Origin: Escherichia coli | Lineage (GTDB): Bacteria; Pseudomonadota; Gammaproteobacteria; Enterobacterales; Enterobacteriaceae | Length of the DNA stretch: 64,000 nucleotides | NCBI RefSeq assembly: GCF_044647545.1 | Contig: NZ_CP172818.1 | Strand: one strand, 5' to 3' | Shown here: piece by piece, positions 1-64,000 of the stretch | Layout: every line of letters begins with the position of its first letter | Numbering within the stretch: the stretch's first letter is position 1 | Translations under genes and position numbers: made by a program | Notes under the pieces: generated by a model | What the model was told of the DNA's origin: nothing | The model's database searches: none | Seen by the model: only the letters and a program-made list of their open reading frames with translations

Positions 1-2583
1 CGTAGCGACTTCGGTTGAACCGGTAAACATCACCCCGCGCACGCGATCATCACCCGTCAGCTGCGCGCCCACGGTTTCACCCCGACCGGGCAGCAATTGC
101 ACCACGCCTGGCGGTACACCCGCTTCCAGCAAAATGGCGATCCCTTGCGCGGCAATCAGCGGCGTTTGTTCTGCCGGTTTTGCCAGCACGCTGTTACCTG
201 CCGCCAGTGCGGCAGCGATCTGTCCGGTGAAAATCGCCAGCGGGAAGTTCCACGGACTGATACATACCACAGGCCCTAATGGACGGTGGGTTTCGTTAGC
301 GAAATCATCCCGCACCTGTCCGGCATAGTAGTGGAGAAAATCGACCGCTTCGCGCACTTCGGCAATGGCGTTACTGAAGGTTTTTCCGGCTTCACGCACC
401 AGAATACCAATCAGTTGCTGCATCTGGCTTTCCATTAGCACGGCAGCGCGATGCAAAATTGCCGCGCGTTCAGCCGGAGGAGTGGCAAACCAGATTGGCG
501 CGTTATTAACCGCACTTTCCAGCGCCTGTTCTACTTCACGCGGCGTGGCTTCACGCACATAGCCCACAATATCTTTCGGTTCCGCAGGGTTAATAACGGG
601 CGACATCTCACCTGCCGCTACCGGTTGTTCCAGCATTGGCAAGGACTGCCATTTTTGCAGTGCACTATTGAGCAGGGCTGAAGAGAGCGAGGCCAGACGG
701 TGTTCGTTAGCGAGATCCAGCCCTGCCGAGTTGTCGCGCCCGTGACCGTAAAGATCGCGCGGCAGGGGAATTTTCGGATGCGGTAATCCAGTTTGCCCTT
801 CCTGTTGCGCCAGTTTTTCTACAGCAGTGACTGGATCGGCGACCAGTTCATCCAGTGGCAAAGAGGTGTCGGCAATACGGTTAACAAACGAGGTGTTAGC
901 ACCGTTTTCCAGCAGGCGGCGCACCAGATACGCCAGCAGCGTTTCATGTGTACCGACCGGAGCATAAATACGACACGGACGGTTAAGTTTGCCGTCGGCA
1001 ACTTTCCCGGTGACCTGCTCATACAGTGGTTCGCCCATACCATGCAGGCACTGGAACTCGTACTGACCCGGGTAGTAGTTTTGACCCGCCAGTTGATAAA
1101 TTGCCGCCAGCGTATGGGCGTTGTGCGTCGCGAACTGCGGGTAGATTAAATTCGGCACCGCCAGCAGTTTTTTCGCACAGGCAAGATAAGAAACGTCGGT
1201 ATACACCTTGCGGGTATAAACCGGATAACCTTCAAGGCCGTCCATCTGTGCACGCTTGATTTCACTATCCCAGTACGCGCCTTTCACCAGGCGAATCATC
1301 AGACGGCGACGGCTGCGGGTGGCGAGATCAATCAGGTAATCGATCACCAACGGGCAGCGTTTTTGATAAGCCTGAATAACAAAACCGATGCCGTTCCAGC
1401 CTGCCAGTTCCGGCTCGAAACAGAGTTTTTCCAGCAGATCGAGGGAGATCTCCAGACGATCGGCCTCTTCGGCATCGATGTTAATACCAATATCGTACTG
1501 ACGCGCCAGCAGGGTGAGTGATTTCAGACGTGGGTAAAGCTCTTCCATTACCCGGTCATACTGGGCGCGGCTGTAACGCGGATGCAGCGCCGACAGCTTG
1601 ATTGAAATGCCCGGACCTTCATAGATGCCACGACCATTGGACGCTTTACCAATGGCGTGAATCGCCTGCTGATAGGAAACCATATACGCTTGTGCATCTG
1701 CGGCAGTCAGTGCGGCTTCGCCCAGCATATCGTAAGAGTAACGGAAACCTTTCTCTTCCAGTTTGCGGGCATTGGCTAACGCTTCCGCGATGGTTTCGCC
1801 CGTGACGAACTGCTCGCCCATCAGGCGCATCGCCATATCCACACCTTTGCGGATCAGCGGTTCACCGCTCTTACCGATAATGCGGTTCAGCGAGCGGGAG
1901 AGGCTGGCTTCGTTATGGGTGGAAACCAGTTTGCCGGTAAACAGCAGCCCCCAGGTGGCGGCATTAACAAACAAAGACGGGCTACGACCAATGTGTGACT
2001 GCCAGTTACCGTTGCTGATTTTGTCGCGAATTAACGCGTCCCGGGTGGCTTTGTCGGGAATACGCAACAACGCTTCTGCCAGACACATCAGCGCCACGCC
2101 TTCCTGCGATGACAGCGAAAACTCCTGCAATAACCCCTGGACCATACCTGCGCGACCACTGGCATTTTTTTGATTACGCAGTTTATCGGCCAGTTGATAC
2201 GCCAGTTTATGCGCCTGTTCAGCAACTGGTTGCGGCAGGCGGGCTTGTTCCAGCAGCATCGAAACCGCTTCGGTTTCCGGGCGGCGATAGGCCGCGGTGA
2301 TCGCGGCGCGGGAAACCGACTGGGGCAAAATTTGCTCGGCAAAGTCGAGGAAAGGCTGGTGTGGTTCCTCTGCCGGAGTCGGTGCTTCATCGCTCTCATT
2401 GGCCGCGCCAGAAAGCAGCGCAGGTAGCTCCGGAAGAGTATCGCTGTTTTCCAGTTGTTCAAGATAAGAAAAAATCGCCTGCTTAATTAACCAGTGTGGC
2501 GTGCGATCGATACGTGTCGCGGCAGACTTAATACGCTCACGCGTCGCGTCGTCCAGCTTAACCCCCATGGTGGTGGTTCCCAT
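1..2583 (-). CDS. putA: Bifunctional proline dehydrogenase / P5C dehydrogenase and transcriptional repressor PutA (5' ~861 codons; gene continues beyond window start)
   Basis: Reverse-complement translation from the ATG at 2583..2581 gives MGTTTMGVKLDDATRERI...; the window start reads ...LTGDDRVRGVMFTGSTEVAT, matching E. coli PutA. The six-frame track shows only fragments because the gene is cut by the window edge. Confidence 0.93.
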   Translation of the reverse strand, partial: MGTTTMGVKLDDATRERIKSAATRIDRTPHWLIKQAIFSYLEQLENSDTLPELPALLSGAANESDEAPTPAEEPHQPFLDFAEQILPQSVSRAAITAAYRRPETEAVSMLLEQARLPQPVAEQAHKLAYQLADKLRNQKNASGRAGMVQGLLQEFSLSSQEGVALMCLAEALLRIPDKATRDALIRDKISNGNWQSHIGRSPSLFVNAATWGLLFTGKLVSTHNEASLSRSLNRIIGKSGEPLIRKGVDMAMRLMGEQFVTGETIAEALANARKLEEKGFRYSYDMLGEAALTAADAQAYMVSYQQAIHAIGKASNGRGIYEGPGISIKLSALHPRYSRAQYDRVMEELYPRLKSLTLLARQYDIGINIDAEEADRLEISLDLLEKLCFEPELAGWNGIGFVIQAYQKRCPLVIDYLIDLATRSRRRLMIRLVKGAYWDSEIKRAQMDGLEGYPVYTRKVYTDVSYLACAKKLLAVPNLIYPQFATHNAHTLAAIYQLAGQNYYPGQYEFQCLHGMGEPLYEQVTGKVADGKLNRPCRIYAPVGTHETLLAYLVRRLLENGANTSFVNRIADTSLPLDELVADPVTAVEKLAQQEGQTGLPHPKIPLPRDLYGHGRDNSAGLDLANEHRLASLSSALLNSALQKWQSLPMLEQPVAAGEMSPVINPAEPKDIVGYVREATPREVEQALESAVNNAPIWFATPPAERAAILHRAAVLMESQMQQLIGILVREAGKTFSNAIAEVREAVDFLHYYAGQVRDDFANETHRPLGPVVCISPWNFPLAIFTGQIAAALAAGNSVLAKPAEQTPLIAAQGIAILLEAGVPPGVVQLLPGRGETVGAQLTGDDRVRGVMFTGSTEVAT

Positions 2584-3005
2584 GCCATTACTCCTGTTGT
2601 TCTGAAAGGTGCAACTTAACGTTATCGTGAAATATCCATGATGTTGCAACTTTGTGCAACCATGTTAAATGTGACCTGCGTAGCAAGCTTAAAAATGAAT
2701 GAAATGTTAATAAAAGAAATCGATATGACAGGGATTAAAAAAATAACTCAGACTTTTTCTCTGCGGCAGTTAACATTTTTGAAAGGTGCAACCGCAAAAA
2801 ATGTGAGAGAGTGCAACCTGATGAAAAATAGTGTCGCTGAGCACTAAAATTTAATGTAAATGGTGTGTTAAATCGATTGTGAATAACCAGCGCTTCCGGC
2901 AGGATACGGTCGCCCTGGTAAAACATAAACTCTGTTACCCCGTTCCGGTGGCAGATATAACGGCAAGTTTCGACATTGCCGATAATAATTTTTTGGAGAC
3001 TTTAG
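2584..3005. promoter_or_regulatory. put control region: divergent putA/putP promoters with five GTGCAAC/GTTGCA PutA operator motifs
   Basis: GTTGCA-type motifs seen near 2608-2615, 2643-2650, 2654-2660, 2786-2794 and 2811-2817; the ~420 bp divergent intergenic region is AT-rich. Confidence 0.8.
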
Positions 3006-4514
<1,509 letters not shown>

Positions 4515-4552
4515 GAGAGGCAATCAGTGATTGCCCTCTGCGTTTTTTCTCA
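4515..4552 (+). terminator. Probable rho-independent terminator after putP
   Basis: GC-rich hairpin (agaggcaatcagtgattgccctct) followed by a T-run (gcgttttttctc). Confidence 0.6.
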
Positions 4553-4611
4553 AAATATTTTTACATCTTCTCATCATTATCACTACATTTCACTTGTATT
4601 TTTCTTCATCG

Positions 4612-4629
4612 TAATGATAATCGCTATCA
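4612..4629 (+). promoter_or_regulatory. Fur-box-like site upstream of efeU
   Basis: taatgataatcgctatca resembles the Fur consensus GATAATGATAATCATTATC; a second Fur-like hexamer array (tcatcattatcac) lies at ~4571-4583. Confidence 0.6.
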
Positions 4630-4687
4630 CTGCGATTTACTTTTCTTTGCATAGATTGACTCAGAAAAACGTTTAAGGGTGGGTGGC

Positions 4688-5518
4688 ATGTTTGTTCCAT
4701 TTCTCATTATGTTGCGCGAAGGACTTGAAGCCGCGCTGATTGTCAGTTTGATTGCCAGCTATCTTAAGCGTACCCAGCGAGGCCGATGGATTGGTGTGAT
4801 GTGGATTGGCGTGTTGCTTGCCGCTGCGTTGTGCCTGGGCTTGGGTATCTTCATTAACGAAACCACCGGTGAATTTCCGCAAAAAGAACAGGAACTGTTT
4901 GAAGGCATCGTGGCGGTGATCGCCGTGGTGATCCTTACCTGGATGGTTTTCTGGATGCGCAAAGTGTCGCGCAACGTCAAAGTACAACTGGAGCAGGCGG
5001 TCGATAGCGCATTGCAGCGTGGAAATCATCATGGCTGGGCGCTGGTGATGATGGTTTTTTTTGCCGTTGCAAGGGAAGGGCTGGAGTCGGTCTTTTTCCT
5101 GCTGGCGGCATTTCAACAAGATGTCGGGATCTGGCCGCCGCTGGGTGCAATGCTCGGTCTTGCTACAGCCGTGGTGCTTGGCTTCCTGCTCTACTGGGGC
5201 GGTATTCGCCTCAATCTTGGTGCATTTTTTAAATGGACCAGCCTGTTTATTCTCTTCGTCGCCGCAGGGCTGGCGGCTGGTGCCATTCGCGCATTTCATG
5301 AAGCCGGATTGTGGAACCACTTTCAGGAAATCGCCTTCGATATGAGCGCGGTGCTCTCAACTCACTCGCTGTTTGGCACGCTGATGGAAGGGATTTTTGG
5401 CTATCAGGAAGCGCCGAGTGTCAGCGAAGTCGCCGTCTGGTTTATTTATCTCATCCCGGCGCTGGTGGCATTTGCTCTGCCACCACGCGCAGGGGCGACA
5501 GCGTCTCGCTCCGCGTAA
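4688..5518 (+). CDS. efeU: Ferrous iron permease EfeU (FTR1/OFeT family), apparently intact
   Basis: Continuous ORF (track 4679..5518; the ATG at 4688 gives 276 aa) containing two REGLE motifs (MLREGLEAAL and VAREGLESVF). Confidence 0.9.
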   Translation: MFVPFLIMLREGLEAALIVSLIASYLKRTQRGRWIGVMWIGVLLAAALCLGLGIFINETTGEFPQKEQELFEGIVAVIAVVILTWMVFWMRKVSRNVKVQLEQAVDSALQRGNHHGWALVMMVFFAVAREGLESVFFLLAAFQQDVGIWPPLGAMLGLATAVVLGFLLYWGGIRLNLGAFFKWTSLFILFVAAGLAAGAIRAFHEAGLWNHFQEIAFDMSAVLSTHSLFGTLMEGIFGYQEAPSVSEVAVWFIYLIPALVAFALPPRAGATASRSA

Positions 5519-5575
5519 CAAATACGACGCAAACTCTTGCTTAGTTACAACATACTTTAAAGGGATAGTCTCGTC

Positions 5576-6703
5576 ATGACCATTAACTTCCGCCGTAACG
5601 CATTGCAGTTGAGCGTGGCTGCGCTGTTCTCTTCTGCTTTTATGGCTAACGCCGCTGATATTCCGCAAGTCAAAGTGACCGTAACGGATAAGCAGTGCGA
5701 GCCGATGACCATTACGGTTAATGCCGGTAAAACACAGTTCATTATTCAGAACCACAGCCAGAAGGCGCTGGAGTGGGAGATCCTCAAAGGCGTGATGGTG
5801 GTGGAAGAGCGGGAAAATATCGCCCCTGGCTTTAGCCAGAAAATGACGGCGAATTTACAGCCTGGCGAATACGATATGACCTGCGGTCTGCTGACTAACC
5901 CGAAAGGGAAGTTGATCGTCAAAGGTGAGGCAACGGCGGATGCGGCGCAAAGTGATGCGCTGTTAAGTCTTGGTGGTGCAATTACTGCATATAAAGCGTA
6001 TGTCATGGCGGAAACCACGCAGCTGGTGACCGACACCAAAGCCTTTACCGACGCGATTAAAGCAGGCGATATCGAAAAAGCGAAAGCACTGTATGCGCCG
6101 ACGCGCCAGCACTATGAGCGCATTGAACCGATTGCTGAACTGTTCTCCGATCTGGATGGCAGCATTGACGCCCGTGAAGATGATTACGAGCAAAAAGCCG
6201 CCGATCCAAAATTCACCGGTTTCCACCGTCTGGAAAAAGCATTGTTTGGCGATAACACCACTAAAGGGATGGATAAGTATGCCGACCAGCTTTATACCGA
6301 TGTGGTCGATTTGCAAAAACGCATCAGTGAACTGGCTTTCCCACCTTCAAAAGTGGTCGGCGGTGCAGCCGGACTGATTGAGGAAGTGGCAGCCAGCAAA
6401 ATCAGCGGTGAAGAAGATCGCTACAGCCACACCGATCTGTGGGATTTCCAGGCTAACGTTGAAGGCTCGCAGAAAATTGTCGATCTGCTGCGTCCACAAC
6501 TGCAAAAGGCCAACCCGGAACTGCTGGCAAAAGTCGATGCCAATTTCAAAAAGGTCGATACCATTCTGGCGAAATACCGAACCAAAGACGGTTATGAAAC
6601 TTACGACAAGCTGACCGATGCCGACCGTAATGCGCTGAAAGGGCCGATTACTGCGCTGGCGGAAGATCTGGCGCAATTTCGTGGTGTGCTGGGACTGGAT
6701 TAA
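5576..6703 (+). CDS. efeO: Periplasmic iron uptake protein EfeO (cupredoxin-like plus peptidase M75 domain)
   Basis: ORF 375 aa with N-terminal signal peptide (…[12 protein letters not shown]); recognised as E. coli EfeO/YcdO. Confidence 0.92.
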
Positions 6704-6708
6704 GCGTT

Positions 6709-7980
6709 ATGCAGTATGAAGATGAAAACGGCGTGAATGAACCGTCACGCCGACGTTTACTGAAAGGGATTGGCGCGCTGGCGCTGGCAGGAAGTTGTCC
6801 GGTAGCGCATGCTCAAAAAACGCAAAGTGCGCCGGGGACGCTTTCACCGGATGCGCGCAGTGAAGCGCAGCCGTTTTATGGCGAACATCAGGCGGGTATT
6901 CTGACGCCGCAGCAGGCGGCAATGATGCTGGTGGCGTTTGATGTGCTTGCCAGCGATAAAACCGATCTTGAACGGTTGTTTCGCTTGTTGACTCAGCGTT
7001 TTGCTTTTCTGACTCAGGGCGGAGCGGCACCAGAAACGCCAAATCCGCGCCTGCCACCACTCGATTCCGGCATTCTTGGCGGCTACATTGCGCCCGATAA
7101 TCTCACCATAACGTTATCGGTGGGTCACTCATTGTTTGATGAGCGCTTTGGCCTTGCGCCACAGATGCCAAAAAAGTTGCAGAAGATGACGCGTTTCCCT
7201 AACGACTCGCTGGATGCGGCGTTATGTCATGGTGATGTGTTGCTACAAATTTGCGCCAACACCCAGGACACGGTGATCCATGCGCTGCGCGATATCATCA
7301 AACACACGCCGGATTTGCTCAGCGTGCGCTGGAAGCGGGAAGGGTTTATTTCCGACCACGCAGCGCGTAGTAAAGGCAAAGAGACGCCGATAAATTTGCT
7401 GGGCTTTAAAGACGGCACCGCCAATCCCGATAGCCAGAATGCGAAGTTGATGCAAAAAGTGGTGTGGGTGACGGCAGATCAGCAGGAGCCTGCGTGGACA
7501 ATCGGTGGCAGCTATCAGGCAGTACGCTTGATTCAGTTTCGGGTGGAATTTTGGGACAGAACGCCGCTGAAAGAGCAGCAGACGATATTTGGTCGTGATA
7601 AGCAAACCGGTGCGCCGCTGGGAATGCAGCATGAGCATGATGTTCCCGATTACGCCAGCGATCCGGAAGGGAAGGTGATCGCGCTGGACAGCCATATTCG
7701 GCTGGCGAATCCCCGCACGCCAGAGAGTGAGTCAAGTCTGATGCTGCGTCGTGGCTACAGTTATTCACTGGGCGTCACCAACTCCGGGCAACTGGATATG
7801 GGGCTACTGTTTGTCTGCTACCAACACGATCTGGAAAAAGGCTTCCTGACAGTACAAAAAAGGCTCAATGGCGAAGCGCTGGAGGAATACGTTAAACCCA
7901 TCGGCGGCGGTTATTTTTTTGCGCTGCCGGGAGTGAAGGACGCGAATGATTATCTCGGAAGCGCGTTATTGCGGGTTTGA
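6709..7980 (+). CDS. efeB: Dye-decolorising (DyP-type) haem peroxidase EfeB, Tat-exported
   Basis: ORF 423 aa; twin-arginine signal [16 protein letters not shown]; recognised as EfeB/YcdB. Confidence 0.92.
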
Positions 7981-7991
7981 ACGACGCAAAT

Positions 7992-8096
7992 ATGCCCGAT
8001 GCGCAGGTTTATCGGGCATGAGTTTTGTGCACAAATTATTAATCACTTGTAGGTCGGGTAAGGCGTTCGCGCAGCATCCGGCAAACACGAGGCACA
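7992..8096. repeat. REP/BIME-type extragenic palindromic repeats
   Basis: Imperfect palindromes tgcccgatgcgcaggtttatcgggca and gtaggtcgggtaaggcgttcgcgcagcatccggca, typical of E. coli REP units. Confidence 0.7.
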
Positions 8097-8145
8097 TTTT
8101 ACCAGCCCAGCGAATCCTGCTGAAAGCACACAGCTTTTTTCATCA

Positions 8146-8163
8146 CTGTCATCACTCTGTCAT
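8146..8163 (+). promoter_or_regulatory. Pho box (PhoB binding site) of the phoH promoter
   Basis: CTGTCATCACTCTGTCAT is a two-direct-repeat CTGTCAT match to the Pho box consensus. Confidence 0.75.
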
Positions 8164-8452
8164 CTTTCCAGTAGAAACTAATGTCACTGAAATGGTGTTT
8201 TATAGTTAAATATAAGTGAATATATTGTTGCAATGAATGCGAGATCTGTTGTACTTATTAAGTAGCAGCGGAAGTTCCCGGCAGTGATAGTCAGTCACTA
8301 TGGAGATCGCGGATGGTAACGTCCTGTTCTGGACAATGTTTTGTTAAGCAAGGCTCCACCACTCGCGGAGATTTCTCCTCCGGTAGCAACTTCGTCACTC
8401 TGTATTTTTCTCACTTCCTCTCTTTACTCGTGTTACCGACGCCGCAAACGGT

Positions 8453-9376
8453 GTGCGTAGCCGTTTTTCGGCATTTTATCCAAAAGCAAACTATGGCTTA
8501 CAAGGAAGCCAACCCTCTGATGTTCGTGCGCATAATCGCGCTGCCAACGGCGCGTGTGATGAATACAAACAACTCAAGGTGCTCTCCATGGGAAGACAAA
8601 AAGCAGTGATCAAAGCTCGTCGCGAGGCAAAACGTGTGCTGAGACGGGATTCGCGCAGCCATAAGCAGCGTGAAGAAGAATCGGTCACCTCGCTTGTGCA
8701 GATGAGCGGCGTAGAAGCCATTGGTATGGCCCGCGACAGTCGCGATACTTCGCCCATCCTCGCGCGAAATGAAGCGCAATTGCACTATCTGAAGGCTATT
8801 GAGAGTAAGCAGCTGATATTCGCCACGGGCGAAGCTGGGTGCGGAAAAACCTGGATCAGCGCAGCAAAAGCGGCAGAGGCCCTGATACATAAGGATGTCG
8901 ACAGGATTATCGTCACCCGTCCAGTTCTGCAAGCCGATGAAGATCTTGGCTTCTTACCTGGTGATATCGCAGAAAAGTTTGCTCCCTATTTTCGCCCGGT
9001 CTACGATGTGCTGGTCCGGCGCTTAGGGGCTTCCTTTATGCAGTACTGCCTGCGACCAGAAATAGGGAAGGTGGAAATTGCGCCGTTCGCCTATATGCGT
9101 GGACGTACCTTTGAAAATGCAGTCGTCATTCTTGACGAGGCGCAGAATGTGACTGCCGCGCAAATGAAAATGTTTTTAACCCGCCTCGGGGAGAACGTGA
9201 CGGTTATCGTCAACGGTGATATCACGCAATGCGATTTGCCTCGCGGCGTGTGCTCCGGATTAAGTGACGCGCTGGAACGTTTCGAAGAGGATGAAATGGT
9301 CGGGATCGTCCGATTCGGTAAAGAGGATTGCGTACGTTCGGCACTTTGCCAACGTACGCTACATGCATACAGTTAA
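8453..9376 (+). CDS. phoH: PhoH, phosphate-starvation-inducible ATP-binding protein (start uncertain; ATG at 8588 would give 262 aa)
   Basis: ORF track 307 aa; Walker A motif GEAGCGKT; C-terminal ...CQRTLHAYS; recognised as E. coli PhoH. Confidence 0.88.
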   Translation: MRSRFSAFYPKANYGLQGSQPSDVRAHNRAANGACDEYKQLKVLSMGRQKAVIKARREAKRVLRRDSRSHKQREEESVTSLVQMSGVEAIGMARDSRDTSPILARNEAQLHYLKAIESKQLIFATGEAGCGKTWISAAKAAEALIHKDVDRIIVTRPVLQADEDLGFLPGDIAEKFAPYFRPVYDVLVRRLGASFMQYCLRPEIGKVEIAPFAYMRGRTFENAVVILDEAQNVTAAQMKMFLTRLGENVTVIVNGDITQCDLPRGVCSGLSDALERFEEDEMVGIVRFGKEDCVRSALCQRTLHAYS

Positions 9377-9425
9377 GTGTATTATCGGCGCAGAGCCCGG
9401 GCGAACCGGGCTTTGTTTTGGGTGT

Positions 9426-9839
9426 TTATACCCGGACTAGCGTTTTTTCTGAAACCACCATTTTTATTTGTCCCTGGCTGGTGAAGTGTACGCTCATCCT
9501 GTGGCTTTTTTGTAGTTGCTGATAAAGCTCATCAGGTATTGCTAAGCTCTCTGCATATTCTCGCGGCGTATATTGGTATGCTGCATGATGCTGCTGTTTT
9601 TTAAAACGCAGCTTATTGTACAATGCCCAGACGATTAACACGACGGCATTCGCCACTGCCAGCAAAAAATAGAACTGAAGTCGGCTTCTGGCCTCGCTTT
9701 GCCAGTAATAACCCGTCAGCAGATCAATGGCGAATAAGAATATGAACAAAGCAAATAATGTCCACAAGATGGTTGTGGCAACATAATCAACCAGTAAACG
9801 TACTGGCGATTGTCGGGTCGTAATAATTAGATTGTTCAT
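9426..9839 (-). CDS. pgaD: PNAG biosynthesis protein PgaD
   Basis: ORF 137 aa, small membrane protein immediately downstream of pgaC; size and sequence match PgaD. Confidence 0.9.
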
Positions 9840-9840
9840 A

Positions 9841-11166
9841 TTAACCTCTCAGAATCCCACGATCGGGACTTACCCAACGAGCGCGTTGTTTTTTAGGCAT
9901 CAACATGACTCGTGTAAATGATACCAATGTCGTTGCCAGGCTTAGCATCCAGAAAATAACCGGGAACCAAATAATCCAGAAAAGCGATGAAGCCAGATTG
10001 TGCTCATAGCGATTCTCAATCACCAGACTGACAATAAATTGCAGTAAACATAACGTACACAATAATATTCCGGCAGTATGTGTCGCTGCGATATGTGTCA
10101 ATTCAATATTTAACGGTACACCTGCAAGTTGGACTGCGTAAATAATGAAACCGACCAGGCAGGTAAAGGCCCATATTGTCGTCAGACAGTATTCAAAAAA
10201 CAGTGGCCACATTCGAAAGTTTTCTTTGCGCCATAGCCTTGTCATATTTTTGAGGAATACTTCTGCACCGCCCTGAGCCCAGCGCAGGCGCTGTTTCCAC
10301 AGCCCTTTTAACGTTTCAGGCATTAATATCCAGCACAGCGCCCGTGGCTCGTAAAAAATCGTCCACTGATTCAACTGCAGCTTCCAGCTAATATCAATAT
10401 CTTCGGTGATCATATCGTCACTCCAGTAACCCACTTCTGCCAGGGCGCTGCGACGAAATGCGGCAATAACACCGGAAACTGTAAATACGTTTCCATAGAT
10501 ACGCTGGGTCCGCTTGATCAAACCAATAATTGAGGAATACTCGCCAACCTGAATTTTACCCACCAGGGTAGAACGTGTGCGAATACGAGGATTACCGGTT
10601 ACGGCACCCACACGCGGGTTGTACAACATCGGTTCCACAATATATGCCGCCGCATCGCGGTCTAATAACGCATCGCCATCAATGCACACCAGATATTCAC
10701 TTTTCGCCGCGGCAGCTCCGGTTTTAAGCGCAATGGCTTTCCCCTGGTTTTGCGCCAGATGAATGACCCGCAGGTGGGGAATTTGTGCAGCCATGCGATC
10801 CAGGATGGCACGGGTTTTGTCTGTTGAACCGTCATTTACGGCAATAACTTCAATGTTCTCATAACGCTGTGCTAAAGCGGCGTGTATGGTTTCCTCAACG
10901 TTTTTCTCCTCATTAAAACAGGGAATGATAATGGAGATAGACGGATTATCTTTCAACTGGGGGGCTGGTGCGTTTTCTCCCCACGGCCAGTGGCGTTCAC
11001 GATAGACCCAGAAATAGACGCCGCCAACAATCCACATAATGGACATAAAAAACGGCCAGAAGAAAACGAACCTCATCATCAGTTCACCAGAGTGAAAGTA
11101 CGCTACGCATAGGGGGATGCATAACACCAGACATAATATAAAAAACGATACGATGCGATTAATCAT
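9841..11166 (-). CDS. pgaC: Poly-beta-1,6-N-acetylglucosamine synthase PgaC (GT2 glycosyltransferase)
   Basis: ORF 441 aa; recognised as E. coli PgaC by sequence and size. Confidence 0.93.
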
Positions 11167-13177
11167 TTTTCGGATACCAGGCTGTTGAAAACTCAGGACG
11201 AATAACGTCTATTTCAGGTTGGTTATGCAGAAAATTGTCGGGATAATAACCATAATTTTTCACTCCATTCAGTTGTAATAGGCTCATCCAGTGAGCGAGT
11301 TGTTGTGAAGAAATAGCCTGATGCTGACCATTTTTCTGCCAGTTTTGTGCCTGTAATTCTAAAATTGATTTGTCTTTAGCCTGCGGGATGCTTTTCATCT
11401 GATTGGTCAATTGTGTTAACCATTGATCAGCCAATTTTTCTGTGACGCCTTCCATATAAGGCATAGCCATAATAGCGGTCCAGTCATAGCTTTTTAGGAA
11501 ATCAGCATAATTCTGTGCAAACCAGGCTTCACTTTCAGGTTGTATTACCGGAAGTGCAAAAATATTTCGTGCAGTTTTAACATGTGGACCACGAATGGCT
11601 TTTACGCGCGCACTAAGTTCTAAAGTGAAGTCAGTTAACGCACGACTTTTAAAGCGGGTCCACTGTTTAAATTGCTCCGGGTTTTGTCGAATTTCGCTCA
11701 GACTCCCGCTAAAGCCAGCTTGCTGATAAGCCGCGATAGCCGGTGCACTGGCATCTTCATAATCTGAAAGCAAAGCATCATCGTGGAACAATATGCCATC
11801 AAAAGCAGCATGTCCGGCAAGATCATCATATAACATGCCAACTTGTGCTCTGACCCTGTCATCGAAAGGAGAGAGACGGCGGTATTGTTCAGGATGAATT
11901 TGTGCTTTTTTCTCCCCAGTTGGTAAGTATTTTACTCGCGTTAATGTGGGATCTAAATCCCAGCTTAATACCGGCATCCACGCATAGATGTTTACACCTG
12001 AGCGGGTACGCAATTGCCAGGCAACCCGACTAAAAATATCTGCTTTCATTGGTAGCAAACGATTTGGAAACCAGACCTCTTTAACCAGCCCATCACCATC
12101 GGGATCAGCAAATGCTTGTAAATACACGGTAGATATTTGCATATCTTTTACCCGCTGAATTAGCACATCAATATTGCGATCCATTTGCTGGCGGTTTTCG
12201 TCATAAATGTAATCAAGATCGATATGCATTACCCGTTGTAGTGGTTTTTCCTGTACGGTAATAATTTGCTGGGCAAACTCTTTTAATGAGGGATTATTGG
12301 CGATTAATACTCGCGGAATGGAATCTAATTGCGACGCATTTGCCAAACCTGATTCAAGGGTGAAGAACATGTCATAACCGAGTTTTTTTAATTCCGCGAT
12401 TGCTATGCCATTCGCTTCGCCATAAGGCCAAACAAAAACGTGTGGATTTACCTCAGCCTTTGTACGCAGGTATTCCGTCATTTTTACAGCATCCAGACGA
12501 ATTCTTTCCCGGTATTCTGCTGCGGTTTCATACCGTGCGTGGTCAGTAAAATATGCACGATTTACATATACAGGCAATAAGCTGCCGGTGGCATTAGCCT
12601 GAATACCGTAGTGAGAATTCCATGTATGAGAAGCGACCTCAACGAGCCGGGAACGCGCAACTTCTCGCACTTGTTGCCACGTGGCAAAATATTCTCGATC
12701 GACCATCTCATCGCCAAATTTTACTTGTTCATCCGCTGGCGTATCGACCCAACTGCCGACGGGGGCCCATACAGCAGGCCACTGGAAGGCCTGAAGAATT
12801 GGGAAGACGCGGGTATAAAAACTCTGGTAGCCGTCATCAAAAGTCAGCACTACTGCTTTTTCCGGTAGCGGTTTTCCTCCTCGATGTGCTTCACGAATTT
12901 GAGCAATACTGACCGGTTGATAACCGTTCTCGCGCAGCCAGGCAAATTGTTCACGCAGTGCTGATGTTCGCACTGACATAAAACGCTGGTCGGCAGCTTC
13001 GTCTTCAACGTTATGCCATGAAATCGCCACAAAACCATTATGCGGCCACGGTTGCTCGGCGAGTAAAGATTCGCGATCCTGTGGCGGTATAAATGATGTT
13101 CTTGACTGGCTAATGCACGCAGTGAGCATAATTATACTCACCAGCATCAGGATATATTTATTTCCATTACGTAACAT
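11159..13177 (-). CDS. pgaB: PNAG N-deacetylase lipoprotein PgaB
   Basis: ORF 672 aa; lipobox LTACISQ; overlaps pgaC by 8 nt. Confidence 0.93.
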
Positions 13178-13185
13178 ATTTATCC

Positions 13186-15609
13186 TTAAAATCTGAATGT
13201 CATATCGAATTCAACGTATAAGTTGTGTTCTCTGTCACCGTCATAAGGTCGTTTTTCCCAGCGTAGCGTTGCGCCAGCATCAATCACGTCATTCCAGCTA
13301 ATACGTTGCCCGTAGCCGAGTTGGGTGACGACATCCGTGCCATAATGTTTTTGCCAGGAGGCACCAACACCTGCGCTGAAGATTTGCTCCCAGCTATTTT
13401 CATAGCTACGCCATAACAAATGACTTGCCTCAAATGCCGGAACAATATCGAACGTTTTTATAGGGTTGTAGTATGGAGTGTCGTGTTCTGTATTTTGTTC
13501 GTAATACAGATTGGGTAGGAAATCGACAATCAAATATGGTGAAGACCAGATGCGTTCCTGACCCTCAAGTGAGACTTCCTGACGCTGGTTACTGTCGGAA
13601 AAATCAGTGAAAGCCCAGGAGACACCGTACTTACGCCGCTCATTTTGATACCAGCGAACATAAGCCTGAGCACTGTTGCCTGTAACACCATTTTTCATTG
13701 CCCGTAATGGAACGCGGTGAGAGAGGCGTTCCAGTTGCGAACCAATACGCCAGTTATCATTAAAATCATACCAGCCAGATAGGCGCGCGCCGGGTTTATG
13801 CTCATGATTGAAAACGCGTTCAGCGTACTCCGCCTCGAGCCAGATATTACGTGACCGCCACTCAACACCCGCCAGCCAGTCGCGAACAATCCCTTTTCCT
13901 TCGCTAAATTGTCCATCGGCATAACCGAATCCAGCAAAACCGCGCCAGTTATCCTTCAGCGGTGGTGAATAAACGATGGTGGTTAAGTCGACATCATGTT
14001 TACCACTATCCGGGCCTTCGGCATCAATTCCTGTTGAACCAGCTATACGAAGCTCTGCAAGATTATGTACATCAACCGCACGTTTTAAACGTACAACGCC
14101 GGGATCTTGCGGTTCACGTTCGACAACATCGTGCGTTAAGACAGCTGCCTGCTGCCATTCTTGTAACGTTAATGCTGTCCATGCTTGTTCAACCTCCAGA
14201 TTAATATTACGTGGCTCGATCACTTCTGCTTTTTTTAATTCATTTTCTGCTGCACGAGGCCAACCGCGGGCTTGTAACACACTCGCGTAATCAATGCGCA
14301 GTCCCTGATTTCCTGGTGCGTTATAAGCAAGCTCTCTGGCTATCATTTCAGCCTGAGGAAGATCATTACTATATTTTGCTACGGTTGAGAGAAACGAATG
14401 CCCCTGTAACCAGGTATCATTCGGGATGCTCGTAGGCGTGCCCATTAACCGAAGGAAAGGCGGCGAAGTATTAATGGTATGTTGGGTGACAGTTAGCGCG
14501 CCGGGATAATTTTCACTCTCCAGGTGGCTGTAAAAGAGATCCGCAAGTTCTTCATCGGATAAATCCGGGGCAATGGTCTCCTTGTGATAAAAGAGCTCTG
14601 TCATTATTGACTGTGCTTTTTTTGGCTGATGTTCTTTGAGATAAGCCGACGCAACCCAATATTGCGCCCAGGGTGGAATAATTTGCCCCGTCTTTTTTAA
14701 ACGCTGATAGTGAGAAATAACGTCTTTATAACGATCGCGAGTTAATAACGCGCCAAGATGATCAACCTGAATACGCTGGTACTGGGCAGTGCGGTCAGGG
14801 TTATCATACCAAAGAATTTCTAATGCAGCGTATTGGGCGAGGGCGCGATCGGCAATGGCATAACGTTCACTTTCACTGCGCGTAGGCATAAACGACAGTC
14901 TGACCAGTTCGGCATGAATATCAGCGCGAATATCTGGCGTTAAATTGGCATCGTCAATCGCGGCAGTAAGTTGATTATTCCGTAATGCCTGCACGTATTC
15001 TGTGGGATATTGTTGCGTTAAGGCATTTTCAGGTAATGATCCTGTCATCGCCCGTAATTCATCCTCATGCCGCCCCGCCAGTTTATAGATATAGGCTTCT
15101 GCGAGTAAATTAGCTTTGTCCGGTGCTCCAGAGTTAAGCTGCTTAAGTTTAACCAGCGCAGAATCATAGTGACCCGCATCTGCCAGGGTTAAAATTTGTC
15201 CCCGTTGATAATCCTTATTTTGCGACTCCAGAGAGAGTGCCTTTTGCCACAGTGTAAGCGAGTTTTGCCATTGTTGCAGGTTACGATAAGCGACGGCGAC
15301 AGCTGCATAACCACGCGCTGGTAATTGCTGATGACGGTAGCGGTTGTAAACGGTAATAACCTGTTTATCTTGCCCGGCCCATAAGGCAATCTGTAACCAG
15401 TCAGCAATTTGGTTATTACTGAGAGCTGATTTTTGTGCAAACCATAACAAAGCTGGCTGAGTATTTCCCTTGCGAGCTTCGATAATCAATGCATCATAGG
15501 CATTATTAACAGCACTCTTCGCCGCGGGACTCGCTGCTAAAAATGCGGCAGTAAGAATTTTCAAAGCCCATTTGGTTTTCGGGCACCTTTTTCTGCTACT
15601 TGAATACAT
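13186..15609 (-). CDS. pgaA: PNAG export outer-membrane porin PgaA (TPR plus beta-barrel)
   Basis: ORF 807 aa with signal peptide; recognised as PgaA. Confidence 0.93.
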   Translation of the reverse strand: MYSSSRKRCPKTKWALKILTAAFLAASPAAKSAVNNAYDALIIEARKGNTQPALLWFAQKSALSNNQIADWLQIALWAGQDKQVITVYNRYRHQQLPARGYAAVAVAYRNLQQWQNSLTLWQKALSLESQNKDYQRGQILTLADAGHYDSALVKLKQLNSGAPDKANLLAEAYIYKLAGRHEDELRAMTGSLPENALTQQYPTEYVQALRNNQLTAAIDDANLTPDIRADIHAELVRLSFMPTRSESERYAIADRALAQYAALEILWYDNPDRTAQYQRIQVDHLGALLTRDRYKDVISHYQRLKKTGQIIPPWAQYWVASAYLKEHQPKKAQSIMTELFYHKETIAPDLSDEELADLFYSHLESENYPGALTVTQHTINTSPPFLRLMGTPTSIPNDTWLQGHSFLSTVAKYSNDLPQAEMIARELAYNAPGNQGLRIDYASVLQARGWPRAAENELKKAEVIEPRNINLEVEQAWTALTLQEWQQAAVLTHDVVEREPQDPGVVRLKRAVDVHNLAELRIAGSTGIDAEGPDSGKHDVDLTTIVYSPPLKDNWRGFAGFGYADGQFSEGKGIVRDWLAGVEWRSRNIWLEAEYAERVFNHEHKPGARLSGWYDFNDNWRIGSQLERLSHRVPLRAMKNGVTGNSAQAYVRWYQNERRKYGVSWAFTDFSDSNQRQEVSLEGQERIWSSPYLIVDFLPNLYYEQNTEHDTPYYNPIKTFDIVPAFEASHLLWRSYENSWEQIFSAGVGASWQKHYGTDVVTQLGYGQRISWNDVIDAGATLRWEKRPYDGDREHNLYVEFDMTFRF

Positions 15610-15850
15610 CCTGTATTACTCCATGTATTGCCAAAATCTCTCTCTGTATCTAATTACAGGTAACTGAAACGAAAGATATTTTTTTTGCACATCATAATCC
15701 GTTATTAAACGCGGAAGAGAGACGTGAATTGTTGATGATGAGAAGAAGAAATGATGAGTAGAGTATCCATATAAAATCCTTTTCTCGCCCGAAAATCCAT
15801 TCCAATGATGAGGATCTTCAGGAATACGGCATAAATCCCAATGCCTTTTT
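15610..15850 (-). promoter_or_regulatory. pgaABCD long 5' leader with multiple GGA (CsrA-type) motifs
   Basis: The minus-strand transcript sequence contains repeated GGA motifs (AAGGAU, UGGAAUGGAUUUUCG, AUAUGGAUAC), including one over the Shine-Dalgarno next to the start codon. Confidence 0.65.
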
Positions 15851-16198
15851 CAAAATAAATTAGGATTAAAATAATTAAATCAGTAAATTCCGATGCATGA
15901 TATCGGATTTTTCGAAAGTCCTGATGAAATGCAGCGTTACTGTACTCACGGATTCAATTGTTATTCCTAATATATCTATGAATTAATGTTTTATAAGGAT
16001 TTCCTTATAACCATTTATATGTATTTGCAAGCCTGTCTTGTCGCGAAGAATGTATAAAGCACTAAGGTAATAATAATTGCGGTCTGCAACTATCATCATT
16101 GGTATTGTTTGTGGTGGATTTTTATATTGACAACAGTACAGTTCTTATATCTATTAATGACAGAAAGGGATCTACAACCTACAGATTGGTGTAGCTTT

Positions 16199-17617
16199 AT
16201 GGAAAAAGACTATTTGGGAATTAGTAGTACTGTATTAGTGAGTTTATTGTTTGGGCTTGCGTTGGTTTTGGTGAATAGTTGGTTCAATCAGCCAACCGTT
16301 GAGGAAGTTGTTCCACGATCAACCTATCTGATGGTTATGATTGCTTTATTTTTTATCGATACTGTTGCATTTATTTTTATGCAGTTGTATTTCATTTATG
16401 ACCGTAGGCAATTTTCAAACTGTATACTTAGTTTGGCTTTTCTAAGTTGTTTGATTTACTTTATTAAAACCGTCATTATCATTCAGCAAATTATTGAGGG
16501 GCGTTTGACAAGCAGTGTTGTTCAAAATGACATTGCAATTTATTATTTGTTTCGTCAGATGAGTTTGTGCGTATTAATATTTCTGGCATTGGTAAATAAA
16601 GTTAGTGAAAACACAAAACAGCGCAATTTGTTTTCCAAAAAAGTGACTTTGTGCATAACTTTGTTTTTTGTTCTTGGGGGGCCGATAGTTGCTCACATAT
16701 TTTCTAGCCATTATGAGAGCTACGATTTACACATTGCCGAGTTAACCAATGAAAATGGTCAGGTGGTTTGGAAAGCCTCATATGTTACCATAATGATTTT
16801 CATGTGGTTAACCTTGCTTTCGGTTAATCTATACTTTAATGGTTTACGCTGTGATATCTGGAACGGGGTGTCGGTGATTGCTTTTTGTGCCGTGCTGTAC
16901 AATATCTCTCTGTTATTTATGAGCAGGTATAGCGTGTCCATTTGGTATATTAGTCGCACTATTGAAGTAGTCAGTAAGTTAACCGTTTTGGTAATTTTTA
17001 TGTGCCATATATTCAGTGCGCTACGAGTAACAAAGGACATTGCACATCGCGATCCCTTAACCAATATATTTAACAGAAATTATTTTTTTAATGAACTGAC
17101 GGTTCAATCAGCATCGGCCAAAAAAACACCTTATTGCGTCATGATTATGGATATTGACCACTTCAAAAAAGTCAACGACACCTGGGGACATCCGGTTGGC
17201 GATCAAGTGATAAAGACAGTGGTGAATATCATTGGGAAAAGCATACGACCAGATGACCTTTTAGCGCGCGTTGGCGGCGAAGAGTTTGGCGTCTTGCTGA
17301 CGGAGATCGATACTGAATGTGCGAAAGCTTTAGCGGAAAGGATTCGGGAAAATGTTGAACGTTTAACTGGCGATAATCCTGAATACGCCATACCACAAAA
17401 AGTGACGATTAGTATTGGCGCTGTTGTAACGCAGAAAAATGAGTTAAACCCTAAGGAGATCTATCAACTGGCTGATAACGCACTTTACGAGGCGAAAGAG
17501 ACCGGGCGTAATAAGCCGCTGTCGCCAGTTGTCGACCTCCGCTTGGGGCTTCTCATCCCCCCGGTGTGTGCAATATACGAAAAAAAAGCCCGTACTTTCG
17601 TACGAGCTCTTCTTTAA
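16199..17617 (+). CDS. dgcT: Membrane-anchored diguanylate cyclase DgcT/YcdT (GGDEF domain, GGEEF active site); C-terminal tail runs into the serX terminator
   Basis: ORF track 16109..17617; MEKDYL... start at 16199; GGEEF motif in ...LARVGGEEFGVLL...; N-terminal multi-TM region. Confidence 0.85.
   Translation: MEKDYLGISSTVLVSLLFGLALVLVNSWFNQPTVEEVVPRSTYLMVMIALFFIDTVAFIFMQLYFIYDRRQFSNCILSLAFLSCLIYFIKTVIIIQQIIEGRLTSSVVQNDIAIYYLFRQMSLCVLIFLALVNKVSENTKQRNLFSKKVTLCITLFFVLGGPIVAHIFSSHYESYDLHIAELTNENGQVVWKASYVTIMIFMWLTLLSVNLYFNGLRCDIWNGVSVIAFCAVLYNISLLFMSRYSVSIWYISRTIEVVSKLTVLVIFMCHIFSALRVTKDIAHRDPLTNIFNRNYFFNELTVQSASAKKTPYCVMIMDIDHFKKVNDTWGHPVGDQVIKTVVNIIGKSIRPDDLLARVGGEEFGVLLTEIDTECAKALAERIRENVERLTGDNPEYAIPQKVTISIGAVVTQKNELNPKEIYQLADNALYEAKETGRNKPLSPVVDLRLGLLIPPVCAIYEKKARTFVRALL
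17585..17612 (-). terminator. Rho-independent terminator downstream of serX
   Basis: Minus strand reads gagctcgtacgaaagtacgggc followed by TTTTTTTT, immediately 3' of the tRNA; it overlaps the last codons of the ycdT ORF. Confidence 0.7.
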
Positions 17618-17620
17618 ATA

Positions 17621-17708
17621 TGGCGGTGAGGGGGGGATTCGAACCCCCGATACGTTGCCGTATACACACTTTCCAGGCGTGCTCCTTCAGCCACTCGGAC
17701 ACCTCACC
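17621..17708 (-). tRNA. serX: tRNA-Ser (anticodon GGA)
   Basis: Reverse complement reads GGTGAGGTGTCCGAGTGGCTGAAGGAGCACGCCTGGAAAGTGTGTATACGGCAACGTATCGGGGGTTCGAATCCCCCCCTCACCGCCA: long variable arm, CCA end, anticodon loop cuGGAaa. Confidence 0.93.
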
Positions 17709-17902
17709 AAATTGTCGTTCCTGTCTTGCTGGAACGGGCGCTAATTTAGGGAAATCATGACCTGAGGTCAACAAACTTTTTTAAAAAATCGCTCGATTAT
17801 TCAAACTTCAATCAATATGCAGTTTTAATAAGCGAAATTTGCTTTTTTTGCCACCGACCACGGATTTGTTATGCTGGTGGCTTTTGTAGATCATAACGAT
17901 AA

Positions 17903-18880
<978 letters not shown>

Positions 18881-18934
18881 TAAAGCATCAGGTTTCCTGC
18901 TATCCTTGGCGGGAATTGAATACAGGAGAGAGTT

Positions 18935-19672
18935 ATGTATCCCGTCGACCTTCATATGCATACCGTTGCCAGCACGCATGCATATAGCACATTGAGTGAT
19001 TACATTGCCCAGGCCAAACAAAAGGGCATTAAACTTTTTGCGATCACCGATCATGGCCCGGATATGGAAGATGCGCCGCATCACTGGCACTTCATTAACA
19101 TGCGTATCTGGCCGCGAGTGGTTGATGGAGTAGGGATCCTGCGCGGCATCGAAGCTAACATTAAAAATGTTGATGGTGAAATTGATTGCAGCGGCAAAAT
19201 GTTTGATTCGCTGGATCTGATTATTGCCGGTTTTCATGAGCCGGTTTTTGCGCCGCATGATAAAGCGACCAATACACAAGCGATGATCGCCACTATCGCC
19301 AGCGGCAATGTGCATATAATAAGCCATCCCGGAAATCCGAAATATGAAATAGATGTTAAAGCCGTTGCTGAAGCAGCCGCGAAACATCAGGTGGCGCTGG
19401 AAATCAATAATTCCTCTTTTTTACACTCACGTAAGGGAAGTGAAGACAATTGTCGTGCGGTAGCCGCAGCGGTACGTGACGCTGGAGGTTGGGTGGCATT
19501 AGGCTCGGATTCTCACACCGCGTTTACCATGGGTGAATTTGAAGAGTGTCTTAAAATCCTCGACGCGGTAGATTTTCCGCCAGAGCGCATTTTGAATGTT
19601 TCTCCGCGCCGCTTACTGAACTTCCTTGAATCTCGCGGTATGGCACCGATTGCGGAATTTGCAGACCTTTAA
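18935..19672 (+). CDS. ycdX: PHP-domain zinc phosphatase YcdX
   Basis: ORF 245 aa, [13 protein letters not shown]... (PHP family HxH motif). Confidence 0.92.
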
Positions 19673-19695
19673 TTACTAGTAATGGAAATATATTA

Positions 19696-20250
19696 ATGAA
19701 CGAGTTTTCTATCCTCTGTCGTGTGCTGGGTTCGCTCTATTACCGCCAACCACAAGATCCTTTACTGGTGCCGCTGTTTACCCTGATTCGTGAGGGGAAA
19801 CTGGCTGCGAACTGGCCACTGGAGCAGGATGAGTTGCTGACACGTTTGCAGAAAAGCTGTGATATGACGCAAGTCTCTGCCGATTACAATGCGTTGTTTA
19901 TCGGCGATGAATGTGCTGTGCCGCCATATCGTAGCGCATGGGTTGAGGGCGCGACGGAAGCGGAAGTGCGCGCTTTTCTTTCCGAACGGGGGATGCCATT
20001 AGCGGATACGCCAGCCGATCACATCGGCACATTGCTGCTCGCGGCTTCCTGGCTGGAAGATCAGTCAACGGAAGATGAGAGCGAAGCACTGGAAACACTG
20101 TTCAGTGAGTATCTGTTACCCTGGTGTGGTGCGTTCCTTGGTAAAGTGGAGGCCCATGCAACTACGCCTTTTTGGCGCACCATGGCACCGCTAACCCGCG
20201 ATGCTATTAGTGCAATGTGGGACGAGCTGGAAGAAGATTTTGAAGAGTAA
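19696..20250 (+). CDS. ycdY: TorD-family chaperone YcdY
   Basis: ORF 184 aa immediately downstream of ycdX; recognised as YcdY. Confidence 0.9.
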   Translation: MNEFSILCRVLGSLYYRQPQDPLLVPLFTLIREGKLAANWPLEQDELLTRLQKSCDMTQVSADYNALFIGDECAVPPYRSAWVEGATEAEVRAFLSERGMPLADTPADHIGTLLLAASWLEDQSTEDESEALETLFSEYLLPWCGAFLGKVEAHATTPFWRTMAPLTRDAISAMWDELEEDFEE

Positions 20251-20351
20251 ATGTGATCTGCATCACTCATAACTGCAACAGATAATTTGTTGTTGCATAA
20301 AATGTGTGCTCGATCTCATTCATGGCCGCGTTTTCTGATATCATGCGCGGC

Positions 20352-20843
20352 ATGAACATACTTCTCTCTATTGCAATCACAACAGGTATTCTCTCCGGTA
20401 TCTGGGGATGGGTGGCTGTTTCCCTGGGCTTACTAAGCTGGGCGGGCTTCCTGGGCTGTACGGCCTACTTTGCCTGCCCGCAAGGTGGGCTGAAAGGGCT
20501 GGCGATCTCCGCTGCAACCCTGCTTAGTGGCGTGGTGTGGGCGATGGTCATTATTTACGGTAGTGCACTGGCACCACATCTGGAAATTCTCGGTTATGTC
20601 ATAACCGGTATTGTCGCGTTTCTGATGTGTATTCAGGCGAAACAGCTGCTGCTTTCATTTGTTCCGGGGACGTTTATAGGCGCATGCGCGACGTTTGCCG
20701 GGCAGGGTGACTGGAAACTGGTGTTACCTTCGCTGGCGCTTGGGCTGATATTTGGTTACGCAATGAAAAACAGCGGCCTGTGGCTGGCGGCGCGTAGTGC
20801 AAAGACGGCGCACCGTGAGCAGGAAATCAAAAATAAAGCGTGA
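20352..20843 (+). CDS. ycdZ: Inner membrane protein YcdZ (DUF1097)
   Basis: ORF track 20304..20843; the MNILLSIAITTG... start gives 163 aa; multi-TM. Confidence 0.88.
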   Translation: MNILLSIAITTGILSGIWGWVAVSLGLLSWAGFLGCTAYFACPQGGLKGLAISAATLLSGVVWAMVIIYGSALAPHLEILGYVITGIVAFLMCIQAKQLLLSFVPGTFIGACATFAGQGDWKLVLPSLALGLIFGYAMKNSGLWLAARSAKTAHREQEIKNKA

Positions 20844-20876
20844 GGGGCACTCACGCTTTCGCTTAAACCGTAAAAT

Positions 20877-20903
20877 GCCGGATGATAATTCCGGCTTTTT
20901 TAT
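20877..20903. terminator. Hairpin terminator between convergent ycdZ and csgG
   Basis: gccggatgataattccggc followed by ttttttat on the + strand. Confidence 0.6.
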
Positions 20904-20906
20904 CTG

Positions 20907-21740
20907 TCAGGATTCCGGTGGAACCGACATATGGCGGTATTTCACCAGAATGTCGTTCTGCCGTTCTGCTTTGTTCTGCAAATCCCACAGACCACGGTCA
21001 ATACCATCATTAATCAGGAAAATGACCCCTGTTTCGATAGCCGACATCAGGCACAGCATAACGGGTTCGTTCGAGGTGTAACCCACTTCCCCTTCCAGCA
21101 AGCGCTGGTAGTCAATAAAGCGGAAAACCCCGGCCTGAACTTCATAGGAAAGTATCGTCTTACTGGTGTTCACCGAGGAGAGGATCTCACCGGTACTCAC
21201 ATTGACGACACGCAGGTTCACGGCAATCTGATCAAGCTGGTATTGCGTGTCGGCACCGATCCCAAAATATCTTGCCCCAACACCGCCCGATTTAACGTTG
21301 CTTTCATAACCGATAATCGAACCTTCAACCATGATATTTGCCGCCGTTAAAGACTGCAGCGGGATTCGGTTATTAATGGCAACCGTACCGTTTTCTTGTG
21401 CCGCACGAATAATCTTGCGCTCGTTAAGCAGGTTTTGTAAGCCCTGGCGCTCCAGCGGTATAAACCAGCGAGAATCTTTCAATGCCGTGACCAGCATTGC
21501 CGTGGCGCTTTGCGGAACAGCAGTGGAGAAGTTACTTGCCGGGTAAGGTTTAAATTGCCCGGTTTCGTCCTGAATGTTGTATACCGAAACAAAGATCTTA
21601 CCCGTCGGCGCTGGCAGATGGGTCAAATCTTTGTAGCTCTGAGCACGAGGCATTAATGTCGGTCTGGCTGCTTCTTTAGGCGGGGCGGTTAAGCATCCGC
21701 TCAGTAACATGACGGCAACCAAAAGAAATAAGCGCTGCAT
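20907..21740 (-). CDS. csgG: Curli secretion channel lipoprotein CsgG
   Basis: ORF 277 aa; lipobox LLSGCLT; recognised as CsgG. Confidence 0.95.
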   Translation of the reverse strand: MQRLFLLVAVMLLSGCLTAPPKEAARPTLMPRAQSYKDLTHLPAPTGKIFVSVYNIQDETGQFKPYPASNFSTAVPQSATAMLVTALKDSRWFIPLERQGLQNLLNERKIIRAAQENGTVAINNRIPLQSLTAANIMVEGSIIGYESNVKSGGVGARYFGIGADTQYQLDQIAVNLRVVNVSTGEILSSVNTSKTILSYEVQAGVFRFIDYQRLLEGEVGYTSNEPVMLCLMSAIETGVIFLINDGIDRGLWDLQNKAERQNDILVKYRHMSVPPES

Positions 21741-21766
21741 GATTATTTTCCTTATGAAGCTGGGGC

Positions 21767-22183
21767 TTAAAAATCGGTTGAGTTATTTTGTAAACCCGAA
21801 ACCTGGATGGTCGAGGTTTGTCCGGTTTTACGATCTGTCACGTTCAACTGCAATTGACCATCGCGGTTAGCAATATCAACAATATAATCGTTGGTCACCA
21901 TGCGGCCCGGTTTACCGGTATTAATATTCGACAGTAGCCCACCTAAAATTTGTGACTGGATGGCCTGAGTAAAGTTATCTAACGCTGAGGGTGTTTCAAT
22001 ACCAAAGTCATCGTTATAGCTCGGATCTTTATACGAGTTTTGGGCCTGGGCGCTATTTAATAAAAAAGCGCCATTATTTGGGTTACCACCAAAGTTTGGA
22101 TTACGGAACTGAAAAGTCATTGTTCCAGCCCAACTTAATGGCGAAATAAGCATGAGTAGAACTACTGCATGTTTGACACGCAT
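21767..22183 (-). CDS. csgF: Curli assembly protein CsgF
   Basis: ORF 138 aa with signal peptide; recognised as CsgF. Confidence 0.94.
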
Positions 22184-22207
22184 TGCAGCCTCCGAACAAT
22201 TTTTTAT

Positions 22208-22597
22208 TTAGAATTCATCATGCGCCAAATCGCCCGTACTTAATAACGCCTGATTTATCTGGCGACGATTTAGTGCTTCTTCAGTTTGAATCAGTGCAAA
22301 GACGACAGTTTTTTCGAAGTCTCTTTTCAACGGGAATAAAAAAGTCTGGAAAATAACGTCCTGATTGACCGTTATAGTGATCCAGCTTCCCCATCGTGCA
22401 CTGGGCCTTTCATTAATCGTTAAGTTACCCGTATAGTCACTTTCCCATTTATCACTAAAGGCTCGGTAAAAATCATGGCCAATAGATGAAACAGTATGGT
22501 CAGTTAACAATCCCGGGACTTCTACCTCAACGGCGTGAAGATTCCCTGCGGCGAACAGAAATTCTGCCGCCACAATCCAGCGTAAATAACGTTTCAT
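22208..22597 (-). CDS. csgE: Curli assembly/transport protein CsgE
   Basis: ORF 129 aa with signal peptide; recognised as CsgE. Confidence 0.94.
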
Positions 22598-22601
22598 GGC
22601 T

Positions 22602-23252
<651 letters not shown>

Positions 23253-24007
23253 GATGAAACCCCGCTTTTTTTTATTGATCGCACACCTGACAGCTGCCTC
23301 TAAAATAGAAGCACCAGAAGTACTGACAGATGTTGCACTGCTGTGTGTAGTAATAAATCAGCCCTAAATGGGTAAAATATAAAACTAATGGATTACATCT
23401 GATTTCAATCTAGCCATTACAAATCTTAAATCAAGTGTTAAACATGTAACTAAATGTAACTCGTTATATTGAAATGTTAATCTTAAGGTTTTATTAAGTT
23501 TAGAAATGATAGAAAAGTTGTACATTTGGTTTTTATTGCACAATTTTAAAAAATCATACAAATGGTGCTAACTTGCTAATAATGCATATAAAAAATATTT
23601 CGGTGTAGTCCTTTCGTCATGTAAAACGTTCTTGTTTTTTCTCTACACCTCCTTGGACAATTTTTTACTGCAAAAAGACGAGGTTTGTCACGGCTTGTGC
23701 GCAAGACATATCGCAGCAATCAGCGACGTGCAAGAAGAATGGCTGTCTGGTGATTTTTGATTGCGGAAAACGGAGATTTAAAAGAAAACAAAATATTTTT
23801 TTGCGTAGATAACAGCGTATTTACGTGGGTTTTAATACTTTGGTATGAACAAAAAAAGAAAAATACAACGCGCGGGTGAGTTATTAAAAATATTTCCGCA
23901 GACATACTTTCCATCGTAACGCAGCGTTAACAAAATACAGGTTGCGTTAACAACCAAGTTGAAATGATTTAATTTCTTAAATGTACGACCAGGTCCAGGG
24001 TGACAAC
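23253..24007. promoter_or_regulatory. csgD-csgB divergent intergenic regulatory region (csgDEFG and csgBAC promoters)
   Basis: ~750 bp AT-rich non-coding region between divergent curli operons; the only ORF in it (23720..23914) is low-complexity and judged spurious. Confidence 0.8.
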
Positions 24008-24463
24008 ATGAAAAACAAATTGTTATTTATGATGTTAACAATACTGGGTGCGCCTGGGATTGCAGCCGCAGCAGGTTATGATTTAGCTAATTCAGAATAT
24101 AACTTCGCGGTAAATGAATTGAGTAAGTCTTCATTTAATCAGGCAGCCATAATTGGTCAAGCTGGGACTAATAATAGTGCTCAGTTACGGCAGGGAGGCT
24201 CAAAACTTTTGGCGGTTGTTGCGCAAGAAGGTAGTAGCAACCGGGCAAAGATTGACCAGACAGGAGATTATAACCTTGCATATATTGATCAGGCGGGCAA
24301 TGCCAACGATGCCAGTATTTCGCAAGGTGCTTATGGTAATACTGCGATGATTATCCAGAAAGGTTCTGGTAATAAAGCAAATATTACACAGTATGGTACT
24401 CAAAAAACGGCAATTGTAGTGCAGAGACAGTCGCAAATGGCTATTCGCGTGACACAACGTTAA
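24008..24463 (+). CDS. csgB: Curli minor subunit/nucleator CsgB
   Basis: ORF track 23981..24463; the MKNKLLFMMLTILGAPGIAAA start gives 151 aa; imperfect Q/N-rich repeats. Confidence 0.94.
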   Translation: MKNKLLFMMLTILGAPGIAAAAGYDLANSEYNFAVNELSKSSFNQAAIIGQAGTNNSAQLRQGGSKLLAVVAQEGSSNRAKIDQTGDYNLAYIDQAGNANDASISQGAYGNTAMIIQKGSGNKANITQYGTQKTAIVVQRQSQMAIRVTQR

Positions 24464-24503
24464 TTTCCATTCGACTTTTAAATCAATCCGATGGGGGTTT
24501 TAC

Positions 24504-24959
24504 ATGAAACTTTTAAAAGTAGCAGCAATTGCAGCAATCGTATTCTCTGGTAGCGCTCTGGCAGGTGTTGTTCCTCAGTACGGCGGCGGCGGTAACCACG
24601 GTGGTGGCGGTAATAATAGCGGCCCAAATTCAGAGCTGAACATTTACCAGTACGGTGGCGGTAACTCTGCTCTTGCTCTGCAAGCTGACACCCGTAACTC
24701 TGATCTGACCATTACCCAGCACGGCGGCGGTAACGGCGCAGATGTTGGCCAAGGTTCTGATGACAGCTCAATCGATCTGACTCAGCGTGGTTTCGGCAAC
24801 AGCGCTACTCTTGATCAGTGGAATGGTAAAGATTCTACTATGACTGTTAAACAGTTCGGTGGCGGTAACGGTGCTGCTGTTGACCAGACTGCATCTAACT
24901 CCAGCGTTAACGTCACTCAGGTTGGCTTTGGTAACAACGCGACCGCTCATCAGTACTAA
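24504..24959 (+). CDS. csgA: Curli major subunit CsgA
   Basis: ORF 151 aa; signal peptide plus five imperfect repeats (SELNIYQYGGGNSAL..., TQHGGGNGADVGQ..., etc.). Confidence 0.95.
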   Translation: MKLLKVAAIAAIVFSGSALAGVVPQYGGGGNHGGGGNNSGPNSELNIYQYGGGNSALALQADTRNSDLTITQHGGGNGADVGQGSDDSSIDLTQRGFGNSATLDQWNGKDSTMTVKQFGGGNGAAVDQTASNSSVNVTQVGFGNNATAHQY

Positions 24960-24977
24960 TACATCCTCTATATTAAA

Positions 24978-25006
24978 GAAACAGGGCGCAAGCCCTGTTT
25001 TTTTTC
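24978..25006 (+). terminator. Rho-independent terminator/attenuator after csgA
   Basis: aaacagggcgcaagccctgttttttttc: perfect hairpin plus T-run. Confidence 0.75.
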
Positions 25007-25017
25007 GGGAGAAGAAT

Positions 25018-25401
<384 letters not shown>

Positions 25402-25402
25402 G

Positions 25403-25782
<380 letters not shown>

Positions 25783-25876
25783 GTTTCTGAACAACTCACC
25801 TTGCTGAGCAGAAAAATGCGATTTAACCAAAAAGCCTGCTGTACACTTAAGAAACAAGAAGGTGTAAGGAGGCGTT

Positions 25877-26410
25877 ATGAAAACGCGTATTCATGTTGTG
25901 CAGGGTGATATTACCAAACTGGCCGTTGATGTGATTGTGAATGCGGCTAATCCGTCATTAATGGGAGGCGGCGGCGTCGATGGGGCCATTCATCGCGCAG
26001 CGGGTCCGGCGCTGCTGGATGCCTGTTTAAAAGTCAGGCAACAGCAGGGCGATTGCCCTACGGGGCATGCCGTTATTACGCTTGCAGGCGATCTTCCCGC
26101 TAAAGCCGTAGTGCACACCGTCGGGCCAGTCTGGCGTGGTGGTGAACAAAACGAAGACCAGCTTTTGCAGGATGCCTATCTCAATAGCCTACGACTGGTG
26201 GCGGCAAACAGCTATACGTCAGTGGCTTTTCCTGCAATCAGTACTGGGGTTTATGGTTACCCTCGTGCGGCAGCGGCTGAAATCGCAGTAAAAACCGTTT
26301 CAGAATTTATTACCCGTCACGCTTTACCCGAACAGGTATACTTTGTCTGTTATGATGAAGAAAACGCCTACCTCTACGAAAGACTCCTTACCCAACAAGG
26401 AGATGAATGA
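25877..26410 (+). CDS. ymdB: Macrodomain O-acetyl-ADP-ribose deacetylase YmdB
   Basis: ORF 177 aa; macro-domain sequence ([23 protein letters not shown]). Confidence 0.93.
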
Positions 26411-27833
26411 TTTGCCCCGGCTGGCGAGCGCGGTGCTGCCACTGTGTTCGCAACATCCCGGTCAGTGTGGTCTTTTCCCTCTGGAGAAAAGTCTGGATGC
26501 GTTTGCCGCCCGGTATCGTCTGGCCGAAATGGCAGAGCATACGCTGGATGTTCAGTATTACATCTGGCAGGACGATATGTCGGGTCGGTTACTGTTTTCC
26601 GCCCTGTTAGCCGCAGCAAAGCGTGGCGTTCGCGTCCGTTTGTTGCTGGACGACAACAATACACCCGGACTTGACGACATTTTACGCTTGCTTGACAGTC
26701 ATCCCCGCATTGAAGTCCGGCTTTTTAATCCTTTCTCGTTTCGCTTGCTACGTCCGCTTGGTTATATCACCGACTTTTCCCGTCTCAATCGCCGTATGCA
26801 CAATAAAAGTTTCACTGTCGATGGCGTGGTGACGCTGGTAGGGGGGCGAAATATTGGTGATGCCTATTTTGGTGCAGGGGAAGAGCCACTTTTTTCGGAT
26901 TTAGATGTCATGGCAATAGGACCAGTTGTAGAGGACGTTGCCGATGATTTCGCCCGCTACTGGTATTGCAAATCGGTTTCACCCCTACAGCAGGTGCTGG
27001 ATGTCCCGGAAGGTGAAATGGCGGATCGCATCGAGTTACCCGCCTCCTGGCATAACGATGCTATGACGCATCGTTACTTACGCAAAATGGAATCCAGTCC
27101 GTTTATAAATCATCTGGTTGATGGAACATTGCCGCTTATCTGGGCGAAAACACGTTTATTAAGTGATGATCCGGCGAAAGGGGAGGGCAAGGCAAAACGG
27201 CATTCACTGTTACCGCAGCGCCTGTTCGATATCATGGGCTCACCCAGTGAACGCATCGATATTATCTCTGCCTATTTTGTACCGACACGCGCAGGTGTGG
27301 CGCAACTCTTACGGATGGTGAGAAAAGGGGTAAAGATTGCGATCCTAACCAATTCTCTTGCCGCTAACGATGTTGCTGTCGTCCATGCCGGATACGCACG
27401 CTGGCGCAAAAAATTGCTCCGCTACGGCGTGGAATTATATGAACTCAAGCCGACGCGTGAACAAAGTAGTACGTTACACGATCGCGGCATAACCGGTAAT
27501 TCCGGTGCCAGCCTGCATGCTAAAACCTTTAGCATCGATGGTAAAACGGTGTTTATCGGCTCTTTCAATTTCGATCCGCGTTCGACATTGCTCAATACTG
27601 AAATGGGGTTCGTGATAGAGAGCGAAACGCTGGCACAGTTAATTGATAAACGCTTTATTCAGAGCCAGTATGATGCGGCCTGGCAGCTCCGTCTGGACAG
27701 GTGGGGACGGATCAACTGGGTTGATCGTCATGCAAAGAAAGAGATTATTCTCAAAAAAGAACCCGCCACCAGTTTCTGGAAGCGGGTTATGGTCAGACTG
27801 GCATCGATATTGCCCGTGGAATGGTTATTATAA
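26403..27833 (+). CDS. clsC: Cardiolipin synthase C (PLD superfamily, two HKD motifs); start uncertain
   Basis: ORF track 26343..27833; HKD motifs HNKSFTVDG and HAKTFSIDG; the ATG at 26403 overlaps the ymdB stop (ATGAATGA). Confidence 0.88.
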
Positions 27834-27840
27834 GCGTGGC

Positions 27841-28998
27841 TTAACGGGCTGGTGCTTTATCGTTCTCACGCTTGACAACCGGTTTACCAGAGAACAAAAA
27901 CTTCAGTAACGGGATGCGTAAATGAATTTCATACAGAATTATCGCAATCCCTACAACGAATATCAGGCCACAGAGAAAACCAAGCCAGTTGGAGGTGATG
28001 TGCGGTGTAATGTATGCGCCGAAAAACAGCGTTAACGGGTGGTGAACCAGATAGATAAACAGCGATGCGTTAACAAAGTAAGTCACCCGCGCTGACTGGA
28101 AGTTAAGCAAACGGTGGCCGAAGGAGAAGACCACATTCACCATCCACAGACCGAGGACCATGGTGATCACCGACTCGGTTTCGTACATCCAGGCATCGCC
28201 ACTGCCATAGCGCTGGTTGAGTAAGTAAGCGACAAATGCCAATGCTGCTGCGAGGGTACAGCCACGAGACGGCGTGGTAAACAAGGCTTTAAGATGAGGG
28301 AAAATGAAAGCCAGTGCGCCGAGGATAAAGAACGGCAAATAAAATAGCGTTTGCATGACAATAAAATTGAACATGCCATTACTCAGAATGGGCGGATACA
28401 CAATAAAAATCGTTCTTCTTATTACCGCATAACCGATGCCGAGGCACAAAAAAATCACCGATAGTTTTACCATCGAGAATTTTTTATTCGTTTTATCAGA
28501 ATTTTCTAAATTATTTCTGATGCGTTTGAATATCCAGACGCACAGCGTCGTCATGACCACTAACACCAATAAAAACCACAGGTGCGATATTAATTCCCAG
28601 GCCAACGTATTATATTTGTCATACATTGACAGCCCAGGCCAACTTTCCGCTTTCCCTTTGACGTATTGCAGCATAATAAATTGCGGTAATGTCAGTAGGG
28701 GGATGGCTGTTAACATCGGGATACCTACACGTTCGACACGTACTTTCCACCATTTTTTCAAGGGATAGCGTAAAAAAAGCATGTAGGAAAAGTAGCCGGA
28801 TATAACGAAAAATACCTGCATGCGGAACGAGTGGATGAAGTCATTAAAAAGGGTCAGCCACAATGACGGTTCGGCGCTATTCACATGCCATGTATGGCTC
28901 GAATAGATTAAAGAAATATGAAAAGGGATCCCTAACAACATCAGCCAGGCGCGGATGGAGTCGAGGAAATATTCACGTTGCGCGGGTACTGGATTCAT
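27841..28998 (-). CDS. opgC: Osmoregulated periplasmic glucan succinyltransferase OpgC (acyltransferase-3 family)
   Basis: ORF 385 aa, polytopic membrane protein; recognised as MdoC/OpgC. Confidence 0.92.
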
Positions 28999-29280
28999 AT
29001 ATGGTTAACTAATCTCGGATTTTTCGTCTTATCCCTGTCGGGTTATGCCTTTAGGCTTGTTGCCATAGCGACACCGACCTGACCGCGCCAGACGCAGGCT
29101 TCAAGGTTTTTATGCATAGCATCATCGCTACCACTAACCAGAATGGAAGCGTCTGTAAGACGGTTGATAAATAAATTTGCTGGCAAACCCTACACGAAGT
29201 CGATGCTTCTGTCTTTAGGAGAAGCACGGAAAGTGAAAACGGTTGCAATCAGGTGCTTAATCCATGAGCCAGCGTGCTGA

Positions 29281-33463
<4,183 letters not shown>

Positions 33464-33473
33464 AAACGTAGTT

Positions 33474-33575
33474 GCCTGATGCGCTACGCTTATCAGGCCT
33501 ACATCGCTCCTGCAATGTATTGATTTTGCAAGATTTTGTGGGTCGGATAAGGCGTTCACGCCACATCTGGCAAAA
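33474..33575. repeat. REP/BIME extragenic palindromic repeats
   Basis: gcctgatgcgctacgcttatcaggcctac and gtgggtcggataaggcgttcacgccacatctggca are classic REP units. Confidence 0.75.
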
Positions 33576-33635
33576 ACAACGAGCCAATAAAAATACCGGC
33601 GTTATGCCGGTATTTTTTTACGGAAGAGGTATCAA

Positions 33636-33863
33636 ATGCGTTTAATTGTGGTGAGCATCATGGTGACCTTGCTGAGTGGCTGTGGCAGCATTATTAGTCG
33701 CACTATACCGGGGCAGGGGCATGGCAACCAATATTATCCCGGTGTGCAATGGGATGTGCGTGACTCCGCCTGGCGTTATGTCACGATCCTTGATCTGCCA
33801 TTCTCCCTGGTTTTTGATACTTTACTGCTGCCGATCGACATTCATCATGGCCCGTATGAGTAA
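33636..33863 (+). CDS. yceK: Lipoprotein YceK
   Basis: ORF 75 aa; lipobox LLSGCGS. Confidence 0.88.
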   Translation: MRLIVVSIMVTLLSGCGSIISRTIPGQGHGNQYYPGVQWDVRDSAWRYVTILDLPFSLVFDTLLLPIDIHHGPYE

Positions 33864-34238
33864 TTAACGTTCATCCCACTCATCAGCTGCTGCGCGTCCT
33901 TCCTCAGTATCCAGCGGTGGCTCAAGCTGAAATTCCCCCTCATCCCATTCATGTAATGTATTCTCTTCCTGCCACTCCTGGCGGATCTCTATCTCATCAT
34001 AGTCGCCATCAAAGACACTTTGCGCGGCTTCACCGCTAAGCATAGGTAAACATTCACCTTCTTCCCCTTCGTCGGCAAAAAACTCAACTTGCCACATGAT
34101 GTCGCCGTCCTGCAAAACGTATTTTTGGGCATTGAACTGTTGCACATTCGCATCTTCGGCGTCGATGCCGGGGTTGTCTGCAAGAAATTCTTCGCGTGCA
34201 GCGTCAATGGCTTCTTCAAGCGTTGCGTACATGGTCAT
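33864..34238 (-). CDS. msyB: Acidic protein MsyB
   Basis: ORF 125 aa, highly acidic (…DEGEEGE…); recognised as MsyB. Confidence 0.9.
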   Translation of the reverse strand: MTMYATLEEAIDAAREEFLADNPGIDAEDANVQQFNAQKYVLQDGDIMWQVEFFADEGEEGECLPMLSGEAAQSVFDGDYDEIEIRQEWQEENTLHEWDEGEFQLEPPLDTEEGRAAADEWDER

Positions 34239-34320
34239 CACGATTCTCCCTTTGAGTTGATGAGGTTTCAGGGAAAAGGATAGCTGATTCTCCGCTTTTG
34301 CAAGTATGAAAGGCGAAAAA

Positions 34321-35547
34321 TCAGTTCGATACCTGGGGTATTCGACGACGACGTAGACTGTTCCATGAATAGACTGCGTTGAATAACACGACGCCAGCGG
34401 TGACGAGAAATACCGCTCTGAAACCGTAGTTCGCTGAAATCGCTGCTCCCATCAATGGTCCGGTAACGTTGCCAATATCACGGAACGATTGGTTATAGCT
34501 GAAGATACGCCCGGCGATCTGGTTGCTCGAGTTATAAACTAACAGTGTCTGTACGGCGGGGAGTAGTGCACCATCGGCGGCACCGAGCAAAAAACGTAAA
34601 ATCCCAAGTTGTAATGGCGTCTGAACGTAAGACATTGGGATCAATAGCAGTACAGAAAAGATCAGCGCCGTAATCAGGATCTTTTCGGGTCCGATTCGAT
34701 CGCCAAGTTTGCCGAGTCGTGGTGCACTCAGCAGAGCCGCCACGCCTGGCACCGAGGCGATCATGCCACTGATAAAGGCAACGTTACTGACGTTACCCGC
34801 CAGTTCGCGGACATACAGCGTCAGAATGGGGGCAATTGAGCCCGTCGCCACCTGGATGATTAACGTAGTGACAAACAGGCTGAGTACCAGTTTCGGGTTT
34901 TTAAGTGATGTCACCACTTCCCGCATGTGCAGCATCTCTTTTTTGCTGACCGGCTGGAATTTTTCTCTGATGCAAAACAGGGTGACGAAAAAGCAGAGTA
35001 TGAGCACACTGGCGGTAATAAAGAATACCGGACGTAAGCCGTAGCTATCGGCGAGCAAACCGCCAGCCATTGGGCCGAGCAACGCGCCGCTAACGCCGCC
35101 TGTGGAGAGCGTACCCAGCGCCCAGCCGCTTTTATTACGCGGTACTTGTGTGGCGATAAGAGCATTAGCGTTGGGAACAAATCCGCCAAGTAACCCAAGA
35201 AGCGCCCGCAGGATCAAAAACTGCCAGATATTTTGTGCCAGCCCCATCAACACCATCACGATGCCCATGCCGAGGGCAGAGCGTAATAGCATGAGTTTTC
35301 GGCCTTTACGGTCGGCGAGTCCACCCCAAAACGGTGAGGCGATGGCCGAAAATAAAAATGTAATGCTGAAGACAATACCGGACCACATATTCAGGGCGGA
35401 GTGGCCGGTAACGCCAAGCTGCTCAACGTAGAGGGGTAAGAAGGGCATTACCAGGCTGAAGGCGGCACCGGTAAGAAAACAGCCTAGCCAGGCGACGATC
35501 AGGTTTCGTTTCCAGTTTATAGGGGTGTCATTTTCACAGGGTGACAT
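34321..35547 (-). CDS. mdtG: MFS multidrug efflux transporter MdtG
   Basis: ORF 408 aa, 12-TM MFS protein; recognised as MdtG/YceE. Confidence 0.92.
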
Positions 35548-35718
35548 AGCAATCCGCTGTTGGTGCGCCAGGCGCGGTGAACATAAGAAGAAAAGATAAG
35601 CACACTAATTATGCGCCCGACTTCCAGGGGGCGCAATCCAGAGAGCTTTTATCGCTAAATCAGGGGGATTTTCTGTGGTAATGCCGGATGCCATTCTGAA
35701 GCATCCAGCATGGAAGAT

Positions 35719-36639
35719 TTAATAGCGTGAAGGAACGCCTTCCGGGCGTGTTTTAAAGCGACGGTGTAACCACATATACTGCTCTGGTGCCATCATGATG
35801 CATTTTTCGACCACTTTGTTCATCCACGCGGCGGTAGTTTCGGCATCATCCAGCGGCGGAGAACACTCTGGCGGCAGTATAATCAACTGATACCCTTTGC
35901 CATCTGGCTTACGGCGTGGAACGAAGGGCACCAGACATGCGCCGGACATCCGTGACAGCATCCAGGTTCCGGTCGTGGTCGCAGCCTGCTCAACGGCAAA
36001 CAACGGGACGAAAACGCTTGAGCGCGGGCCGTAATCATGATCCGGTGCGTACCAGACCACTTCGCCTTTTTTCAGGGCTTTAATCATGCCTTTTAAATCT
36101 TTGCGGTCGAGCATCGATTTATTTGAGCGCAAACGGCCCCAGGTTTGTAGCCAGTCAATCAGTGGATTATCGTTCGGGCGGTAAACGCCAATCCCCGGTT
36201 CCTGCATACCAAACTGCCGCGCACCCAGCTCCAGTGTCAGAAAATGGATGCCAACTAACAGGATGCCGCGTTTTTGCGCCTGCACGTCACGAATGTGTTC
36301 CATGCCGATCACTTCCGTCCAGCGGGCGATTCGGCGGTCCGGCCAGAACCACGCCATGCCGGTTTCCATCAGGCCCATGCCAACGGATTCGAAATTCTTC
36401 ACCACCATTTTACGGCGTTCTTGTTCGCTCATTTCCGGGAAGCACAGTTCCAGGTTGCGATGCACAATTTTTGCGCGTCGTTTCATAAAACGTAACGCCA
36501 GTTTTCCTAATCCACAACCGAGGCGGTAGATAACCGGGTAGGGCAATTGCACGACCAACCAAAGTACGCCAATACCCAACCAGGTTAACCAATAACGCGG
36601 ATGAAGCAGTGCGGTGGAGAACTTGGGTAGATTCGTCAT
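35719..36639 (-). CDS. lpxL: Lipid A biosynthesis lauroyltransferase LpxL
   Basis: ORF track 35719..36702; the [24 protein letters not shown] start gives 306 aa. Confidence 0.93.
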
Positions 36640-36863
36640 ATCAATCCTGTTTTTCAACCTATACGGGCAATTGTATGTATTGTCGCATTTTTTCGTCCGC
36701 AACCAAAATTTGTGACTGAAGACTGGGCGAAATTGCCGCGCTTGTAAATAACAAATAATTTTTAATGCTAAAATGTAGCGTAAAATGTGTGGATGTTAAT
36801 TATCGATAATTGCTATATCATGCCGCGGATTTTTACTTTCCCATCTCGCAGGAACCGTACACC

Positions 36864-37916
36864 ATGCCAGTGTTACACAACCGCATTTCCAACGACGCGT
36901 TAAAAGCCAAAATGTTGGCTGAGAGCGAACCGCGAACCACCATTTCGTTTTATAAGTATTTCCACATCGCCGATCCTAAGGCGACCCGTGACGCTTTATA
37001 TCAGCTGTTTACCGCGCTGAATGTTTTTGGGCGAGTGTATCTGGCGCATGAGGGCATTAACGCGCAAATCAGCGTACCTGAGAGCAATGTTGAAACATTT
37101 CGCGCGCAGCTTTATGCCTTCGACCCGGCTTTAGAGGGCTTACGCCTGAATATCGCGTTGGATGATGACGGGAAATCCTTCTGGGTACTGCGCATGAAGG
37201 TCCGCGATCGTATCGTTGCCGACGGTATTGACGATCCTCACTTTGATGCCAGCAATGTGGGTGAGTATCTGCAAGCGGCGGAAGTGAACGCCATGCTTGA
37301 CGATCCCGATGCATTGTTTATCGACATGCGTAACCACTATGAGTATGAAGTGGGGCACTTTGAAAACGCGCTGGAAATTCCGGCAGATACCTTCCGTGAG
37401 CAGCTGCCAAAAGCAGTCGAGATGATGCAGGCACATAAAGATAAAAAAATCGTTATGTACTGCACCGGCGGCATTCGTTGTGAAAAGGCCAGTGCCTGGA
37501 TGAAACATAACGGATTCAATAAAGTCTGGCATATCGAGGGCGGAATTATTGAATACGCCCGCAAGGCGCGCGAGCAGGGTTTACCGGTACGTTTTATTGG
37601 CAAAAATTTTGTTTTTGACGAGCGGATGGGCGAACGTATATCTGATGAGATTATCGCGCATTGCCACCAGTGCGGTGCGCCGTGCGACAGCCATACCAAC
37701 TGTAAAAATGATGGCTGCCACCTGCTTTTTATTCAGTGTCCAGTATGTGCGGAAAAATACAAAGGTTGTTGTAGTGAGATTTGCTGCGAAGAAAGCGCGT
37801 TACCGCCTGAAGAACAGCGACGCCGTCGGGCAGGACGTGAAAATGGCAATAAGATCTTTAATAAGTCTCGTGGACGTCTGAATACAACACTGGGCATTCC
37901 TGATCCAACAGAATAA
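36864..37916 (+). CDS. trhO: Rhodanese-domain tRNA U34 hydroxylase TrhO/YceA
   Basis: ORF track 36810..37916; the [16 protein letters not shown] start gives 350 aa; rhodanese active-site motif [10 protein letters not shown]. Confidence 0.9.
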
Positions 37917-37922
37917 ATATCA

Positions 37923-37947
37923 TTGCCGGATGCGTGCCATCCGGCAA
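37923..37947. terminator. Bidirectional hairpin terminator between convergent trhO and yceI
   Basis: ttgccggatgcgtgccatccggcaa: perfect 9 bp stem. Confidence 0.6.
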
Positions 37948-37957
37948 CATTTCACTC

Positions 37958-38533
37958 TTACTTCTGCTGTACGCCTTCCACTGAAATAATCAGATCCACT
38001 TCCTGAGAAGCTGGACCTAAATCTGTTTTGATATTGAAGTCCTTGAGCTTAATTTTGCCTTCGGCCTCGAAGCCTGCACGTTTACCACCCCACGGGTCGT
38101 CGCCTTGACCAATTAATTTCGCTTCCAGCGTGACGGGTTTGGTTACGCCATTCAGCGTCAGATCGCCGGTAATATCCAATTCGTCACCGTCTTTCTTCAC
38201 GCTGGTGGAGGTGAATGTTGCCTGTGGATATTTTGCAGTATTGAGGAAATCTGCACTGCGAAGATGTTTATCGCGTTCGGCGTGATTAGTATCGACGCTG
38301 GTGGTGTTAATTGTCACATTCACTTTATCGGCAGCTGGATTTTTTTCATCAAAGGTAAAAGTACCGTCGAAATCTTTAAAGGTGCCATATAACCAGCTAT
38401 AGCCAAGATGCTGGATGCGGAAGTTAACAAAGGCGTGCTGACCTTCTTTGTCAATTTTGTAATCGGCGGCAACCGCTGAACCGGCAGAGAACATCAAGGA
38501 AGCGAAGGTTAAACCAAGCAGGCTTTTTTTCAT
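37958..38533 (-). CDS. yceI: Periplasmic polyisoprenoid-binding protein YceI
   Basis: ORF 191 aa with signal peptide; recognised as YceI. Confidence 0.92.
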
Positions 38534-38536
38534 TTT

Positions 38537-39103
38537 TTATACTCCATAGTCAGATGACGACTTTCCCAGCATGCGCTTCAGAGTGTCGTCTTTATCGATG
38601 AAATGATGCTTCAGGGCCATAAATCCGTGCATAACGGACAGTACTACGACGCTCCACGCGAGCCAAAAATGCAGGGCACCGGCAAAGTCAGCCTGTGCGC
38701 CAGCGTCGGCGAGGGTCGCGGGGACGTCAAACCAGCCAAAAACGCTGATCGGTTTACCATCGGCAGTTGAGATCAGATAGCCGCTGATGCCGATGGCGAA
38801 CAGCAATAGGTACAATGCGAGATGTCCAGCTTTTGCTGCAAGACGAGTTATGGGCGAATAACTCGGCAGCGGACCCGGCGGTGGAGATATGACACGCCAC
38901 AGAACGCGAATAACCAGTCCCATCATTAACAAAATACCGATGCTTTTATGCAGTTCGGGTGCTTTGTGATACCAGCCATCGTAATAACTGAGCGTGACCA
39001 TCCACAGACCTAAAGCAAACATGCCGTAGACAATAATTGCGCTTAGCCAATGGAAGGCCGCAGATATAACACCATAGCGTTCAGGGGTATTTGTGAATGA
39101 CAT
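38537..39103 (-). CDS. yceJ: Cytochrome b561 family protein YceJ
   Basis: ORF track 38537..39178; the MSFTNTPERYGVISAAFHW start gives 188 aa; 4-TM haem-binding membrane protein. Confidence 0.88.
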   Translation of the reverse strand: MSFTNTPERYGVISAAFHWLSAIIVYGMFALGLWMVTLSYYDGWYHKAPELHKSIGILLMMGLVIRVLWRVISPPPGPLPSYSPITRLAAKAGHLALYLLLFAIGISGYLISTADGKPISVFGWFDVPATLADAGAQADFAGALHFWLAWSVVVLSVMHGFMALKHHFIDKDDTLKRMLGKSSSDYGV

Positions 39104-39363
39104 AAGTGCATCCAAAACGACTTTGCGAGAGAAAGAAAATGGCGTGTCGGAGAATGAATTGCAACACAAAAATAACAAATTGAATGATATTTATTTTTAT
39201 TTCAATAATTTTGAATTAATAATGAAAGAATCTTCATAAGTTTAGTGGGTTCAGCTTCAGAGATGTCTGGTGAGTGCTGTTGAAGCAGGAATAATCTCAT
39301 TCAATTTTTCACGCTAAATGAAAGGGAGATTAAATATTTGTCAGTTTATGTCAGTGCGGAAAA

Positions 39364-39477
39364 CTAAAAATAAAACACATAGATCAGATCCATAATTGCC
39401 AACAATCCCCAGAGAAAAAGATAAAGCATCAGATGCTTGCGAATATTATTGATGAGATAGTGCAACAGCCGACGCAT
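39364..39477 (-). CDS. yceO: Small hydrophobic protein YceO (37 codons as read here)
   Basis: Manual minus-strand reading gives [37 protein letters not shown]; below the ORF-track length cut-off; position between yceJ and solA. Confidence 0.5.
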
Positions 39478-39524
39478 TAAATACTCCTGTAAAAACGGCC
39501 TCATTCTGGAGGCCGTAATGATGA

Positions 39525-40643
39525 TTATTGGAAGCGGGAAAGCCTGAATGGCGTCAAATCAAAATCGCTTTTTTTGTCTTGCGCAAAATCGGCAGCTATT
39601 TCCCCTAAAACTGACGCAAATTTAAAACCGTGCCCACTCAGGCCGGTAATGAGCAGTGTATTATCGTGGCCGGGTAGGGTATCGATAATAAAATCTTCGT
39701 CAGGCGAATTATCATAGGTGCAGGCAGCGCCGTACAGGCAGCAACCGATACCCGGCAATACATTGCGCAAGAACGGGAAGGCTTCCGAACCATCGCTGAC
39801 CACTTCCGCAAACGGAACACGTTCATCCGCTGAATGGATAACCTGGCCTCCGTTATGTTTGCCAATCTTCAACGCGTCGTTTTCTGCCGGAAAACCATAA
39901 TATTGATCGCCATTGGGCAGTTCACCGGTAAACGCCGGGAATTTATTCTTCACGCTATAGCGACCATCGGCCTGATACCAGGCAAATACTTTGCGTACGG
40001 GCTGGACAGGCAGCTCCGGGAGTAGGTCTTTTACCCATGTTCCCGCGCAGACAATCGCTTTTTTCGCCCGATACTCACCGTCAGCCGTTTCAATAGTTAC
40101 GCCATCATCGTCATGACGAATTGCGGTGACCGGGCAGTTGAACAGCTGCGCACAGCCCGCTTCCTTCGCCAGTTGGATCCAGGTTTTAATCGCCAGTTCG
40201 CTGCGCAAAAAACCAGAATCAGTTTCAAATAAACCGATGTAGTTGTCCGGGACGCGTATTTCTGGCCAGCGGGCCATAATCCCTTGCGCGTCGAGCTTTT
40301 CAACGTTGAGTTGCCACTGTTCGGCGCTGTGGGCGACGTTGGCGAGAAATGCGGAGTCAGCCGGACCGAGGTTAATGACACCAGAGCGTACAAAAATGGG
40401 ATCATCTTCGTTGTGGCGGGAAAGTTCATCCCACAGCATTTGCGCGCGGAGGACCAGCGGGACATACTTTTCACCTTCACCATAAGCATGGCGAATTAAT
40501 CGCGTATCGCCGTGGTGGCTGCCGTGTTGATGTGGTGGCATATGGGCGTCGGTCATAAGCACGTTTAAACCGGCGCGGGTTGCATAATACCCGGCGGCAG
40601 CGCCTATGGAACCGCTGCCAATAATGATGAGATCGTATTTCAT
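39525..40643 (-). CDS. solA: N-methyl-L-tryptophan oxidase SolA (FAD-dependent)
   Basis: ORF 372 aa; N-terminal FAD fold [21 protein letters not shown]. Confidence 0.93.
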
Positions 40644-40757
40644 TTTTTTCTCTCTGCTCTCATGGTTTAAGCAGAGTAATTAACTGAATGCAGATATACA
40701 ACCCAGAAATGGTAAAGGCACCGGTGAGGTGCCTTTTGGGTGGATGGTCATGTCATG

Positions 40758-41012
40758 TTAATGACGCCGATACTCGTTTACCTGGAAATCACCGGATTCA
40801 ATTTTGGCGATTCCTGCTTCTAATATCGAAATAAATTGTCTGGCAACATCAGTGGTTAACCAGAGCGTCTGACCAACTTCAGTCCCTTCCTGCTCGGACT
40901 TATTTGGGGTCTGGTAGTGCAAACGCAACATCAGCGCATCATAGCTATCAACGGTGCTGATGTCCCACCCTACGAGCGGATGAGTCTGAATGACTTCATT
41001 ATTTTTTTCCAT
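40758..41012 (-). CDS. bssS: Biofilm regulator BssS
   Basis: ORF track 40758..41015 (85 aa); MEKNNEVIQTHPLVGWDISTV... gives 84 aa from the second Met. Confidence 0.88.
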   Translation of the reverse strand: MEKNNEVIQTHPLVGWDISTVDSYDALMLRLHYQTPNKSEQEGTEVGQTLWLTTDVARQFISILEAGIAKIESGDFQVNEYRRH

Positions 41013-41301
41013 CATGGCCCCCTAATTCGTGTTACTAGACAACGTTATTCGAGGTTCAATGCGTTTTTATCTGAAGCAACTTCAGTATACCAATAAGTAA
41101 GGGTATTCACCGAATTTTTAAAGGGGGGAACAGATAAATTTCTGCTTTTAAGATTTATATGAACAATAAAACAGCATGTCATTCATATTTTTTTAGCATA
41201 TTGTGCAATTATTTTGAGGAAGTGTAGAAATTTTGTACTCACAATTCGCAAGTAAAATAAAAAAGCCGGGGCGACCCGGCAAAAACAAAAATCACTGCAT
41301 A

Positions 41302-41547
41302 TTATTCGCTGACAAACCAGTCATCGGCGCTTTCCCACGTTTCCTGGAGAATTTCGCTAATGCGCTGTTTATCTTCTTTTGTCGCGCCAATAACCGATAA
41401 ATTATTTGCTGCGGCATAACGTACCGATACGTGGCCTTCATTATCAGGAAACGCATACTGAATACGGCGGGAAAGTTCGCCAGCCAGGGCGTCAATAGCC
41501 CCAGCTGGCAATGGAGAAGTTTTCGCTATGGTGACTTCAATTCGCAT
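41302..41547 (-). CDS. dinI: DNA damage-inducible protein DinI
   Basis: Internal Met of track ORF 41302..41679 gives MRIEVTIAKTSPLPAGAIDALAGELSRRIQ..., 81 aa. Confidence 0.92.
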   Translation of the reverse strand: MRIEVTIAKTSPLPAGAIDALAGELSRRIQYAFPDNEGHVSVRYAAANNLSVIGATKEDKQRISEILQETWESADDWFVSE

Positions 41548-41568
41548 AATAGCCCCCTGTTGAATATA

Positions 41569-41584
41569 CTGGTTATTTATACAG
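41569..41584 (-). promoter_or_regulatory. LexA (SOS) box of dinI
   Basis: Minus strand reads CTGTATAAATAACCAG (CTGT-N8-ACAG palindrome) 22 bp upstream of the dinI start. Confidence 0.85.
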
Positions 41585-41620
41585 GTAAAATAACCTAATG
41601 ACAACAGGAAGCTACGATTT

Positions 41621-42667
41621 TTATTGTTTAACGGACCAGCGTACCGTTTCCCCAGCGAGGAATGGCACCAGGGTGTCATCAGTCAGTGCGATGCTTTCAG
41701 CAACCTGTTGCTCTTCACGTACCAGTTCGATGAATGTGTCGTTGACCGGCAAGCCATAGAACTGCGGGCCGTTTACAGAACAGAATGCTTCAAAGTGCTG
41801 CAAAGCATTCATCTCTTCAAAGACGGTAGCGTAACTGCCCAGCGCGGTTGGGGCGTTGAAGCAGCCCGCGCAGCCGCAGCTGCTCTCTTTGCGATGACGT
41901 GCATGTGGCGCAGAATCCGTTCCGAGGAATACACGATTAAAACCGCTGGCGACCAGTTCACGCAATGCCTGTTGGTGGATATTGCGTTTGAGGATGGGTA
42001 GACAATACAGGTGCGGACGCACGCCACCAACCAGCATATGGTTGCGGTTAAACATCAGATGCTGCGGAGTGATGGTGGCAGCCAGCCGTTCATTTCCGTC
42101 ACGGACATAGTCGGCAGCATCTTTGGTGGTGATGTGCTCAAAAACGACTTTCAGCGCAGTCAGACGCTGGCGTAGCGGTTCCATCACGCTTTCTATAAAG
42201 CGCGCTTCACGATCAAAAATGTCGATATCTGCATGTGTCACTTCACCATGCACCAGTAGCGGCATACCGATTTTTTCCATGCGCTCTAATACCGGCATGA
42301 TTGCGTCAACTGACGTCACGCCGTGACTGGAGTTAGTGGTTGCGTTTGCCGGGTAAAGTTTTGCAGCGGTGAACACGCCTTCGTTAAATCCGCGCTCCAG
42401 CTCATTCGGATCCAGCGAATCTGTTAAATAACAGGTCATCAATGGGGTGAAATCGTGCCCGGCAGGTACGGCGTCAAGAATACGCTGGCGATACGCCACG
42501 GCAGCCTCAACGGTGGTCACGGGCGGAGCCAGATTGGGCATTACGATAGCCCGTCCATAAATTTCGCTGGTATACGGCACGACAGTTTTTAACATGTCGC
42601 CATCGCGGAGGTGAAGGTGCCAGTCGTCTGGGCGGCGGATCTTTAATACCTGGGATGGTGCAGTCAT
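41621..42667 (-). CDS. pyrC: Dihydroorotase PyrC
   Basis: ORF 348 aa, [27 protein letters not shown]...; recognised as PyrC. Confidence 0.95.
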
Positions 42668-42718
42668 TAATCTCTATGCTCCGGCTGAAGGGATGTTTTT
42701 GCCGGACACAAAGGATAA

Positions 42719-42734
42719 GCGGAAACGTTTTCCT
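42719..42734 (-). promoter_or_regulatory. PurR operator upstream of pyrC
   Basis: Minus strand reads AGGAAAACGTTTCCGC, matching the palindromic PurR box core (GCAAACGTTTGC-like). Confidence 0.7.
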
Positions 42735-42737
42735 TTG

Positions 42738-42766
42738 CACGAAAAATAAAGGGCGCGAATGCGCCC
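42738..42766 (-). terminator. Probable terminator after dolP/yceB
   Basis: gggcgcgaatgcgccc hairpin followed by a T-run on the minus strand. Confidence 0.55.
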
Positions 42767-42772
42767 TCGTGA

Positions 42773-43333
42773 TTAATCCGTAAACGGAATGACAATTTCG
42801 CCTGGCTTCACTTCAATGCCTTTCGCCAGTTTCTTCGCCATTGCTTCGCCCTGGCTGCCATCTTCGCGCAGGACGTAAGCAGGTTGCTGGTTAAAGTAAT
42901 TGCGTAATGCCTGGTTCAAATAGGGGAGCAACGTTTGCATCACCGTTTGCATTTTTTCCGGTTGTACCGTCGCATCGACCACTTCCATCTCTTTCAGGAA
43001 GATCGCACCTTTTTCTTTATCAAACACGGGCAGCGCTTTCAGCTTCAGTTTCATGGTCGCTTTCTGGCTACCGAACAGGGAGTTCATGTCCAGATTGGCG
43101 TCTCCGGTTAGGGTAACCTTATTCGGCTCTTCGCGACCAATTTGGCTGGTCAGGTTTGTCAGAACAATATGGGCGTCAGCCACGCCGGGTAAACCGATAT
43201 CTTTTGAGAAATTATTATGTTTCGCAAGCGACTGGTTAATTTCTTGTTCGGTGATGGTGTATTGGGTGAGTTGATTACAGCCAACGAGCAGGCCACTGAC
43301 GATCAATGCAGCGGCAAATAAAAACTTGTTCAT
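42773..43333 (-). CDS. dolP: Outer-membrane lipoprotein DolP/YceB (BON domains)
   Basis: Track ORF 42773..43534; the MNKFLFAAALIVSGLLVGCNQ start (lipobox LVGC) gives 186 aa. Confidence 0.9.
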   Translation of the reverse strand: MNKFLFAAALIVSGLLVGCNQLTQYTITEQEINQSLAKHNNFSKDIGLPGVADAHIVLTNLTSQIGREEPNKVTLTGDANLDMNSLFGSQKATMKLKLKALPVFDKEKGAIFLKEMEVVDATVQPEKMQTVMQTLLPYLNQALRNYFNQQPAYVLREDGSQGEAMAKKLAKGIEVKPGEIVIPFTD

Positions 43334-43466
43334 GGTAGTCCTCGACATGAAATCTGCGTCAATATCCTGACACAACGCAGCATGTGTCACCAGCGATAAA
43401 CGCGCCAGCAGAAAAAACTGAAAACGGCGGCAACCCGCGAATACAGGCTGCCGCGGCGGGTCAGGA

Positions 43467-44114
43467 TTAAATCGCCATTGATGATAACAAATTGATTTGT
43501 GTCTGTTTCGCCATATTATCGCGGTAATCAGCAACGCGGCTTGGCCAGTTAATTCCGGCTACCAGCGTCAGATTACGCAGGAGCGGAAATAGCTGAATAT
43601 CATCTTCCGAAAGTTCGCCATTCACGGCGTTCGGTTTGACGATCAGTTTGTCCAGCGCACGTAAATCATCGCTGATATTCTTAATCAGACCGTCAGAGTG
43701 GGCCAGCAGGTCGGCAAAATTACCCGCGCTGGCCTCTTTCTTGTCGACGAAATATTTGCGCGCGGCAGGAGTAGAAAACTCATCAAATGCCGATTTGGCA
43801 AAACGCGGCAACAGCAGTTTGTTGGCGTAGCCATTGACCTTGCGCAGCCATTCTTCAATGGCAGGGGAACGTTTGCCGGTCAGTAACGGTTTGCCGTCGA
43901 GTTTATCGACATAGTGAACGATGTCCATGCTTTCTGGCATATAGCGGCTGTCATCTTTTTGCAGAATGGGAACCTGTTTTTGACCGACCATCCGGGTGGG
44001 TGTTTCTGCGTCGTCGTTGAGTAGAACATGTAATTCGACGGGGATATTTTTCAGGCCGAAAATCATGCGGGCTTTGAGGCAGTAAGGGCAGTGATCGTAA
44101 ATGAATAGCTTCAC
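43467..44114 (-). CDS. grxB: Glutaredoxin 2
   Basis: ORF 215 aa; CPYC active site in MKLFIYDHCPYCLKARMIFGL. Confidence 0.94.
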   Translation of the reverse strand: MKLFIYDHCPYCLKARMIFGLKNIPVELHVLLNDDAETPTRMVGQKQVPILQKDDSRYMPESMDIVHYVDKLDGKPLLTGKRSPAIEEWLRKVNGYANKLLLPRFAKSAFDEFSTPAARKYFVDKKEASAGNFADLLAHSDGLIKNISDDLRALDKLIVKPNAVNGELSEDDIQLFPLLRNLTLVAGINWPSRVADYRDNMAKQTQINLLSSMAI

Positions 44115-44177
44115 GTGACTCCTCCATTTGGCTGTCAGTTCACTTTCAGTATGGAGGAGTCAGGGGGGAGTATCAAA

Positions 44178-45386
44178 TCAGGCGTCGCGTTCAAGCAAAC
44201 GACGCGCGGTGCGTTTCTGGCTAAACTGCCAACCCACCGCAAGGAAAGTGAAGATGCCAATAATGCCCAGCATCATCCACGGAAGCTCTGGCTGGTGCGC
44301 CGATTTGCCCAGGTCAAACAGCCAGCCGCCACCGATATAACCAATAGCGCCGCCAATCGCCAGACCCAGACGGCTAAACCCCATATAGCTGCCGCGAGCT
44401 CTTGCGTCTGCCAGCGAAGCACTTAAGGTTTCACGCGCAGGCTCGGCAATGATCGACCCGATATAAAACAGACAAATCAGGGTGAAAAGTTGTTGCAGGC
44501 CACTGACCATGCCCACCGGCATCATGCTTAATGACATTATCAACAGCCCAGCCATCAACCGGTGTTCCAGACGAAAATGCTTTTCACTCCAGCGGGCGAT
44601 AGGGTAGAGCAACGTTAACGACAGACACGCTTCAATGGCATACATCCATTTAACGGCAGAGGGCGCGCCCGCCACGTCGTTGACCATAATTGGCAGCATC
44701 AGCATCACTTGTACAGCCAGCATGTAGTAACCCGCCAGCGTCAGGACATAGGTGACAAAACGCTTGTCGCGCATCACGCGGGTCATGCCTTCGCGAACGG
44801 GCGTGCGTACGGTGGAGAGTTTCCATGCCGGTAACAACCACGCATTGAACGCTGCACACAGCACAAACAAAACTGCCCCTGTGGCGCAGACCAGGCGAAA
44901 GTCGTATTGCAACAGCCAGCTCCCCAACAATGCGCCAATGACCGCACCGGCACTGTCCTGCATCATCAACAGCGAGAAAAAACGACCACGCTGCTGTGGA
45001 CGGATTAATTTCACCACCAGCGCCGAACGCGGAGGATCAAACAACGTGCCGCCGAGTCCCGAAAGCAGGCATGAAAACCACAGTAGCCACGGTTCGTGGG
45101 CGATACCCATTGTGGCGAATCCGGCGGCACGCATCAGCATACCGGTGACAATCATCGGTTTGGCGCCAAAGCGGTCAGCAATTGCGCCGCCGAAAATACC
45201 CAGACCTTGCTGAATAAACTGGCGTAGGCCGAGGGCAATACCGACCATGACGGCGGCCCAGCCCATTTGATCAACGAAGCGGATAGAGATCAGCGGGAAG
45301 ACAACAAAGAACCCCAGCACGACCAGCATATTATCGATGAGCAGGAAATATTTACCCAGGTTCCTCGCCTGCGACACGCGGGACAT
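44178..45386 (-). CDS. mdtH: MFS multidrug resistance transporter MdtH
   Basis: Track ORF 44178..45416; the [23 protein letters not shown] start gives 402 aa. Confidence 0.92.
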
Positions 45387-45621
45387 TTCCCCTCCCGGGA
45401 AATAAAAGATGAGCACTTTCTATTCTGCATTGCCGCTAAGACTTTTCCCATCACTTCGGGGACAATATTTTTTTATCAAAACGTCGCTTTGATAGAGAGT
45501 TTTTATCAAATATGTGAATAATGCAGAAAATGGCATTCTGGACTTTTCACAGGGTCTGGTTGCGCAGGTATAGTAATACTTACAGCGTATTAAAGACGTT
45601 ACGGGAAGGAGTAGGTATAGA

Positions 45622-46864
<1,243 letters not shown>

Positions 46865-46865
46865 A

Positions 46866-47789
46866 GTGAAAAAATTACGTATCGGCGTAGTGGGGTTAGG
46901 CGGCATCGCGCAAAAAGCGTGGTTACCGGTGCTGGCGGCAGCGTCTGACTGGACGTTACAAGGTGCGTGGTCGCCTACGCGCGCCAAAGCCCTGCCAATT
47001 TGTGACAGCTGGCGCATTCCTTATGCTGATTCGTTATCCAGCCTTGCCGCCAGTTGCGATGCGGTTTTTGTGCATTCCAGCACCGCCAGCCACTTTGACG
47101 TGGTCAGTACGTTACTCAATGCGGGGGTACATGTCTGTGTCGATAAACCGCTGGCAGAAAATCTGCGCGATGCTGAACGGCTGGTGGAACTGGCGGCGCG
47201 GAAAAAATTGACGTTGATGGTCGGTTTTAACCGTCGTTTCGCACCACTCTACGGTGAGTTAAAAACGCAACTCGCCACCGCAGCCTCGCTAAGAATGGAT
47301 AAACATCGTAGCAATAGCGTCGGGCCACACGATCTTTATTTCACGTTGCTGGATGATTATCTGCATGTGGTGGATACCGCGCTGTGGTTGTCGGGCGGTA
47401 AAGCCTCTCTGGATGGCGGTACGCTACTGACTAATGACGCTGGCGAAATGCTGTTTGCCGAGCACCATTTTTCGGCCGGTCCTTTGCAGATCACCACCTG
47501 TATGCATCGCCGTGCCGGAAGTCAGCGTGAAACCGTGCAGGCCGTGACTGACGGTGCGCTCATCGACATTACGGATATGCGCGAATGGCGTGAGGAGCGC
47601 GGGCAGGGCGTAGTGCATAAACCGATTCCTGGTTGGCAGAGTACGCTTGAGCAACGTGGATTTGTCGGCTGTGCGCGGCACTTCATTGAATGCGTGCAAA
47701 ATCAGACAGTTCCGCAAACCGCCGGCGAACAGGCAGTGCTGGCGCAACGTATCGTTGACAAGATCTGGCGCGATGCGATGAGTGAATAA
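46866..47789 (+). CDS. yceM: Gfo/Idh/MocA-family oxidoreductase YceM/MviM
   Basis: Track ORF 46833..47789; likely GTG start at 46866 (VKKLRIGVVGLGGIAQKAW, Rossmann fold) gives 307 aa. Confidence 0.88.
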   Translation: MKKLRIGVVGLGGIAQKAWLPVLAAASDWTLQGAWSPTRAKALPICDSWRIPYADSLSSLAASCDAVFVHSSTASHFDVVSTLLNAGVHVCVDKPLAENLRDAERLVELAARKKLTLMVGFNRRFAPLYGELKTQLATAASLRMDKHRSNSVGPHDLYFTLLDDYLHVVDTALWLSGGKASLDGGTLLTNDAGEMLFAEHHFSAGPLQITTCMHRRAGSQRETVQAVTDGALIDITDMREWREERGQGVVHKPIPGWQSTLEQRGFVGCARHFIECVQNQTVPQTAGEQAVLAQRIVDKIWRDAMSE

Positions 47790-47811
47790 ACCCTGTAACA
47801 TCTGGCGGTAG

Positions 47812-49434
<1,623 letters not shown>

Positions 49435-49440
49435 CAATGC

Positions 49441-49467
49441 ATTCCGGCCTGCAGTGCAGGCCGGAGA
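49441..49467. terminator. Bidirectional hairpin terminator between convergent murJ and flgN
   Basis: ccggcctgcagtgcaggccgg: perfect inverted repeat. Confidence 0.6.
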
Positions 49468-49473
49468 TAATCT

Positions 49474-49890
49474 TCAGATCGAAATCTTTTTACTGCCGCG
49501 ATGGGTTGTTGAGGTCTGACCGTTCGCTCCATATAGCGTCGGTTCCTGATGCGGTTTCAACATTTCCAGCGCCTGTTGATTGCGCTCAATCTGTCCTTCC
49601 AGTAACCAGCCGTTATGTTGATTCATTTGGCGTAGTTGCTGCGTTTTCACAGTAATTTCCTGCCAGCGTTGACTAATATCAACGCTATTTGCTGAATTGG
49701 GTTCTTTCCTGCGTAACTGTTCGAGGTAATCCAGCGTCGCCAGCAGTGAGCTTTTTTGTTCTGTAATCCATTGCAACTGGCTGCCGTTGATCTGCCCCAT
49801 AGAGAGATGTTGCTGTTCTTGATCCATTACCGTTTTGAGATCGTTAAGCACAGCGGACATCTGGTCGAGGATCTCTGCAAGACGCGTCAT
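49474..49890 (-). CDS. flgN: Flagellar export chaperone FlgN
   Basis: ORF 138 aa; recognised as FlgN. Confidence 0.93.
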   Translation of the reverse strand: MTRLAEILDQMSAVLNDLKTVMDQEQQHLSMGQINGSQLQWITEQKSSLLATLDYLEQLRRKEPNSANSVDISQRWQEITVKTQQLRQMNQHNGWLLEGQIERNQQALEMLKPHQEPTLYGANGQTSTTHRGSKKISI

Positions 49891-49894
49891 ACGA

Positions 49895-50188
49895 TCAGTT
49901 ACTCTGCAAGTCTTGCTGCGCTTCGTTGATCAGCGCATCGGCAATTTTGCCGGTGTCCATTTTTAGTTCACCGTTACGAATCGCCAGTTTTAACGCTTCG
50001 ACACGTTCAAGATTGATATCACTGCTGCCGGGTTGCATCAGTTTTGCTTGCGCGTCGCTTAACGTCACACTAGTGCTGGTGGAGGCGGTTGTTTTTGCCG
50101 CCCGGGTGTTCGTTACCGGCGCGTCAGTGGTTTCGCGCGGTTGAACGGTGCTTACGGGCTTCAGAGGCGAAGTGCGATCAATACTCAT
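49895..50188 (-). CDS. flgM: Anti-sigma-28 factor FlgM
   Basis: ORF 97 aa, [22 protein letters not shown]...; recognised as FlgM. Confidence 0.94.
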
Positions 50189-50230
50189 GGTTTATTCCTC
50201 ATTGAGGGCGCTTTTATCATGTGTTGCTTA

Positions 50231-50258
50231 TTTATCGGCAAGGGATGGGTAATCTTTA
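50231..50258 (-). promoter_or_regulatory. Sigma-28 (FliA) class 3 promoter of flgMN
   Basis: Minus strand reads TAAAGATT-N11-GCCGATAA, near-perfect match to the sigma-28 consensus, ~45 bp upstream of the flgM start. Confidence 0.85.
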
Positions 50259-50263
50259 ACAGC

Positions 50264-50923
50264 TTACAGGTTTATAAGAATATTCCCATCTGCATCAACA
50301 ACGCCGCTGACCACCTGTCCCGATACCATGCGCACCCGCGCATTCTGTGCGACGGCAGCATTGTTCAGCGCCTGACCTTCTGCGTTGGCGCTAAACCCAT
50401 CACCGCTGGCGATCACGTTGACGCGTTGTCCCGCTTTTACCCGCCATGCCTGGCGAAACTGGGTTAACTGGATAGGTTGATCGGGTGATAGATCGCGCAG
50501 GCTAACGGCATCAACAAGTTGATTGATATCCAGTACCGTACGCGGTGGCAAGGTGTCCAGCCGTCCGCGTTTCAGTTTGACATTGCCAGCTTCCAGCTTT
50601 CCTCCCCGCACAATGGGCATTGCGGCAACCACATAATTTCCTGTGGCCTGCACATTAACCTGTAAATATCGTTTGTCGTTACCGCAGCGTGCCAACACAT
50701 TCACATTGCCCCACAGGCGGGAATTATTGCTCATCGAAAGCAATGGCTGCTCGCACGGCGGCAGTAGACTGGGCGCTGTACGAATAGAAACACGAACCTC
50801 ATCACTTACCCCCGCGAGCTGGGCGCTAAAAAAGGTGTGCAATTGCGATGTGAGATTGCTCGCCGTACTTAACGGACTGAACAGTATCGCGATGATCGTC
50901 ACGCTACGTTTTATTGTCAGCAT
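50264..50923 (-). CDS. flgA: Flagellar P-ring assembly chaperone FlgA
   Basis: ORF 219 aa with signal peptide. Confidence 0.93.
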   Translation of the reverse strand: MLTIKRSVTIIAILFSPLSTASNLTSQLHTFFSAQLAGVSDEVRVSIRTAPSLLPPCEQPLLSMSNNSRLWGNVNVLARCGNDKRYLQVNVQATGNYVVAAMPIVRGGKLEAGNVKLKRGRLDTLPPRTVLDINQLVDAVSLRDLSPDQPIQLTQFRQAWRVKAGQRVNVIASGDGFSANAEGQALNNAAVAQNARVRMVSGQVVSGVVDADGNILINL

Positions 50924-51077
50924 TTTCGCCCCCAGCCATTTCTACAACGTGAATTGTACCTGTCCGCAATGACCATCAACGGCATAAATAGCGACCCATT
51001 TTGCGTTTATTCCGCCGATAACGCGCGCGTAAAGGCATTTAAGCTGATGGCAGAATTTTGATACCTGCGGAGGAGAT
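50924..51077. promoter_or_regulatory. flgA/flgB divergent class 2 promoter region (expected FlhDC target)
   Basis: Divergent intergenic region between flgAMN and flgBCDEFGHIJ; FlhDC sites are inferred from known regulation, not individually resolved. Confidence 0.6.
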
Positions 51078-51494
51078 ATGCTCGATAAGCTCGACGCCGC
51101 CTTACGTTTTCAACAAGAGGCGCTCAATCTGCGCGCCCAGCGTCAGGAAGTGCTGGCAGCAAACATCGCCAATGCCGATACCCCTGGTTATCAGGCTCGC
51201 GATATCGATTTTGCCAGTGAACTTAAAAAAGTCATGCAACGTGGACGGGATGCAACCAGTGTGGTTGCTCTGACGATGACCTCAACGCAACACATTCCGG
51301 CGCAGGCGCTGACGCCTCCTACCGCAGAACTGCAATACCGTATTCCGGACCAGCCTTCGCTTGACGGTAATACCGTCGATATGGATCGCGAACGCACCCA
51401 GTTTGCCGATAACAGCCTGCAATACCAGATGAGCCTTAGCGCGTTGAGCGGGCAAATCAAAGGCATGATGAACGTTTTACAGAGCGGAAATTAA
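51078..51494 (+). CDS. flgB: Flagellar basal-body rod protein FlgB
   Basis: ORF 138 aa. Confidence 0.95.
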
Positions 51495-51497
51495 CGG

Positions 51498-51902
51498 ATG
51501 GCACTGCTGAATATTTTTGATATCGCCGGTTCGGCGTTAACTGCCCAGTCCCAGCGCCTGAACGTGGCGGCCAGTAATCTGGCGAATGCTGATAGCTTGA
51601 CCGGTCCCGATGGACAGCCATATCGGGCAAAACAGGTGGTATTTCAGGTTAACGCTGCGCCAGGTGCTGCGACAGGCGGCGTAAAGGTGGCCGATGTTAT
51701 AGAAAGTCAGGCCCCGGACAAACTGGTTTATGAACCGGGTAATCCGCTGGCGGATGCAAAGGGCTACGTGAAAATGCCAAACGTTGATGTCGTCGGAGAG
51801 ATGGTTAACACCATGTCGGCGTCACGCAGCTATCAGGCCAATGTTGAAGTGCTCAACACGGTGAAAAGCATGATGCTGAAAACCCTTACGCTCGGTCAAT
51901 AA
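51498..51902 (+). CDS. flgC: Flagellar basal-body rod protein FlgC
   Basis: ORF 134 aa. Confidence 0.95.
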
Positions 51903-51913
51903 AGGAGAAAGCT

Positions 51914-52609
51914 ATGTCCATTGCGGTAACCACCACCGATCCGACAAATACCGGCGTAAGCACCACCAGTAGTAGTTCGCTCACGGGCAGCAACGCCGCA
52001 GATTTACAAAGCAGTTTTCTGACTTTGTTGGTGGCGCAGCTGAAAAACCAGGACCCGACCAATCCAATGGAAAACAACGAGCTGACGTCGCAATTGGCTC
52101 AAATCAGCACGGTAAGCGGGATTGAAAAACTCAATACCATGCTCGGATCTATTTCCGGACAGATTGATAACAGCCAGTCGTTACAGGCCAGTAACCTGAT
52201 CGGTCACGGCGTGATGATCCCCGGTACCACAGTTCTTGCGGGAACCGGCAGTGATGAAGGGGCTGTGACCACGACCACGCCGTTTGGTGTTGAGCTGCAA
52301 CAGGCGGCAGACAAAGTGACGGCCACCATCACCGATAAAAACGGTGCAGTTGTCCGTACCATTGATATCGGTGAACTGACTGCCGGAGTCCACAGTTTCA
52401 CCTGGGACGGTACGTTGACTGACGGCAGCACTGCGCCGAACGGTTCTTACAATGTAGCGATTAGCGCCAGTAGCGGTGGTACACAACTGGTTGCCCAGCC
52501 GCTGCAGTTTGCTCTGGTGCAGGGTGTGATCCGCGGCAACAACGGTAATACGCTGGATCTCGGCACTTACGGCACCACCACCCTCGACGAAGTACGGCAG
52601 ATAATTTAA
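51914..52609 (+). CDS. flgD: Flagellar hook capping/scaffold protein FlgD
   Basis: ORF 231 aa. Confidence 0.95.
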   Translation: MSIAVTTTDPTNTGVSTTSSSSLTGSNAADLQSSFLTLLVAQLKNQDPTNPMENNELTSQLAQISTVSGIEKLNTMLGSISGQIDNSQSLQASNLIGHGVMIPGTTVLAGTGSDEGAVTTTTPFGVELQQAADKVTATITDKNGAVVRTIDIGELTAGVHSFTWDGTLTDGSTAPNGSYNVAISASSGGTQLVAQPLQFALVQGVIRGNNGNTLDLGTYGTTTLDEVRQII

Positions 52610-52633
52610 GCCTTCACATTTCAGGAGTCAGTC

Positions 52634-53839
52634 ATGGCCTTTTCTCAAGCGGTTAGCGGATTAAACGCTGCCGCCACCAACCTCGATGTTATTGGCAACA
52701 ATATCGCCAACTCCGCCACCTACGGCTTTAAATCAGGCACGGCCTCTTTTGCCGATATGTTTGCCGGTTCGAAAGTGGGACTGGGGGTAAAAGTTGCCGG
52801 TATCACTCAGGACTTTACCGATGGCACGACCACCAACACCGGGCGAGGTCTGGACGTTGCTATCAGCCAGAACGGTTTTTTCCGTCTGGTAGACAGCAAC
52901 GGTTCGGTGTTCTACAGCCGTAACGGACAATTTAAGCTGGATGAAAACCGTAACCTGGTGAATATGCAAGGTTTACAGCTGACGGGTTACCCGGCAACCG
53001 GTACGCCGCCGACTATTCAGCAAGGGGCGAATCCGACCAATATTTCGATTCCGAATACCCTGATGGCAGCGAAAACTACTACCACGGCGTCGATGCAGAT
53101 CAACCTGAATTCCAGTGATCCGCTTCCCTCTGTTAAAGCATTCGATGCCAGCAATGCGGATAGCTATAACAAAAAAGGTTCGGTGACTGTTTTCGATAGT
53201 CAGGGTAATGCTCATGATATGAGCGTTTATTTTGTGAAGACCGGGGATAACAACTGGGATGTTTACACCCTGGATAGCAGTGATCCAACAGGCACAGCTA
53301 ACCCTGCAACGACGCTGGTGTTTAATGCCAATGGCGTTCTGACCTCAGGTCCAACAAAGGATATTACCACCGGCGCAATTAACGGCGCAGATCCCGCCAC
53401 GTTTAGCCTGAGCTTCCTCAATTCTATGCAGCAAAATACCGGCGCTAACAACATCGTGGCAACCACCCAGAATGGCTACAAACCGGGTGATCTGGTGAGT
53501 TATCAAATCAATGATGACGGTACGGTTGTCGGCAACTATTCCAACGAACAAACCCAACTGCTGGGGCAGATTGTACTGGCGAACTTTGCCAACAACGAAG
53601 GTCTGGCATCTGAAGGTGACAACGTCTGGTCTGCGACGCAATCTTCTGGCGTGGCGCTGTTGGGGACTGCCGGGACGGGCAACTTTGGTACGCTGACCAA
53701 CGGTGCGCTGGAAGCGTCCAACGTCGATCTCAGTAAAGAACTGGTCAATATGATCGTTGCCCAGCGTAACTATCAGTCTAACGCCCAGACCATCAAAACC
53801 CAGGACCAGATCCTCAACACGCTGGTTAACTTACGCTAA
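52634..53839 (+). CDS. flgE: Flagellar hook protein FlgE
   Basis: ORF 401 aa. Confidence 0.95.
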   Translation: MAFSQAVSGLNAAATNLDVIGNNIANSATYGFKSGTASFADMFAGSKVGLGVKVAGITQDFTDGTTTNTGRGLDVAISQNGFFRLVDSNGSVFYSRNGQFKLDENRNLVNMQGLQLTGYPATGTPPTIQQGANPTNISIPNTLMAAKTTTTASMQINLNSSDPLPSVKAFDASNADSYNKKGSVTVFDSQGNAHDMSVYFVKTGDNNWDVYTLDSSDPTGTANPATTLVFNANGVLTSGPTKDITTGAINGADPATFSLSFLNSMQQNTGANNIVATTQNGYKPGDLVSYQINDDGTVVGNYSNEQTQLLGQIVLANFANNEGLASEGDNVWSATQSSGVALLGTAGTGNFGTLTNGALEASNVDLSKELVNMIVAQRNYQSNAQTIKTQDQILNTLVNLR

Positions 53840-53858
53840 TCGCTGACGGGATAGCTCA

Positions 53859-54614
53859 ATGGATCACGCAATTTATACCGCGATGGGAGCAGCCAGCCAG
53901 ACGCTGAATCAACAGGCGGTAACCGCCAGTAATCTGGCCAATGCCTCTACGCCCGGTTTTCGCGCGCAGTTAAACGCCTTGCGCGCAGTGCCGGTGGAAG
54001 GGCTTTCACTGCCCACGCGCACGCTGGTAACGGCGTCAACGCCGGGTGCAGACATGACGCCCGGCAAGATGGATTACACCTCGCGCCCGCTGGACGTTGC
54101 GTTGCAGCAGGATGGCTGGCTGGCCGTGCAGACCGATGACGGTAGCGAAGGGTATACGCGTAATGGCAGCATTCAGGTTGATCCCACCGGGCAACTGACA
54201 ATTCAGGGGCATCCGGTGATAGGCGAGGCGGGGCCAATTGCTGTGCCGGAAGGGGCGGAAATCACTATTGCTGCCGATGGAACAATCTCGGCGCTGAATC
54301 CGGGCGATCCGGCAAATACGGTTGCGCCAGTGGGGCGTCTGAAACTGGTGAAAGCCACGGGCAGCGAAGTGCAGCGCGGTGACGACGGCATTTTTCGTTT
54401 AAGCGCGGAAAGCCAGGCCACGCGTGGGCCGGTACTGCAGGCAGATCCAACCTTGCGTGTGATGTCGGGAGTTCTGGAAGGCAGTAACGTCAATGCCGTT
54501 GCGGCAATGAGCGACATGATTGCCAGCGCGCGGCGTTTTGAAATGCAGATGAAGGTGATCAGCAGCGTCGATGATAACGCAGGCCGTGCCAACCAACTGC
54601 TGTCAATGAGTTAA
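53859..54614 (+). CDS. flgF: Flagellar proximal rod protein FlgF
   Basis: ORF 251 aa. Confidence 0.95.
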   Translation: MDHAIYTAMGAASQTLNQQAVTASNLANASTPGFRAQLNALRAVPVEGLSLPTRTLVTASTPGADMTPGKMDYTSRPLDVALQQDGWLAVQTDDGSEGYTRNGSIQVDPTGQLTIQGHPVIGEAGPIAVPEGAEITIAADGTISALNPGDPANTVAPVGRLKLVKATGSEVQRGDDGIFRLSAESQATRGPVLQADPTLRVMSGVLEGSNVNAVAAMSDMIASARRFEMQMKVISSVDDNAGRANQLLSMS

Positions 54615-54732
54615 TTAAACGATTGATGACATTGCAATAAAAGCGCGCGGACTATTCTCTCGCCCATTTTGGGAGAGGTTAGGGTGAGGGGAAATTCGCA
54701 CCGTCGCGTGCTTCTGCTCTGCTTGTCACTAA

Positions 54733-55533
<801 letters not shown>

Positions 55534-55585
55534 GGCATAACCGGTGGCAGATTCACCGGTTTACTGATTTTTGAAGATGATAGCC

Positions 55586-56284
55586 ATGCAAAAAAATGCT
55601 GCGCATACTTATGCCATTTCCAGCTTGTTGGTGCTTTCACTAACCGGCTGCGCCTGGATACCCTCCACGCCGCTGGTACAGGGGGCGACCAGTGCACAAC
55701 CGGTTCCCGGTCCGACGCCCGTCGCCAACGGTTCTATTTTCCAGTCTGCTCAGCCGATTAACTATGGCTATCAACCGCTGTTTGAAGATCGTCGACCACG
55801 CAATATTGGCGATACGCTGACCATCGTGTTGCAGGAGAACGTCAGCGCCAGCAAAAGCTCCTCTGCGAATGCCAGCCGTGACGGTAAATCTAATTTTGGC
55901 TTTGATACTGTGCCGCGCTATTTGCAGGGGCTGTTTGGTAACGCTCGTGCCGATGTCGAAGCCTCCGGTGGTAACACGTTCAACGGAAAAGGCGGGGCCA
56001 ATGCCAGCAATACCTTTAGCGGCACGTTGACGGTGACGGTTGACCAGGTACTGGTCAACGGCAACCTGCATGTGGTGGGTGAAAAACAGATCGCCATTAA
56101 TCAGGGTACCGAATTTATTCGCTTCTCTGGTGTAGTTAATCCACGCACTATCAGCGGCAGCAATACCGTACCGTCTACTCAGGTGGCGGATGCGCGCATT
56201 GAATACGTAGGCAATGGCTACATTAACGAAGCGCAAAATATGGGCTGGTTGCAACGTTTCTTCCTTAATCTGTCGCCAATGTAA
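55586..56284 (+). CDS. flgH: Flagellar L-ring lipoprotein FlgH
   Basis: Track ORF 55571..56284; the [24 protein letters not shown] start (lipobox LTGC) gives 232 aa. Confidence 0.93.
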
Positions 56285-56295
56285 GTGAGGCTGTG

Positions 56296-57393
56296 GTGAT
56301 TAAATTTCTCTCTGCATTAATTCTTCTACTGGTTACGACGGCGGTTCAGGCTGAGCGTATTCGCGATCTCACCAGTGTTCAGGGGGTAAGGCAAAACTCA
56401 CTGATTGGCTATGGCCTGGTGGTGGGGCTTGATGGTACAGGTGACCAGACAACTCAGACGCCGTTTACCACACAAACGCTTAATAACATGCTCTCACAGC
56501 TGGGAATTACCGTTCCGACGGGCACCAATATGCAGCTAAAAAACGTCGCTGCGGTAATGGTGACGGCGTCACTTCCACCGTTTGGACGCCAGGGGCAAAC
56601 CATTGACGTGGTGGTTTCTTCCATGGGAAATGCCAAAAGTCTGCGTGGCGGTACGTTATTGATGACACCGCTTAAGGGCGTTGACAGTCAGGTGTATGCG
56701 CTGGCACAGGGCAATATTCTGGTTGGCGGCGCAGGGGCCTCCGCTGGCGGTAGCAGTGTTCAGGTGAACCAACTGAACGGTGGACGGATCACCAATGGTG
56801 CGGTTATTGAACGTGAATTGCCCAGCCAGTTTGGCGTCGGGAATGCCCTTAATTTGCAACTTAACGACGAAGATTTCAGTATGGCGCAGCAAATCGCTGA
56901 CACCATCAACCGCGTGCGTGGATATGGCAGCGCCACCGCGTTAGATGCGCGGACTATTCAGGTGCGCGTACCGAGTGGCAACAGTTCCCAGGTCCGTTTC
57001 CTTGCCGATATCCAGAATATGCAGGTTAATGTTACCCCGCAGGACGCTAAAGTAGTGATTAACTCGCGCACTGGTTCGGTGGTGATGAATCGCGAAGTGA
57101 CCCTCGACAGCTGCGCGGTAGCGCAGGGGAATCTCTCAGTAACAGTTAATCGTCAGGCCAATGTCAGCCAGCCAGATACACCGTTTGGTGGCGGGCAGAC
57201 CGTGGTAACGCCACAAACGCAGATCGATTTACGCCAGAGCGGCGGTTCGCTGCAAAGCGTACGTTCCAGCGCCAGCCTCAATAACGTGGTGCGTGCGCTC
57301 AATGCGCTGGGCGCTACGCCGATGGATCTGATGTCCATACTGCAATCAATGCAAAGTGCGGGATGTCTGCGGGCAAAACTGGAAATCATCTGA
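56296..57393 (+). CDS. flgI: Flagellar P-ring protein FlgI
   Basis: Track ORF 56293..57393; likely GTG start at 56296 gives 365 aa (…[18 protein letters not shown] signal peptide). Confidence 0.93.
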
Positions 57394-58334
57394 TGATCAG
57401 CGACAGCAAACTACTGGCAAGTGCGGCCTGGGATGCACAATCGCTCAACGAACTTAAGGCGAAAGCGGGCGAAGATCCGGCGGCAAATATCCGTCCGGTG
57501 GCCCGCCAGGTGGAAGGGATGTTCGTGCAGATGATGTTGAAAAGCATGCGCGACGCTTTACCAAAAGATGGCCTGTTCAGCAGCGAGCACACTCGCCTGT
57601 ATACCAGTATGTATGACCAGCAGATTGCCCAACAGATGACGGCGGGCAAAGGTCTGGGGCTGGCAGAGATGATGGTTAAACAGATGACGCCAGAACAACC
57701 ATTGCCAGAGGAGTCCACGCCAGCAGCACCGATGAAATTCCCGCTCGAAACCGTGGTGCGTTATCAAAATCAGACGCTTTCGCAGCTGGTGCAAAAGGCC
57801 GTACCACGTAACTACGATGATTCGCTGCCGGGTGACAGTAAAGCATTCCTCGCGCAACTCTCGTTGCCCGCCCAACTGGCAAGCCAGCAAAGCGGTGTGC
57901 CACATCATTTGATCCTCGCTCAGGCGGCGCTGGAATCTGGCTGGGGACAACGGCAAATCCGCCGTGAAAACGGCGAGCCGAGCTATAACCTGTTTGGCGT
58001 CAAAGCCTCTGGCAACTGGAAAGGGCCAGTCACTGAAATCACCACGACTGAATATGAAAATGGCGAAGCGAAGAAAGTAAAAGCGAAGTTTCGGGTCTAC
58101 AGCTCGTATCTGGAAGCATTGTCGGATTACGTTGGGCTGTTAACGCGTAACCCGCGCTACGCCGCCGTGACGACCGCCGCGAGTGCGGAGCAGGGGGCGC
58201 AGGCCCTACAGGACGCGGGCTATGCCACCGATCCTCACTATGCCCGCAAACTCACCAGCATGATTCAGCAGATGAAATCGATAAGCGACAAGGTGAGCAA
58301 AACCTACAGCATGAACATTGATAATCTGTTCTGA
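57393..58334 (+). CDS. flgJ: Flagellar rod-assembly protein / peptidoglycan hydrolase FlgJ
   Basis: Track ORF 57363..58334; the [14 protein letters not shown] start overlaps the flgI stop by 1 nt and gives 313 aa. Confidence 0.93.
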   Translation: MISDSKLLASAAWDAQSLNELKAKAGEDPAANIRPVARQVEGMFVQMMLKSMRDALPKDGLFSSEHTRLYTSMYDQQIAQQMTAGKGLGLAEMMVKQMTPEQPLPEESTPAAPMKFPLETVVRYQNQTLSQLVQKAVPRNYDDSLPGDSKAFLAQLSLPAQLASQQSGVPHHLILAQAALESGWGQRQIRRENGEPSYNLFGVKASGNWKGPVTEITTTEYENGEAKKVKAKFRVYSSYLEALSDYVGLLTRNPRYAAVTTAASAEQGAQALQDAGYATDPHYARKLTSMIQQMKSISDKVSKTYSMNIDNLF

Positions 58335-58339
58335 ATAAC

Positions 58340-58366
58340 TCAAGTCCGGCGGGTCGCTGCCGATAA
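58340..58366 (+). promoter_or_regulatory. Sigma-28 class 3 promoter of flgKL
   Basis: TCAAGTCC-N11-GCCGATAA (5/8 match in the -35, perfect -10) 34 bp upstream of the flgK start. Confidence 0.7.
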
Positions 58367-58399
58367 TACTCTGTAATTGAAGGCTTATAAGGAACCTCC

Positions 58400-60043
58400 A
58401 TGTCCAGCTTGATCAATAACGCCATGAGCGGACTGAACGCGGCCCAGGCGGCGTTAAATACGGCAAGTAATAATATCTCCAGCTATAACGTTGCCGGATA
58501 TACCCGCCAAACCACTATTATGGCGCAGGCCAATAGCACGTTGGGCGCTGGCGGCTGGGTTGGCAATGGCGTCTACGTTTCTGGTGTGCAGCGTGAGTAT
58601 GATGCGTTTATTACCAACCAGTTACGTGCTGCGCAGACGCAAAGTAGCGGCCTGACTGCCCGCTATGAGCAGATGTCGAAAATCGACAATATGCTCTCCA
58701 CCAGTACCTCTTCGCTGGCAACACAGATGCAGGATTTCTTCACCAGCCTGCAAACGCTGGTGAGTAACGCGGAAGACCCGGCAGCGCGCCAGGCGCTGAT
58801 TGGGAAATCAGAAGGGTTGGTGAATCAGTTTAAAACCACCGATCAATATCTGCGCGACCAGGACAAACAGGTCAATATCGCGATAGGTGCCAGCGTTGAT
58901 CAGATCAACAATTACGCTAAACAAATCGCCAGCCTGAACGATCAAATCTCGCGTCTGACAGGCGTGGGGGCAGGGGCGTCACCTAACAATCTGCTGGATC
59001 AACGCGATCAACTGGTGAGTGAATTAAACCAGATTGTTGGCGTAGAAGTTAGCGTTCAGGATGGTGGCACTTATAACATCACGATGGCCAATGGCTACTC
59101 ACTGGTTCAGGGAAGTACGGCGCGGCAGCTGGCGGCAGTTCCTTCCAGCGCCGACCCTTCTCGTACGACTGTCGCTTATATTGATGGGACGGCAGGCAAT
59201 ATTGAGATCCCGGAGAAATTGCTGAATACCGGGTCGCTGGGCGGCATTCTGACATTCCGTTCTCAGGATCTGGACCAGACGCGTAATACGCTTGGACAAC
59301 TGGCGCTGGCATTTGCCGAGGCTTTCAACACCCAACACAAAGCCGGATTTGATGCTAACGGCGATGCCGGTGAAGATTTCTTTGCTATCGGTAAGCCCGC
59401 GGTTCTGCAAAACACGAAAAACAAAGGTGACGTTGCGATCGGTGCAACGGTAACTGATGCCTCCGCGGTACTGGCGACAGATTACAAAATCTCGTTCGAT
59501 AATAATCAGTGGCAGGTCACCCGCCTTGCCAGCAATACCACTTTTACGGTGACGCCGGATGCCAACGGTAAAGTGGCATTTGATGGTCTGGAGTTGACGT
59601 TTACAGGAACGCCTGCCGTTAACGACAGCTTCACGTTGAAACCGGTAAGTGACGCCATCGTCAACATGGATGTATTAATCACTGACGAAGCGAAAATCGC
59701 CATGGCGAGCGCAGAAGATGCGGGTGATAGCGACAACCGCAACGGTCAGGCCCTGCTGGATCTGCAAAGCAACAGTAAAACGGTGGGCGGTGCGAAATCC
59801 TTTAACGACGCTTATGCCTCGTTAGTGAGTGATATCGGTAATAAAACCGCGACGTTGAAAACCAGTAGCGCCACGCAAGGTAATGTGGTGACGCAGCTTT
59901 CCAATCAGCAGCAGTCGATTTCCGGTGTCAATCTCGATGAGGAGTACGGAAATCTGCAACGTTTTCAGCAGTATTACCTCGCGAATGCGCAGGTTCTGCA
60001 GACGGCAAACGCGATTTTTGATGCGCTGATTAACATTCGCTAA
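58400..60043 (+). CDS. flgK: Flagellar hook-associated protein 1 FlgK
   Basis: ORF 547 aa. Confidence 0.95.
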   Translation: MSSLINNAMSGLNAAQAALNTASNNISSYNVAGYTRQTTIMAQANSTLGAGGWVGNGVYVSGVQREYDAFITNQLRAAQTQSSGLTARYEQMSKIDNMLSTSTSSLATQMQDFFTSLQTLVSNAEDPAARQALIGKSEGLVNQFKTTDQYLRDQDKQVNIAIGASVDQINNYAKQIASLNDQISRLTGVGAGASPNNLLDQRDQLVSELNQIVGVEVSVQDGGTYNITMANGYSLVQGSTARQLAAVPSSADPSRTTVAYIDGTAGNIEIPEKLLNTGSLGGILTFRSQDLDQTRNTLGQLALAFAEAFNTQHKAGFDANGDAGEDFFAIGKPAVLQNTKNKGDVAIGATVTDASAVLATDYKISFDNNQWQVTRLASNTTFTVTPDANGKVAFDGLELTFTGTPAVNDSFTLKPVSDAIVNMDVLITDEAKIAMASAEDAGDSDNRNGQALLDLQSNSKTVGGAKSFNDAYASLVSDIGNKTATLKTSSATQGNVVTQLSNQQQSISGVNLDEEYGNLQRFQQYYLANAQVLQTANAIFDALINIR

Positions 60044-60054
60044 GGGGAGATAAA

Positions 60055-61008
60055 ATGCGTTTCAGTACCCAGATGATGTACCAGCAAAACATGCGCGGCA
60101 TCACCAATTCTCAGGCAGAATGGATGAAGTACGGTGAACAGATGTCGACGGGTAAGCGAGTCGTTAACCCTTCAGATGATCCCATTGCTGCATCACAAGC
60201 TGTTGTTCTCTCCCAGGCACAGGCGCAAAACAGCCAGTACACGCTGGCGCGTACTTTCGCCACTCAAAAAGTGTCACTGGAAGAGAGTGTACTTAGCCAG
60301 GTCACCACCGCTATCCAGAATGCTCAGGAAAAAATTGTCTACGCCAGCAATGGCACCTTGAGTGACGATGACCGGGCCTCGCTGGCTACGGATATTCAGG
60401 GGCTTCGTGACCAGTTGCTGAATCTGGCGAACACCACTGACGGTAACGGGCGCTACATTTTTGCCGGTTATAAAACAGAATCCGCACCGTTTAGCGAGGA
60501 GGATGGCAAATACGAAGGCGGAGCAGAAAGTATTAAACAACAGGTCGATGCTTCGCGTTCGATGGTGATAGGGCACACGGGTGACAAAATTTTCGACAGT
60601 ATTACCAGCAACGCGGTAGCGGAACCAGACGGTAGCGCTTCTGAAACCAATCTTTTTGCCATGCTGGATAGCGCCATCGCAGCCCTGAAAACGCCGGTCG
60701 CGGATAGCGAAGCGGATAAAGAAACCGCCGCTGCGGCACTGGATAAAACCAACCGCGGACTGAAAAACTCGCTGAACAATGTGCTGACTGTTCGCGCGGA
60801 ATTAGGCACGCAGCTGAACGAACTGGAGTCGCTGGATTCATTAGGTAGCGATCGCGCTTTAGGGCAAACGCAGCAGATGAGCGATCTGGTTGATGTGGAC
60901 TGGAATGCAACTATTTCATCTTACATCATGCAGCAAACGGCATTGCAGGCGTCGTATAAAGCATTTACCGATATGCAGGGATTGTCGCTCTTCCAGCTCA
61001 ACAAATAA
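60055..61008 (+). CDS. flgL: Flagellar hook-associated protein 3 FlgL
   Basis: ORF 317 aa. Confidence 0.95.
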   Translation: MRFSTQMMYQQNMRGITNSQAEWMKYGEQMSTGKRVVNPSDDPIAASQAVVLSQAQAQNSQYTLARTFATQKVSLEESVLSQVTTAIQNAQEKIVYASNGTLSDDDRASLATDIQGLRDQLLNLANTTDGNGRYIFAGYKTESAPFSEEDGKYEGGAESIKQQVDASRSMVIGHTGDKIFDSITSNAVAEPDGSASETNLFAMLDSAIAALKTPVADSEADKETAAAALDKTNRGLKNSLNNVLTVRAELGTQLNELESLDSLGSDRALGQTQQMSDLVDVDWNATISSYIMQQTALQASYKAFTDMQGLSLFQLNK

Positions 61009-61090
61009 TTTCGCTTTAAAACATATCATGAAACTGGGTATGTTTTGTCTGCCTGCTCTGGGATCGCCGGGGCGGGCATTTTTTTGCCTA

Positions 61091-61800
<710 letters not shown>

Positions 61801-61858
61801 TGATAATTATACAGCACATGTAACGCTAATGTCATTACAGCAAAGATGCTACCCCTGA

Positions 61859-61889
61859 AATAAAAAAGCCCTGGCAGTTACCAGGGCTT
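61859..61889 (-). terminator. Rho-independent terminator of rne
   Basis: aagccctggtaactgccagggctt hairpin followed by ttttta on the minus strand, 19 nt 3' of the rne stop. Confidence 0.7.
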
Positions 61890-61907
61890 GATTGCTTGAG
61901 CTAATTA

Positions 61908-64000
61908 TTACTCAACAGGTTGCGGACGCGCAGGAGCGGCAGAGGCATGATGCGTTGCCGTATGACCACCTGCGGCACCTTTGCCTTCGAAGGCAAAAGT
62001 AGGGCGCTGCCAGTCACTGTGACGCGGTGCCTCCGGAACATATTCCGGTGCCGGAGCGCGCGTCATTGGCGCGGTAGCGTGGTTATGCTCAACGGTGATC
62101 TCTGGTTCAACCGCGGCTACCGTTTCAACTTCTGCTGCGACTGGTGCGGCAGGTTGAGCAACAACTTCAGGTTCAGCAACCACAACCTCAGCAGTTTCGG
62201 CAACTTCTTCAATATCAGCCGTCTCTTCCTGCGGTTCAACTACCGGTTCTGCGTGTTCTGCAACTTCCTGGGCTACGGCAACATCAGACTCGGTAATCAC
62301 CTGCGGCTGTTCAGTTACCGCGGCGGCAATTACTTCAGGATGCGTCGTTTCAGCCATTTCCGGTTGCGGTTCGGCAACCTGAACGGGGGCTTCTACGACT
62401 TCAGCCACTTCTTCAACAACCGGTGCGCTAACAACCGGTTCGACAGCGGCGGCGACAGGGACCTCAGTCACCATCGGCTGCACTTGTACTTCTTCCTGTT
62501 CGCGCTGCTCTTCGACCTGTACATCTTGCGGACGTACAATTGGATAGCGGATCCAGACTTTGCCAGAGGCCAGTTCCGGAGATGCGCACGCTACGGTCAA
62601 CGGCATTGGCGATTGGGTTGGATAACGCTCGTCACGATAGCGACGACGACGCTGACCACTCACGCGCAGGTGACGAGGCGAGCGGCGAGAACGACGCGGC
62701 ATGCCACCGTTGTCACGGTTATCGGCATTGTTCTCTTCTTGCTGTTCTGGTGCAGCTTGCGCTACGACTGGCAGCGGGACTTTCACCAGTTCTGTGCGTG
62801 GAGCTGGCGCTTCCTGAACAATTGGTTCGGCAACGACAGTTTCTTCAACCACCGGTGCGACTACCGCTTCTTCGGCTACGCTTTGCTCGTAACGCACTTT
62901 CTGATTGAGCTGACGCTGTTTACGACGCGGCTGAACCGGACGTACACGTTCTTCCTGTTCGGTTTCCTGAACAGATTGCTCTTCAACATTCAGCGCCTTC
63001 GCTTCTTGTTGCGCCTGACGTTTATCATCGTTACGGCGGCGGCTACGTTCACGACGCGGCGCTTGCTGCTCGTCGGTGGTACGCGCTTTTTCCGTTACCT
63101 CAGCCTGCTGACGGCTCTCACGCGTCTCGGCAGTTTGCTGCTGTGCCTGGCGACGATTACGACGGTTTTCTTCGCGATTATCGCTGCCTTCTGTACGTTC
63201 ACTACGGGAGTCGCGGCGCTCATTACGGTCACGGCGGTTGTTCTGACGAGGCTTGCGACGATCCTGTTGACGTTCCGGTTTCGCTTCTGCTTTCGGTGCT
63301 GGTTGCTCGGCCGGTTTGGTTTCTTCACCACCGCTGAACAGCGCTTTCAGTGCGCCGAAGAAGCGGCTCAACAACCCAGGTTGTGCAGGAGCTGCTGGTG
63401 TTGCCGGTGCAGCTTTAGGTGCTGGGGCTACGACAGGCGCGGCAGGTTCAGCTGGCGTTGGCGCTGGCGGCACATCCGGCATGGCAAAGGTAGCCAGCGC
63501 AGGTTGTTCCGGACGCTTACGTTCAGCGAACTCTTCTTCAGACGGCAGCGCCATCGCTTCTTCATGCAGCTTCGGCAGCATGTAGCTTAAGGTTGGAGTT
63601 TCTTCCCCTTTACGCACGCGCAGCACATGGTAGTGCGGGGTTTCCATCTGATCGTTTGGCACAATCACACAGCGCACGCCGTCCTGACGAGTTTCAATCG
63701 CATTCACTGCAGAACGTTTTTCATTCAGCAGATAAGACGCGATTGGCACAGGAACAATGGCGTGAACTTCCTGGGTGTTCTCTTTCAGCGCTTCTTCTTC
63801 GATCAGACGCAGAATAGAGAGCGACAGCGATTCGTTGTCACGCACGGTACCGGTACCGGAGCAGCGCGGGCAGACGTGATGGCTGGATTCACCCAGTGAT
63901 GGGCTCAGGCGCTGACGGGACATTTCCAGCAGGCCAAAGCGAGAAATATGGCTGATTTGAATACGCGCACGGTCCTGACGCACCGCTTCACGCAGACGGT
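61908..64000 (-). CDS. rne: Ribonuclease E, C-terminal ~697 codons (gene continues beyond window end)
   Basis: Track ORF 61908..63983 (691 aa from an internal Met); ends ...HHASAAPARPQPVE; Arg-rich RNA-binding and acidic/Pro-rich scaffold segments typical of the RNase E C-terminal half. Confidence 0.93.
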   Translation of the reverse strand, partial: RLREAVRQDRARIQISHISRFGLLEMSRQRLSPSLGESSHHVCPRCSGTGTVRDNESLSLSILRLIEEEALKENTQEVHAIVPVPIASYLLNEKRSAVNAIETRQDGVRCVIVPNDQMETPHYHVLRVRKGEETPTLSYMLPKLHEEAMALPSEEEFAERKRPEQPALATFAMPDVPPAPTPAEPAAPVVAPAPKAAPATPAAPAQPGLLSRFFGALKALFSGGEETKPAEQPAPKAEAKPERQQDRRKPRQNNRRDRNERRDSRSERTEGSDNREENRRNRRQAQQQTAETRESRQQAEVTEKARTTDEQQAPRRERSRRRNDDKRQAQQEAKALNVEEQSVQETEQEERVRPVQPRRKQRQLNQKVRYEQSVAEEAVVAPVVEETVVAEPIVQEAPAPRTELVKVPLPVVAQAAPEQQEENNADNRDNGGMPRRSRRSPRHLRVSGQRRRRYRDERYPTQSPMPLTVACASPELASGKVWIRYPIVRPQDVQVEEQREQEEVQVQPMVTEVPVAAAVEPVVSAPVVEEVAEVVEAPVQVAEPQPEMAETTHPEVIAAAVTEQPQVITESDVAVAQEVAEHAEPVVEPQEETADIEEVAETAEVVVAEPEVVAQPAAPVAAEVETVAAVEPEITVEHNHATAPMTRAPAPEYVPEAPRHSDWQRPTFAFEGKGAAGGHTATHHASAAPARPQPVE

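Follow-up and report, generated by a model that had tools for sequence, protein, structure and literature searches.

The five GTTGCA motifs between putA and putP of Escherichia coli are almost certainly the PutA operators

The genes putA and putP of Escherichia coli diverge from a common intergenic region in which an earlier note had recognized five GTGCAAC/GTTGCA motifs. This locus raises three questions: whether the motifs form more than a chance cluster, which protein reads them, and how far beyond E. coli the arrangement extends.

An array of GTTGCA hexamers between two divergent genes

The motifs lie near one edge of the window, the whole 64,000-nucleotide stretch of E. coli chromosome that was analyzed. 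An 801-bp query around them was found in 5417 of 5426 complete genomes, with 100% identity in many strains. Because the putA ATG is at 2583 and putP starts at 3006, the range 2584-3005 is the entire putA-putP spacer (Table 1). A direct check of the sequence recovered all five motifs in this divergent spacer exactly where the earlier note had placed them. They share the core GTTGCA/TGCAAC. Four sites carry GTTGCA on the minus strand, and at 2643-2650 both strands read GTTGCA. We number the sites O1 to O5 (2812, 2787, 2655, 2643, and 2610, respectively), which we take to be the published scheme. The distance from O1 to O2 is 25 bp, and that from O3 to O4 is 10 bp.

Table 1. Genes, operators, promoter elements, and other sites at the put locus (positions in the window)
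Feature	Position	Strand	Description
putA	1-2583	-	ATG at 2583; cut by the window edge
put control region	2584-3005		Complete divergent putA-putP spacer; 422 bp, 38.6% GC
Operator O5 (nearest putA)	2610-2615	-	Within 13-mer TGAAAGGTGCAAC at 2603-2615; PWM rank 4; motif of the earlier note, GGTGCAAC at 2608-2615
Putative putA promoter	2631-2659	-	-10 GATATT (2636 to 2631), 17-bp spacer, -35 TTGCAC (2659 to 2654); proposed from sequence and conservation
Operator O4	2643-2650		Palindrome GTTGCAAC, GTTGCA on both strands; in composite GTTGCAACnnnnTGCAAC; PWM rank 6
Operator O3	2655-2660	-	GGTTGCAC on the minus strand at 2654-2661; PWM rank 1; motif of the earlier note, GTGCAAC at 2654-2660
CRP-like site	2670-2685	+	TGTGAcctgcgTAGCA; 2 mismatches; 10 bp from O3
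Operator O2	2787-2792	-	GGTTGCACC on the minus strand at 2785-2793; PWM rank 3; motif of the earlier note, GTGCAACCG at 2786-2794
Operator O1	2812-2817	-	GGTTGCACT on the minus strand at 2810-2818; PWM rank 2; motif of the earlier note, GTGCAAC at 2811-2817
ArcA direct repeats over putP p1	2855-2883	+	TGTAAA 2855-2860, TGTTAA 2866-2871, TGTGAA 2878-2883
putP starts	p1 2869; p4 2911/2912; p5 2993	+	Converted from PMC2760140
Hexamers fitting p4	2877-2882; 2900-2905	+	-35 TTGTGA; -10 CAGGAT
Hexamer fitting p5	2981-2986	+	-10 GATAAT
putP	3006-4514	+	Sodium/proline symporter, 502 aa; Pfam SSF, E = 1.5e-149

The core occurs at these five places and nowhere else in the 422 bp. They amount to six hexamer matches, since 2643-2650 is a palindromic overlap, compared with 0.29 expected from the rate outside the spacer (Poisson P = 7e-7). 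The enrichment is only local: the 64-kb window holds 50 GTTGCA matches in total versus 57 expected, and each of its remaining 422-bp spans holds at most 4. Local dinucleotide-preserving shuffles gave a mean of 0.39 and a maximum of 4, with at least five in 0 of 20,000. Chance clustering of the hexamers is excluded.

Of 5420 E. coli genomes, 5367 have a spacer with at least 99% identity. Compared with the O157:H7 strain PV15-279, it shows 0 differences in 422 positions, whereas the flanking putA and putP coding DNA is 2.9% different, with 112 of the 119 coding changes at third codon positions. Because of this disparity between the spacer and its coding flanks, the entire put control region is, judged by sequence comparison, under more constraint than synonymous sites. 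The put control DNA of a K-12-derived strain represents the same locus with all five hexamers unchanged and with PutA residues 1-52 at 100% identity. Two of its 422 bases differ (T for A at 2603, C for A at 2676). Both changes lie clear of the hexamers, and nothing of substance differs.

Differences between strains were also noticed downstream of putP. The putP-efeU gap (4515-4690) is 46 bp shorter than in strain FDAARGOS_497, and O157:H7 carries an insertion of ~2.5 kb at this gap with a gene for a 447-aa hypothetical protein. In the window, efeU (4688-5518) looks intact. The match to the O157:H7 genome is confined to the first 17.5 kb of the window, at 97%.

PutA and the conservation of its sites

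The first 60 residues of PutA match the Pfam family PutA_1st (PF21775, E = 2.6e-23), a ribbon-helix-helix (RHH) domain, and the first 52 putA codons (2428-2583) encode this DNA-binding domain. Over residues 1-52, PutA shows 100% identity to the E. coli PutA52 crystal structure (PDB entry 2GPE), to the DNA complex (PDB entry 2RBF), and to PDB entry 4O8A. The next relative is the Pseudomonas putida domain (PDB entries 2JXG-2JXI, E = 4.7e-20). Of the 80 putA loci compared, 79 have an unchanged TTMGVKLD as the β-strand that reads the DNA, the remaining locus having ITMGVKLD.

When purified PutA was subjected to genomic SELEX, the only peak across the E. coli K-12 genome fell on the putA/putP spacer, and that study attributes the operators in the spacer to Zhou 2008 (PMC8249747). 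Gel shifts were made with the ~420-bp put control DNA, for which PutA has a Kd of ~45 nM (PMC5293562). PutA represses both putA and putP via its RHH domain (PMC5293562; PMC5879082); the DNA-bound form of this domain is a single dimer (PMC2777438). Among the literature searched, no text linked PutA with GTTGCA or named PutA52. Together, the identity of the RHH domain, the SELEX peak, and the cross-species motif described below support the earlier reading of the motifs as PutA operators that autoregulate putA and putP, and we are nearly certain that they are the five PutA operators of the E. coli put control region. The verdict of the earlier note that the arrangement is textbook rather than novel was also correct, as the regulation of this spacer by PutA is already published.

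Zhou et al. reportedly identified five operators by gel shift in 2008, each with a GTTGCA, three of them reportedly critical to putA and the other two to putP. Their crystal structure is said to have used the 21-bp operator 2. Each GTTGCA hexamer, with a few bases next to it, would be read by one RHH dimer, for which PMC2777438 offers partial support. The spacer shows the same count of five and the same positional split, with three sites on the putA side and two on the putP side. On this account, the mapping of the sites would be unambiguous, because GTTGCA occurs at exactly five places in the spacer; the site-by-site equivalence to the published gel-shift fragments would then follow by logic. 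O2 is presumably the site contained in the 21-bp oligonucleotide of PDB entry 2RBF, and we take the operator-2 oligonucleotide to match the reverse complement of 2779-2799.

For the comparison across species, we used 80 putA loci of the Enterobacterales, one genome per species, ranging from Escherichia to Yersinia, Hafnia, Erwinia, and Pantoea. The divergent putP/putA layout is kept in 80 of 80 loci. In an assumption-free, strand-collapsed count, GTTGCA was the sole hexamer with at least three copies in all 79 spacers. The composite GTTGCAACnnnnTGCAAC (2643-2660) is present in 81 of 81 sequences and identical over its 18 nucleotides in 78 of them; because the putative putA -35 element and promoter spacer also lie within this 18-mer, constraint on the promoter and constraint on the operators are inseparable there. 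The O2/O1 pair is exact with a spacing of 24-26 bp in 53 of 79 species, has one or two mismatches in 13, and is arranged otherwise in 13. The extended cross-species operator consensus is GGTTGCAC, conservation reaching the GG and C flanks of the hexamer; such flanks are not promoter features. The earlier note had proposed a scan with a position weight matrix (PWM) for the PutA operator. When a PWM trained only on non-Escherichia sites was used to score ~128,000 window positions, the five sites ranked 1, 2, 3, 4, and 6.

The put regions of Salmonella and Klebsiella, studied by Hahn, Maloy, and co-workers, have the same divergent putP/putA layout with a spacer of ~420 bp and share the invariant composite GTTGCAACTTTGTGCAAC as well as the pair spaced 25 bp apart, but they are without the 2610-2615 site. 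Beyond the Enterobacterales, the 477-bp putP-putA spacer of a Pseudomonas locus contains six GGTTGCAC(C/T) sites, two of which are 10 bp apart as in E. coli. The adjacent sites there are direct and not inverted repeats, their number and layout are different, and the genome is GC-rich. The homologous RHH domain of P. putida PutA45 (PDB entries 2JXG/2JXH/2JXI) has the β-strand TTLGVKLD. A Ralstonia locus carries two GGTTGCACC sites upstream of putA. In both Pseudomonas and Ralstonia, clusters of the GGTTGCAC type thus accompany an RHH-bearing PutA.

Free-standing proteins of 74-77 aa that consist of the PutA-type RHH domain alone, with the β-strand TTLG(V/I)KLD, are encoded at further loci (1751-1975 in L085, as part of L085-L087, and 3001-3234 in L088-L089). 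Their neighbors are a P5C-reductase-like gene, or an ornithine cyclodeaminase gene together with an amino acid permease gene, both proline-related contexts. No GTTGCA cluster was found upstream of the free-standing RHH genes at L085-L089.

The arrangement of several short core motifs near promoters, read in the major groove by a two-stranded β-sheet, is shared with Arc, MetJ, CopG, and ParG (PMC3413123; PMC2777438). PutA differs from these repressors in binding as a single dimer per site and not as a dimer of dimers on tandem boxes (PMC2777438). It is also an enzyme, and the redox state of its flavin determines where the protein is located.

The putA-proximal site O5 has a different history. 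It is present at its position in 3 of 3 E. coli sequences and in 0 of 78 other species, including Escherichia albertii, Salmonella, and Citrobacter; since it is missing outside E. coli, conservation does not vouch for it. Within E. coli, the 34-mer around it (2604-2637) is found in 5376 of 5426 genomes (~99%). The site and its flank form a 15/16 direct repeat of 2777-2792 (TT[C/T]TGAAAGGTGCAAC). At 2680-2685, E. coli has GTAGCA, whereas E. albertii, Salmonella enterica arizonae, and Kluyvera have an exact GTTGCA at the equivalent position. By parsimony, the ancestral array would have comprised four sites, and lineages would have gained a third putA-side site at differing places. Of the five operators, four are ancient across the Enterobacterales and one is specific to E. 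coli. A fuller scenario of operator turnover on the putA side, in which the E. coli lineage gained 2610-2615 as a copy of 2777-2792 together with an affinity-setting flank, is tentative, and we hold it to be possible rather than probable.

CytR, promoter elements, and an overlapping reading frame

The hexamers could be read mainly, or additionally, by CytR, a regulator of the LacI type whose operators have the GTTGCA core in common with these sites. A CytR operator consists of two octamers with the half-site GTTGCATT, direct or inverted, separated by ~2 bp and located beside CRP sites (PMC3013702). This geometry is found at 2643-2660, which reads GTTGCAAC-tt-TGTGCAAC: two octamers in inverted orientation with a gap of 2 bp, each with a 6/8 match. 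The CRP-like site at 2670-2685 lies 10 bp from this composite. The other three sites are single, however, and the octamer itself is not matched, with TT at positions 7-8 in 0 of the 5 sites and with a C of ~2 bits at position 7 in the orthologues of O1-O3. CytR promoters typically have a flanking pair of CRP sites, whereas the spacer has one CRP-like site with two mismatches and none on the other side. Clusters of GGTTGCAC also lie upstream of RHH-bearing putA genes in Pseudomonas and Ralstonia, genera in which CytR is not known to be present, and put is not known to be part of the CytR regulon. Finally, genomic SELEX selected the spacer with PutA itself (PMC8249747). Taken together, these data make a role for CytR at the hexamers very improbable.

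A second view would dispense with a repressor and regard the hexamers as -35-like promoter elements (TTGCAx resembling TTGACA) or as a chance cluster. Chance is contradicted by the shuffles described above. TTGCA is indeed contained in GTTGCA, the 2655 site coincides with a plausible putA -35 element, and five starts have been reported for putP (PMC2760140). Yet neither reading of the 2787 and 2812 sites provides a -10-like hexamer at 17 bp, and both sites are oriented away from putP. The conserved GG and C flanks are foreign to promoters, and the binding of PutA to the spacer is published (PMC5293562; PMC8249747). We therefore give almost no credence to an array that works without a repressor.

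The conservation at 2638-2847 (plus strand) could be ascribed to a 69-aa "hypothetical protein" (WP_000979516.1), annotated by PGAP in many E. coli genomes and with an N terminus, MLQLCAT, that is kept across genera, and not to DNA sites; but MLQLCAT is the translated operator composite ATGTTGCAACTTTGTGCAACC, the first ATG is present in 3 of 81 sequences only, the stop scatters over codons 9-84 (codon 21 in E. coli E69), and there is no Pfam match, so that this explanation has next to no chance of being correct. We reject the open reading frame as a gene on these grounds. The call, which overlies four operators and which the NCBI pipeline carries through thousands of E. coli genomes, is probably spurious.

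Promoters, neighboring elements, and the proposed course of repression

PutA thus remains the reader to which the hexamers are best assigned, and their placement relative to the promoters suggests how it may act. On the putA side, most of the 81 sequences have A(A/C)TATC at a constant 6 nt from the composite, and the A and the final T of the -10-like GATATT are kept in most species. The putative promoter implies a putA transcription start near 2624. The supplements of the paper that reports the putP starts contain no putA start. On the putP side, the reported starts include p1 at -137, p4 at -95/-94, and p5 at -13 (PMC2760140). A generic promoter scan returned two matches versus 1.6 expected, neither of them at a published putP start.

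As long as proline is scarce, PutA occupies the spacer and keeps the divergent putA and putP repressed. Proline reduces the FAD of PutA, whereupon the protein leaves the DNA for the membrane and both promoters become free (PMC5293562; PMC8249747). The 2655 site would overlap the putA -35 element, the 2643 site would lie within the -10/-35 spacer, and the 2610 site would lie in the leader at ~+10, so that the three would together cover the putA promoter. As the 2655, 2643, and 2610 sites span this putative promoter, they fit the notion of three sites for putA. The situation at putP differs in that the 2787 and 2812 sites are at ~-80 and ~-55 of p1 (-57 to -52 for O1), upstream of the core promoter and without overlap, which makes simple occlusion of p1 unlikely. 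These sites, ~132 bp from the putA-side cluster, probably interfere with an activator or with upstream contacts, act on a promoter upstream that is yet to be mapped, or cooperate with that cluster.

Other regulators have sites in the same spacer. The ArcA box has the consensus TGTTA. The repeats at 2855-2883 form a highly conserved block with spacings of 11 bp (2855 to 2866) and 12 bp (2866 to 2878), and thus include direct repeats at putP P1 with the 11-bp center-to-center distance of an ArcA box. In an ArcA-P footprint at putP, DR1 and DR2 were protected, and the 12-bp-spaced DR3 was not (PMC3798270), a pattern with which the spacings in the window agree. These repeats are the site of a separate regulator, ArcA, and not of PutA. 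TGTTAA is a second conserved repeat family of the spacer, with at least three copies in 67 of 79 species, and additional copies of the family are found at 2663-2668, 2705-2710, and 2770-2775.

The half-sites of the CRP-like site are conserved across species and its spacer is variable; its right half, GTAGCA, is one base off GTTGCA. A CRP consensus scan of the window gave 15 matches versus 27 expected, and the match at 2670-2685 is not significant alone. The sequence AAATGTGA follows both the 2654 and the 2786 operators after 6 nt (2667-2685 and 2799-2817), creating a 21-nt imperfect direct repeat. The first copy forms the CRP-like TGTGA-N6-TAGCA. In the second copy, the 2812 operator takes the place of the right half-site. 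Because this copy is centered at ~-59.5 from putP p1, it hints at a possible competition between PutA and CRP at this position.

Several features were also noticed in the putP leader. The conserved blocks CTTCCGGCAGGATACGG (2893-2909) and GTTCCGG (2942-2950) each contain a TTCCGG core, and the former block includes a -10-like CAGGAT in keeping with the published p4 start. This block also forms the top of an imperfect hairpin (2886-2919) spotted by eye. A search of 2400-3200 against Rfam at a permissive threshold returned no match and hence no known RNA element in the putP leader. The sequence CGGCAAGTTTCGACATTGCC (2961-2980) is a 20-mer of the putA-putP spacer reported as sigma-54-like and bound by AtoC in vivo (PMC3118216). 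Its GG-to-GC spacing is 16 nt, compared with 12 nt in a canonical sigma-54 promoter.

The main worth of these results is the confirmation that the regulatory array is real, is not random, and lies at the coordinates given by the earlier note; as a discovery they count for little. The comparative data add a small refinement in that the central 18-mer is essentially invariant, and the E. coli-specific fifth operator is the only mildly new point of the analysis, the remainder being already known. Autoregulation by PutA through GTTGCA operators is an established case of a "trigger enzyme," through which metabolism is coupled to transcription. If both putA-side changes matter, lineages would keep three sites for putA while swapping which third site serves. 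If the proposed turnover is true, the third site of E. coli would have shifted into the transcribed leader from a position upstream of the promoter, and the tightness of putA autoregulation would have changed with it.

Follow-up and report, generated by a model that had tools for sequence, protein, structure and literature searches.

The closest described counterparts of the locus analysed here are the EfeUOB (formerly YcdNOB) systems of other Escherichia coli strains. EfeUOB is a low-pH-stimulated transporter of ferrous iron, in which EfeU is a 276-aa permease of the OFeT family with seven transmembrane (TM) segments, homologous to yeast Ftr1p, EfeO is a Sec-exported cupredoxin/M75 protein and EfeB is a Tat-exported haem peroxidase of the DyP type (PMC9174327). 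A table in PMC4746246 describes the system as iron-repressed and low-pH-induced. Two reports describe the system as functional in E. coli O157:H7 (Cao et al. 2007, Mol Microbiol 65:857) and EfeU as functional (Grosse et al. 2006, Mol Microbiol 62:120). In strain MG1655, on the other hand, a frameshift in efeU leaves the transporter non-functional (PMC2808357).

The locus lies in a 64,000-nt stretch of E. coli DNA, the whole of which is called the window below. We are highly confident that positions 4594-8030 hold the ordinary wild-type efeUOB operon of an E. coli other than K-12, one that apparently belongs to a phylogroup-F/ST648-like lineage. The features of the locus are as follows:

4594-4621, plus strand: candidate sigma-70 promoter, read by eye, composed of TTGTAT (4594-4599), a 16-nt spacer and GATAAT (4616-4621)
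4610-4628, plus strand: Fur-box-like operator CGTAATGATAATCGCTATC, a 15/19 match to the consensus GATAATGATAATCATTATC
4636-4650, minus strand: CpxR-box-like sequence GCAAAGAAAAGTAAA, 3' of the Fur box, a 9/10 match to GTAAA-N5-GTAAA
4688-5518, plus strand: efeU, intact gene of an Ftr1/OFeT-family iron permease, 276 aa (ORF, NCBIfam, Pfam, protein identity)
4792-4793, plus strand: GG dinucleotide at codon 35/36, intact here, one G of which is absent in K-12 (MAFFT alignment)
5576-6703, plus strand: efeO, 375 aa (NCBIfam, Pfam and PDB match)
6709-7980, plus strand: efeB, gene of a DyP-type haem peroxidase/deferrochelatase, predicted to be Tat-exported, 423 aa (TIGR01412, Pfam, PDB)
about 7991-8030, plus strand: terminator-like hairpin, 11 nt past the efeB stop codon (consensus match only)

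The three genes are co-oriented, with gaps of 57 nt between efeU and efeO and of 5 nt between efeO and efeB, and putP (3006-4514) is located upstream of efeU. The hairpin at 7991-8020 that follows efeB has a stem of 11 pairs, 5 of them GC, with the tail AGTTTTGTGC after it, and probably marks the 3' end of the efeUOB operon.

This arrangement is that of the O157:H7 EfeUOB (YcdNOB) system, in which the genes have the same order and are equally spaced. EfeU of O157:H7 EC4115 is identical (0 differences in 276 residues), and its EfeO and EfeB are nearly so (371 of 375 and 415 of 423 residues, respectively). The sequence between the Fur box and the start codon is part of a match to EC4115 of 97.6% identity. 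The spacer between putP and efeU is unlike, since in EC4115 it carries a 1,344-nt hypothetical gene, whereas the window has a spacer of 173 nt. The EfeU of E. coli Nissle 1917, the strain with which Grosse et al. reportedly worked, is likewise an intact 276-aa permease, preceded by a near-identical promoter and 5' UTR. It is distinguished from the protein of the window by three residues (Nissle to window I8M, V263A and M276A), none of them in the motifs, and Nissle 1917 has retained 46 bp after putP which the window does not have.

The ORF list of the window contains an uninterrupted plus-strand frame at 4679-5518, which encodes 279 aa when read from a GTG codon. The original prediction had used both 4679 and 4688 as the beginning of efeU. 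The latter stands, as ATG 4688 is the start given in RefSeq for the identical gene of genome FDAARGOS_497 (276 aa), whereas position 4679 is an upstream in-frame GTG, by which the mechanical ORF is 3 codons longer. The sequence AAGGGTGGGTGG lies directly 5' of the ATG. The gene is 831 nt long and has no internal stop codons, and the two REGLE motifs of its product are found at residues 10-14 and 129-133; the description of efeU as a single uninterrupted ORF with both REGLE motifs thus agrees with the ORF list and with the motif positions.

The identity of the protein is supported by the NCBIfam EfeU equivalog NF041756 (331 bits, cutoff 255), by the EfeU/Ftr1 model TIGR00145 (352 bits, cutoff 304, spanning 1-273 of 276 aa) and by Pfam FTR1, which covers residues 1-275 (E = 1.8e-89). 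The translation shows 0 differences from WP_000497942.1, a protein common to FDAARGOS_497, O157:H7 EC4115, one human isolate and one cat blood isolate. The end-to-end Pfam FTR1 match and the paired REXXE motifs are what EfeU shares with the Ftr1p/Fet3p system (OFeT) of Saccharomyces cerevisiae. The partners of EfeU are different, i.e. a cupredoxin/M75 protein and a DyP haem peroxidase, not a multicopper oxidase. EfeU would be an Ftr1p-like permease of the inner membrane and its two REGLE motifs the iron-handling sites that are the signature of the family.

A crude Kyte-Doolittle scan (19-residue window, threshold 1.6) returned six hydrophobic segments in EfeU (1-24, 32-60, 68-94, 146-173, 177-204 and 242-266), compared with the seven TM segments of the literature; the region of residues ~115-140, where a helix is expected around the second REGLE, was below the threshold. 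No solved homologue of EfeU was found in PDB by a sequence search at E <= 1e-3. An antisense ORF of 215 aa (4673-5320, minus strand), fully overlapping efeU, was dismissed as a shadow ORF without significance.

The original prediction described the efeU gene of K-12 as a frameshifted pseudogene. RefSeq likewise lists efeU of the K-12 strain CETR2G40 among the pseudogenes, flagged 'frameshifted', whereas the efeO and efeB genes of that strain are intact. A MAFFT pairwise alignment gave a length of 830 nt for K-12 efeU (CP064679) versus 831 nt in the window, with a single K-12 gap, which falls at window position 4793, and 12 further substitutions. In K-12 the original frame runs into a stop two codons past the deletion, and the +2 frame encodes the remaining part of EfeU with 0 amino-acid differences from the window. 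The 1-nt gap and the RefSeq flag show that this description was correct. The same alignment, which had been proposed as a check, located the frameshift and showed that neither the K-12 lesion nor a premature stop is present in the ORF of the window. The two loci are otherwise alike in the putP-efeO setting, in the residues encoded once the K-12 frame is restored and in the intactness of efeO and efeB; they are unlike in the one G at codon 35/36, which the window has and K-12 does not.

The frequency of both alleles was determined by counting exact matches to two probes, a 60-nt K-12 sequence centred on the deletion and the corresponding 61-nt sequence of the window. The efeU locus was found in 5,417 of the 5,426 complete genomes of E. 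coli that were searched. The K-12 60-mer has an exact match in 368 of the 5,426, and the carriers among the matches listed had, without exception (40/40), laboratory-strain names or sources; they include MG1655 derivatives, DH5alpha, C600, J53, NEB 5-alpha, HST04 and ER strains. The intact 61-mer is matched exactly in 3,637 of the 5,426 genomes, and most of the remaining ones, e.g. Nissle 1917, differ from it by a SNP. The allele counts and the strain names together indicate that the K-12 allele is peculiar to a single laboratory lineage, which has been re-sequenced many times. In the species as a whole an intact efeU is the norm, and the lesion of K-12 is the exception. Being the norm, the intact state says little about a genome beyond 'not K-12', and the original prediction gave too little weight to this. 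The K-12 frameshift has been in print since 2006-2007, and the presence of intact efeUOB in non-K-12 E. coli is already known and is nothing new.

In genomes H36 and H38 a 'hypothetical protein' is annotated beside efeU. It was considered as part of a split efeU and rejected, as it corresponds to a 303-nt antisense ORF of the spacer; efeU is intact in both genomes, with the same protein accession WP_000497942.1.

An intact frame could also be produced by an error of sequencing or assembly that added one false G to a gene frameshifted as in K-12, and the window does have a stretch that is garbled (61266-61796) and, in comparison with its closest relative, two places where short segments are absent. 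The probability of such an origin is, in our judgement, virtually nil. The efeU region is 100% identical to FDAARGOS_497 over 1,061 nt, a stretch of 10 kb is identical, the 46-bp absence apart, to many independent genomes, and the exact intact 61-mer recurs in thousands of genomes, as given above. Moreover, the gene is separated from that of K-12 by the 12 further SNP positions. An artefact as the source of the intact frame was therefore rejected, being effectively refuted by the independent genomes and the K-12 SNPs.

The garbled stretch mentioned above lies between flgL and rne and consists of ~530 bp of homopolymer-rich, low-complexity sequence with long A, T, C and G runs. At the equivalent position FDAARGOS_497 carries a toxin/antitoxin pair, of which the toxin is a GNAT-family acetyltransferase and the antitoxin belongs to DUF1778. 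In the alignment the stretch looks like the reference in smeared or degraded form, and most likely it arose as an artefact of sequencing or assembly. At 17515-17519 the window is without ~53 bp of FDAARGOS_497 and has 'CCG' instead. This site is located at the 3' end of dgcT, a gene for a GGDEF diguanylate cyclase upstream of a tRNA-Ser gene, and the absence would change the C-terminus and the stop of dgcT. The assembly behind the window thus shows signs of local errors; none of these irregularities falls in the efeUOB coding sequences or in the Fur-box region.

Both genes following efeU had also been claimed to be intact, and our analysis bears this out: efeO and efeB have no internal stops, their products match NCBIfam equivalogs from end to end and the proteins are identical to those of FDAARGOS_497. 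EfeO matches NF007697 over its full length (1-375/375, 771 bits), contains the Pfam domains Cupredoxin_1 (13-115) and Peptidase_M75 (135-367), the HxxE motif HRLE at residue 217 and an N-terminal signal sequence, and is matched by the solved EfeO structure PDB 7wgu (E = 3e-228). It differs by 4 substitutions from EfeO of O157 EC4115, by 5 from that of K-12 and by 0 from that of FDAARGOS_497. EfeB gives an end-to-end match to TIGR01412 (616 bits), contains Dyp_perox_N and Dyp_perox_C of Pfam and is matched by the YcdB/EfeB structures PDB 2y4f, 2y4d and 3o72 (E ~1e-263). It bears the twin-arginine motif SRRRLLK at residue 13 and the DyP motif GFKDG, and it retains D235, H329 and R347, i.e. the distal Asp/Arg and the proximal His expected of DyP peroxidases. 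Its substitutions number 8 versus O157 EC4115 and 0 versus FDAARGOS_497. Taken together, 4-8 positions separate EfeO and EfeB from their O157 and K-12 counterparts, and the catalytic and signal motifs are kept. EfeO would be a Sec-exported iron-binding protein of the periplasm with cupredoxin and M75 domains, and EfeB a Tat-exported haem DyP peroxidase.

The conserved D235, H329 and R347 of EfeB, a haem peroxidase of the DyP type, and the name given to EfeB in NCBIfam, 'deferrochelatase/peroxidase subunit', are also what one would expect if the operon were intact and its main role were something other than direct import of Fe2+ at low pH. EfeB might then serve as a haem deferrochelatase, or the operon might be a route of Fe3+ import. 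In the latter variant, which was proposed for EfeUOB of Bacillus subtilis, EfeB oxidises Fe2+ with peroxide, and EfeO and EfeU import Fe3+. The functions proposed for EfeB are indeed diverse and comprise peroxidase activity, binding of haem/PPIX and removal of iron from haem (PMC9174327; Letoffe et al. 2009). However, in published work on E. coli (Cao et al. 2007), Fe2+ uptake reportedly depended on all three genes, and we regard a different main role as unlikely. Import of Fe2+ and a role in haem or Fe3+ utilization are not mutually exclusive, and sequence does not discriminate between them. For the chemistry of the system, Fe2+ oxidation by EfeB/EfeO before translocation, extraction of haem iron by EfeB and Fe3+ import are all candidates.

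The regulatory region was analysed for the elements expected of a low-pH, iron-repressed Fe2+ importer, which is the role that we prefer for efeUOB. Both strands of the whole window were scanned with the 19-bp Fur consensus GATAATGATAATCATTATC, and CGTAATGATAATCGCTATC was the sole 15/19 match and the top score in the 64 kb, in accordance with the earlier observation of a Fur-box-like sequence in the efeU promoter. It is situated 60-78 nt 5' of the efeU ATG, and K-12, FDAARGOS_497 and Nissle 1917 all have it unchanged. The hexamers TTGTAT and GATAAT plausibly represent the efeUOB promoter, whose -10 hexamer would then lie inside the Fur box; a consensus promoter scanner picked not these hexamers but another, weaker site at 4560-4589. 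Matches to the CpxR box of the quality of GCAAAGAAAAGTAAA were not above chance in the window (7 versus 4.8 expected), and this box is kept only as a positional note, because efeU is listed under negative CpxR control in a table citing Cao et al. (2007). In the proposed mode of regulation, Fe2+-Fur would repress the operon by way of an operator that overlaps the -10 region, and CpxR would repress it at higher pH, so that efeUOB would be expressed under iron limitation combined with low pH.

One may ask whether the operon could nevertheless be silent or inactive despite its intact frames, either through altered regulation or through the substitutions in EfeO and EfeB. The 4 and 8 changes relative to O157 EC4115, as well as the unusual intergenic region upstream of efeU, with its 46 absent bp, would be compatible with this. 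However, the substitutions are common to the whole FDAARGOS_497/ST648-like group (0 differences) and are placed outside the checked motifs. Moreover, the Fur box, the -10 region and the 5' UTR are the same as in Nissle and K-12 from window position ~4600 onward, and the 46-bp gap is at least 90 nt 5' of these elements. We find inactivity of the operon very improbable and retain the reading of efeUOB as a working wild-type operon.

The 46 bp are missing just past the putP stop codon, with the junction at 4518/4519 (region 4500-4552), which sits at a short AGAG microhomology. They are present in FDAARGOS_497, in Nissle 1917 and in the best-matching complete genomes, all of which align in two pieces, and none of the best 25 matches listed from the 5,426 complete E. 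coli genomes was contiguous across the junction. Without these bases, the intrinsic terminator of putP loses the outer portion of its 5' arm. With the 46 bp, this terminator has a stem that is perfect over 13 bp (-29.2 kcal/mol, z = -6.5) and is called by the scanner, whereas in the window the hairpin is interrupted (-19 kcal/mol, z = -2.3) and is not called. The absence could mean either read-through into efeUOB or an error of the assembly. If the 46 bp are truly missing, transcription that starts at the proline-inducible promoter of putP might read through and make the expression of efeUOB partly independent of Fur and linked to proline, a scenario that we consider extremely unlikely.

The spacer between putP and efeU is hypervariable in E. 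coli. It measures 173 nt in the window (4515-4687), 219 nt in FDAARGOS_497 and Nissle 1917, 542 nt in K-12 and ~2.7 kb in O157:H7 EC4115. The K-12 surplus of ~370 bp includes REP-like, GC-rich palindromes, and in some genomes with longer spacers a 303-nt antisense hypothetical ORF is annotated. Conservation resumes ~100 nt 5' of efeU, at the Fur box.

With respect to lineage, the window is ~99.95% identical to FDAARGOS_497 (99.94-100% in four blocks that make up the whole window), and a 10-kb stretch is 100% identical, one gap apart, to FDAARGOS_497, MS6198, ECONIH1, Ecol_881 and others. The putP-efeU junction groups the window with ST648, IAI39, SMS-3-5 and CE10. We take these to be phylogroup-F strains, and the window apparently resembles strains of the phylogroup-F/ST648 type. 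The proposal that the locus is not MG1655-like is thus upheld, as its closest genomes are FDAARGOS_497, MS6198, ST648, IAI39 and SMS-3-5.

In the published model, the EfeO/EfeB pair would bind and oxidise periplasmic Fe2+, which would then pass through EfeU. The original prediction ascribed acid-induced Fe2+ uptake to this genome, and such a proposal is well grounded in the identity of EfeU with that of O157:H7 EC4115 combined with the report of Cao et al. (2007). We infer that efeUOB is expressed and transports iron in the strain from which the window comes. Given three intact proteins and an EfeU that does not differ from that of O157:H7, what is best supported would be that a Fur-repressed, acid-favoured route of Fe2+ uptake is working in this strain.

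The strain would therefore be expected to possess one more iron-acquisition route than K-12, as do O157:H7, Nissle 1917 and EAEC 042. Intact efeUOB is useful as a lineage marker, which in this case shows that the window is not K-12. It is K-12 that is atypical with regard to the uptake of ferrous iron at low pH.

Follow-up and report, generated by a model that had tools for sequence, protein, structure and literature searches.

A candidate cis-regulatory leader between the Pho box and the conserved start codon of phoH in Escherichia coli

The phoH locus and its upstream promoters

The window, which is the whole 64,000-nucleotide (64-kb) stretch of E. coli DNA analyzed here, carries phoH in the gene order efeO-efeB-phoH-pgaD-pgaC. 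Positions 7981–9400 are 100% identical to strain FDAARGOS_497, and the region is present in 5418 of 5426 complete E. coli genomes. All features described below are on the plus strand. The efeB-phoH spacer is unlike that of MG1655 over positions 7981–8130, with an efeB terminator-like hairpin at 7991–8020 and a weak REP/naRNA4-like match at 8052–8088.

The Pho box of the phoH promoter P1, the site for the activator PhoB, occupies 8146–8163 (CTGTCATCACTCTGTCAT). It is composed of two CTGTCAT repeats with an 11-bp periodicity and a 4-nt spacer (CACT), which is less A/T-rich than the textbook consensus. The original prediction had described this box as a strong match, and it is indeed the sole match without mismatches to CTGTCATNNNNCTGTCAT in the 64-kb window; nine others have three mismatches each. 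By our own arithmetic, an exact match at 14 positions is expected about 0.0005 times per 128 kb of two-strand sequence. In MG1655, a PhoB ChIP-seq peak at 1084845, upstream of phoH, carries the motif TGTCATCACTCTGTCATC (PMC10294691); converted by coordinate offset, the peak falls at about position 8166 of the window. Deletion of phoB reduced phoH RNA from 37,076 to 13,375, a 2.8-fold PhoB dependence, and lowered sigma-70 occupancy at phoH by more than 2-fold (PMC10294691). Since the box in the window is, base for base, the MG1655 ChIP-seq site, it is the known PhoB-binding Pho box of phoH P1, and there is nothing new in the box itself. The K-12 P1/P2 region is the same locus with the same 18-bp box, and only 5 positions separate 8110–8335 from MG1655. 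Of 83 species, 54 have a Pho-box site with up to three mismatches in front of phoH, and in 47 species its distance to the core start is unchanged; a control scan within the CDS gave zero matches.

In Pho promoters, the box replaces the −35 element and lies about 10 nt upstream of the −10 element. This usual geometry would place the core promoter and start region of P1 at 8164–8190, with transcription probably starting at about 8186–8190. The −10 element is ambiguous, with weak candidates at 8174–8179 (GAAACT), 8177–8182 (ACTAAT) and 8179–8184 (TAATGT). Positions 8176–8180 are partly conserved across species, and a consensus promoter scan reported no site for P1.

A second promoter, P2, is PhoB-independent according to Kim et al. 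1993, as cited by Park et al. 2013 (PMC3798270). Park et al. footprinted an ArcA-P site of ~60 bp (ATGTCACTG...TTGCAAT) at −80 to −21 of P2, and ArcA represses phoH 25-fold (PMC3798270). The published site matches window positions 8181–8234 at 53 of 54 nucleotides, and this ArcA-P binding region contains four direct repeats, at about 8184, 8206, 8217 and 8228. The footprint overlaps the inferred P1 start and the −35 element of P2; this overlap, together with the 25-fold repression, suggests that phosphate and redox signals are integrated at phoH. Computed from the footprint coordinates, transcription from P2 would start near 8258. The P2 promoter then spans 8228–8258, with a candidate −35 element at 8228–8233 (TTGCAA) and a candidate extended −10 element at 8246–8254 (TGnTGTACT). 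Two motifs conserved across 80 species, TGTTGCA (8226–8232) and TG.TGTACTTA (8246–8256), plausibly represent these two elements. The consensus scan picked TTTATA-16-TATATT at 8199–8226 rather than the hexamers assigned here. A strong constitutive P2 fits the modest 2.8-fold PhoB dependence.

The long distance between the box and the gene had been taken to imply either an unusually long leader or an intervening second promoter. Such a promoter exists, but P2 (start at ~8258) lies upstream of an ATG at 8313, and the leader up to the core start at 8588 is not shortened by it. The Pho box seems far away because about 400 nt, comprising P2 and a conserved leader, precede the conserved core start.

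Two start codons, a frameshift and two E. coli haplotypes

The possible phoH starts had been placed ~300–440 bp downstream of the box, in agreement with the distances counted from the box end, 290 nt for 8453 and 425 nt for 8588. The open reading frames are also as first listed, namely a GTG-started 307-aa frame at 8453–9376, with an in-frame ATG at 8588, and a 98-aa frame at 8313–8609 in another frame. The advice to treat the phoH start annotation with care was well founded. In the curated record of MG1655 itself (b1020), phoH has 354 aa and begins with the counterpart of ATG 8313, whereas PGAP chooses the counterpart of ATG 8588, giving 262 aa, in both the window strain and a K-12 derivative.

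The conserved, selected PhoH starts at the internal ATG 8588, which settles this long-standing annotation conflict for the 262-aa form. The core coding sequence (8588–9376) encodes a PhoH P-loop ATPase, with PF02562 covering residues 57–261 of the 262-aa product (E=1.5e-76). The NCBIfam equivalog NF007827 spans residues 101–353 of the 354-aa K-12 form. Core identity is 92–100% across Enterobacteriaceae, and in each of the 80 tblastn matches the alignment begins with the first residue of the 262-aa form. The core ribosome-binding site (8576–8590), consisting of a Shine-Dalgarno (SD) sequence AAGGUG at 8576–8581, a 6-nt spacer and ATG 8588, is invariant across species.

The leader has a ribosome-binding site of its own at 8302–8315, with the SD sequence GGAG at 8302–8305 and a 7-nt spacer before ATG 8313, from which about 275 nt of leader extend to ATG 8588. 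The open reading frame that follows (8313–8609) has 98 codons and ends with TGA at 8607–8609; counted from the A of the core ATG, this stop is 22 nt downstream. It is the frameshifted homologue of the 92-codon N-terminal extension of K-12 PhoH. Compared with MG1655, E69 and others, the window has a 1-nt deletion near 8410, because of which the reading frame of ATG 8313 no longer matches that of the core; upstream of 8588, the core frame stays open for only 67 codons.

The deletion lies in a 121-nt patch (8336–8456) in which the window and MG1655 have 19 differences per 100 nt, compared to 0–2.2 per 100 nt in the flanks and core. The two sequences represent deeply diverged E. coli haplotypes at 8336–8456, with the window strain carrying the one not found in K-12. 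As a result of the 1-nt deletion and the divergent patch, the window strain lacks the 354-aa reading frame of K-12. Among 5426 complete E. coli genomes, 1939 (36%), with Nissle 1917 among them, have an exact copy of the 91-nt window-type allele (8390–8480), and ~3413 (about 63%) have the K-12-type allele; roughly one E. coli strain in three is unable to make the 354-aa form. The 354-aa frame is intact in all five K-12-type loci inspected (MG1655 and four sampled matches). Leader and core are fused in K-12 and O157:H7, and unfused in Nissle 1917 and the window strain. A third allele is carried by E69, E. whittamii and E. albertii; its frame-changing indel, also of 1 nt, lies in the T-run at 8463–8467 instead. 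The E69-type allele is nearly absent from the complete E. coli genomes, with 16 partial matches.

The GTG at 8453, which had been considered a possible phoH start, is not conserved. In unfused species, the core frame is open for 6–82 codons upstream of 8588 with no conserved start, and we rejected this candidate. A 307-aa "PhoH" starting at this GTG is present in public protein collections (cluster P0002, 1357 members). The 307-aa call is spurious, an artefact that gene callers produce on the unfused haplotype. A programmed −1 frameshift in the T-run 8405–8409, which would restore the fusion, was also rejected, as the run provides just five U's and has no canonical heptamer.

Conservation of the leader reading frame and RNA structure

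We fetched phoH loci from 80 species, and the leader survey covered 81 Enterobacteriaceae species plus the window. The SD and ATG (GGAGATCGCGR-ATGGT) are kept in all 81 species examined, and the leader ATG opens a frame of at least 84 codons in every one of them. This frame is fused to the core in 56 species, resulting in proteins of 352–356 aa with 90–94 extra codons. Twenty species and the window have an unfused leader ORF of 97–98 codons that ends 22 nt past the core ATG, and in five species an 84-codon ORF ends 23 nt before it. The leader stop is therefore no more than 23 nt from the core ATG in 26 of 26 unfused Enterobacteriaceae sequences. The unfused state is also found in most Citrobacter and Salmonella and in the three Yersiniaceae examined. 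The original prediction regarded the 98-aa ORF as probably non-coding. Its start is the SD and ATG annotated in K-12, and because these and a long ORF are kept in 81 of 81 species, the ORF is probably translated, although its peptide is unconserved.

The alternative frame of the leader contains stops in most fused species (median of 35 open codons) and is open for 111–122 codons in unfused ones. By this comparison, the frame in use is the one without stops. Mononucleotide shuffles yield a stop-free 92-codon frame in 1.4% of cases. In the variable part of the leader, 21 of 21 clusters below 75% identity are stop-free, where composition alone predicts a probability of 0.08–0.19 for each. The joint composition-only probability of 21 open clusters is about 1e-18 when the clusters are treated as independent, a value that overstates the case because the clusters are related.

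Despite this maintenance of the frame, the encoded peptide evolves almost neutrally. Entropy at the three codon positions is 0.84/0.81/0.84 in the extension, compared to 0.13/0.06/0.92 in the core, and dN/dS is 0.87 for the leader extension versus 0.034 for the core. No Pfam or NCBIfam family was found over the extension. The segment 8164–8587, for which the original prediction called for a conservation analysis across Enterobacteriaceae, keeps the SD and ATG, the open frame and covarying hairpins, while the peptide drifts. A small ORF from ATG 8493, in the alternative frame, was rejected as a coding candidate, since it has no codon periodicity in any frame and the hairpins H3 and H4 (see below) explain its conservation. 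A small-ORF Ribo-seq supplement has no phoH entry.

The same leader layout is found in three Yersiniaceae (Rahnella, Yersinia ruckeri and Serratia symbiotica). They have ATGGTAAAGTCC or a close variant, preceded by a G/A-rich SD-like motif (GGGGAG, GAGGAT or GGAGGAT), and a Pho-box-like site lies further upstream. The ORFs have 133, 100 and 98 codons and end at −63, −21 and −177 relative to the core; the one ending 177 nt before the core start is that of the symbiont S. symbiotica. The phoH neighborhood differs in the Yersiniaceae, where a Na/Ca exchanger gene takes the downstream place of pgaD, and the 3′ hairpin module is shared.

RNA structure was analyzed on a 38-species alignment, which was not fitted to any structure, using RNAalifold and explicit pair counting. 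Compensatory changes are found at 17 leader pairs. They amount to 99 compensatory cells in the alignment, compared to 35.8 ± 5.5 in shuffles, and none of 500 shuffles reaches 99. Cells are paired in 97% of cases versus 28–50% with partners slid, a control that flatters the structure because the structure was predicted on the same alignment.

The predicted hairpins extend from just upstream of the leader SD to the core SD. H1 (8283–8299, AGUGA/UCACU), located immediately 5′ of the leader SD, is paired in 89% of cells with weak covariation. A small hairpin right after the leader start codon (8321–8334, GUCC/GGAC), predicted by RNAalifold, is 99% paired with one compensatory change, and by eye it is retained as GUCC..GGGC in Rahnella and Y. 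ruckeri. H2 (8363–8384, CGGAG/CUCCG) has a helix at 8363–8369/8379–8384 with three of six pairs compensatory, for example GGUA/UACC and GGGG/CCCC. H5 (8438–8475) is a two-part hairpin in which 8438–8444/8469–8475 enclose 8449–8452/8460–8463, with compensatory changes at seven of seven and three of four pairs, respectively. The block at 8480–8587 is nearly invariant. It contains H3 (8494–8511, UGGCUU-ACAAGG-AAGCCA; helix 8494–8499/8506–8511), which is 99% paired and displays an AAGGA that is invariant in Enterobacteriaceae; a compensatory variant, GGUCU..AGACC, is seen by eye in Rahnella. H4 (8531–8561) consists of 8537–8543/8548–8554 closed by 8531–8533/8559–8561, with three to four compensatory pairs (25 cells) and 95–99% pairing. 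The best-supported helices are both parts of H5, 8537–8543/8548–8554 of H4 and 8363–8369/8379–8384 of H2.

RNAalifold also predicted two long-range pairings, one joining the surroundings of the leader start to the bases immediately past the core ATG (8305–8310/8606–8611), the other joining a conserved UCAC[CU] motif to the core SD (8396–8399/8578–8581). All bases involved are invariant, which puts both pairings beyond covariation testing. Folded as a single sequence, 8258–8640 has no extra stability over shuffles (z = −0.53). A scan of 7950–8750 against Rfam 15 (E ≤ 10) gave no match in 8100–8650; outside the leader, it returned a weak naRNA4/REP-like match and a C0465-like match upstream and a chance lysM match. 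The H3 loop (ACAAGGA) resembles both an SD sequence and a CsrA site. For CsrA control through the GGA of this loop, no support was found in the CsrA CLIP and transcriptomics supplements consulted, from which phoH is absent, or in a literature search.

Between H2 and H5 lies a variable tract (8385–8437) that is C-rich and G-poor and holds the 1-nt deletion near 8410. Its mean composition is 35% C and 9% G, and C is more than twice as frequent as G in 38 of 38 species, though the sequence is unconserved. By composition, the tract is rut-like, as would be expected of a Rho loading site. Alternatively, its C-richness could reflect a Ser/Thr/Pro-rich disordered tail. Published Term-seq data list an MG1655 3′ end at 1085072 in two growth conditions. 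This end corresponds to about position 8393 of the window, 9–11 nt downstream of H2, and its label as "internal" to phoH is due solely to the 354-aa annotation. The Rho-termination table of Adams et al. has no entry for phoH.

A possible regulatory role and its alternatives

Judging from the sequence comparisons, we consider it fairly probable that this segment is a translated, structured regulatory leader, present as a separate upstream ORF (uORF) in the window strain and acting through translational coupling or Rho. Transcripts from P1 and P2 would both carry the SD and ATG 8313. In the window strain, this ATG would open the 98-codon uORF and the core would initiate at 8588, with the leader serving as a cis-acting expression module rather than a protein domain. 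What evolution seems to have kept is the leader ribosome-binding site, a frame (whichever it is) open to ~20 nt of the core ATG, the hairpins and the C-rich, G-poor tract, such that selection would preserve translation through the leader while the peptide drifts. Ribosomes traversing the leader would be required for PhoH synthesis. They may shield the rut-like tract from Rho, an untranslated leader being subject to Rho termination followed by 3′ trimming back to H2. In addition or instead, they may unfold the structured 3′ module and, beside the core start, either terminate or read on, a coupling route supported by the 26 unfused Enterobacteriaceae sequences, none of which has its leader stop more than 23 nt from the core ATG. 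In the fused haplotype, the same ribosomes would run on into the core, giving a long isoform and an internally initiated short one, whereas unfused alleles would give the 262-aa protein alone. Against this model count the absence of phoH from the Rho-termination table, the unremarkable stability of the single-sequence fold and the S. symbiotica leader ORF, which stops 177 nt short of the core.

The K-12 annotation suggests a different reading, in which the 354-aa form is the functional PhoH and the window strain suffers from a damaging N-terminal frameshift, with a truncated protein made from 8588 or 8453. The curated record has this length, the fusion with its 90–94 extra codons is kept in 56 of 81 species, and a 39-kDa phoH product was reportedly detected by Kim and colleagues in 1993. 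We find this reading unlikely, given that the extension has a dN/dS of 0.87, no codon periodicity and no family, whereas the core is 92–100% identical throughout. Moreover, 36% of E. coli, most Citrobacter and Salmonella and 3/3 Yersiniaceae are unfused, and the frame after the frameshift stays open to the core start, unlike that of a dead remnant. The chance that the frame difference from K-12 is merely a sequencing or assembly error in the window is negligible: it is a single-base difference beside a T-run, but 1939 independent complete genomes, Nissle 1917 among them, share the very same 91-nt allele, which lies in a haplotype 19 per 100 nt apart from K-12.

The lack of peptide conservation, combined with strong RNA covariation, would suit an untranslated structured 5′ UTR in which the ORF behind ATG 8313 is incidental. 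This is very improbable in view of the invariant ATG and its SD (GGAG) at ideal spacing, and of ORFs of at least 84 codons in 81 of 81 species, compared to stop-free frames in 1.4% of shuffles or 8–19% from composition. Furthermore, stops interrupt the unused frame in most fused species, where a median of 35 codons is open. A third promoter inside 8313–8587 would produce a short-leader mRNA for the 262-aa protein and leave the Pho box in control of the long transcript or isoform only. The nearly invariant block at 8480–8587 could hide such a promoter, and the PhoB dependence of total phoH RNA is just 2.8-fold. However, H3, H4 and the core SD account for the invariant block, and the consensus scan of 8313–8650 found no sigma-70-like site. 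P1 and P2 alone are mentioned in the available text on phoH promoters (PMC3798270). We regard a third promoter as improbable.

If the leader is indeed a translated regulatory element, a more general proposal can be made, albeit tentatively. The phoH leader may be a cis-regulatory module of Enterobacteriaceae and some Yersiniaceae, an RNA of ~300 nt in which translation in any frame is required and 1-nt indels repeatedly switch the ORF between uORF and N-terminal extension, with E. coli itself split 36:63. PhoH is regarded as an RNA-dependent ATPase or helicase-like protein, and the conserved hairpins might even serve it as a binding site for autoregulation. The gene is widely used as a marker in bacteria and phages, and we know of no function for it. 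A long ORF that seems to be selected for being translated, around covarying hairpins and a rut-like tract, points to post-transcriptional control of phoH. Naturally fused (K-12, O157:H7) and unfused (Nissle 1917, window) strains make the leader model directly testable.

Translated leaders or uORFs that act via Rho access or coupling are exemplified by tnaC-tnaA, mgtL-mgtA and toiL-topAI. The phoH leader resembles them in its conserved ribosome-binding site and ORF, with translation and not the product apparently selected, in the C-rich, G-poor tract inside the ORF and in the stop near the main start. It differs from them in that its ORF is far longer (84–133 codons compared to ~10–30), no sensing codons or arrest motif were recognized in it, and it can fuse in frame to the main gene. 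The toiL-topAI leader appears in PMC12121999. The phoH arrangement may also be compared with coupling by overlap of stop and start codons. Such coupling is classical at operon junctions such as trpE-trpD, where the overlap is usually 1–4 nt. The leader stop within 23 nt of the core ATG in 26/26 unfused Enterobacteriaceae sequences is reminiscent of these junctions, but the overlap in the window is 22 nt and no product of the upstream cistron is conserved.

The Pho box and the P1/P2/ArcA architecture are already known, and the dual start has been touched on by Ribo-RET work. A search of the literature that could be searched gave no mention of a leader or uORF at phoH, of structure in its RNA, of a polymorphism between fused and unfused states or of the upkeep of an ORF in either frame. 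In Meydan et al. 2019 (Ribo-RET), phoH has an in-frame internal start with conserved synonymous sites around it, the cause of which is left open there. The window shares with such two-isoform genes the conserved internal ATG 8588, its SD and frozen synonymous sites, and differs from them in that its upstream start is out of frame, giving a uORF and a main ORF. Synonymous sites are frozen in the first 10–20 codons of the core, matching the phoH synonymous-site conservation described there; third-position entropy is 0.18 in codons 1–10 versus about 1.0–1.3 elsewhere. Other third-position dips occur in the core at codons 31–40 (entropy 0.34) and 161–170 (0.45), compared to about 1.0 elsewhere, and may reflect additional RNA-level or codon constraints.

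Follow-up and report, generated by a model that had tools for sequence, protein, structure and literature searches.

The pgaA–dgcT interval and its diverged copies

The window analysed here, a stretch of 64,000 nt, is a segment of the E. coli chromosome that runs from putA to the flg genes. Within it, pgaA (13186–15609, minus strand, following the RefSeq annotation of matching genomes) and dgcT (ycdT; 16199–17566, plus strand, with the RefSeq start at the ATG at 16199) face away from each other. The gap between them covers 15610–16198, that is 589 bp (586 bp in K-12 MG1655), according to the RefSeq annotation of matching records and of K-12. An earlier note on this DNA had placed about 590 bp of non-coding sequence between the two genes, and its coordinates proved to be exact. 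Positions 15400–16400 are 100% identical to many complete genomes, in which RefSeq annotates pgaA and dgcT on either side.

As comparators, we used two deeply diverged copies of the whole dgcT–gap–pgaABCD module, referred to as island type and lineage X, which together with the typical lineage of the window make up three deep lineages. The island type is present in ∼99 complete E. coli genomes, and its PgaA and DgcT are ∼80% and 78% identical to those of the window, respectively. Examples are E. coli strain 571 (L016; NZ_CP183117.1, 1105921–1124551) as well as L011, L017 and L018. In strain 571, the module is flanked by IS5, IS3, IS1, inovirus Gp2-like genes and hsdR. Some genomes have two matching places and may therefore hold both copies of the module. 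Lineage X is a metagenome contig (CEAQ01000242.1; L067) whose PgaA is 79% identical to that of the window. Identity to the window at fourfold sites served as the neutral baseline, with values of 0.54 for pgaA and 0.60 for dgcT in the island type, and of 0.525 and 0.71, respectively, in lineage X. A scan of a genome collection with the PgaA N-terminus returned only two loci, one of them a divergent E. coli and the other a contaminant contig. The plasmid-borne pga operons of Enterobacter, Plesiomonas and Klebsiella were rejected as comparators, as their PgaA proteins are only 37–40% identical and they lack a comparable leader; the regions upstream of these operons showed neither GGA enrichment nor a divergent cyclase gene.

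The GGA-rich leader of pgaA

The 5′ untranslated leader of pgaA spans 15610–15846 on the minus strand and adjoins pgaA on its 5′ side, on the pgaA strand, within the pgaABCD–dgcT locus as annotated in RefSeq. We delimited it by alignment to K-12, where the transcript starts 234 nt 5′ of the AUG and the leader carries six CsrA sites (PMC4052769, PMC7652899); the start at 15846 is assigned by homology. Because an A run is A8 instead of A5, the leader is 237 nt long in the window instead of 234 nt. Besides this 3-nt longer run it carries four substitutions, which leaves 230 of the 234 K-12 positions identical (∼98%). On the pgaA-sense strand we found eight GGA motifs, at +9, +44, +49, +68, +79, +147, +225 and +236 from the inferred start (first G at 15838, 15803, 15798, 15779, 15768, 15700, 15622 and 15611, respectively). 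When aligned to the published leader, all eight coincide with GGA motifs of K-12, and no difference between K-12 and the window touches any of them. The earlier note had described multiple GGA motifs in the pgaA-proximal ∼240 nt, one of them on the Shine–Dalgarno (SD) sequence, and had matched them to the known CsrA-repressed leader. Both points held, the motif at +225 being the GGAG of the SD and the leader being orthologous to that of K-12.

The two motifs closest to the gene lie in putative CsrA sites recognised by their motif and position. One of these, AAUACAGGAUGUA (15604–15616, minus strand; GGA at 15611–15609, +236), overlaps the pgaA AUG and is invariant in the three deep lineages. 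The other, ACAUGGAGUAAU (15615–15628, minus strand; GGA at 15622–15620, +225, as part of GGAG), sits on the SD, 9 nt before the AUG, and is also invariant in all lineages. The SD and AUG sites are the two CsrA sites needed for translational repression (PMC4052769, PMC7652899). The block ACAUGGAGUAAUACAGGAUG at 15628–15607 was identical in K-12 and in every allele examined, with the exception of a single variable base, the U after GGAG, which is a C in some island and lineage X alleles. Further upstream, the GGA at +147 (AACGGAUUA; 15698–15700, minus strand) is kept in the typical lineage and in lineage X, and is missing from island alleles, which have GGG instead. The GGA pair at +44 and +49 (UUGGAAUGGAUU; 15796–15803, minus strand) lies 5′ of the two 5′-proximal published sites and is absent from the published CsrA sites as described in PMC4052769. 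Its first member (+44/45) is kept in all three lineages, its second in the typical and island lineages only, being missing in lineage X. At the very 5′ end, an inverted repeat would form a stem-loop, GGCAU-UGGGAUUU-AUGCC (15828–15845, minus strand), with the GGA at +9 in its loop. We folded the typical and island versions (−6.7 kcal/mol in the window, −5.4 in the island allele), and the GGA was in the loop in both; in lineage X the stem-loop is conserved in sequence. This element might act as an additional CsrA site or as a 5′-end stabiliser, and the extra motifs at +9, +44 and +49 could likewise have roles.

Between these elements lies the anti-terminator hairpin at +61 to +107 (15740–15786, minus strand), with a predicted energy of −6.0 kcal/mol versus −6.4 for K-12. 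The motifs at +68 and +79 both fall within its left arm (+61 to +81), where the two 5′-proximal CsrA sites of K-12 are located, and the right arm forms the start of the C-rich rut site (PMC4052769, PMC7652899). The rut tract at +82 to +140 (15707–15765, minus strand) is rich in C and poor in G, with 20 C, 3 G and 15 YC dimers, and contains no G at all from +91 to +120; it matches the C>G bubble described at +50 to +130 of the K-12 leader (PMC4052769). In K-12, the hairpin is melted by CsrA, upon which Rho ends transcription within the leader (PMC4052769, PMC7652899); this CsrA-induced, Rho-dependent attenuation of the pgaABCD leader was reported by Figueroa-Bossi et al. (2014). In the window, the pgaABCD transcript would begin near 15846 from a weak, NhaR-activated promoter at ∼15847–15915 on the minus strand, and CsrA binding to the GGA sites of the left arm would open the hairpin at +61 to +107. 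As the C-rich rut tract would be exposed by this opening, Rho would terminate transcription inside the leader.

The core helix of the hairpin, AAGGA:UUUCU, is invariant in all lineages, and identity over the whole element was 0.81 for the island type and 0.85 for lineage X. A covariation test of the hairpin across the three lineages found no pair changed on both sides, and slid registers still paired at 82%. With one arm rich in purines and the opposite one in pyrimidines, such shifted registers lose little pairing. Given the lack of compensatory changes and the behaviour of the slid registers, support for the hairpin rests on the published mutational work. Folding of the whole leader revealed no extra stability relative to shuffled sequences (z = 0.04), and an Rfam covariance scan of 15300–16500 with E-values up to 10 returned chance-level hits only (best E at least 1.1, far below gathering scores), with no Rfam family covering the pgaA leader in this range. 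Thermodynamic folding predicted only the motifs at +9, +225 and +236, and partly +44, to be unpaired. The earlier note had taken about four GGA motifs in single-stranded context as the minimum. Eight motifs are indeed present, but only three to four are predicted to be unpaired, a borderline result. We consider that this rule was mis-set, because the published mechanism hinges on CsrA melting a helix that includes two paired sites.

All eight motifs are kept in 8 of 8 complete-genome alleles and in every allele of ∼95–100% identity among 21 distinct metagenome leader alleles. Those at +9, +44/45, +68, +225 and +236 are common to all three lineages, whereas the motif at +79, which belongs to the 5′-proximal published pair, occurs only in the typical lineage and is absent from both the island alleles and lineage X. 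Since the motifs at +79 and +147 are absent from other lineages, individual sites are not indispensable. Island alleles have gained GGA motifs at +58 and +190, and their total is still 7–8 versus 2.7 expected. In the typical–island alignment, 21 of the 24 motif bases are identical versus ∼72% of positions elsewhere in the leader; per nucleotide, the extra conservation of the motifs over the rest of the leader thus appears weak, and their turnover and survival across lineages would be a suggestive sign of constraint only. One tentative reading, which we hold with more doubt than conviction, is that CsrA operates on the pgaA leader through more sites than the six that are mapped, and through a more changeable set of them. 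It builds on the unmapped motifs at +9 and +44/+49, which have persisted under near-saturating silent-site divergence, and on the replacement of +79 and +147 by +58 and +190 in the mobile copy. If this were true, selection would act on the number and spacing of sites rather than on single ones, and the dgcT–pgaABCD cassette would carry its entire control region along as a self-contained, CsrA-plugged module.

Could the motifs be a mere by-product of base composition, with the resemblance to a CsrA operator being coincidental in this allele? Mononucleotide shuffles give 2.7 motifs against the eight observed (P = 0.0014), and such a count ranks among the highest 1.4% for 252-nt windows on either strand of the 64 kb. 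Dinucleotide shuffles average 4.95, so that eight is reached with P = 0.045 only. The enrichment is therefore real but moderate, and marginal against dinucleotide shuffles; together with the mere three to four motifs predicted to be unpaired, this leaves the compositional explanation some footing. However, the sequence is that of the K-12 leader, and experiments on the latter have demonstrated that CsrA binds and regulates it (PMC4052769, PMC7652899), and the antisense strand of the leader has only three GGA. Moreover, five motifs survive in three lineages near silent-site saturation while lost ones have been replaced, and the distant plasmid pga operons, with two, three and five GGA, are not enriched. 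We therefore give this explanation next to no credence. It is also very improbable that pgaA is controlled by translation-coupled attenuation through a short leader peptide, for which the candidate would be a 21-codon open reading frame (ORF) with its AUG at +77 (15770). This frame is open and of the same length in the typical and island lineages, and its AUG overlaps the GGA at +79. On the other hand, substitutions are distributed 4/3/5 over the three codon positions and change 6 of the 21 residues, a pattern without any coding signature. In addition, a tract so rich in pyrimidines and poor in G is expected to contain few stop codons from its composition alone. The leader peptide at +77 was rejected.

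Proposed promoters of the two genes

We place the pgaA core promoter at 15847–15890 on the minus strand. Its hexamers are weak, and we infer either TTTAAT-N16-TATTTT or TTTACT-N17-CCTAAT. It is 100% identical to K-12 and 83–86% identical to lineages whose fourfold sites are only 52–60% identical (0.83–0.86 for the island type, 0.86 for lineage X). A scan for consensus promoters and terminators recovered neither the pgaA nor the dgcT promoter, which for pgaA was expected because this promoter is activator-dependent. Two plus-strand ‘terminators’ reported by the same scan were discarded, since they represent the 5′ leader hairpin and the palindrome of the NhaR region, read on the wrong strand.

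NhaR binds 5′ of the single pgaA promoter (PMC7652899), and the consensus TCgaAAAAatCtA has been proposed for it (PMC6307784). Upstream of the −35 region, at 15889–15915 on the minus strand, we predict an NhaR-type T-N11-A box, TCGAAAAATCCGA (15915–15903), and an overlapping palindrome, TCCGAT-N7-ATCGGA (15889–15907). The box fits the consensus at 10 of 13 positions and its 13 nt are identical in all three lineages; TCGAAAAATCCGA is thus a candidate NhaR box. The segment from −90 to −36 that includes it was 0.80–0.82 identical in the island type and 0.76 in lineage X.

On the other side of the gap, conservation pointed to a dgcT promoter at 16127–16155 on the plus strand, composed of a −35 element TTGACA (16127–16132), a 17-bp spacer and a −10 element TCTATT (16150–16155). 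Across three lineages, TTGACA and TATCTATTAAT, which includes TCTATT, are conserved at a distance of 17 bp, although the intervening sequence has diverged. If TTGACA-N17-TCTATT is indeed the dgcT promoter, transcription would start near 16162 and the 5′ UTR would be ∼37 nt long. The predicted 5′ UTR and start codon (16162–16203, plus strand) include GGA motifs at 16168–16170 (AAAGGGAU) and 16201–16203 (AUGGAA). The AAAGGGA motif of the UTR is kept in all lineages, and so is the GGA near the start, though shifted. Folding of this UTR indicated no extra stability compared with shuffles (z = −0.05). ycdT has been listed as a direct target of CsrA that is bound in vitro (PMC5389547, PMC3971182), and its expression is described in the literature as very weak. 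In the rightward direction, the predicted promoter would drive dgcT from a short, GGA-bearing 5′ UTR that is reported to bind CsrA.

Several observations concern dgcT itself. For an E. coli chromosomal gene it is unusually polymorphic: between the window and K-12, amino-acid identity is 92.5%, while the neighbouring pgaA reaches 98.1%. In the intergenic region, most complete genomes share no more than 90–95% identity with the window, and the mosaic patterns of the alleles suggest recombination. At 17510–17620, the 3′ end of dgcT lacks 50 bp compared with genomes that are 100% identical in the flanks (e.g. CFSAN061771). This removes the stop codon together with the 15 codons before it, and the frame is extended by 33 codons, ending at 17617 immediately ahead of a tRNA gene, which gives a predicted DgcT of 472 aa instead of 455. 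Directly downstream lies tRNA-Ser (anticodon GGA; 17621–17708, minus strand), followed by ghrA at 17990. In K-12, dgcT is followed by IS3D, the ymdE pseudogene and ycdU, none of which is present in the window.

Variant alleles of the leader and promoter were also encountered. A K-12-type metagenome contig (PPYF01006904.1, L087; pgaA ATG at index 1058) has a clean deletion of ∼129 nt covering leader positions +27 to +155, which removes the GGA motifs from +44 to +147, the hairpin and the rut tract and may be natural or engineered. Having lost the hairpin and rut, this leader should escape CsrA-induced Rho termination. Strain CUWW11 (L017) carries a 21-nt tandem duplication, CCCGTAGTCCTTCCCTTTTGG, early in its island-type leader, which is ∼255 nt long. 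IS1 has inserted repeatedly into the pgaA–dgcT intergenic region (DETEC-P61, NT1F31 and EAEC 55989). DETEC-P61 (L009) has lost dgcT; measured upstream from the pgaA ATG, its match to the region stops after ∼107 nt, and IS1 sets in at ∼160 nt. In NT1F31 (H90), IS1 lies within an island-type allele, and in EAEC 55989 it has taken the place of the upstream half of the pgaA promoter (PMC4287979). A 382-bp contig labelled ‘Tannerella forsythia ATCC 43037’ (contig049, NZ_JUET01000049.1; L012) contains the K-12-type E. coli pgaA promoter, leader and first codons, and is almost certainly a contamination of that assembly. In metagenome contig ERZ791741.2256 (L026), unrelated low-GC sequence is joined to a K-12-type leader at about +41, reflecting either an assembly chimera or a rearrangement.

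The AT-rich spacer and the interval as a whole

The 352 bp of the interval distal to pgaA have a GC content of 31.0%, compared with 49.8% for the window, which places them among the lowest 0.8% of 352-bp windows. This agrees with the earlier note, which had called the remaining ∼350 bp upstream of ycdT very AT-rich. The AT-rich tract continues for ∼900 bp into dgcT at 35% GC. The distal part is not uniform and consists of four parts: the pgaA promoter with the NhaR-type box, the predicted dgcT promoter, the short dgcT UTR, and a central spacer of ∼180 bp between the divergent promoters (15937–16119), which we delimited from the three-lineage comparison. GC content of the spacer was 29–32% in all eleven alleles measured (typical and island). 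Its identity to island alleles is 0.57, equal to that of the fourfold sites of the flanking genes (0.54–0.60), and it is 79 bp shorter in lineage X. The spacer thus appears to evolve neutrally, without sequence constraint, and to be partly dispensable. In contrast to the spacer, the promoters, the SD–AUG block and the hairpin are 0.70–1.00 identical across the deep lineages; for the last 37 nt of the leader, the values were 0.84–0.86 in the island type and 0.70 in lineage X. Within this otherwise neutral spacer, a short block at 15977–15994 (minus strand, −131 to −148 from the pgaA start), ATAAAACATTAATTCATA, is identical at 17 of 18 positions between the typical and island types and absent in lineage X.

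Two alternatives bear on this distal part. The earlier note had pointed to a candidate ORF start at 16109 within the AT-rich stretch. An in-frame TTG is indeed present there and no stop codon interrupts the frame between 16109 and the ATG at 16199 in the window, such that dgcT could begin at this TTG, its protein being 30 residues longer and part of the ‘intergenic’ DNA being coding. As a start, however, this codon did not stand: all records consulted have the RefSeq start of dgcT at the ATG, an in-frame TAG precedes this ATG by 13 codons in island alleles, the window differs from K-12 and from most other alleles by a 1-nt indel at ∼16115, and position 16109 lies upstream of the conserved TTGACA-N17-TCTATT predicted promoter. 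We rejected it on the grounds of the promoter position and the island TAG, and a start at the TTG is exceedingly improbable. A more serious alternative, and one compatible with our main explanation, is that the distal ∼350 bp mainly serve as a platform on which H-NS or another nucleoid protein silences pgaABCD and dgcT. Low GC content is a point in its favour, both in extent, as the tract runs 900 bp into dgcT, and in that the diverged island alleles retain 29–32% GC despite the lack of sequence conservation. There are also four near-matches to the H-NS motif TCGATAAATT versus 1.6 in shuffles (P = 0.07), but this excess follows from base composition, and low GC is what one would anyway expect between the genes of an acquired module that is AT-rich. 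From the literature, a reporter just 3′ of ycdT was placed in an ‘H-NS-rich region’ (PMC4390576), and a full hns deletion is said to raise biofilm formation 4.7-fold (data not shown in PMC6307784), whereas PGA was only weakly affected in an hns::Tn10 mutant studied earlier (PMC6307784). Our text-level literature search found no statement on H-NS occupancy of the pgaA–dgcT interval. Considering further that the centre looks neutral and that 79 bp of it are missing in lineage X, we regard a mainly silencing function as a genuine possibility that falls somewhat short of even odds. The view of the earlier note, that this stretch is regulatory DNA bound by nucleoid proteins, would in any case be too coarse, since half of it is probably promoter and activator DNA and the other half seems unconstrained.

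Taken together, with a probability of about 90%, we interpret the interval as a bidirectional control region of two co-functioning biofilm genes, in which the leftward leader is a multi-site CsrA operator. UTR length, the six CsrA sites and the hairpin/rut/Rho mechanism are documented for K-12 (PMC4052769, PMC7652899), as is activation of the pgaA promoter by NhaR (PMC7652899). At the level of sequence, the window allele has every defining feature of the CsrA-controlled K-12 leader. It carries the K-12 region nearly unchanged, and the elements of this region are under purifying selection. The interval is the already known pgaA–ycdT control region of E. coli, real but ordinary, and its presence in the window adds nothing new to the known picture. 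The region matters because production of the biofilm adhesin PGA in E. coli hinges on it. Its leader is a textbook case of one RNA-binding protein that affects translation, transcript elongation and stability of one mRNA. The modest value added here is comparative: both promoters, the NhaR-type box, the SD–AUG block, the hairpin core and the 5′ hairpin are constrained across three deep lineages, whereas the central spacer is not. Only this deep-lineage footprint, the turnover of GGA motifs and the mobile copy of the module with its own control region are mildly new.

Among known systems, the pgaABCD leader of K-12, whose translational repression by CsrA was reportedly described by Wang et al. 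in 2005, shares with the window the locus, the strand arrangement, the SD and AUG sites, the hairpin arms at +61 to +107 and the C-rich rut tract. The difference is in four substitutions, two of which fall in the upper hairpin and change GGACACUCUG to GGAUACUCUA. With the promoters activated by the LysR-type regulator NhaR (nhaA, osmC and pgaA), it has in common a putative T-N11-A box, here at −57 to −69, and weak hexamers. The palindrome is perfect in the window (TCCGAT-N7-ATCGGA), while K-12 has TCCGAA; a footprint of NhaR is said to have been published by Goller in 2006. On the dgcT side, the comparison is with the diguanylate cyclase mRNAs ycdT (dgcT) and ydeH (dgcZ), which are reportedly repressed by CsrA according to Jonas et al. 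in 2008. The gene is the same as the former, and GGA motifs are present in the predicted UTR and at the start codon. For ycdT, only one match to the consensus ANGGA is given in PMC6028588, whereas we count two (AGGGA and AUGGA). The H-NS-silenced csgD–csgB region, which also lies within the window, resembles the pgaA–dgcT interval in being long divergent intergenic DNA of ∼30% GC with adjoining biofilm genes. The most AT-rich stretches of the window are found at ∼22500–24000 (down to 25% GC in 352-bp windows), including the csgD–csgB area, and not in the pgaA–dgcT gap. Unlike H-NS-silenced regions, the pgaA–dgcT centre has no conserved sequence.

Follow-up and report, generated by a model that had tools for sequence, protein, structure and literature searches.

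The csgD–csgB intergenic region of an Escherichia coli genome: promoter modules, a structured csgD leader and a central spacer of conserved length

The window analysed here (the whole 64,000-nucleotide stretch of Escherichia coli DNA, from contig NZ_CP172818.1) carries two curli genes that point away from each other. On the left is csgD (22602..23252, minus strand), a gene for a LuxR/GerE-type regulator, whose 216-aa ORF has Pfam matches to GerE and to a VpsT-like receiver domain. On the right is csgB (24008..24463, plus strand), a gene for a curlin repeat protein, which begins with an ATG at 24008 and matches Pfam Curlin_rpt. CsgD has 2 amino-acid differences from its K-12 counterpart and CsgB has 1. 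Between the two genes, by the ORF list and the sequence, lie positions 23253–24007, 755 bp. A reading made earlier from the sequence alone (the sequence-only reading) had placed the gap at exactly these positions, and counting from the end of csgD to the csgB ATG bears this out. It had also taken the flanking genes for divergent curli operons, as ORF orientation, Pfam domains and the K-12 annotation of the aligned locus confirm, and the internal repeats that it noticed in CsgA and CsgB correspond to Curlin_rpt matches in 5 and 3 stretches respectively.

In length (about 750 bp expected) and in its AT-richness the region fits the curli control region. Its GC content, 34.3% where the whole window has 49.8%, drops to 23% at its lowest, at 23400–23599, around the csgD promoter. 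The K-12 version (754 bp) is the fifth largest divergent intergenic region of the K-12 genome and is 65.5% AT (PMC5745457). If genes are called crudely, as any ORF of 100 aa or more, it is the third largest ORF-free gap of the window and the largest AT-rich one; the sequence-only reading had called it AT-rich and one of the longest intergenic regions in the window, and on that gene call both descriptions hold. The region is, with a probability of roughly 0.9, the control region that the divergent curli operons csgDEFG and csgBAC share, modular in build and encoding no protein. Its anatomy, its conservation, the covariation within the csgD leader, the lack of a coding signal and the spacing statistics were computed here. 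Few stretches of the E. coli chromosome are regulated as heavily, and it governs commitment to the biofilm matrix. The initial observation is confirmed and its interpretation essentially right, and the biology is already known.

General scans of the region yielded little. No tandem repeats were found in it, and its short direct and inverted repeats are mostly at the level expected by chance for AT-rich DNA, the exceptions being the MlrA palindrome and a GCGTTAACAA pair in the csgB leader, both considered below. A scan for sigma-70 promoters returned 2 sites, fewer than the 4.1 that chance would give, and no known csg promoter was among them. Weak Rfam matches to SMAD5-AS1 and mir-338 (E about 7–8) were dismissed as chance.

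For comparison between genera, 80 csgD loci from other Enterobacteriaceae species were collected, and 41 of their intergenic regions were aligned with that of the window, giving 42 sequences. Of the 76 other loci measured, 73 have a region of 742–802 bp; the outliers are two Kosakonia species (586–589 bp) and one Escherichia sp. (733 bp). Across the 41 other taxa, discrete modules stand out while 23566–23832 is unconserved. On the csgD side, judged by identity outside Escherichia, the modules are the Shine-Dalgarno (SD) sequence, leader positions +50..+89 and the core promoter with OmpR site D1 (+2..−60), followed further out by the ATATTAAAATGTTAA element (−66..−82), both MlrA half-sites and the block at −148..−165. 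A small island at 23673–23692 stands between the two sides. On the csgB side, the SD and the start of the leader are conserved, as are, further out, the −10, the CsgD box and an upstream element. The Salmonella csgD–csgB (agfD–agfB) region, 760 bp in S. enterica subsp. diarizonae, has the same architecture, sharing with the window OmpR D1/D2, the MlrA box, the CsgD box and, with compensatory changes, the leader hairpin SL1. Overall identity to the window is nonetheless only about 63%, and over the central spacer and the first ~50 nt of the leader the two can hardly be aligned at all.

The csgD core promoter and OmpR activating site D1 occupy 23402..23462 (minus strand), a stretch identical to K-12 and part of a conserved block that covers 23398–23450 and onward. 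With the csgD start at 23400 ± 1, a −10 can be read as TAGATT (23407–23412), and a tandem GTTACA at 23445–23450 and 23455–23460, centred at about −51, is our own reading of the hexamers of D1. OmpR has been placed at −51 (D1) and, as an inhibitory site D2 in Salmonella, at −71 (PMC13304067). The conserved ATATTAAAATGTTAA element (23466..23482, minus strand; about −66..−82) would correspond to D2 by its position, and it carries two departures from K-12, a lineage-specific A-to-G at 23471 (−71) and a C-to-T at 23481 (−81). According to the literature RstA shares the OmpR motif. Further upstream, at 23513..23547 (−113..−147), the palindrome AAAAGTTGTACA-N12-TGCACAATTTT reads as the MlrA box and is conserved across genera. 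The published MlrA site is a 33-bp palindrome at −113..−146, between the IHF and OmpR sites, and with the csgD start at 23400 the one in the window falls at that published distance. By sequence and distance both the OmpR D1 pair and the MlrA palindrome are thus where they are expected, as putative sites. Next to the MlrA box on its IHF side is a conserved block, AAAAATCATACAAATGG (23548..23565; −148..−165), whose tentative assignment to IHF comes from its position in the literature; the two K-12 differences nearest to it, at −168 and −175, lie just outside.

Which proteins and sRNAs bind where is taken from the literature throughout, so that the assignments made here carry positions over from papers on K-12 and Salmonella. 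In the literature the footprint of H-NS extends over −201..+28 and that of RcsB over −31..+54, and the initial footprint of RcdA is −308..−192; the net effects of H-NS and of RcsB are opposite in Escherichia and in Salmonella. Most mapped protein sites, 26 of 32, fall within 200 bp of the csgD transcription start (PMC5745457), and the footprint of conserved modules found here fits that clustering. The csgD promoter would accordingly be read, by analogy with those studies, as activator-dependent, with OmpR at D1 (~−51), a D2-like site at ~−71, MlrA at −113..−147 and then the IHF-side block, the whole csgD side presumably being covered by the H-NS footprint.

Transcription from this promoter would yield a csgD mRNA with a 5′ leader of 148 nt (23253..23400, minus strand), its start at 23400 ± 1 being taken from the 5′ end of the RNA known as ES056 and from the mapped start site. 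In the literature the csgD UTR is likewise 148 nt, with two hairpins, SL1 (−83..−28 from the AUG) and SL2 (−10..+16), and is bound by OmrA/B, McaS, RprA, GcvB and RydC (PMC4152358); the RprA sites are at −119..−84 and −14..+7 (PMC3465796). In the window SL1 is at 23280..23335 (minus strand; mRNA +66..+121), as seen both in the minimum free energy (MFE) fold and by covariation, and according to the literature OmrA/B dock on its 5′ half. SL2 is at 23237..23262 (minus strand) and covers the SD, GCGGGG (23260–23265), and the AUG. An RNAalifold consensus also recovers the hairpins, and the sRNA target sites that flank them are identical to those of K-12.

Folding energies are weakly informative: the whole leader has a z-score of −1.7, ES056 by itself −1.9, and the 5′ variable part, over 18 taxa, −1.1 on average. 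The structural case was therefore built on covariation, for which the stretch −100..+20 was aligned in 33 taxa. Over these taxa 92.5% of the cells of the SL1/SL2 structure are paired, and 12 pairs of the RNAalifold consensus show compensatory changes. Cells in which both sides have changed number 99, against 28.6 ± 6.7 after shuffling (0 of 500 shuffles reach the observed count), and the covariation score is 0.364, as compared with 0.182 for shuffled alignments and 0.08–0.13 when the pairing partners are slid. The apical stem of SL1 is wholly different in sequence between genera and keeps its complementarity. Helices 4 and 5, those of SL2, are 99% paired and nearly invariant. As a regulatory RNA the csgD leader is both structured and conserved. 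By analogy with K-12, SL1, SL2 and the single strands near them would serve as a docking platform, on which Hfq-dependent OmrA/B, McaS, RprA, GcvB and RydC may block translation or lower the amount of mRNA. The rpoS and flhDC leaders are comparable, being long structured 5′ UTRs that integrate stress signals through several Hfq-dependent sRNAs. However, all sRNAs known to act on csgD repress it, several of them from far upstream of the SD, whereas the sRNAs of rpoS act mainly by anti-antisense activation (PMC4152358 for both comparisons).

The first 92 nt of this leader (23309..23400, minus strand) are also a full-length match (model positions 1–92) to an Rfam sRNA family, RF02752 or ES056, with 119.7 bits (E 4e-23; the gathering cut-off is 43 bits), and 11 of 20 other taxa tested have it too, equally far upstream of csgD. 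ES056 was described as a 92-nt RNA-seq transcript whose 5′ end is within 1 nt of the mapped start site; it is conserved in Escherichia, Shigella and Citrobacter, and no Rho-independent terminator was predicted for it (Rau et al. 2015, BMC Genomics 16:1051). By its K-12 coordinates it spans nt 1–92 of the csgD 5′ UTR. The sequence in the window agrees with that of Rau et al. in its full length and its 5′ end; the status of an independent gene is not accepted here. ES056 is most likely a 5′ fragment of the csgD leader, a product of decay or of premature termination, and not a gene. This is suggested by its start, which is that of csgD, by the absence of a terminator on its strand in a scan of the region, and by its 3′ end, which at +92 falls, in the fold of the whole leader, inside the covariation-supported SL1. 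Neither a promoter of its own nor a defined 3′ end, as an independent gene would have, is thus to be seen. Northern blots in the literature revealed a ladder of csgD 5′-end fragments, for which decay or premature termination was suggested (Mika et al., PMC3465796).

It has to be weighed against this that ES056 may be a genuine small RNA, free-standing or derived from the 5′ UTR, that acts in trans, for instance as a sponge for RprA, OmrA/B, McaS and GcvB. It does carry the upstream target sites, RprA site I (+30..+65) and, within the 5′ arm of SL1, that of OmrA/B, and it belongs to a curated family with a strong match, syntenic in the 11 of 20 taxa mentioned. Rau et al. found it differentially expressed, and after manual removal of UTRs they retained it as an sRNA, on the ground that RNA-seq coverage fell before csgD. 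The 5′ fragments of Mika et al. (PMC3465796) were abundant and included one specific small fragment, and it was in that work that a possible trapping of RprA by such fragments was proposed, so that the sponge idea is not new. Yet a start shared with csgD and an end without a terminator do not suit a gene, and an RNA ending at +92 cuts through a hairpin that evolution preserves. The second hairpin of the Rfam structure shares bases with the 5′ arm of SL1, the two being mutually exclusive, and its covariation score, 0.075, compares with 0.094 after shuffling (489 of 500 shuffles are as high), though this is weak evidence, the stretch being nearly invariant. The region of its first hairpin aligns poorly between genera, and what recurs there is a smaller GC hairpin at about +29..+39. 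Its role in cis as a target of sRNAs accounts in full for the conservation of the sequence, and a discrete species rests solely on a threshold in RNA-seq coverage. A trans-acting sRNA is therefore rather unlikely, though a discrete, stable ES056 species may exist. Annotation pipelines based on Rfam label this part of the csgD leader an sRNA gene; it is better treated as a fragment of the leader.

At the other end of the region, the csgB promoter block (23833..23908, plus strand) consists of conserved blocks: an upstream element, TAATACTTTGGTATGAAC, a putative CsgD box, CGGGTGAGTTA (23873–23883), and a −10, CATACT (23903–23908). CGGGTGAGTTA is assigned by its agreement with the CsgD-box consensus, and CATACT we take to be the probable sigma-S-type −10 of csgB. 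The CsgD box lies upstream of this −10, and the distance from its first G to the −10, 29 bp, is invariant in 41 taxa. CsgD protein would bind at the box and so turn on csgBAC. Transcription probably begins near 23915, as judged from the conserved −10, which gives a csgB leader of about 93 nt (23915..24007, plus strand) with the GCGTTAACAA direct repeat in it and a conserved block for translation initiation at 23988–24007. Among taxa the csgB leader varies from 73 to 113 nt. The sole terminator-like site in the scan of the region (23955–23940, minus strand) is within the csgB leader and on the wrong strand for it.

The csgB promoter block is also the site of the best candidate for a hidden protein gene. 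Eleven ORFs of at least 20 aa lie inside the gap, 10 of them intact in at most 7 of the 42 sequences, and a Pfam search with seven ORFs of the gap gave no match. The remaining one, of 24 codons (23845..23919, plus strand), is intact in 27 of the 42 sequences, from many genera, and is always 75 nt long, as a conserved small protein gene might be. However, it sits exactly on the CsgD box and the −10, and its constant length follows from the invariant spacing of the csgB promoter, which explains its conservation too. In 15 taxa it has internal stops or frameshifts, its start codon is ATG, GTG, TTG, ATC or CTT, and its amino-acid changes are radical. Nor is there an excess of variation at third codon positions: the entropies at the three positions are 0.48, 0.64 and 0.67, the second being as variable as the third (permutation p = 0.23). 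It lies upstream of the likely csgB start, no known transcript spans it, and it has no obvious SD, no Pfam match and no K-12 annotation. A search of the literature for a small protein in the region gave only SamT, which is encoded elsewhere, downstream of asr. This ORF was rejected as a gene, and a small protein gene anywhere in the region is extremely improbable.

On the evidence of these alignments the region is without a protein gene, and the claim of the sequence-only reading that there is no credible ORF stands. Its wording that the region is fully non-coding needs to be narrowed to not protein-coding, since two leaders, of 148 nt (csgD) and probably ~93 nt (csgB), are transcribed from about 240 of the 755 bp, about a third. 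It had also named a conserved small ORF or sRNA as the find that would speak against it. There is no such ORF, and the RF02752 match is an sRNA in name, which is read here as a leader fragment.

Between the promoter modules lies a central AT-rich spacer of 267 bp (23566..23832), poorly conserved in sequence and conserved in length, with its A-tracts in helical phase and a small conserved island inside it at 23673–23692. Against E. albertii it aligns free of gaps at 66% identity, so that 34% of its positions differ; against Citrobacter and Salmonella the alignment is weak (z = 3–8), and against more distant genera scores are no better than for shuffled sequence. The distance from MlrA box to CsgD box, on the other hand, is 364.7 ± 3.4 bp (range 356–370, CV 1.0%) over 74 loci from Escherichia to Buttiauxella. 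The internal control for this comparison is the two leaders of the same loci, whose unconserved parts vary more, 96 ± 7.2 nt and 91 ± 8.0 nt (CV 7.5% and 8.8%). Were length variance proportional to the count of unconstrained bases, an SD of about 16 bp would be expected of the spacer. Its GC content is 31–43% in every genus sampled. In the window AA/TT dinucleotides recur in it with a period of 10.4 bp (z = 7.8 against dinucleotide-preserving shuffles), consistent with the intrinsic curvature reported for the region (PMC5745457 among sources). By mononucleotide shuffles, the phasing of A-tracts is clear in Escherichia, some Citrobacter and Pseudescherichia and is absent in most other genera. 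By literature coordinates the initial footprint of RcdA (−308..−192) and the outer edge of that of H-NS overlap the spacer.

The simplest reading is that the role of the spacer is architectural, with selection acting on its length and not on its sequence, and it is most likely a scaffold for complexes of H-NS, IHF and RcdA. The stricter proposition, that 23566–23832 is a molecular ruler whose length is under selection while its sequence is randomised between genera, is advanced tentatively, at slightly less than even odds. If it is true, the ruler would set the distance between the two promoters within one loop or bridge formed by H-NS, IHF or RcdA, so that firing of csgD and csgB, and bimodality, would be coupled. 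In the literature examined on the region, the size, curvature and AT content are mentioned and a constraint on length was not found stated.

It is also possible, if distinctly less than an even bet, that the spacer is neutral filler, its constant length reflecting a low rate of insertion and deletion and the phasing of A-tracts in Escherichia being incidental. Such filler would lose its identity to distant genera, as it has, down to the level of shuffled sequence; few binding sites have been mapped within it, its A-tract periodicity is not significant in most taxa outside Escherichia, and the range of 356–370 bp exceeds one helical turn, so that strict phasing is not kept. Against this, the unconserved leader parts in the same loci, about 50–60 bp each, have an SD of 7–8 bp as against 3.5 bp for the 267-bp spacer. 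E. coli and E. albertii have come to differ at 34% of spacer positions without a single gap, AT-richness has been kept in all genera sampled, and the RcdA and H-NS footprints do reach into the spacer. A spacer that is conserved in length and free in sequence, as the ruler reading has it, would be a simple, testable hint at physical coupling of the two promoters. This constraint on length and the allele at −71 considered below are modest leads, both open to test.

The K-12 csgD–csgB region (NC_000913.3, 1103197–1103950, 754 bp), in whose RefSeq record no feature is annotated between the two genes, has the same flanking genes in the same orientation. It differs from that of the window by 11 substitutions and one 1-bp insertion (98.4% identity), and the region was detected in 5371 of 5426 complete E. 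coli genomes, in keeping with the description of the locus in the sequence-only reading as conserved, known biology. Counted from the csgD start at 23400 ± 1, the substitutions are at −71, −81, −168, −175, −244, −253, −329, −342, −353, −362 and −451; 7 of the 11 are inside the central spacer, and 2 more (−168 and −175) are at its csgD-side edge. The extra base makes an A8 tract (23266..23273, minus strand) of what is A7 in K-12. It is the only difference in the csgD leader, directly 5′ of the SD and bordering the 5′ edge of RprA site II (−14..+7), and the length of the tract differs among taxa. Unchanged are, on the csgD side, the −10/−35 region, the tandem GTTACA of OmpR D1 and the MlrA palindrome; in the leader, everything from +1 to the A-tract, with all the published sRNA target sequences, and SL1 and SL2; and on the csgB side, the last 156 bp (23852 to the csgB ATG), with the CsgD box, the −10 and the csgB leader. 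The locus is thus intact with every core regulatory element as in K-12, and regulation of curli should be conventional.

The sequence-only reading had proposed that known regulator sites be scored against K-12. Scored in this way the core elements, OmpR D1 and the csgB −10 included, are identical, with one conserved position altered, −71 in the OmpR D2-like element, the only one of the 12 differences to strike a deeply conserved position. At 23471 the window has G, where 36 of the 41 other taxa have A. Curli expression is known to shift with single-base changes at the csgD promoter (PMC13304067 among sources), and the A-to-G change at −71 might be conjectured, from its place in the element, to be a candidate for differences between strains in the osmotic or temperature control of curli. 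The allele of the whole region is a minority one, with 227 records at least 99% identical, about 4–5% of complete genomes. Its perfect matches include strains named ST648, MS6198, ECONIH1 and IMT16316, which we take to be of phylogroup F/ST648. A 71-bp allele with the G at −71 occurs in 271 of 5145 E. coli genomes, and in strain 64.1 the T at −81 is present without the G at −71.

The csgD leader is interrupted by an IS1A element of 768 bp in two E. coli strains, 142 (NZ_CP048337.1, locus L084) and CUVET20-416 (genome match H27), in both of which the allele is, apart from the IS1A, 100% identical to that of the window. The 9 bp target duplication, CACCAGAAG, corresponds to window positions 23312-23320 (mRNA +81 to +89). 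This target is within the 5′ arm of the leader hairpin SL1, the arm that is the binding site for OmrA/B. In both strains the element splits the csgD promoter from the csgD gene, and the insertion is likely a natural knockout or rewiring of curli regulation.

No match to the csgD-csgB region was present in 55 of 5426 complete E. coli genomes, and some genomes (e.g. match H25) retain only its final ~60 bp. The missing and residual matches indicate deletions of the curli control region in some E. coli. Matches at just 80-90% identity come from 17 E. coli records, and six matches among the complete genomes are plasmid-borne. A natural exception to conservation of intergenic length is in Kosakonia: in K. 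pseudosacchari and K. quasisacchari (L080 and L081), the only loci that are much shorter, the region is 586-589 bp vs ~760 bp, and a search of these two loci for MlrA half-sites gave no match.

A short GC hairpin is located at 23362-23372 (mRNA +29 to +39), near the start of the csgD leader, whose first 50 nt are elsewhere AU-rich and little conserved, and it overlaps RprA site Ia. Most of the 18 taxa whose early leader was folded (L007-L078) have it at the equivalent position, with stem sequences that vary: E. coli, for example, has CCC/GGG, Enterobacter and Lelliottia share CCUCC/GGAGG, and Yokenella has GCCUC/GAGGC. As its thermodynamic z-scores are weak (mean −1.1 for the 18 taxa), recurrence at the same position is the sole basis for it. 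In the Enterobacter clade a U-run comes after the hairpin, which then resembles an intrinsic terminator (e.g. CCGCCUCCUCUGGAGGGGGUUUUUAAC); Enterobacter hormaechei (L036), Enterobacter cloacae (L056), Enterobacter wuhouensis (L023) and Lelliottia (L026) have this form ~95-125 nt 5′ of the csgD ATG. In several taxa the 3′ arm, GGAGG, is followed by an AUG and 2-codon mini-ORF (AUG GUC UGA). Neither the terminator-like nor the mini-ORF arrangement is present in the E. coli early leader.

A G-to-T change at 23653, specific to the window, creates TTGGACAATTTT (23653-23664), which matches the MlrA right half-site TTGCACAATTTT (23536-23547) at 11 of 12 positions and is 117 bp farther upstream. The resemblance is probably due to chance. 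The curli proteins themselves differ from their K-12 counterparts by T61A, A63T, N110D and E112T in CsgA (csgA, 24504-24959), S98N in CsgB (csgB, 24008-24463), and S19P and S110A in CsgD (csgD, 22602-23252).

Further matches above threshold in an Rfam scan of the window, all on the minus strand, were to Ysr251 antisense RNA (9178-9371; 186.9 bits), a tRNA (17624-17708), the ES036/CssrF sRNA (33495-33537; 49.9 bits) and the PyrC leader (42668-42717; 68.7 bits).

Follow-up and report, generated by a model that had tools for sequence, protein, structure and literature searches.

The dinI locus

The window, that is, the whole stretch of 64,000 nucleotides (64 kb) of Escherichia coli DNA analysed here, encodes dinI on its minus strand, with pyrC as the upstream and bssS as the downstream neighbour on the same strand. 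The stop codon of pyrC occupies positions 41623–41621 and the ATG of dinI positions 41547–41545. In the direction of transcription, the features of the locus are as follows.

41621–42667, minus strand: pyrC (dihydroorotase), the same-strand upstream neighbour (open reading frame list, Pfam Amidohydro_1, annotation)
41548–41620: pyrC–dinI intergenic region, 73 bp, exactly the range given in the earlier note
41599–41604, minus strand: predicted −35 element TTGTCA, 5/6 match to TTGACA (consensus and conservation)
41567–41586, minus strand: LexA operator (SOS box), 20-mer ACCTGTATAAATAACCAGTA (heterology index matrix, K-12 identity, orthologue conservation)
41569–41584, minus strand: 16-mer core of the operator, CTGTATAAATAACCAG, read from the sequence, 13/16 match to CTGTATATATATACAG
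41576–41581, minus strand: predicted −10 element TATAAA (5/6) in the left half of the operator (17-nt spacer to the −35, highly conserved columns)
41570, minus strand: predicted transcriptional start site at the A in the CAG of the operator, 5 nt past the −10, placed by homology and giving a 23-nt 5′UTR
41553–41557, minus strand: Shine-Dalgarno sequence GGGGG, 5 nt before the ATG (conservation peak)
41302–41547, minus strand: dinI coding sequence, 81 amino acids plus stop (open reading frame list, Pfam DinI PF06183)
41255–41280, minus strand: intrinsic terminator of dinI, GCCGGG-TCGC-CCCGGC followed by TTTTTTATTT (T6) (terminator scan, RNA fold)

The identity of the gene is clear. The encoded protein has the length of the DinI family (about 80 amino acids) and scores above the gathering threshold of PF06183 (E = 2.1e-29, 102 bits, cutoff 24.2), and the RefSeq annotation of this open reading frame is dinI, a label shared by the corresponding gene of 5,400+ genomes of E. 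coli. When 501 bp surrounding the site were used as a query, 5,425 of the 5,426 complete genomes of this species matched, with dinI and pyrC annotated. Strains with 100% identity over these 501 bp include ST648 and FDAARGOS_497, and the window strain is not K-12. The window is collinear with ST648: from about 17.9 kb on, the coordinates of the two coincide, and upstream of that point they are shifted by about 53 nt. Because pgaC (9841–11166) and dgcT (16109–17617) are intact open reading frames in the window, whereas the ST648 annotation gives both as frameshifted pseudogenes, the window strain is related to, yet distinct from, ST648.

In K-12 MG1655, dinI (b1061) lies in the same neighbourhood, solA-bssS-dinI-pyrC-yceB. 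MG1655 and the window share an identical 20-mer, an intergenic region without a difference over all 73 bp, and the same DinI protein (NP_415579). The regulatory region is unchanged; outside it, dinI carries two synonymous substitutions, and the T-run of the 3′UTR differs in length by 3 nt. Since intergenic region and protein are identical, published data on the K-12 dinI operator apply to the window. The feature is thus already known: it is the K-12 dinI SOS box itself and nothing new. As a textbook LexA target it carries little weight as a discovery, and its value is that of a positive control, in which a genuine operator was located from sequence alone and passed the test of its heterology index.

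Sequence and heterology index of the operator

On the minus strand the site reads ...TTGTCATTAGGTTATTTTACCTGTATAAATAACCAGTATATTCAACAGGGGGCTATTATG..., and 19 bp separate the end of the 20-mer from the dinI ATG (41547). The earlier note had placed CTGTATAAATAACCAG at 41,584–41,569 on the minus strand, directly upstream of dinI, and both sequence and coordinates were confirmed exactly. The same 20-mer forms the dinI entry of a published MEME table of LexA motifs (PMC3009722 Table 4). Compared with the idealised palindrome TACTG(TA)5CAGTA, 15 of the 20 positions match and five do not. The CTG...CAG palindrome of gammaproteobacterial LexA operators is present with its 10-bp spacing, the CTGT and the CAG triplet being intact, and the right half is CCAG instead of ACAG, a form common to recN, ruvA, uvrD, cho, uvrB and dinB. 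At its outer positions the dinI box has AC in place of the TA of the palindrome, which costs the operator 3.3 units of heterology index (HI).

The HI was calculated with a matrix of the Berg–von Hippel type built from 17 other K-12 LexA sites (PMC3009722 Table 4), from which dinI was omitted to avoid circularity. As this matrix is a reconstruction from 17 sites and not the original Lewis 1994 matrix, its absolute values differ somewhat from published ones. By this measure, the dinI site has an HI of 4.95, which falls to 3.70 if its own sequence is added to the matrix. Leave-one-out values for the 17 training operators extended from 0.58 (sbmC, umuD) to 12.8 (dinG), a range that encloses the dinI value and places it among the stronger-to-middle operators, close to yebG at 5.17. 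Fernandez de Henestrosa and co-workers reportedly arrived in 2000 at an HI of about 6.2 for dinI, using a different matrix. Functional LexA sites are expected to have an HI below about 15 (PMC11002266). We applied a range of below about 12.6–15, and the leave-one-out and the inclusive value of the dinI site both fall within it. The published HI of dinI is 4.8 (Courcelle 2001, tabulated in PMC11228462). The earlier note had proposed a LexA matrix scan with calculation of the HI, and had named a value well above the functional range as the outcome that would speak against its reading. The value obtained here is instead near the published one, and proven operators cover a range that includes it (4.95 compared with 0.6–12.8).

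Conservation of operator and promoter

Orthologues were collected with one genome per species by a search with the back-translated C-terminal DinI motif WESADDWF, a procedure that is independent of the operator; because the sample was chosen by a conserved C-terminal motif, it is biased to closer relatives. The motif scan gave at least 122 matches. Among the matches listed, 111 were DinI-like open reading frames of 70–90 amino acids, 108 of them with at least 150 nt of upstream sequence, from genera including Yersinia, Serratia, Pantoea, Erwinia, Photorhabdus, Edwardsiella, Hafnia, Budvicia, Dickeya and Pectobacterium. A LexA box with an HI of 7.35 or lower was found within 150 nt upstream of every one of these DinI genes (108/108 among the matches listed), and shuffled upstream regions reached an HI of 8 or lower in 0.05% of cases. 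Motif matches that lacked a recognisable DinI open reading frame, for example in Epulopiscium, had a best HI above 16. The position of the box is conserved together with its sequence, the modal gap to the start codon being 19 nt among the matches listed, as in the window. The median HI was 2.75 for the 87 orthologues linked to pyrC and 2.18 for the 21 other copies (among the matches listed), the latter probably being prophage-borne. Homologues of dinI also occur in 162 phage records; for phage-borne copies the analysis drew on these 21 copies and on published data for the Gifsy prophages.

An alignment of 87 unique upstream sequences (MAFFT; the window and 86 orthologues) showed three peaks of conservation: the TTG of the −35 (41604–41602), the operator and the Shine-Dalgarno sequence GGGGG. 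The CTGT and the CAG of the operator do not vary (2.0 bits, n = 87), and the conservation of the −35 TTG equals that of the operator. About 90% of the orthologous boxes among the matches listed are stronger than the E. coli operator, mainly because of the outer AC of the latter. The designation as a canonical LexA box in the earlier note holds in so far as this is the accepted functional dinI SOS box, but it is slightly generous for a sequence with five departures from the palindrome and a rank below most of its listed orthologues. To the textbook picture, the comparative data add modest detail, namely the spacing of about 19 nt between box and ATG, the conserved −35 TTG, the weaker operator of E. 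coli and its natural alleles.

Published work on Salmonella agrees with this pattern. In Salmonella Typhimurium, the boxes of the chromosomal dinI and of the dinI copies of Gifsy-1/2/3 lie 19 bp from the ATG, have HI values of 3.9–5.3 and are induced by nalidixic acid (PMC8072944); these strong boxes resemble that of the window in both spacing and strength. The Gifsy prophage copies are not linked to pyrC, unlike the dinI of the window. For Salmonella dinI a second, very weak box has been reported (HI 17.6, 42 bp; PMC8072944). The best candidate for a second dinI LexA box in the window, at 41622–41641, has an HI of 15.5 and overlaps the pyrC stop codon; it is not credible and was rejected.

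Within E. coli, allele frequencies were estimated by megablast word-match logic and 15 sampled records and do not amount to a full census. On this basis the exact operator (±1 nt) is kept in 4,749 of 5,425 genomes and about 12% differ. The CAGCA allele was considered as the source of these non-exact operators and rejected, as it covers just 47 genomes and several alleles were found on sampling. All sampled variants keep CTGT...CAG and have HI values of 2.75–6.71. The allele T41568C, present in 47 genomes, has an HI of 5.52. A41586G (HI 5.80) was the one most often seen, in three of six sampled single-mismatch genomes. C41585A (HI 2.75) corresponds to a stronger, Citrobacter-like form, and A41578G (HI 6.71) also turns the −10 TATAAA into TATGAA.

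In one complete E. coli genome, that of ST2747 (NZ_CP007394.1, 2986–3110), dinI has been lost through a deletion of about 515 bp, which extends from about 41583 to 41068 in window terms, with the junction ...GGTTATTTTACC|AAAACGCATTG.... Its left break lies inside the LexA operator (after ACC) and its right break upstream of bssS, which leaves the dinI −35 facing bssS with the operator absent.

The dinI promoter was assigned from spacing and conservation and not from a scan call. A promoter scan of the window called no minus-strand promoter at this place, because the scan requires a T at position 6 of the −10, which TATAAA does not have. For the best −35/−10 pair (TTGTCA, 17 nt, TATAAA), the predicted −10 and the predicted start site fall inside the LexA box. 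In Klebsiella pneumoniae, dinI gives rise to a 348-nt primary transcript and to the 157-nt DinR, which starts at position 169 of the coding sequence (PMC10907235). By arithmetic, these lengths imply a 23-nt 5′UTR, which maps onto A41570 in the window. The exact assignment of the E. coli start site to about 41570, and of the −10 to TATAAA, is a prediction. The K. pneumoniae box overlaps a transcriptional start site mapped by dRNA-seq, and its LexA ChIP signal drops after mitomycin C (PMC10907235). At the dinIR locus of that species, dinI is damage-inducible, and its promoter has the architecture predicted for the window. Other gammaproteobacterial SOS boxes (recN, umuDC, sulA, recA, lexA and others) share the CTGT-N8-ACAG architecture, and in them the operator overlaps the core promoter elements, as predicted for dinI.

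LexA control of dinI and alternative readings

It is close to certain that the site is the LexA operator of the chromosomal E. coli dinI gene, that is, of a classical promoter of the SOS regulon. The presence of the site, its score and significance, its identity to K-12 and its conservation were shown here. That dinI depends on LexA and responds to DNA damage is known from the literature, as are the binding of LexA at the promoter of the Klebsiella orthologue and the action of DinI on RecA. In K-12, dinI is induced 49-fold by AZT and shows a 39-fold dependence on LexA cleavage, as judged with lexA3 (PMC11228462). The gene is induced by UV (PMC3009722), and its mRNA and protein are both raised by ciprofloxacin (PMC11002266). 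It appears in a list of genes whose SOS box is known; its product stabilises RecA filaments in stoichiometric amounts and, when its level is high, inhibits the cleavage of UmuD (PMC6590174).

According to this model, a LexA dimer would bind the 20-bp imperfect palindrome at 41586–41567 and thereby cover the −10 (41581–41576) and the predicted start site (around 41570) of a sigma-70 promoter whose −35, TTGTCA, would be that at 41604–41599. Because the best −10 and the predicted start site lie inside the operator, bound LexA should block RNA polymerase until LexA is cleaved; it would keep the polymerase off the promoter, presumably by steric occlusion. Upon DNA damage, RecA filaments formed on single-stranded DNA would stimulate self-cleavage of LexA, and the operator would be vacated. 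Derepression would then yield a monocistronic message about 314 nt long that stops at the 41280–41255 terminator, and the 81-amino-acid DinI produced from it would modulate RecA filaments.

The close proximity of pyrC raises the question of read-through, as the pyrC stop codon lies 16 nt ahead of the dinI −35. The LexA-bound operator might additionally act as a roadblock or insulator against transcription from pyrC, with basal dinI expression supplied by pyrC transcripts and gated by LexA. In the window, neither a terminator scan nor folding detected an intrinsic terminator separating dinI from pyrC. This junction is conserved and short, at a median of 75 bp over 85 orthologues among the matches listed. 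Its short class is without credible terminators, whereas most junctions of about 105–117 bp (Yersinia L003, Brenneria L028, Dickeya L083, L086 and L095, among others) contain a clear hairpin followed by a T-run. This distribution suggests that loci of the E. coli type either do not need a terminator or have something else in its place. Transcripts of pyrC may run on into dinI, or may be halted by LexA or by Rho or processed at their 3′ end. The argument is, however, a purely structural one, and the strong repression and strong induction of dinI (49-fold, PMC11228462) speak against substantial read-through. We therefore regard an additional roadblock function as unlikely.

A related question concerns the fate of the dinI mRNA itself. 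In Klebsiella, a species-specific stretch of the 3′UTR is part of the message that is processed to the sRNA DinR, a repressor of ftsZ. In the window, the dinI 3′UTR has only 21 nt ahead of the terminator stem and is devoid of this stretch, from which the part of DinR that pairs with ftsZ is formed (PMC10907235). Whether a stable 3′ fragment arises from the E. coli dinI mRNA is a question raised in the same study (PMC10907235). The wider set of possibilities, in which the operator insulates dinI as a roadblock or gates a bicistronic pyrC–dinI RNA through LexA or, separately, the E. coli mRNA yields a processed DinR-like 3′ fragment, though one without the Klebsiella pairing region, appears improbable.

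Returning to the LexA operator itself, an inverted repeat at this place could in principle also work as an RNA or DNA hairpin, for example as a terminator of pyrC, and not as a protein-binding site. In two orthologues (L062 and L098) a simple terminator scan indeed caught the LexA palindrome together with the T-rich sequence after it. In the window, however, the arms are AT-rich, just 10 of 20 positions are self-complementary and no terminator-like structure was called. Moreover, conservation acts on specific bases, the invariant CTGT and CAG, and not on pairing, and the pattern fits the LexA matrix; compensatory changes that keep the pairing but not CTG/CAG were not seen in the orthologues listed. 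A hairpin function in place of LexA binding is therefore extremely improbable.

The remaining alternative is an AT-rich near-palindrome that arose by chance and has no regulatory role. The core motif by itself would not argue against it: CTGT-N8-ACAG with up to one mismatch was found 18 times in the 64-kb window compared with 17.3 expected and is not enriched. Because the core occurs at chance rate, the full HI matrix was preferred as the test of significance. A search of the window for the perfect 20-bp palindrome with up to three mismatches gave zero matches; the dinI site escapes it because of its five mismatches, which says nothing on its function. Chance levels for the matrix were taken from 1000 dinucleotide-preserving shuffles of the 64-kb window. 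Of these shuffles, 1 of 1000 reached HI 4.95, with an expectation of 0.001 such sites per 64 kb, so that the dinI operator stands beyond chance. No site elsewhere in the window is better, and the next independent one has an HI of 10.87. At an HI of 15 or lower, 15 sites were observed compared with 11.1 expected, and sites with HI values of 11–15 thus occur at roughly chance frequency. Hence it is the full matrix alone, and not the core motif, that separates the dinI site from the background. The shuffle statistics, together with the conservation of position and sequence at 108/108 DinI genes among the matches listed, exclude a chance match, and the identical K-12 site has a published 39-fold LexA dependence (PMC11228462); the probability left to chance is negligible.

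The runner-up sites at 28987–29006, 50516–50535 and 15642–15661 (HI 10.9–12.2) were considered as LexA targets and rejected on account of their chance-level frequency and poor placement. The first, on the minus strand with an HI of 10.87, lies over the start codon of mdoC/opgC and is without the left CTG, and the second, also on the minus strand (HI 11.28), lies within flgA; both are consistent with chance. The site at 15642–15661 on the plus strand has a perfect CTGT-N8-ACAG core, CTCTGTATCTAATTACAGGT, with an HI of 12.2, and is located in the pgaA leader, 33–52 nt before the start codon. It is probably not a LexA target, because such scores occur at chance rate (1.9 expected at an HI of 12.6 or lower).

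Follow-up and report, generated by a model that had tools for sequence, protein, structure and literature searches.

The 16-mer AGGAAAACGTTTCCGC, read at 42734 to 42719 on the minus strand in the yceB–pyrC intergenic region of this E. coli chromosome, is very probably the PurR operator of the pyrC promoter, mediating the known mild repression of this gene by purines. Control of pyrC by PurR is itself already known, from literature going back to 1990 and from the curated E. coli regulatory network, and the repressor reportedly lowers pyrC transcription about twofold, a figure ascribed to two studies of that year. The sequence, position and constraint of the site were computed here; binding, repression and start-site switching are taken from the literature. 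The window, i.e., the whole stretch of DNA that was analysed, is 64 kb in length.

The segment from 42668 to 42772 is the entire 105-nt intergenic region, which extends from the yceB stop codon (42775–42773) to the pyrC ATG (42667), and the gene order on the minus strand is mdtH, grxB, yceB, pyrC, dinI, bssS, solA. The regulated gene pyrC (41621–42667, minus strand) encodes a dihydroorotase of 348 aa, as seen from the list of open reading frames, the RefSeq annotation and homologues named dihydroorotase. The gene upstream (42773–43333, minus strand) encodes a DUF1439 lipoprotein of 186 aa; RefSeq gives it as “yceB: lipoprotein” and it matches Pfam PF07273 (DUF1439, E = 7e-53). It is followed by an intrinsic terminator at 42749–42768 (minus strand), detected by terminator scan and folding, which consists of GAGGGCGC-ATTC-GCGCCCTT and a T-run to about 42741. 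The terminator hairpin has a predicted energy of −15.2 kcal/mol (z = −5.1), and none of 200 shuffled sequences folded as well. The earlier note had located the box between the pyrC start and an upstream dolP terminator. The position is correct, with the hairpin at 42768–42749, but the gene is yceB and not dolP according to both RefSeq and Pfam.

To score the site we used a matrix (PWM) built from the 28 PurR 16-mers in Table 1 of the ChIP-chip study by Cho et al. (2011; PMC3159470). As pyrC is absent from these 28 motifs, the matrix is independent of the tested site. On both strands of the 64-kb window the top match was the pyrC box, with 16.46 bits, at exactly the position where the earlier note had seen a likeness to the PurR operator. 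The score corresponds to p = 1.25e-6 per position, which gives a chance expectation of 0.16 matches per window and ∼12 per 4.6-Mb genome. The sequence match alone is therefore not significant genome-wide, and the box gains its weight because it lies in a nucleotide-biosynthesis promoter and is conserved.

The box agrees with the PUR-box motif ACGNAAACGTTTGCNT and its invariant central C8–G9 and C14. C8, G9, T11, T12 and C14 are all present, and position 13, a G in 27 of the 28 known PurR sites, is a C instead. The training sites score 11.8–25.4 bits; the box falls inside this range but would be the seventh lowest against the 28, i.e., in the bottom quarter. This low rank arises because the preferred GCAAAC is found in neither the left (AGGAAAAC) nor the right (GCGGAAAC) half-site; the preferred C4 is missing from both, which is true of only one of the 28 known sites, the weak gadX site. 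With G instead of C at position 13, the box would score 23.3 bits, a gain of ∼6.8 bits. In the PurR register, with the dyad between C8 and G9, the symmetry comprises AAACGTTT and the G3/C14 pair only (5 of 8 pairs), and the eye-catching palindrome GGAAA-ACG-TTTCC sits half a base off this axis. A search with the idealised palindrome ACGCAAACGTTTGCGT and up to three mismatches did not recover the pyrC box, because it differs from that sequence at four positions; the PWM was used in its place.

Other PurR-like matches were also found in the window. Two abutting matches, AGGTTATCGTTTGCCC (14.3 bits) and AGGAAACCGCTTGTGT (14.0 bits), lie at 22612–22643 (plus strand) in the last codons of csgD by the csgD–csgE junction, and a third of 12.1 bits is located at 22844–22859, 200 nt from this pair. 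At a cutoff of 13.9 bits, approximately 0.7 matches are expected in the window and three were observed in addition to pyrC (P about 0.03). The published PurR ChIP list (PMC3159470) does not include csgD, and the csgD matches are probably due to chance.

The pyrC box appears to occupy the entire −35/−10 spacer of the promoter. The −10 hexamer TATCCT (42712–42717, minus strand; TATGAT or TATGCT in some genera) was placed by alignment and from the Rfam PyrC_leader match, which opens with it. A putative −35 hexamer, GTGCAA (42735–42740, minus strand), was assigned from its 17-nt spacing to the −10 and from conservation, and matches TTGACA at three of six positions. A scan for sigma-70 consensus promoters between 42500 and 43000 called none because the −35 is too weak for the threshold, and we therefore relied on the literature, on conservation and on the Rfam leader to place the pyrC promoter. 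With the promoter elements placed in this way, the box would overlap the core promoter of a nucleotide-metabolism gene, at roughly −29 to −14 when counted from the C start (42705). This is the usual location of PurR sites, found in 44% of PurR promoters (PMC3159470). The near edge of the box is 52 nt upstream of the pyrC ATG, and a single base separates it from TATCCT and from the Rfam match. Thus, the box is not in the pyrC leader, as had been suggested, but wholly 5′ of the leader match (42717–42668).

This leader match (Rfam RF02372, 42668–42717, minus strand) scored 68.7 bits in cmscan against a gathering threshold of 50 and is full-length (1–50 of 50). RF02372 represents translational control at the RNA level, whereas the PurR box is an adjacent DNA operator outside it. 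In the leader stem, CCGGC (42705–42701) pairs with GCCGG (42685–42681), which overlaps the Shine-Dalgarno GGAG. The cluster CCGG at about 42702–42705 (minus strand) probably holds the alternative start sites, judging from the sequence and from the review PMC6524683. According to that review, initiation takes place at C residues 6–7 nt below the Pribnow box at a high CTP/GTP ratio, and the two extra Cs then enable the mRNA to form a hairpin that masks the ribosome-binding site; at a low ratio, initiation takes place at G and the resulting transcript is translated (PMC6524683). When we shifted the 5′ end base by base over four candidate 5′ ends, the predicted energies were −8.7, −5.6, −4.6, and −1.6 kcal/mol. 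This gradient reproduces the start-site-dependent stem stability described in PMC6524683.

The published evidence on PurR at pyrC is of two kinds. In PMC3159470, pyrC is counted among 15 PurR target regions characterised earlier by in-vitro DNA binding and in-vivo mutation; the same paper also places it among the genes that respond to deletion of purR and for which direct repression has been demonstrated by experiment. PMC3159470 and PMC6245113 credit the in-vitro binding of PurR at pyrC to Choi and Zalkin (1990), and for the repression of pyrC by PurR the established references are Choi and Zalkin (1990) and Wilson and Turnbough (1990). The repression of pyrC and pyrD is modest, comparable to the three- to four-fold repression at carAB P1 and far below that of the pur genes (PMC6245113). 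The ChIP-chip experiments, done with and without adenine, missed two of the 15 known sites, pyrC and glnB, and the authors found it “unclear why” (PMC3159470). We found no later in-vivo PurR occupancy data for pyrC in the literature, ChIP-exo included, and the sole genome-wide study is the one by ChIP-chip. The earlier note had held that lack of PurR binding in EMSA or ChIP data would speak against the site. Such a lack is seen for ChIP-chip, but in-vitro binding is reported as positive; therefore, the operator claim stands, though for a weak site. Its low intrinsic strength, seen in the lack of a strong half-site and in a score in the bottom quartile, plausibly explains the ChIP-chip miss together with array-based peak calling. 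We infer that the weakness of the operator is also the cause of the mild repression.

In order to assess the conservation of the box, we located pyrC loci without regard to their promoters, using degenerate DNA patterns for a conserved N-terminal coding motif. Scans of species-representative genomes and of metagenomes yielded 120 loci each, with four and one from enterics, respectively, and the rest mostly from distant Proteobacteria. Ten further genera of Enterobacteriaceae were added by protein search and contig look-ups, all of them syntenic (yceB-pyrC-dinI-bssS) with spacers of about 100–236 nt. Yersiniaceae, Erwiniaceae, Morganellaceae, Pasteurellales and further Vibrionaceae lie outside this sample. 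Among the 116 scorable genome loci, the top four upstream PWM scores came from Citrobacter, E. albertii, Superficieibacter, and Aliivibrio, of which the first three have the same box at the same distance as E. coli. Beyond these four, the median of the best upstream scores was 2.1 bits and their 95th percentile 10.4. The box was present at one enteric metagenome locus, and none of the metagenome loci listed with a PyrC identity of ≤63% exceeded 9.3 bits upstream. Across about 230 non-enteric pyrC loci, from genomes and metagenomes and among those listed, no comparable box was found, save for Aliivibrio's own.

Within the Enterobacteriaceae, the box is kept at the same position in the orthologous promoters of 14 of 15 genera, with the pattern A[C/G]GAAAACGTTT[C/A]CGC in the 15-taxon alignment. 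Variation is seen only at position 2 (C or G), where the usage of C and G in known PurR sites is 13:13, and at position 13, which is C in 12 genera, A in two and G in none. No change is seen in the CG core, at G3 or at C14 across the 14 genera. Thus, 14 of the 16 columns of the box are invariant, with a mean pairwise identity of 95.3% among the 14 taxa. The corresponding values for the −35 block are five of six columns and 97.6%, and for the −10 block four of seven columns and 87%. Both leader stem arms are invariant in all columns (100% identity, also when 15 genera are considered). Between these blocks the sequence drifts: the spacer from the terminator to the −35 has one invariant column of 33 (40% identity), the leader loop five of 34 (about 45–46%) and the spacer from the Shine-Dalgarno to the ATG none of 10 (33%). 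Third-codon positions of yceB were invariant at 0 of 15. Within E. coli, a 46-mer over the promoter and the box is identical in 5,372 of 5,423 complete genomes, and the 2.1-kb region around the box was found in 5,425 of 5,426, with 100% identity to several. On this conservation evidence, we rejected the possibility of a chance palindrome.

One apparent counter-example was also rejected. A Klebsiella pneumoniae MAG contig (L043) carries a pyrC paralogue in another context, and the box is present at the genuine orthologue in Klebsiella (L242). The gene on L043 is a second dihydroorotase-like gene without yceB upstream and without a PurR box, and it could pass for a pyrC orthologue in automated regulon comparisons.

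The conservation could also reflect the promoter itself, i.e., the block may be constrained mainly by spacer geometry and contacts with RNA polymerase, with a likeness to PurR sites that is incidental or physiologically negligible. As the box coincides exactly with the −35/−10 spacer, promoter and operator constraint are inseparable by position, and both the ∼12 chance matches of equal quality per genome and the absence of PurR at pyrC in ChIP-chip (PMC3159470) would fit this explanation. We nevertheless regard it as highly improbable. Identity in the spacer, at 95%, exceeds the 87% of the −10 hexamer. What is usually under constraint in sigma-70 spacers is length and not sequence. Furthermore, the tolerated changes track the PurR matrix, with C or G at position 2 and a fixed CG core, G3 and C14. 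A spacer that is tighter than its own −10, with substitutions that follow the matrix, points to a transcription-factor site and not to promoter geometry alone. An unrelated PurR-type box at the same place in Aliivibrio also argues against a promoter-only constraint, as do the binding and mutational data cited in PMC3159470 and PMC6245113.

The Aliivibrio box was found upstream of pyrC in Aliivibrio sifiae (about 7120–7200 on contig L115). It reads AGTTAATCGTTTGCTT, scores 15.5 bits and lies on the opposite strand at a similar distance to the pyrC ATG. The two arms of an 8-bp inverted repeat, GCCTAAGC...GCTTAGGC, lie on either side of it. About 190 nt upstream, a divergent gene apparently begins, so that the target gene of this box is ambiguous.

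The off-consensus half-sites of the E. coli box raise the question of another user. The site might serve chiefly or additionally a different repressor of the LacI/GalR family with a GAAAC/GGAAAC-like half-site, e.g., RbsR or Cra. Such a repressor would account for the avoidance of GCAAAC in both half-sites and for a position 13 that is never G in 14 genera despite a gain of 6.8 bits for PurR, and it would be compatible with the absence of PurR in ChIP-chip. The AAACGTTT core is common to LacI-family operators, and the right half-site GCGGAAAC appears closer to the presumed Cra-type sequence GCTGAAAC (7 of 8) than to that of PurR, ACGCAAAC (6 of 8). However, the left half-site fits PurR better. 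Our literature search found no report of Cra or RbsR control of pyrC, and the effect of purines has been assigned to purR genetically (PMC3159470, PMC6245113). We therefore give this alternative next to no credence as the main account of the site, and the operator of pyrC is best read as a PurR site. The suggestion of the earlier note that it underlies the known purine repression of pyrC is thus borne out by an independent PWM, a phylogenetic footprint and the published evidence (PMC3159470, PMC6245113).

Compared with known PurR sites, the box described here is the same object as the pyrC operator of E. coli K-12, i.e., the same gene, species and intergenic region with no difference of substance. 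The window itself comes from a non-K-12 strain and is 100% identical to FDAARGOS_497 over the 2.1 kb compared. With the canonical PUR boxes of purF, purT, purHD, and purL it shares the 16-bp pseudo-palindrome, the central CG, the AAAC/GTTT core and G3/C14. The pur-gene boxes score 20–25 bits, whereas the pyrC box scores 16.5, has C13 and lacks a GCAAAC half-site; repression of the pur genes is far stronger than that of pyrC (PMC6245113), which was unseen by ChIP-chip. The pyrD box CGGAAAACGTTTGCGT (PMC3159470, Table 1) has a left half nearly identical to that of pyrC (GGAAAAC), and pyrD is like pyrC in combining a PurR box with a start-site-switch leader (PMC6524683). The two differ in the right half, which is the consensus GTTTGCGT in pyrD and GTTTCCGC in pyrC. 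In ChIP-chip, pyrD was found only with adenine and pyrC was not found (PMC3159470).

The pyrC box has not acquired a GCAAAC half-site in any of the 14 genera. It could be that the weak design is kept by selection for low PurR occupancy, or by dual use with a second LacI-family regulator, though we consider this doubtful. Simple inheritance among close relatives is an alternative explanation.

In the remaining genus, the box is interrupted. On a Phytobacter/Metakosakonia metagenome contig (L250, 606–740, in the yceB-pyrC spacer), a 124-nt element lies inside the PurR box, which is split after GTTTA. The insert has the terminal inverted repeats TATACCCA...TGGGTATA, and it contains matches to the two ERIC primers in the right order. 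Unannotated intergenic matches to it, 1–5 per genome at about 73% identity, occur in 4,729 E. coli genomes. Because of the primer matches and the intergenic matches in E. coli, we consider the insert to be an ERIC/IRU-type repeat. No ERIC copy was found in the 64-kb window. The end of the insert gives TTGAAG-17 nt-TATGCT, a plausible substitute −35. Four substitutions are found in the left half of the box, now orphaned, and the leader hairpin is intact. From its sequence, this lineage looks like one that lost the box to a repeat insertion, a natural loss of purine control with repair of the promoter.

A number of further features were seen in the window and in the searches. Rfam matches on the minus strand comprise the Ysr251 antisense RNA (9178–9371, 186.9 bits), an 85-nt tRNA (17624–17708), the ES056 sRNA (23309–23400), which is just upstream of the csgD start and probably in its 5′ UTR, and the ES036/CssrF sRNA (33495–33537). 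A DUF1778 antitoxin/GNAT acetyltransferase toxin pair lies at about 61103–61887 between flgL and rne, as mapped from the identical FDAARGOS_497 genome; the pair is presumably not at this position in K-12. Among the proteins retrieved, a 425-aa “hypothetical protein” recorded for Astraeus odoratus, a fungus, shares 91% identity with E. coli PyrC and combines a DinI with an Amidohydro_1 domain, pointing to contamination of the Astraeus odoratus assembly by enterobacterial DNA. The same two domains occur in a second protein of 440 aa, and both (P0022 and P0003, respectively) look like gene calls that merge dinI with pyrC.

In mechanistic terms, a PurR dimer (LacI/GalR family) carrying hypoxanthine or guanine would bind the 16-bp box in the −35/−10 spacer and compete sterically with RNA polymerase, presumably by occlusion, which would modestly lower pyrC transcription. 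Purine supply would thereby be coupled to pyrimidine synthesis. This control would be independent of, and upstream of, the CTP/GTP control of start sites, the principal pyrimidine control within this intergenic region, where the choice between CC and GG (42705–42702) would decide whether the CCGGC:GCCGG hairpin hides the Shine-Dalgarno.

Taken together, one 105-nt region combines a terminator, an operator within the promoter and a translational switch, each with its own block of conservation. The DNA operator is now separated from the adjacent RNA leader switch, and the name of the neighbouring gene is corrected to yceB. Three points appear mildly new: the genera share not only the operator but also its weak, off-consensus make-up, this conserved weakness plausibly provides a sequence-based reason for the ChIP-chip discrepancy, and a Phytobacter lineage no longer has the box after insertion of a repeat element.

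Follow-up and report, generated by a model that had tools for sequence, protein, structure and literature searches.

Sigma-28 promoters of the flgMN and flgKL operons in an Escherichia coli flagellar gene cluster

The flg cluster and its two promoter-bearing gaps

The window, the whole stretch of 64,000 nucleotides that was analysed, is a piece of the E. coli chromosome. One strand carries murJ, flgN, flgM, and flgA; the opposite strand carries flgBCDEFGHIJKL, after which comes rne. Gene order and names were taken from the RefSeq annotation of a 100%-identical strain. Positions 49400–51200 are 100% identical to several complete genomes, and a match to this segment is present in 5425 of 5426 complete E. 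coli genomes. The gaps between flgA and flgM and between flgJ and flgK each hold a sigma-28 (FliA) promoter element, and the coordinates of all features are collected in Table 1.

The 75-bp flgA–flgM gap holds the flgM element on the minus strand. Its −35 octamer begins 5 nt beyond the flgA stop codon (50266–50264), and its −10 octamer, followed directly by an A at 50231, ends 43 nt ahead of the flgM ATG at 50188 on the gene strand. The Shine-Dalgarno sequence of flgM, GAGGA, lies at 50200–50196. A first-pass annotation of this DNA had described a minus-strand pair of octamers separated by 11 nucleotides and had called the pair near-consensus. The element reads exactly as claimed, to the base, and with 15 of 16 positions matching TAAAGTTT-N11-GCCGATAA over the 11-bp spacer, the wording is apt.

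The flgK element lies on the plus strand of the 65-bp flgJ–flgK gap. The flgJ stop codon occupies 58332–58334, the −35 octamer begins 5 nt beyond it, and the −10 octamer ends 33 nt ahead of the flgK ATG (58400) on the gene strand. This site matches the consensus at 13 of 16 positions, again with an 11-bp spacer, and all three mismatches fall in the −35 octamer. The perfect −10 octamer that the first-pass annotation had placed at 58,359–58,366 is found exactly there, on the plus strand.

Downstream of flgL, a terminator scan locates the operon terminator within FlgO, as a stem at 61050–61078 followed by a T-run. FlgO differs from the K-12 annotation b4826 by one SNP in the window. It has been described as an Hfq-bound sRNA with few targets that is processed from the flgL 3′ UTR and is a product of sigma-28-dependent flgKL transcription (PMC10578931), so its level should follow the flgK promoter. 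An Rfam scan gave no match in the two promoter regions or their leaders. Elsewhere in the window, the scan gave hits that exceed the gathering score, namely the Ysr251 antisense RNA near phoH/pgaD (9178–9371), ES056 upstream of csgD (23309–23400), ES036 (CssrF; 33495–33537), and the PyrC leader (42668–42717); these have no bearing on the two promoters.

The window is collinear with NZ_CP033850.1, with few SNPs, from 38400 to ~61088. Base-for-base collinearity is lost upstream of ~38400 (window 1–38400), so that borrowed gene coordinates are shifted there. Beyond flgL, a segment of ~570 nt (61230–61800) is homopolymer-rich and of low complexity, containing T runs longer than 20, A runs longer than 15, and G runs of 16. 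The equivalent segment of NZ_CP033850.1 encodes an intact GNAT toxin/DUF1778 antitoxin pair between flgL and rne, a pair that K-12 lacks at this place. The flanks of the two segments are identical and the middle aligns at only ~50%, and the segment has the look of degraded base-calling or assembly and not of a biological feature.

Table 1. Genes, promoter elements, and transcript features at the flgMN and flgKL promoters, in window coordinates.
Feature	Position	Strand	Remarks
flgN	49474–49890	−	FlgK/FlgL chaperone; with flgM forms the operon 49474–50188 driven by the flgM promoter
flgM	49895–50188	−	anti-sigma-28
flgM 5′ leader, inferred	50189–50224	−	36 nt; +1 = A at 50224
flgM promoter −10 octamer, GCCGATAA	50232–50239	−	perfect consensus
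flgM promoter spacer, ACCCATCCCTT	50240–50250	−	11 bp
flgM class 3 (sigma-28) promoter −35 octamer, TAAAGATT	50251–50258	−	1 mismatch to TAAAGTTT
flgA	50264–50923	−	first gene of the class 2 flgAMN transcript, which reads through the flgM promoter (annotation; PMC4183435)
flgK class 3 promoter −35 octamer, TCAAGTCC	58340–58347	+	3 mismatches to consensus
flgK promoter spacer, GGCGGGTCGCT	58348–58358	+	11 bp
flgK promoter −10 octamer, GCCGATAA	58359–58366	+	perfect consensus
flgK transcription start interval, predicted	58372–58376	+	18–22 bp motif-centre-to-TSS rule; leader 24–28 nt
flgK	58400–60043	+	hook-filament junction protein
flgL	60055–61008	+	hook-filament junction protein
FlgO sRNA	61008–61085	+	flgL 3′ UTR; ends in the operon terminator (K-12 annotation b4826; PMC10578931)

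Match strength and conservation

The strength of the two matches was measured against the whole window. The sigma-28 consensus, TAAAGTTT-N11-GCCGATAA as given in PMC2859248, was scanned across the 64 kb as TAAAGTTT-N10–12-GCCGATAA. The flgM site is the sole match with one mismatch, and the flgK site, with three, is level with a site inside putA at 2183–2209. Position weight matrices (PWMs) were then built from the 52 FliA ChIP-seq motifs of Fitzgerald et al. 2014 (PMC4183435, Table 2) with flgM and flgK left out, one from 23 strong sites and one from 50 sites, and 100 random 64-kb sequences served as the null. The flgM site ranks first in the window at 27.4 bits (23 sites) and 24.0 bits (50 sites), above the maximum over all 100 random sequences (22.4/20.2 bits), and in this leave-out scoring tar alone of the 52 ChIP-bound sites exceeds it. 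In the window, the flgK site takes second place at 16.4/18.5 bits against a mean best random score of 14.8 ± 2.0, which places it ~1–2 sd above the best chance match in 64 kb. The PWM scan that had been proposed as a check thus bears out the flgM site fully and leaves the flgK site as the second-ranked hit: the former stands on sequence alone, and the latter is only marginal and not clearly beyond chance on that basis. It is position and conservation that lift both sites far above chance.

The bare −10 octamer GCCGATAA occurs 13 times in the window against 2.4 expected from dinucleotide shuffles, and an excess of this size might be read as many sigma-28 sites. That reading was rejected, because codon usage explains the 8 of 13 copies that lie in long ORFs, where they read GCC-GAT-AAx (Ala-Asp-Lys/Asn) or, in antisense, ATC-GGC (Ile-Gly).

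The putA-internal site (2182–2209, minus strand) reads TAAACTGG-N11-GCCGATAA on the sense strand and scores 15.7/17.4 bits, about the level of flgK. The K-12 counterpart reads CAAACTGG, is missing the first T, which is important, and shows no FliA ChIP peak. Judged from its sequence, this strain might carry a weak intragenic FliA promoter in putA that is absent from K-12.

Conservation was surveyed by an FlgG-anchored scan with one genome per species, which yielded 80 Enterobacterales loci from Escherichia and Citrobacter to Yersinia, Serratia, Erwinia, Pantoea, Xenorhabdus, and Photorhabdus. Within these loci flgM and flgK were located by tblastn and their upstream regions were searched. In 85% of loci for flgM and 86% for flgK, the 130 nt ahead of the start contain a motif that has an 11-bp spacer and no more than 3 mismatches. 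At the same threshold, random segments of the same loci gave 0.06–0.6% and shuffled upstream regions ~0.1%. When the search was widened to 600 nt, a sigma-28 motif with this spacer length was found upstream of flgM in 73 of 73 loci and upstream of flgK in 77 of 77, with perfect consensus sites in Yersinia.

Alignments anchored on the motif show octamers at 1.6–1.8 bits per column and spacers at 0.2–0.3 bits (~0.3 for flgM, ~0.2 for flgK). Such anchoring biases the alignment towards the motif columns, hence the importance of the random-segment control. For flgM, the −35 TAAAG is invariant across 64 of 64 distinct Enterobacterales sequences and the −10 CCGAT is nearly so across the same 64. For flgK, the −35 carries TCAAG in 66 of 67 distinct sequences, reading TCAAGTTT in most genera, and the −10 CCGATA is invariant (67 of 67).

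The same pattern holds at close range. Among the Escherichia gaps compared (the window, K-12, a divergent E. coli, E. albertii, and another Escherichia), all substitutions fall outside the octamers. The flgA–flgM and flgJ–flgK gaps were found in 5425 and 5424, respectively, of 5426 complete E. coli genomes. At 50247, in the flgM spacer, the window has A, a minority allele, and K-12 has G; the window allele is shared exactly by only 72 of the 5425 genomes. For the flgJ–flgK gap, 4931 of the 5424 genomes show 99% identity or more. Conservation of flagellar FliA promoters had been remarked on earlier (bioRxiv 10.1101/188474). The present survey of more than 70 species extends it, with both promoters universal in flagellated Enterobacterales, and adds the conservation of the TCAAG variant at flgK.

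Occupancy, transcription starts, and rival explanations

Published work on K-12 supplies direct evidence of binding. FliA ChIP-seq gives fold-above-threshold (FAT) values of 48 for flgMN, with the motif TAAAGATTACCCGTCCCTTGCCGATAAA, and 47 for flgKL, with a motif identical to that of the window (PMC4183435). The independently determined sigma-28 ChIP-chip regions SigF_9 (1129111–1129610) and SigF_10 (1137178–1137740) span both motifs (PMC3923258 supplement), and genomic SELEX with sigma-28 holoenzyme alone gives 15.0 for flgM and 27.2 for flgK (PMC5493296). The first-pass annotation had ranked the flgK promoter as the weaker one. This is right for the consensus match, owing to the three −35 mismatches, and does not extend to occupancy, which is equal by ChIP-seq (47 versus 48) and higher for flgK by SELEX (27.2 versus 15.0). 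The −35 bases reported to be important are T-32 and A-30 (PMC2859248), and the C of flgK lies at another position. CRP was found to bind at neither promoter (PMC2859248).

Dependence on fliA is documented as well. Arrays of a fliA deletion show flgM down 6.9-fold, flgN 4.6-fold, flgK 5.5-fold, and flgL 4.9-fold, and FliA induction raises all four (PMC1935009). Overexpression of fliA in an flhD mutant restores expression of flgM and flgK (PMC4183435). In exponential LB cultures, the deletion lowers flgM RNA from 451 to 318 and flgK RNA from 318 to 138, neither change being significant (PMC4183435). Read-through from flgJ into flgK has been seen by RT-PCR (PMC4183435), and the modest RNA change in the deletion indicates that class 2 read-through can dominate.

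For flgM, a start site can be derived from published constructs. Romilly et al. joined gfp after flgM nucleotide +105, which corresponds to codon 23 (PMC7549644); the leader is therefore 36 nt long and +1 is the A at 50224, 8 nt past the octamer. The first-pass annotation had expected published starts ~7–10 nt past the −10 elements, and the flgM start implied by these constructs lies within that range. Well-characterised flagellar FliA promoters have dRNA-seq starts 18–22 bp from the motif centre, and 38 of 52 FliA sites have a start at 18–23 bp (bioRxiv 10.1101/188474, Fitzgerald et al.). The 18–22 bp rule predicts a flgM start at 50223–50227, an interval that includes 50224. The list of Cho et al. 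2014, from a strain and cultures with essentially no flagellar transcription start sites (PMC3923258 supplement), has none at the expected sigma-28 start of flgM, and the Cappable-seq and SMRT-Cappable-seq supplements have no rows at the flgM or flgK promoter coordinates. FliA occupancy, fliA dependence, and the flgM +1 are known from orthologous K-12 sequence, by analogy with which both promoters would be active in this strain.

The most radical alternative is that both sites are chance matches devoid of promoter function and that expression of flgMN and flgKL comes entirely from the class 2 promoters of flgA and flgB, by read-through. The marginal flgK score in a 64-kb search, the like score of the intragenic putA site, the abundance of GCCGATAA in coding sequence, and the small RNA effect of fliA deletion in one condition (PMC4183435) all lean that way, and the flgK PWM score by itself is insufficient to reject chance. 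Against this stand the retention of the motif with free spacers in all 73 flgM and 77 flgK loci, occupancy in K-12 by ChIP-seq, ChIP-chip, and SELEX, and the expression restored by fliA overexpression without FlhDC (PMC4183435). Chance occurrence is rejected by conservation and published occupancy, and we give this alternative practically no credence.

A different possibility is that a sigma-70 promoter overlaps the flgM site and accounts for an appreciable part of flgMN transcription. A sigma-70-assigned start at NC_000913.2 1129417, equivalent to minus-strand position 50254 in the window, appears in the list of Cho et al. 2014 (PMC3923258 supplement); the sequence upstream of it ends in CTGTAAGCTGTTAAAG, and a possible −10, TAAGCT, lies at 50266–50261. 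This base is the G in the TAAAG of the flgM −35 element itself. The start is backed by only 21 reads, its 5′ end could just as well have arisen by processing of flgAMN read-through RNA, and no mention of such a promoter was found in the flagellar literature examined. Consensus scanning for sigma-70 predicted no promoter on the relevant strand of either the flgA–flgM or the flgJ–flgK gap. A substantial sigma-70 contribution is accordingly very improbable, and the 50254 end is regarded as a minor or processed one.

Both sites are almost certainly E. coli class 3 promoters that depend on FliA (sigma-28), namely PflgM and PflgK. The first-pass reading of them as the sigma-28 promoters of flgMN and flgKL agrees with the K-12 ChIP-seq motifs, which are identical for flgK and one spacer base off for flgM, and with the conservation across Enterobacterales. 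Its appeal to the class 3 flagellar hierarchy needs a qualification: the promoters are sigma-28 promoters, and the operons are not purely class 3 but dual class 2/3 (PMC4183435), since transcription from the FlhDC-dependent flgA and flgB promoters also runs through them. Position, conservation, and published data settle the identity of both sites. The promoters were already known from the primary literature and genome-wide maps, and there is nothing new in them. The main value of the exercise is as a positive control for the scan, in which two textbook promoters were located to the base without tools.

Proposed function and relation to known promoters

The working of the two promoters follows the flagellar hierarchy as established (PMC4183435, introduction). 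Early in assembly, FlhDC and sigma-70 transcribe flgAMN and flgB–L as read-through messages, and FlgM made from the former keeps FliA inactive. Once the hook-basal body is complete, FlgM is exported, leaving free FliA to join core RNA polymerase. The holoenzyme would then recognise the TAAAG or TCAAG of the −35 and the GCCGATAA of the −10 over an 11-bp spacer and start 5–9 nt past the octamer, probably at A50224 for flgM and at a predicted position of about 58372–58376 for flgK. The outcome would be late, FlhDC-independent synthesis of FlgM, acting as negative feedback on FliA, together with FlgN, FlgK, FlgL, and the FlgO sRNA cut from the flgL 3′ UTR. The promoters thereby form the feedback node of the flagellar cascade, at which FliA transcribes its own anti-sigma factor, and make possible an FlhDC-independent resupply of the hook-filament junction proteins and FlgO.

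The −35 octamers differ in a consistent manner. Position 2 is C in flgK (66 of 67 sequences) and A in flgM (64 of 64), and position 6 of flgM is mostly A. That these bases are selected rather than tolerated is a tentative and rather unlikely proposal. If it were true, each promoter might be adjusted to its own affinity for FliA or to its own turn in the order of class 3 firing. Another version is that the non-consensus bases could also serve as a signal carried by the class 2 read-through RNA, a proposal that arises because both −35 elements begin 5 nt past the upstream stop codon.

Two other places in the cluster bear some resemblance to sigma-28 sites or have been linked to sigma-28. A third perfect GCCGATAA lies at 51014–51021 on the plus strand, in the divergent flgA–flgB region, 56 nt upstream of flgB. 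The class 2, FlhDC-dependent flgB promoter shares the CGATAA core of its −10 with sigma-28 promoters and is without a TAAAG −35, being preceded instead by the conserved block AATAGCGACGCATTTTGCGTTTATTCC. This block followed by GnCGATAA is conserved 55–57 nt before flgB in 77 loci, with octamer positions 1–2 varying between genera, and FliA ChIP-seq shows no peak at the 51014 octamer (PMC4183435). A third sigma-28 promoter at this position was rejected, since it has neither a −35 nor a ChIP peak and is conserved in the manner of an FlhDC box plus a class 2 −10.

The flgF–flgG gap (54615–54750) measures 136 bp in the window versus 171 bp in K-12; a REP-like palindrome is present in the K-12 gap and absent from that of the window. 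Sigma-28 SELEX gives a peak in the K-12 gap (PMC5493296). A sigma-28 site beneath this peak was rejected, no sigma-28-like motif being found in the gap of either the window or K-12.

The closest known counterparts of the two promoters are those of K-12. The K-12 flgM class 3 promoter (FliA motif centre NC_000913.2 1129409, Fitzgerald et al. 2014) has both octamers identical to those of the window, the same 11-bp spacer length, and the same placement, 5 nt past the flgA stop codon and 43 nt ahead of the flgM ATG. The flgA–flgM gaps are 99% identical, and the promoters differ by one spacer substitution, G in K-12 and A in the window; given that spacer sequence varies between species, no functional change is expected from the A allele. 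The K-12 flgK promoter (motif centre 1137556, Fitzgerald et al. 2014) has a 28-nt motif, TCAAGTCCGGCGGGTCGCTGCCGATAAT, identical to that of the window, with no detectable difference in the promoter itself. Salmonella has counterparts of both: its flgM promoter has served in mutagenesis of class 3 promoters (Wozniak & Hughes 2008, as cited in PMC2859248), and its flgK promoter is credited to Kutsukake & Ide 1995 as cited in Fitzgerald et al. 2014.

Class 3 FliA promoters that are the single promoter of their genes, such as those of tar, tsr, and fliC, share the TAAAGTTT-N11-GCCGATAA architecture of flgM and flgK. The tar, tsr, and fliC promoters are almost wholly dependent on FliA, with hundreds-fold drops in a fliA mutant (PMC4183435). 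Unlike them, the flgM and flgK promoters lie inside class 2 transcription units, which keep most of their RNA without FliA (PMC4183435).
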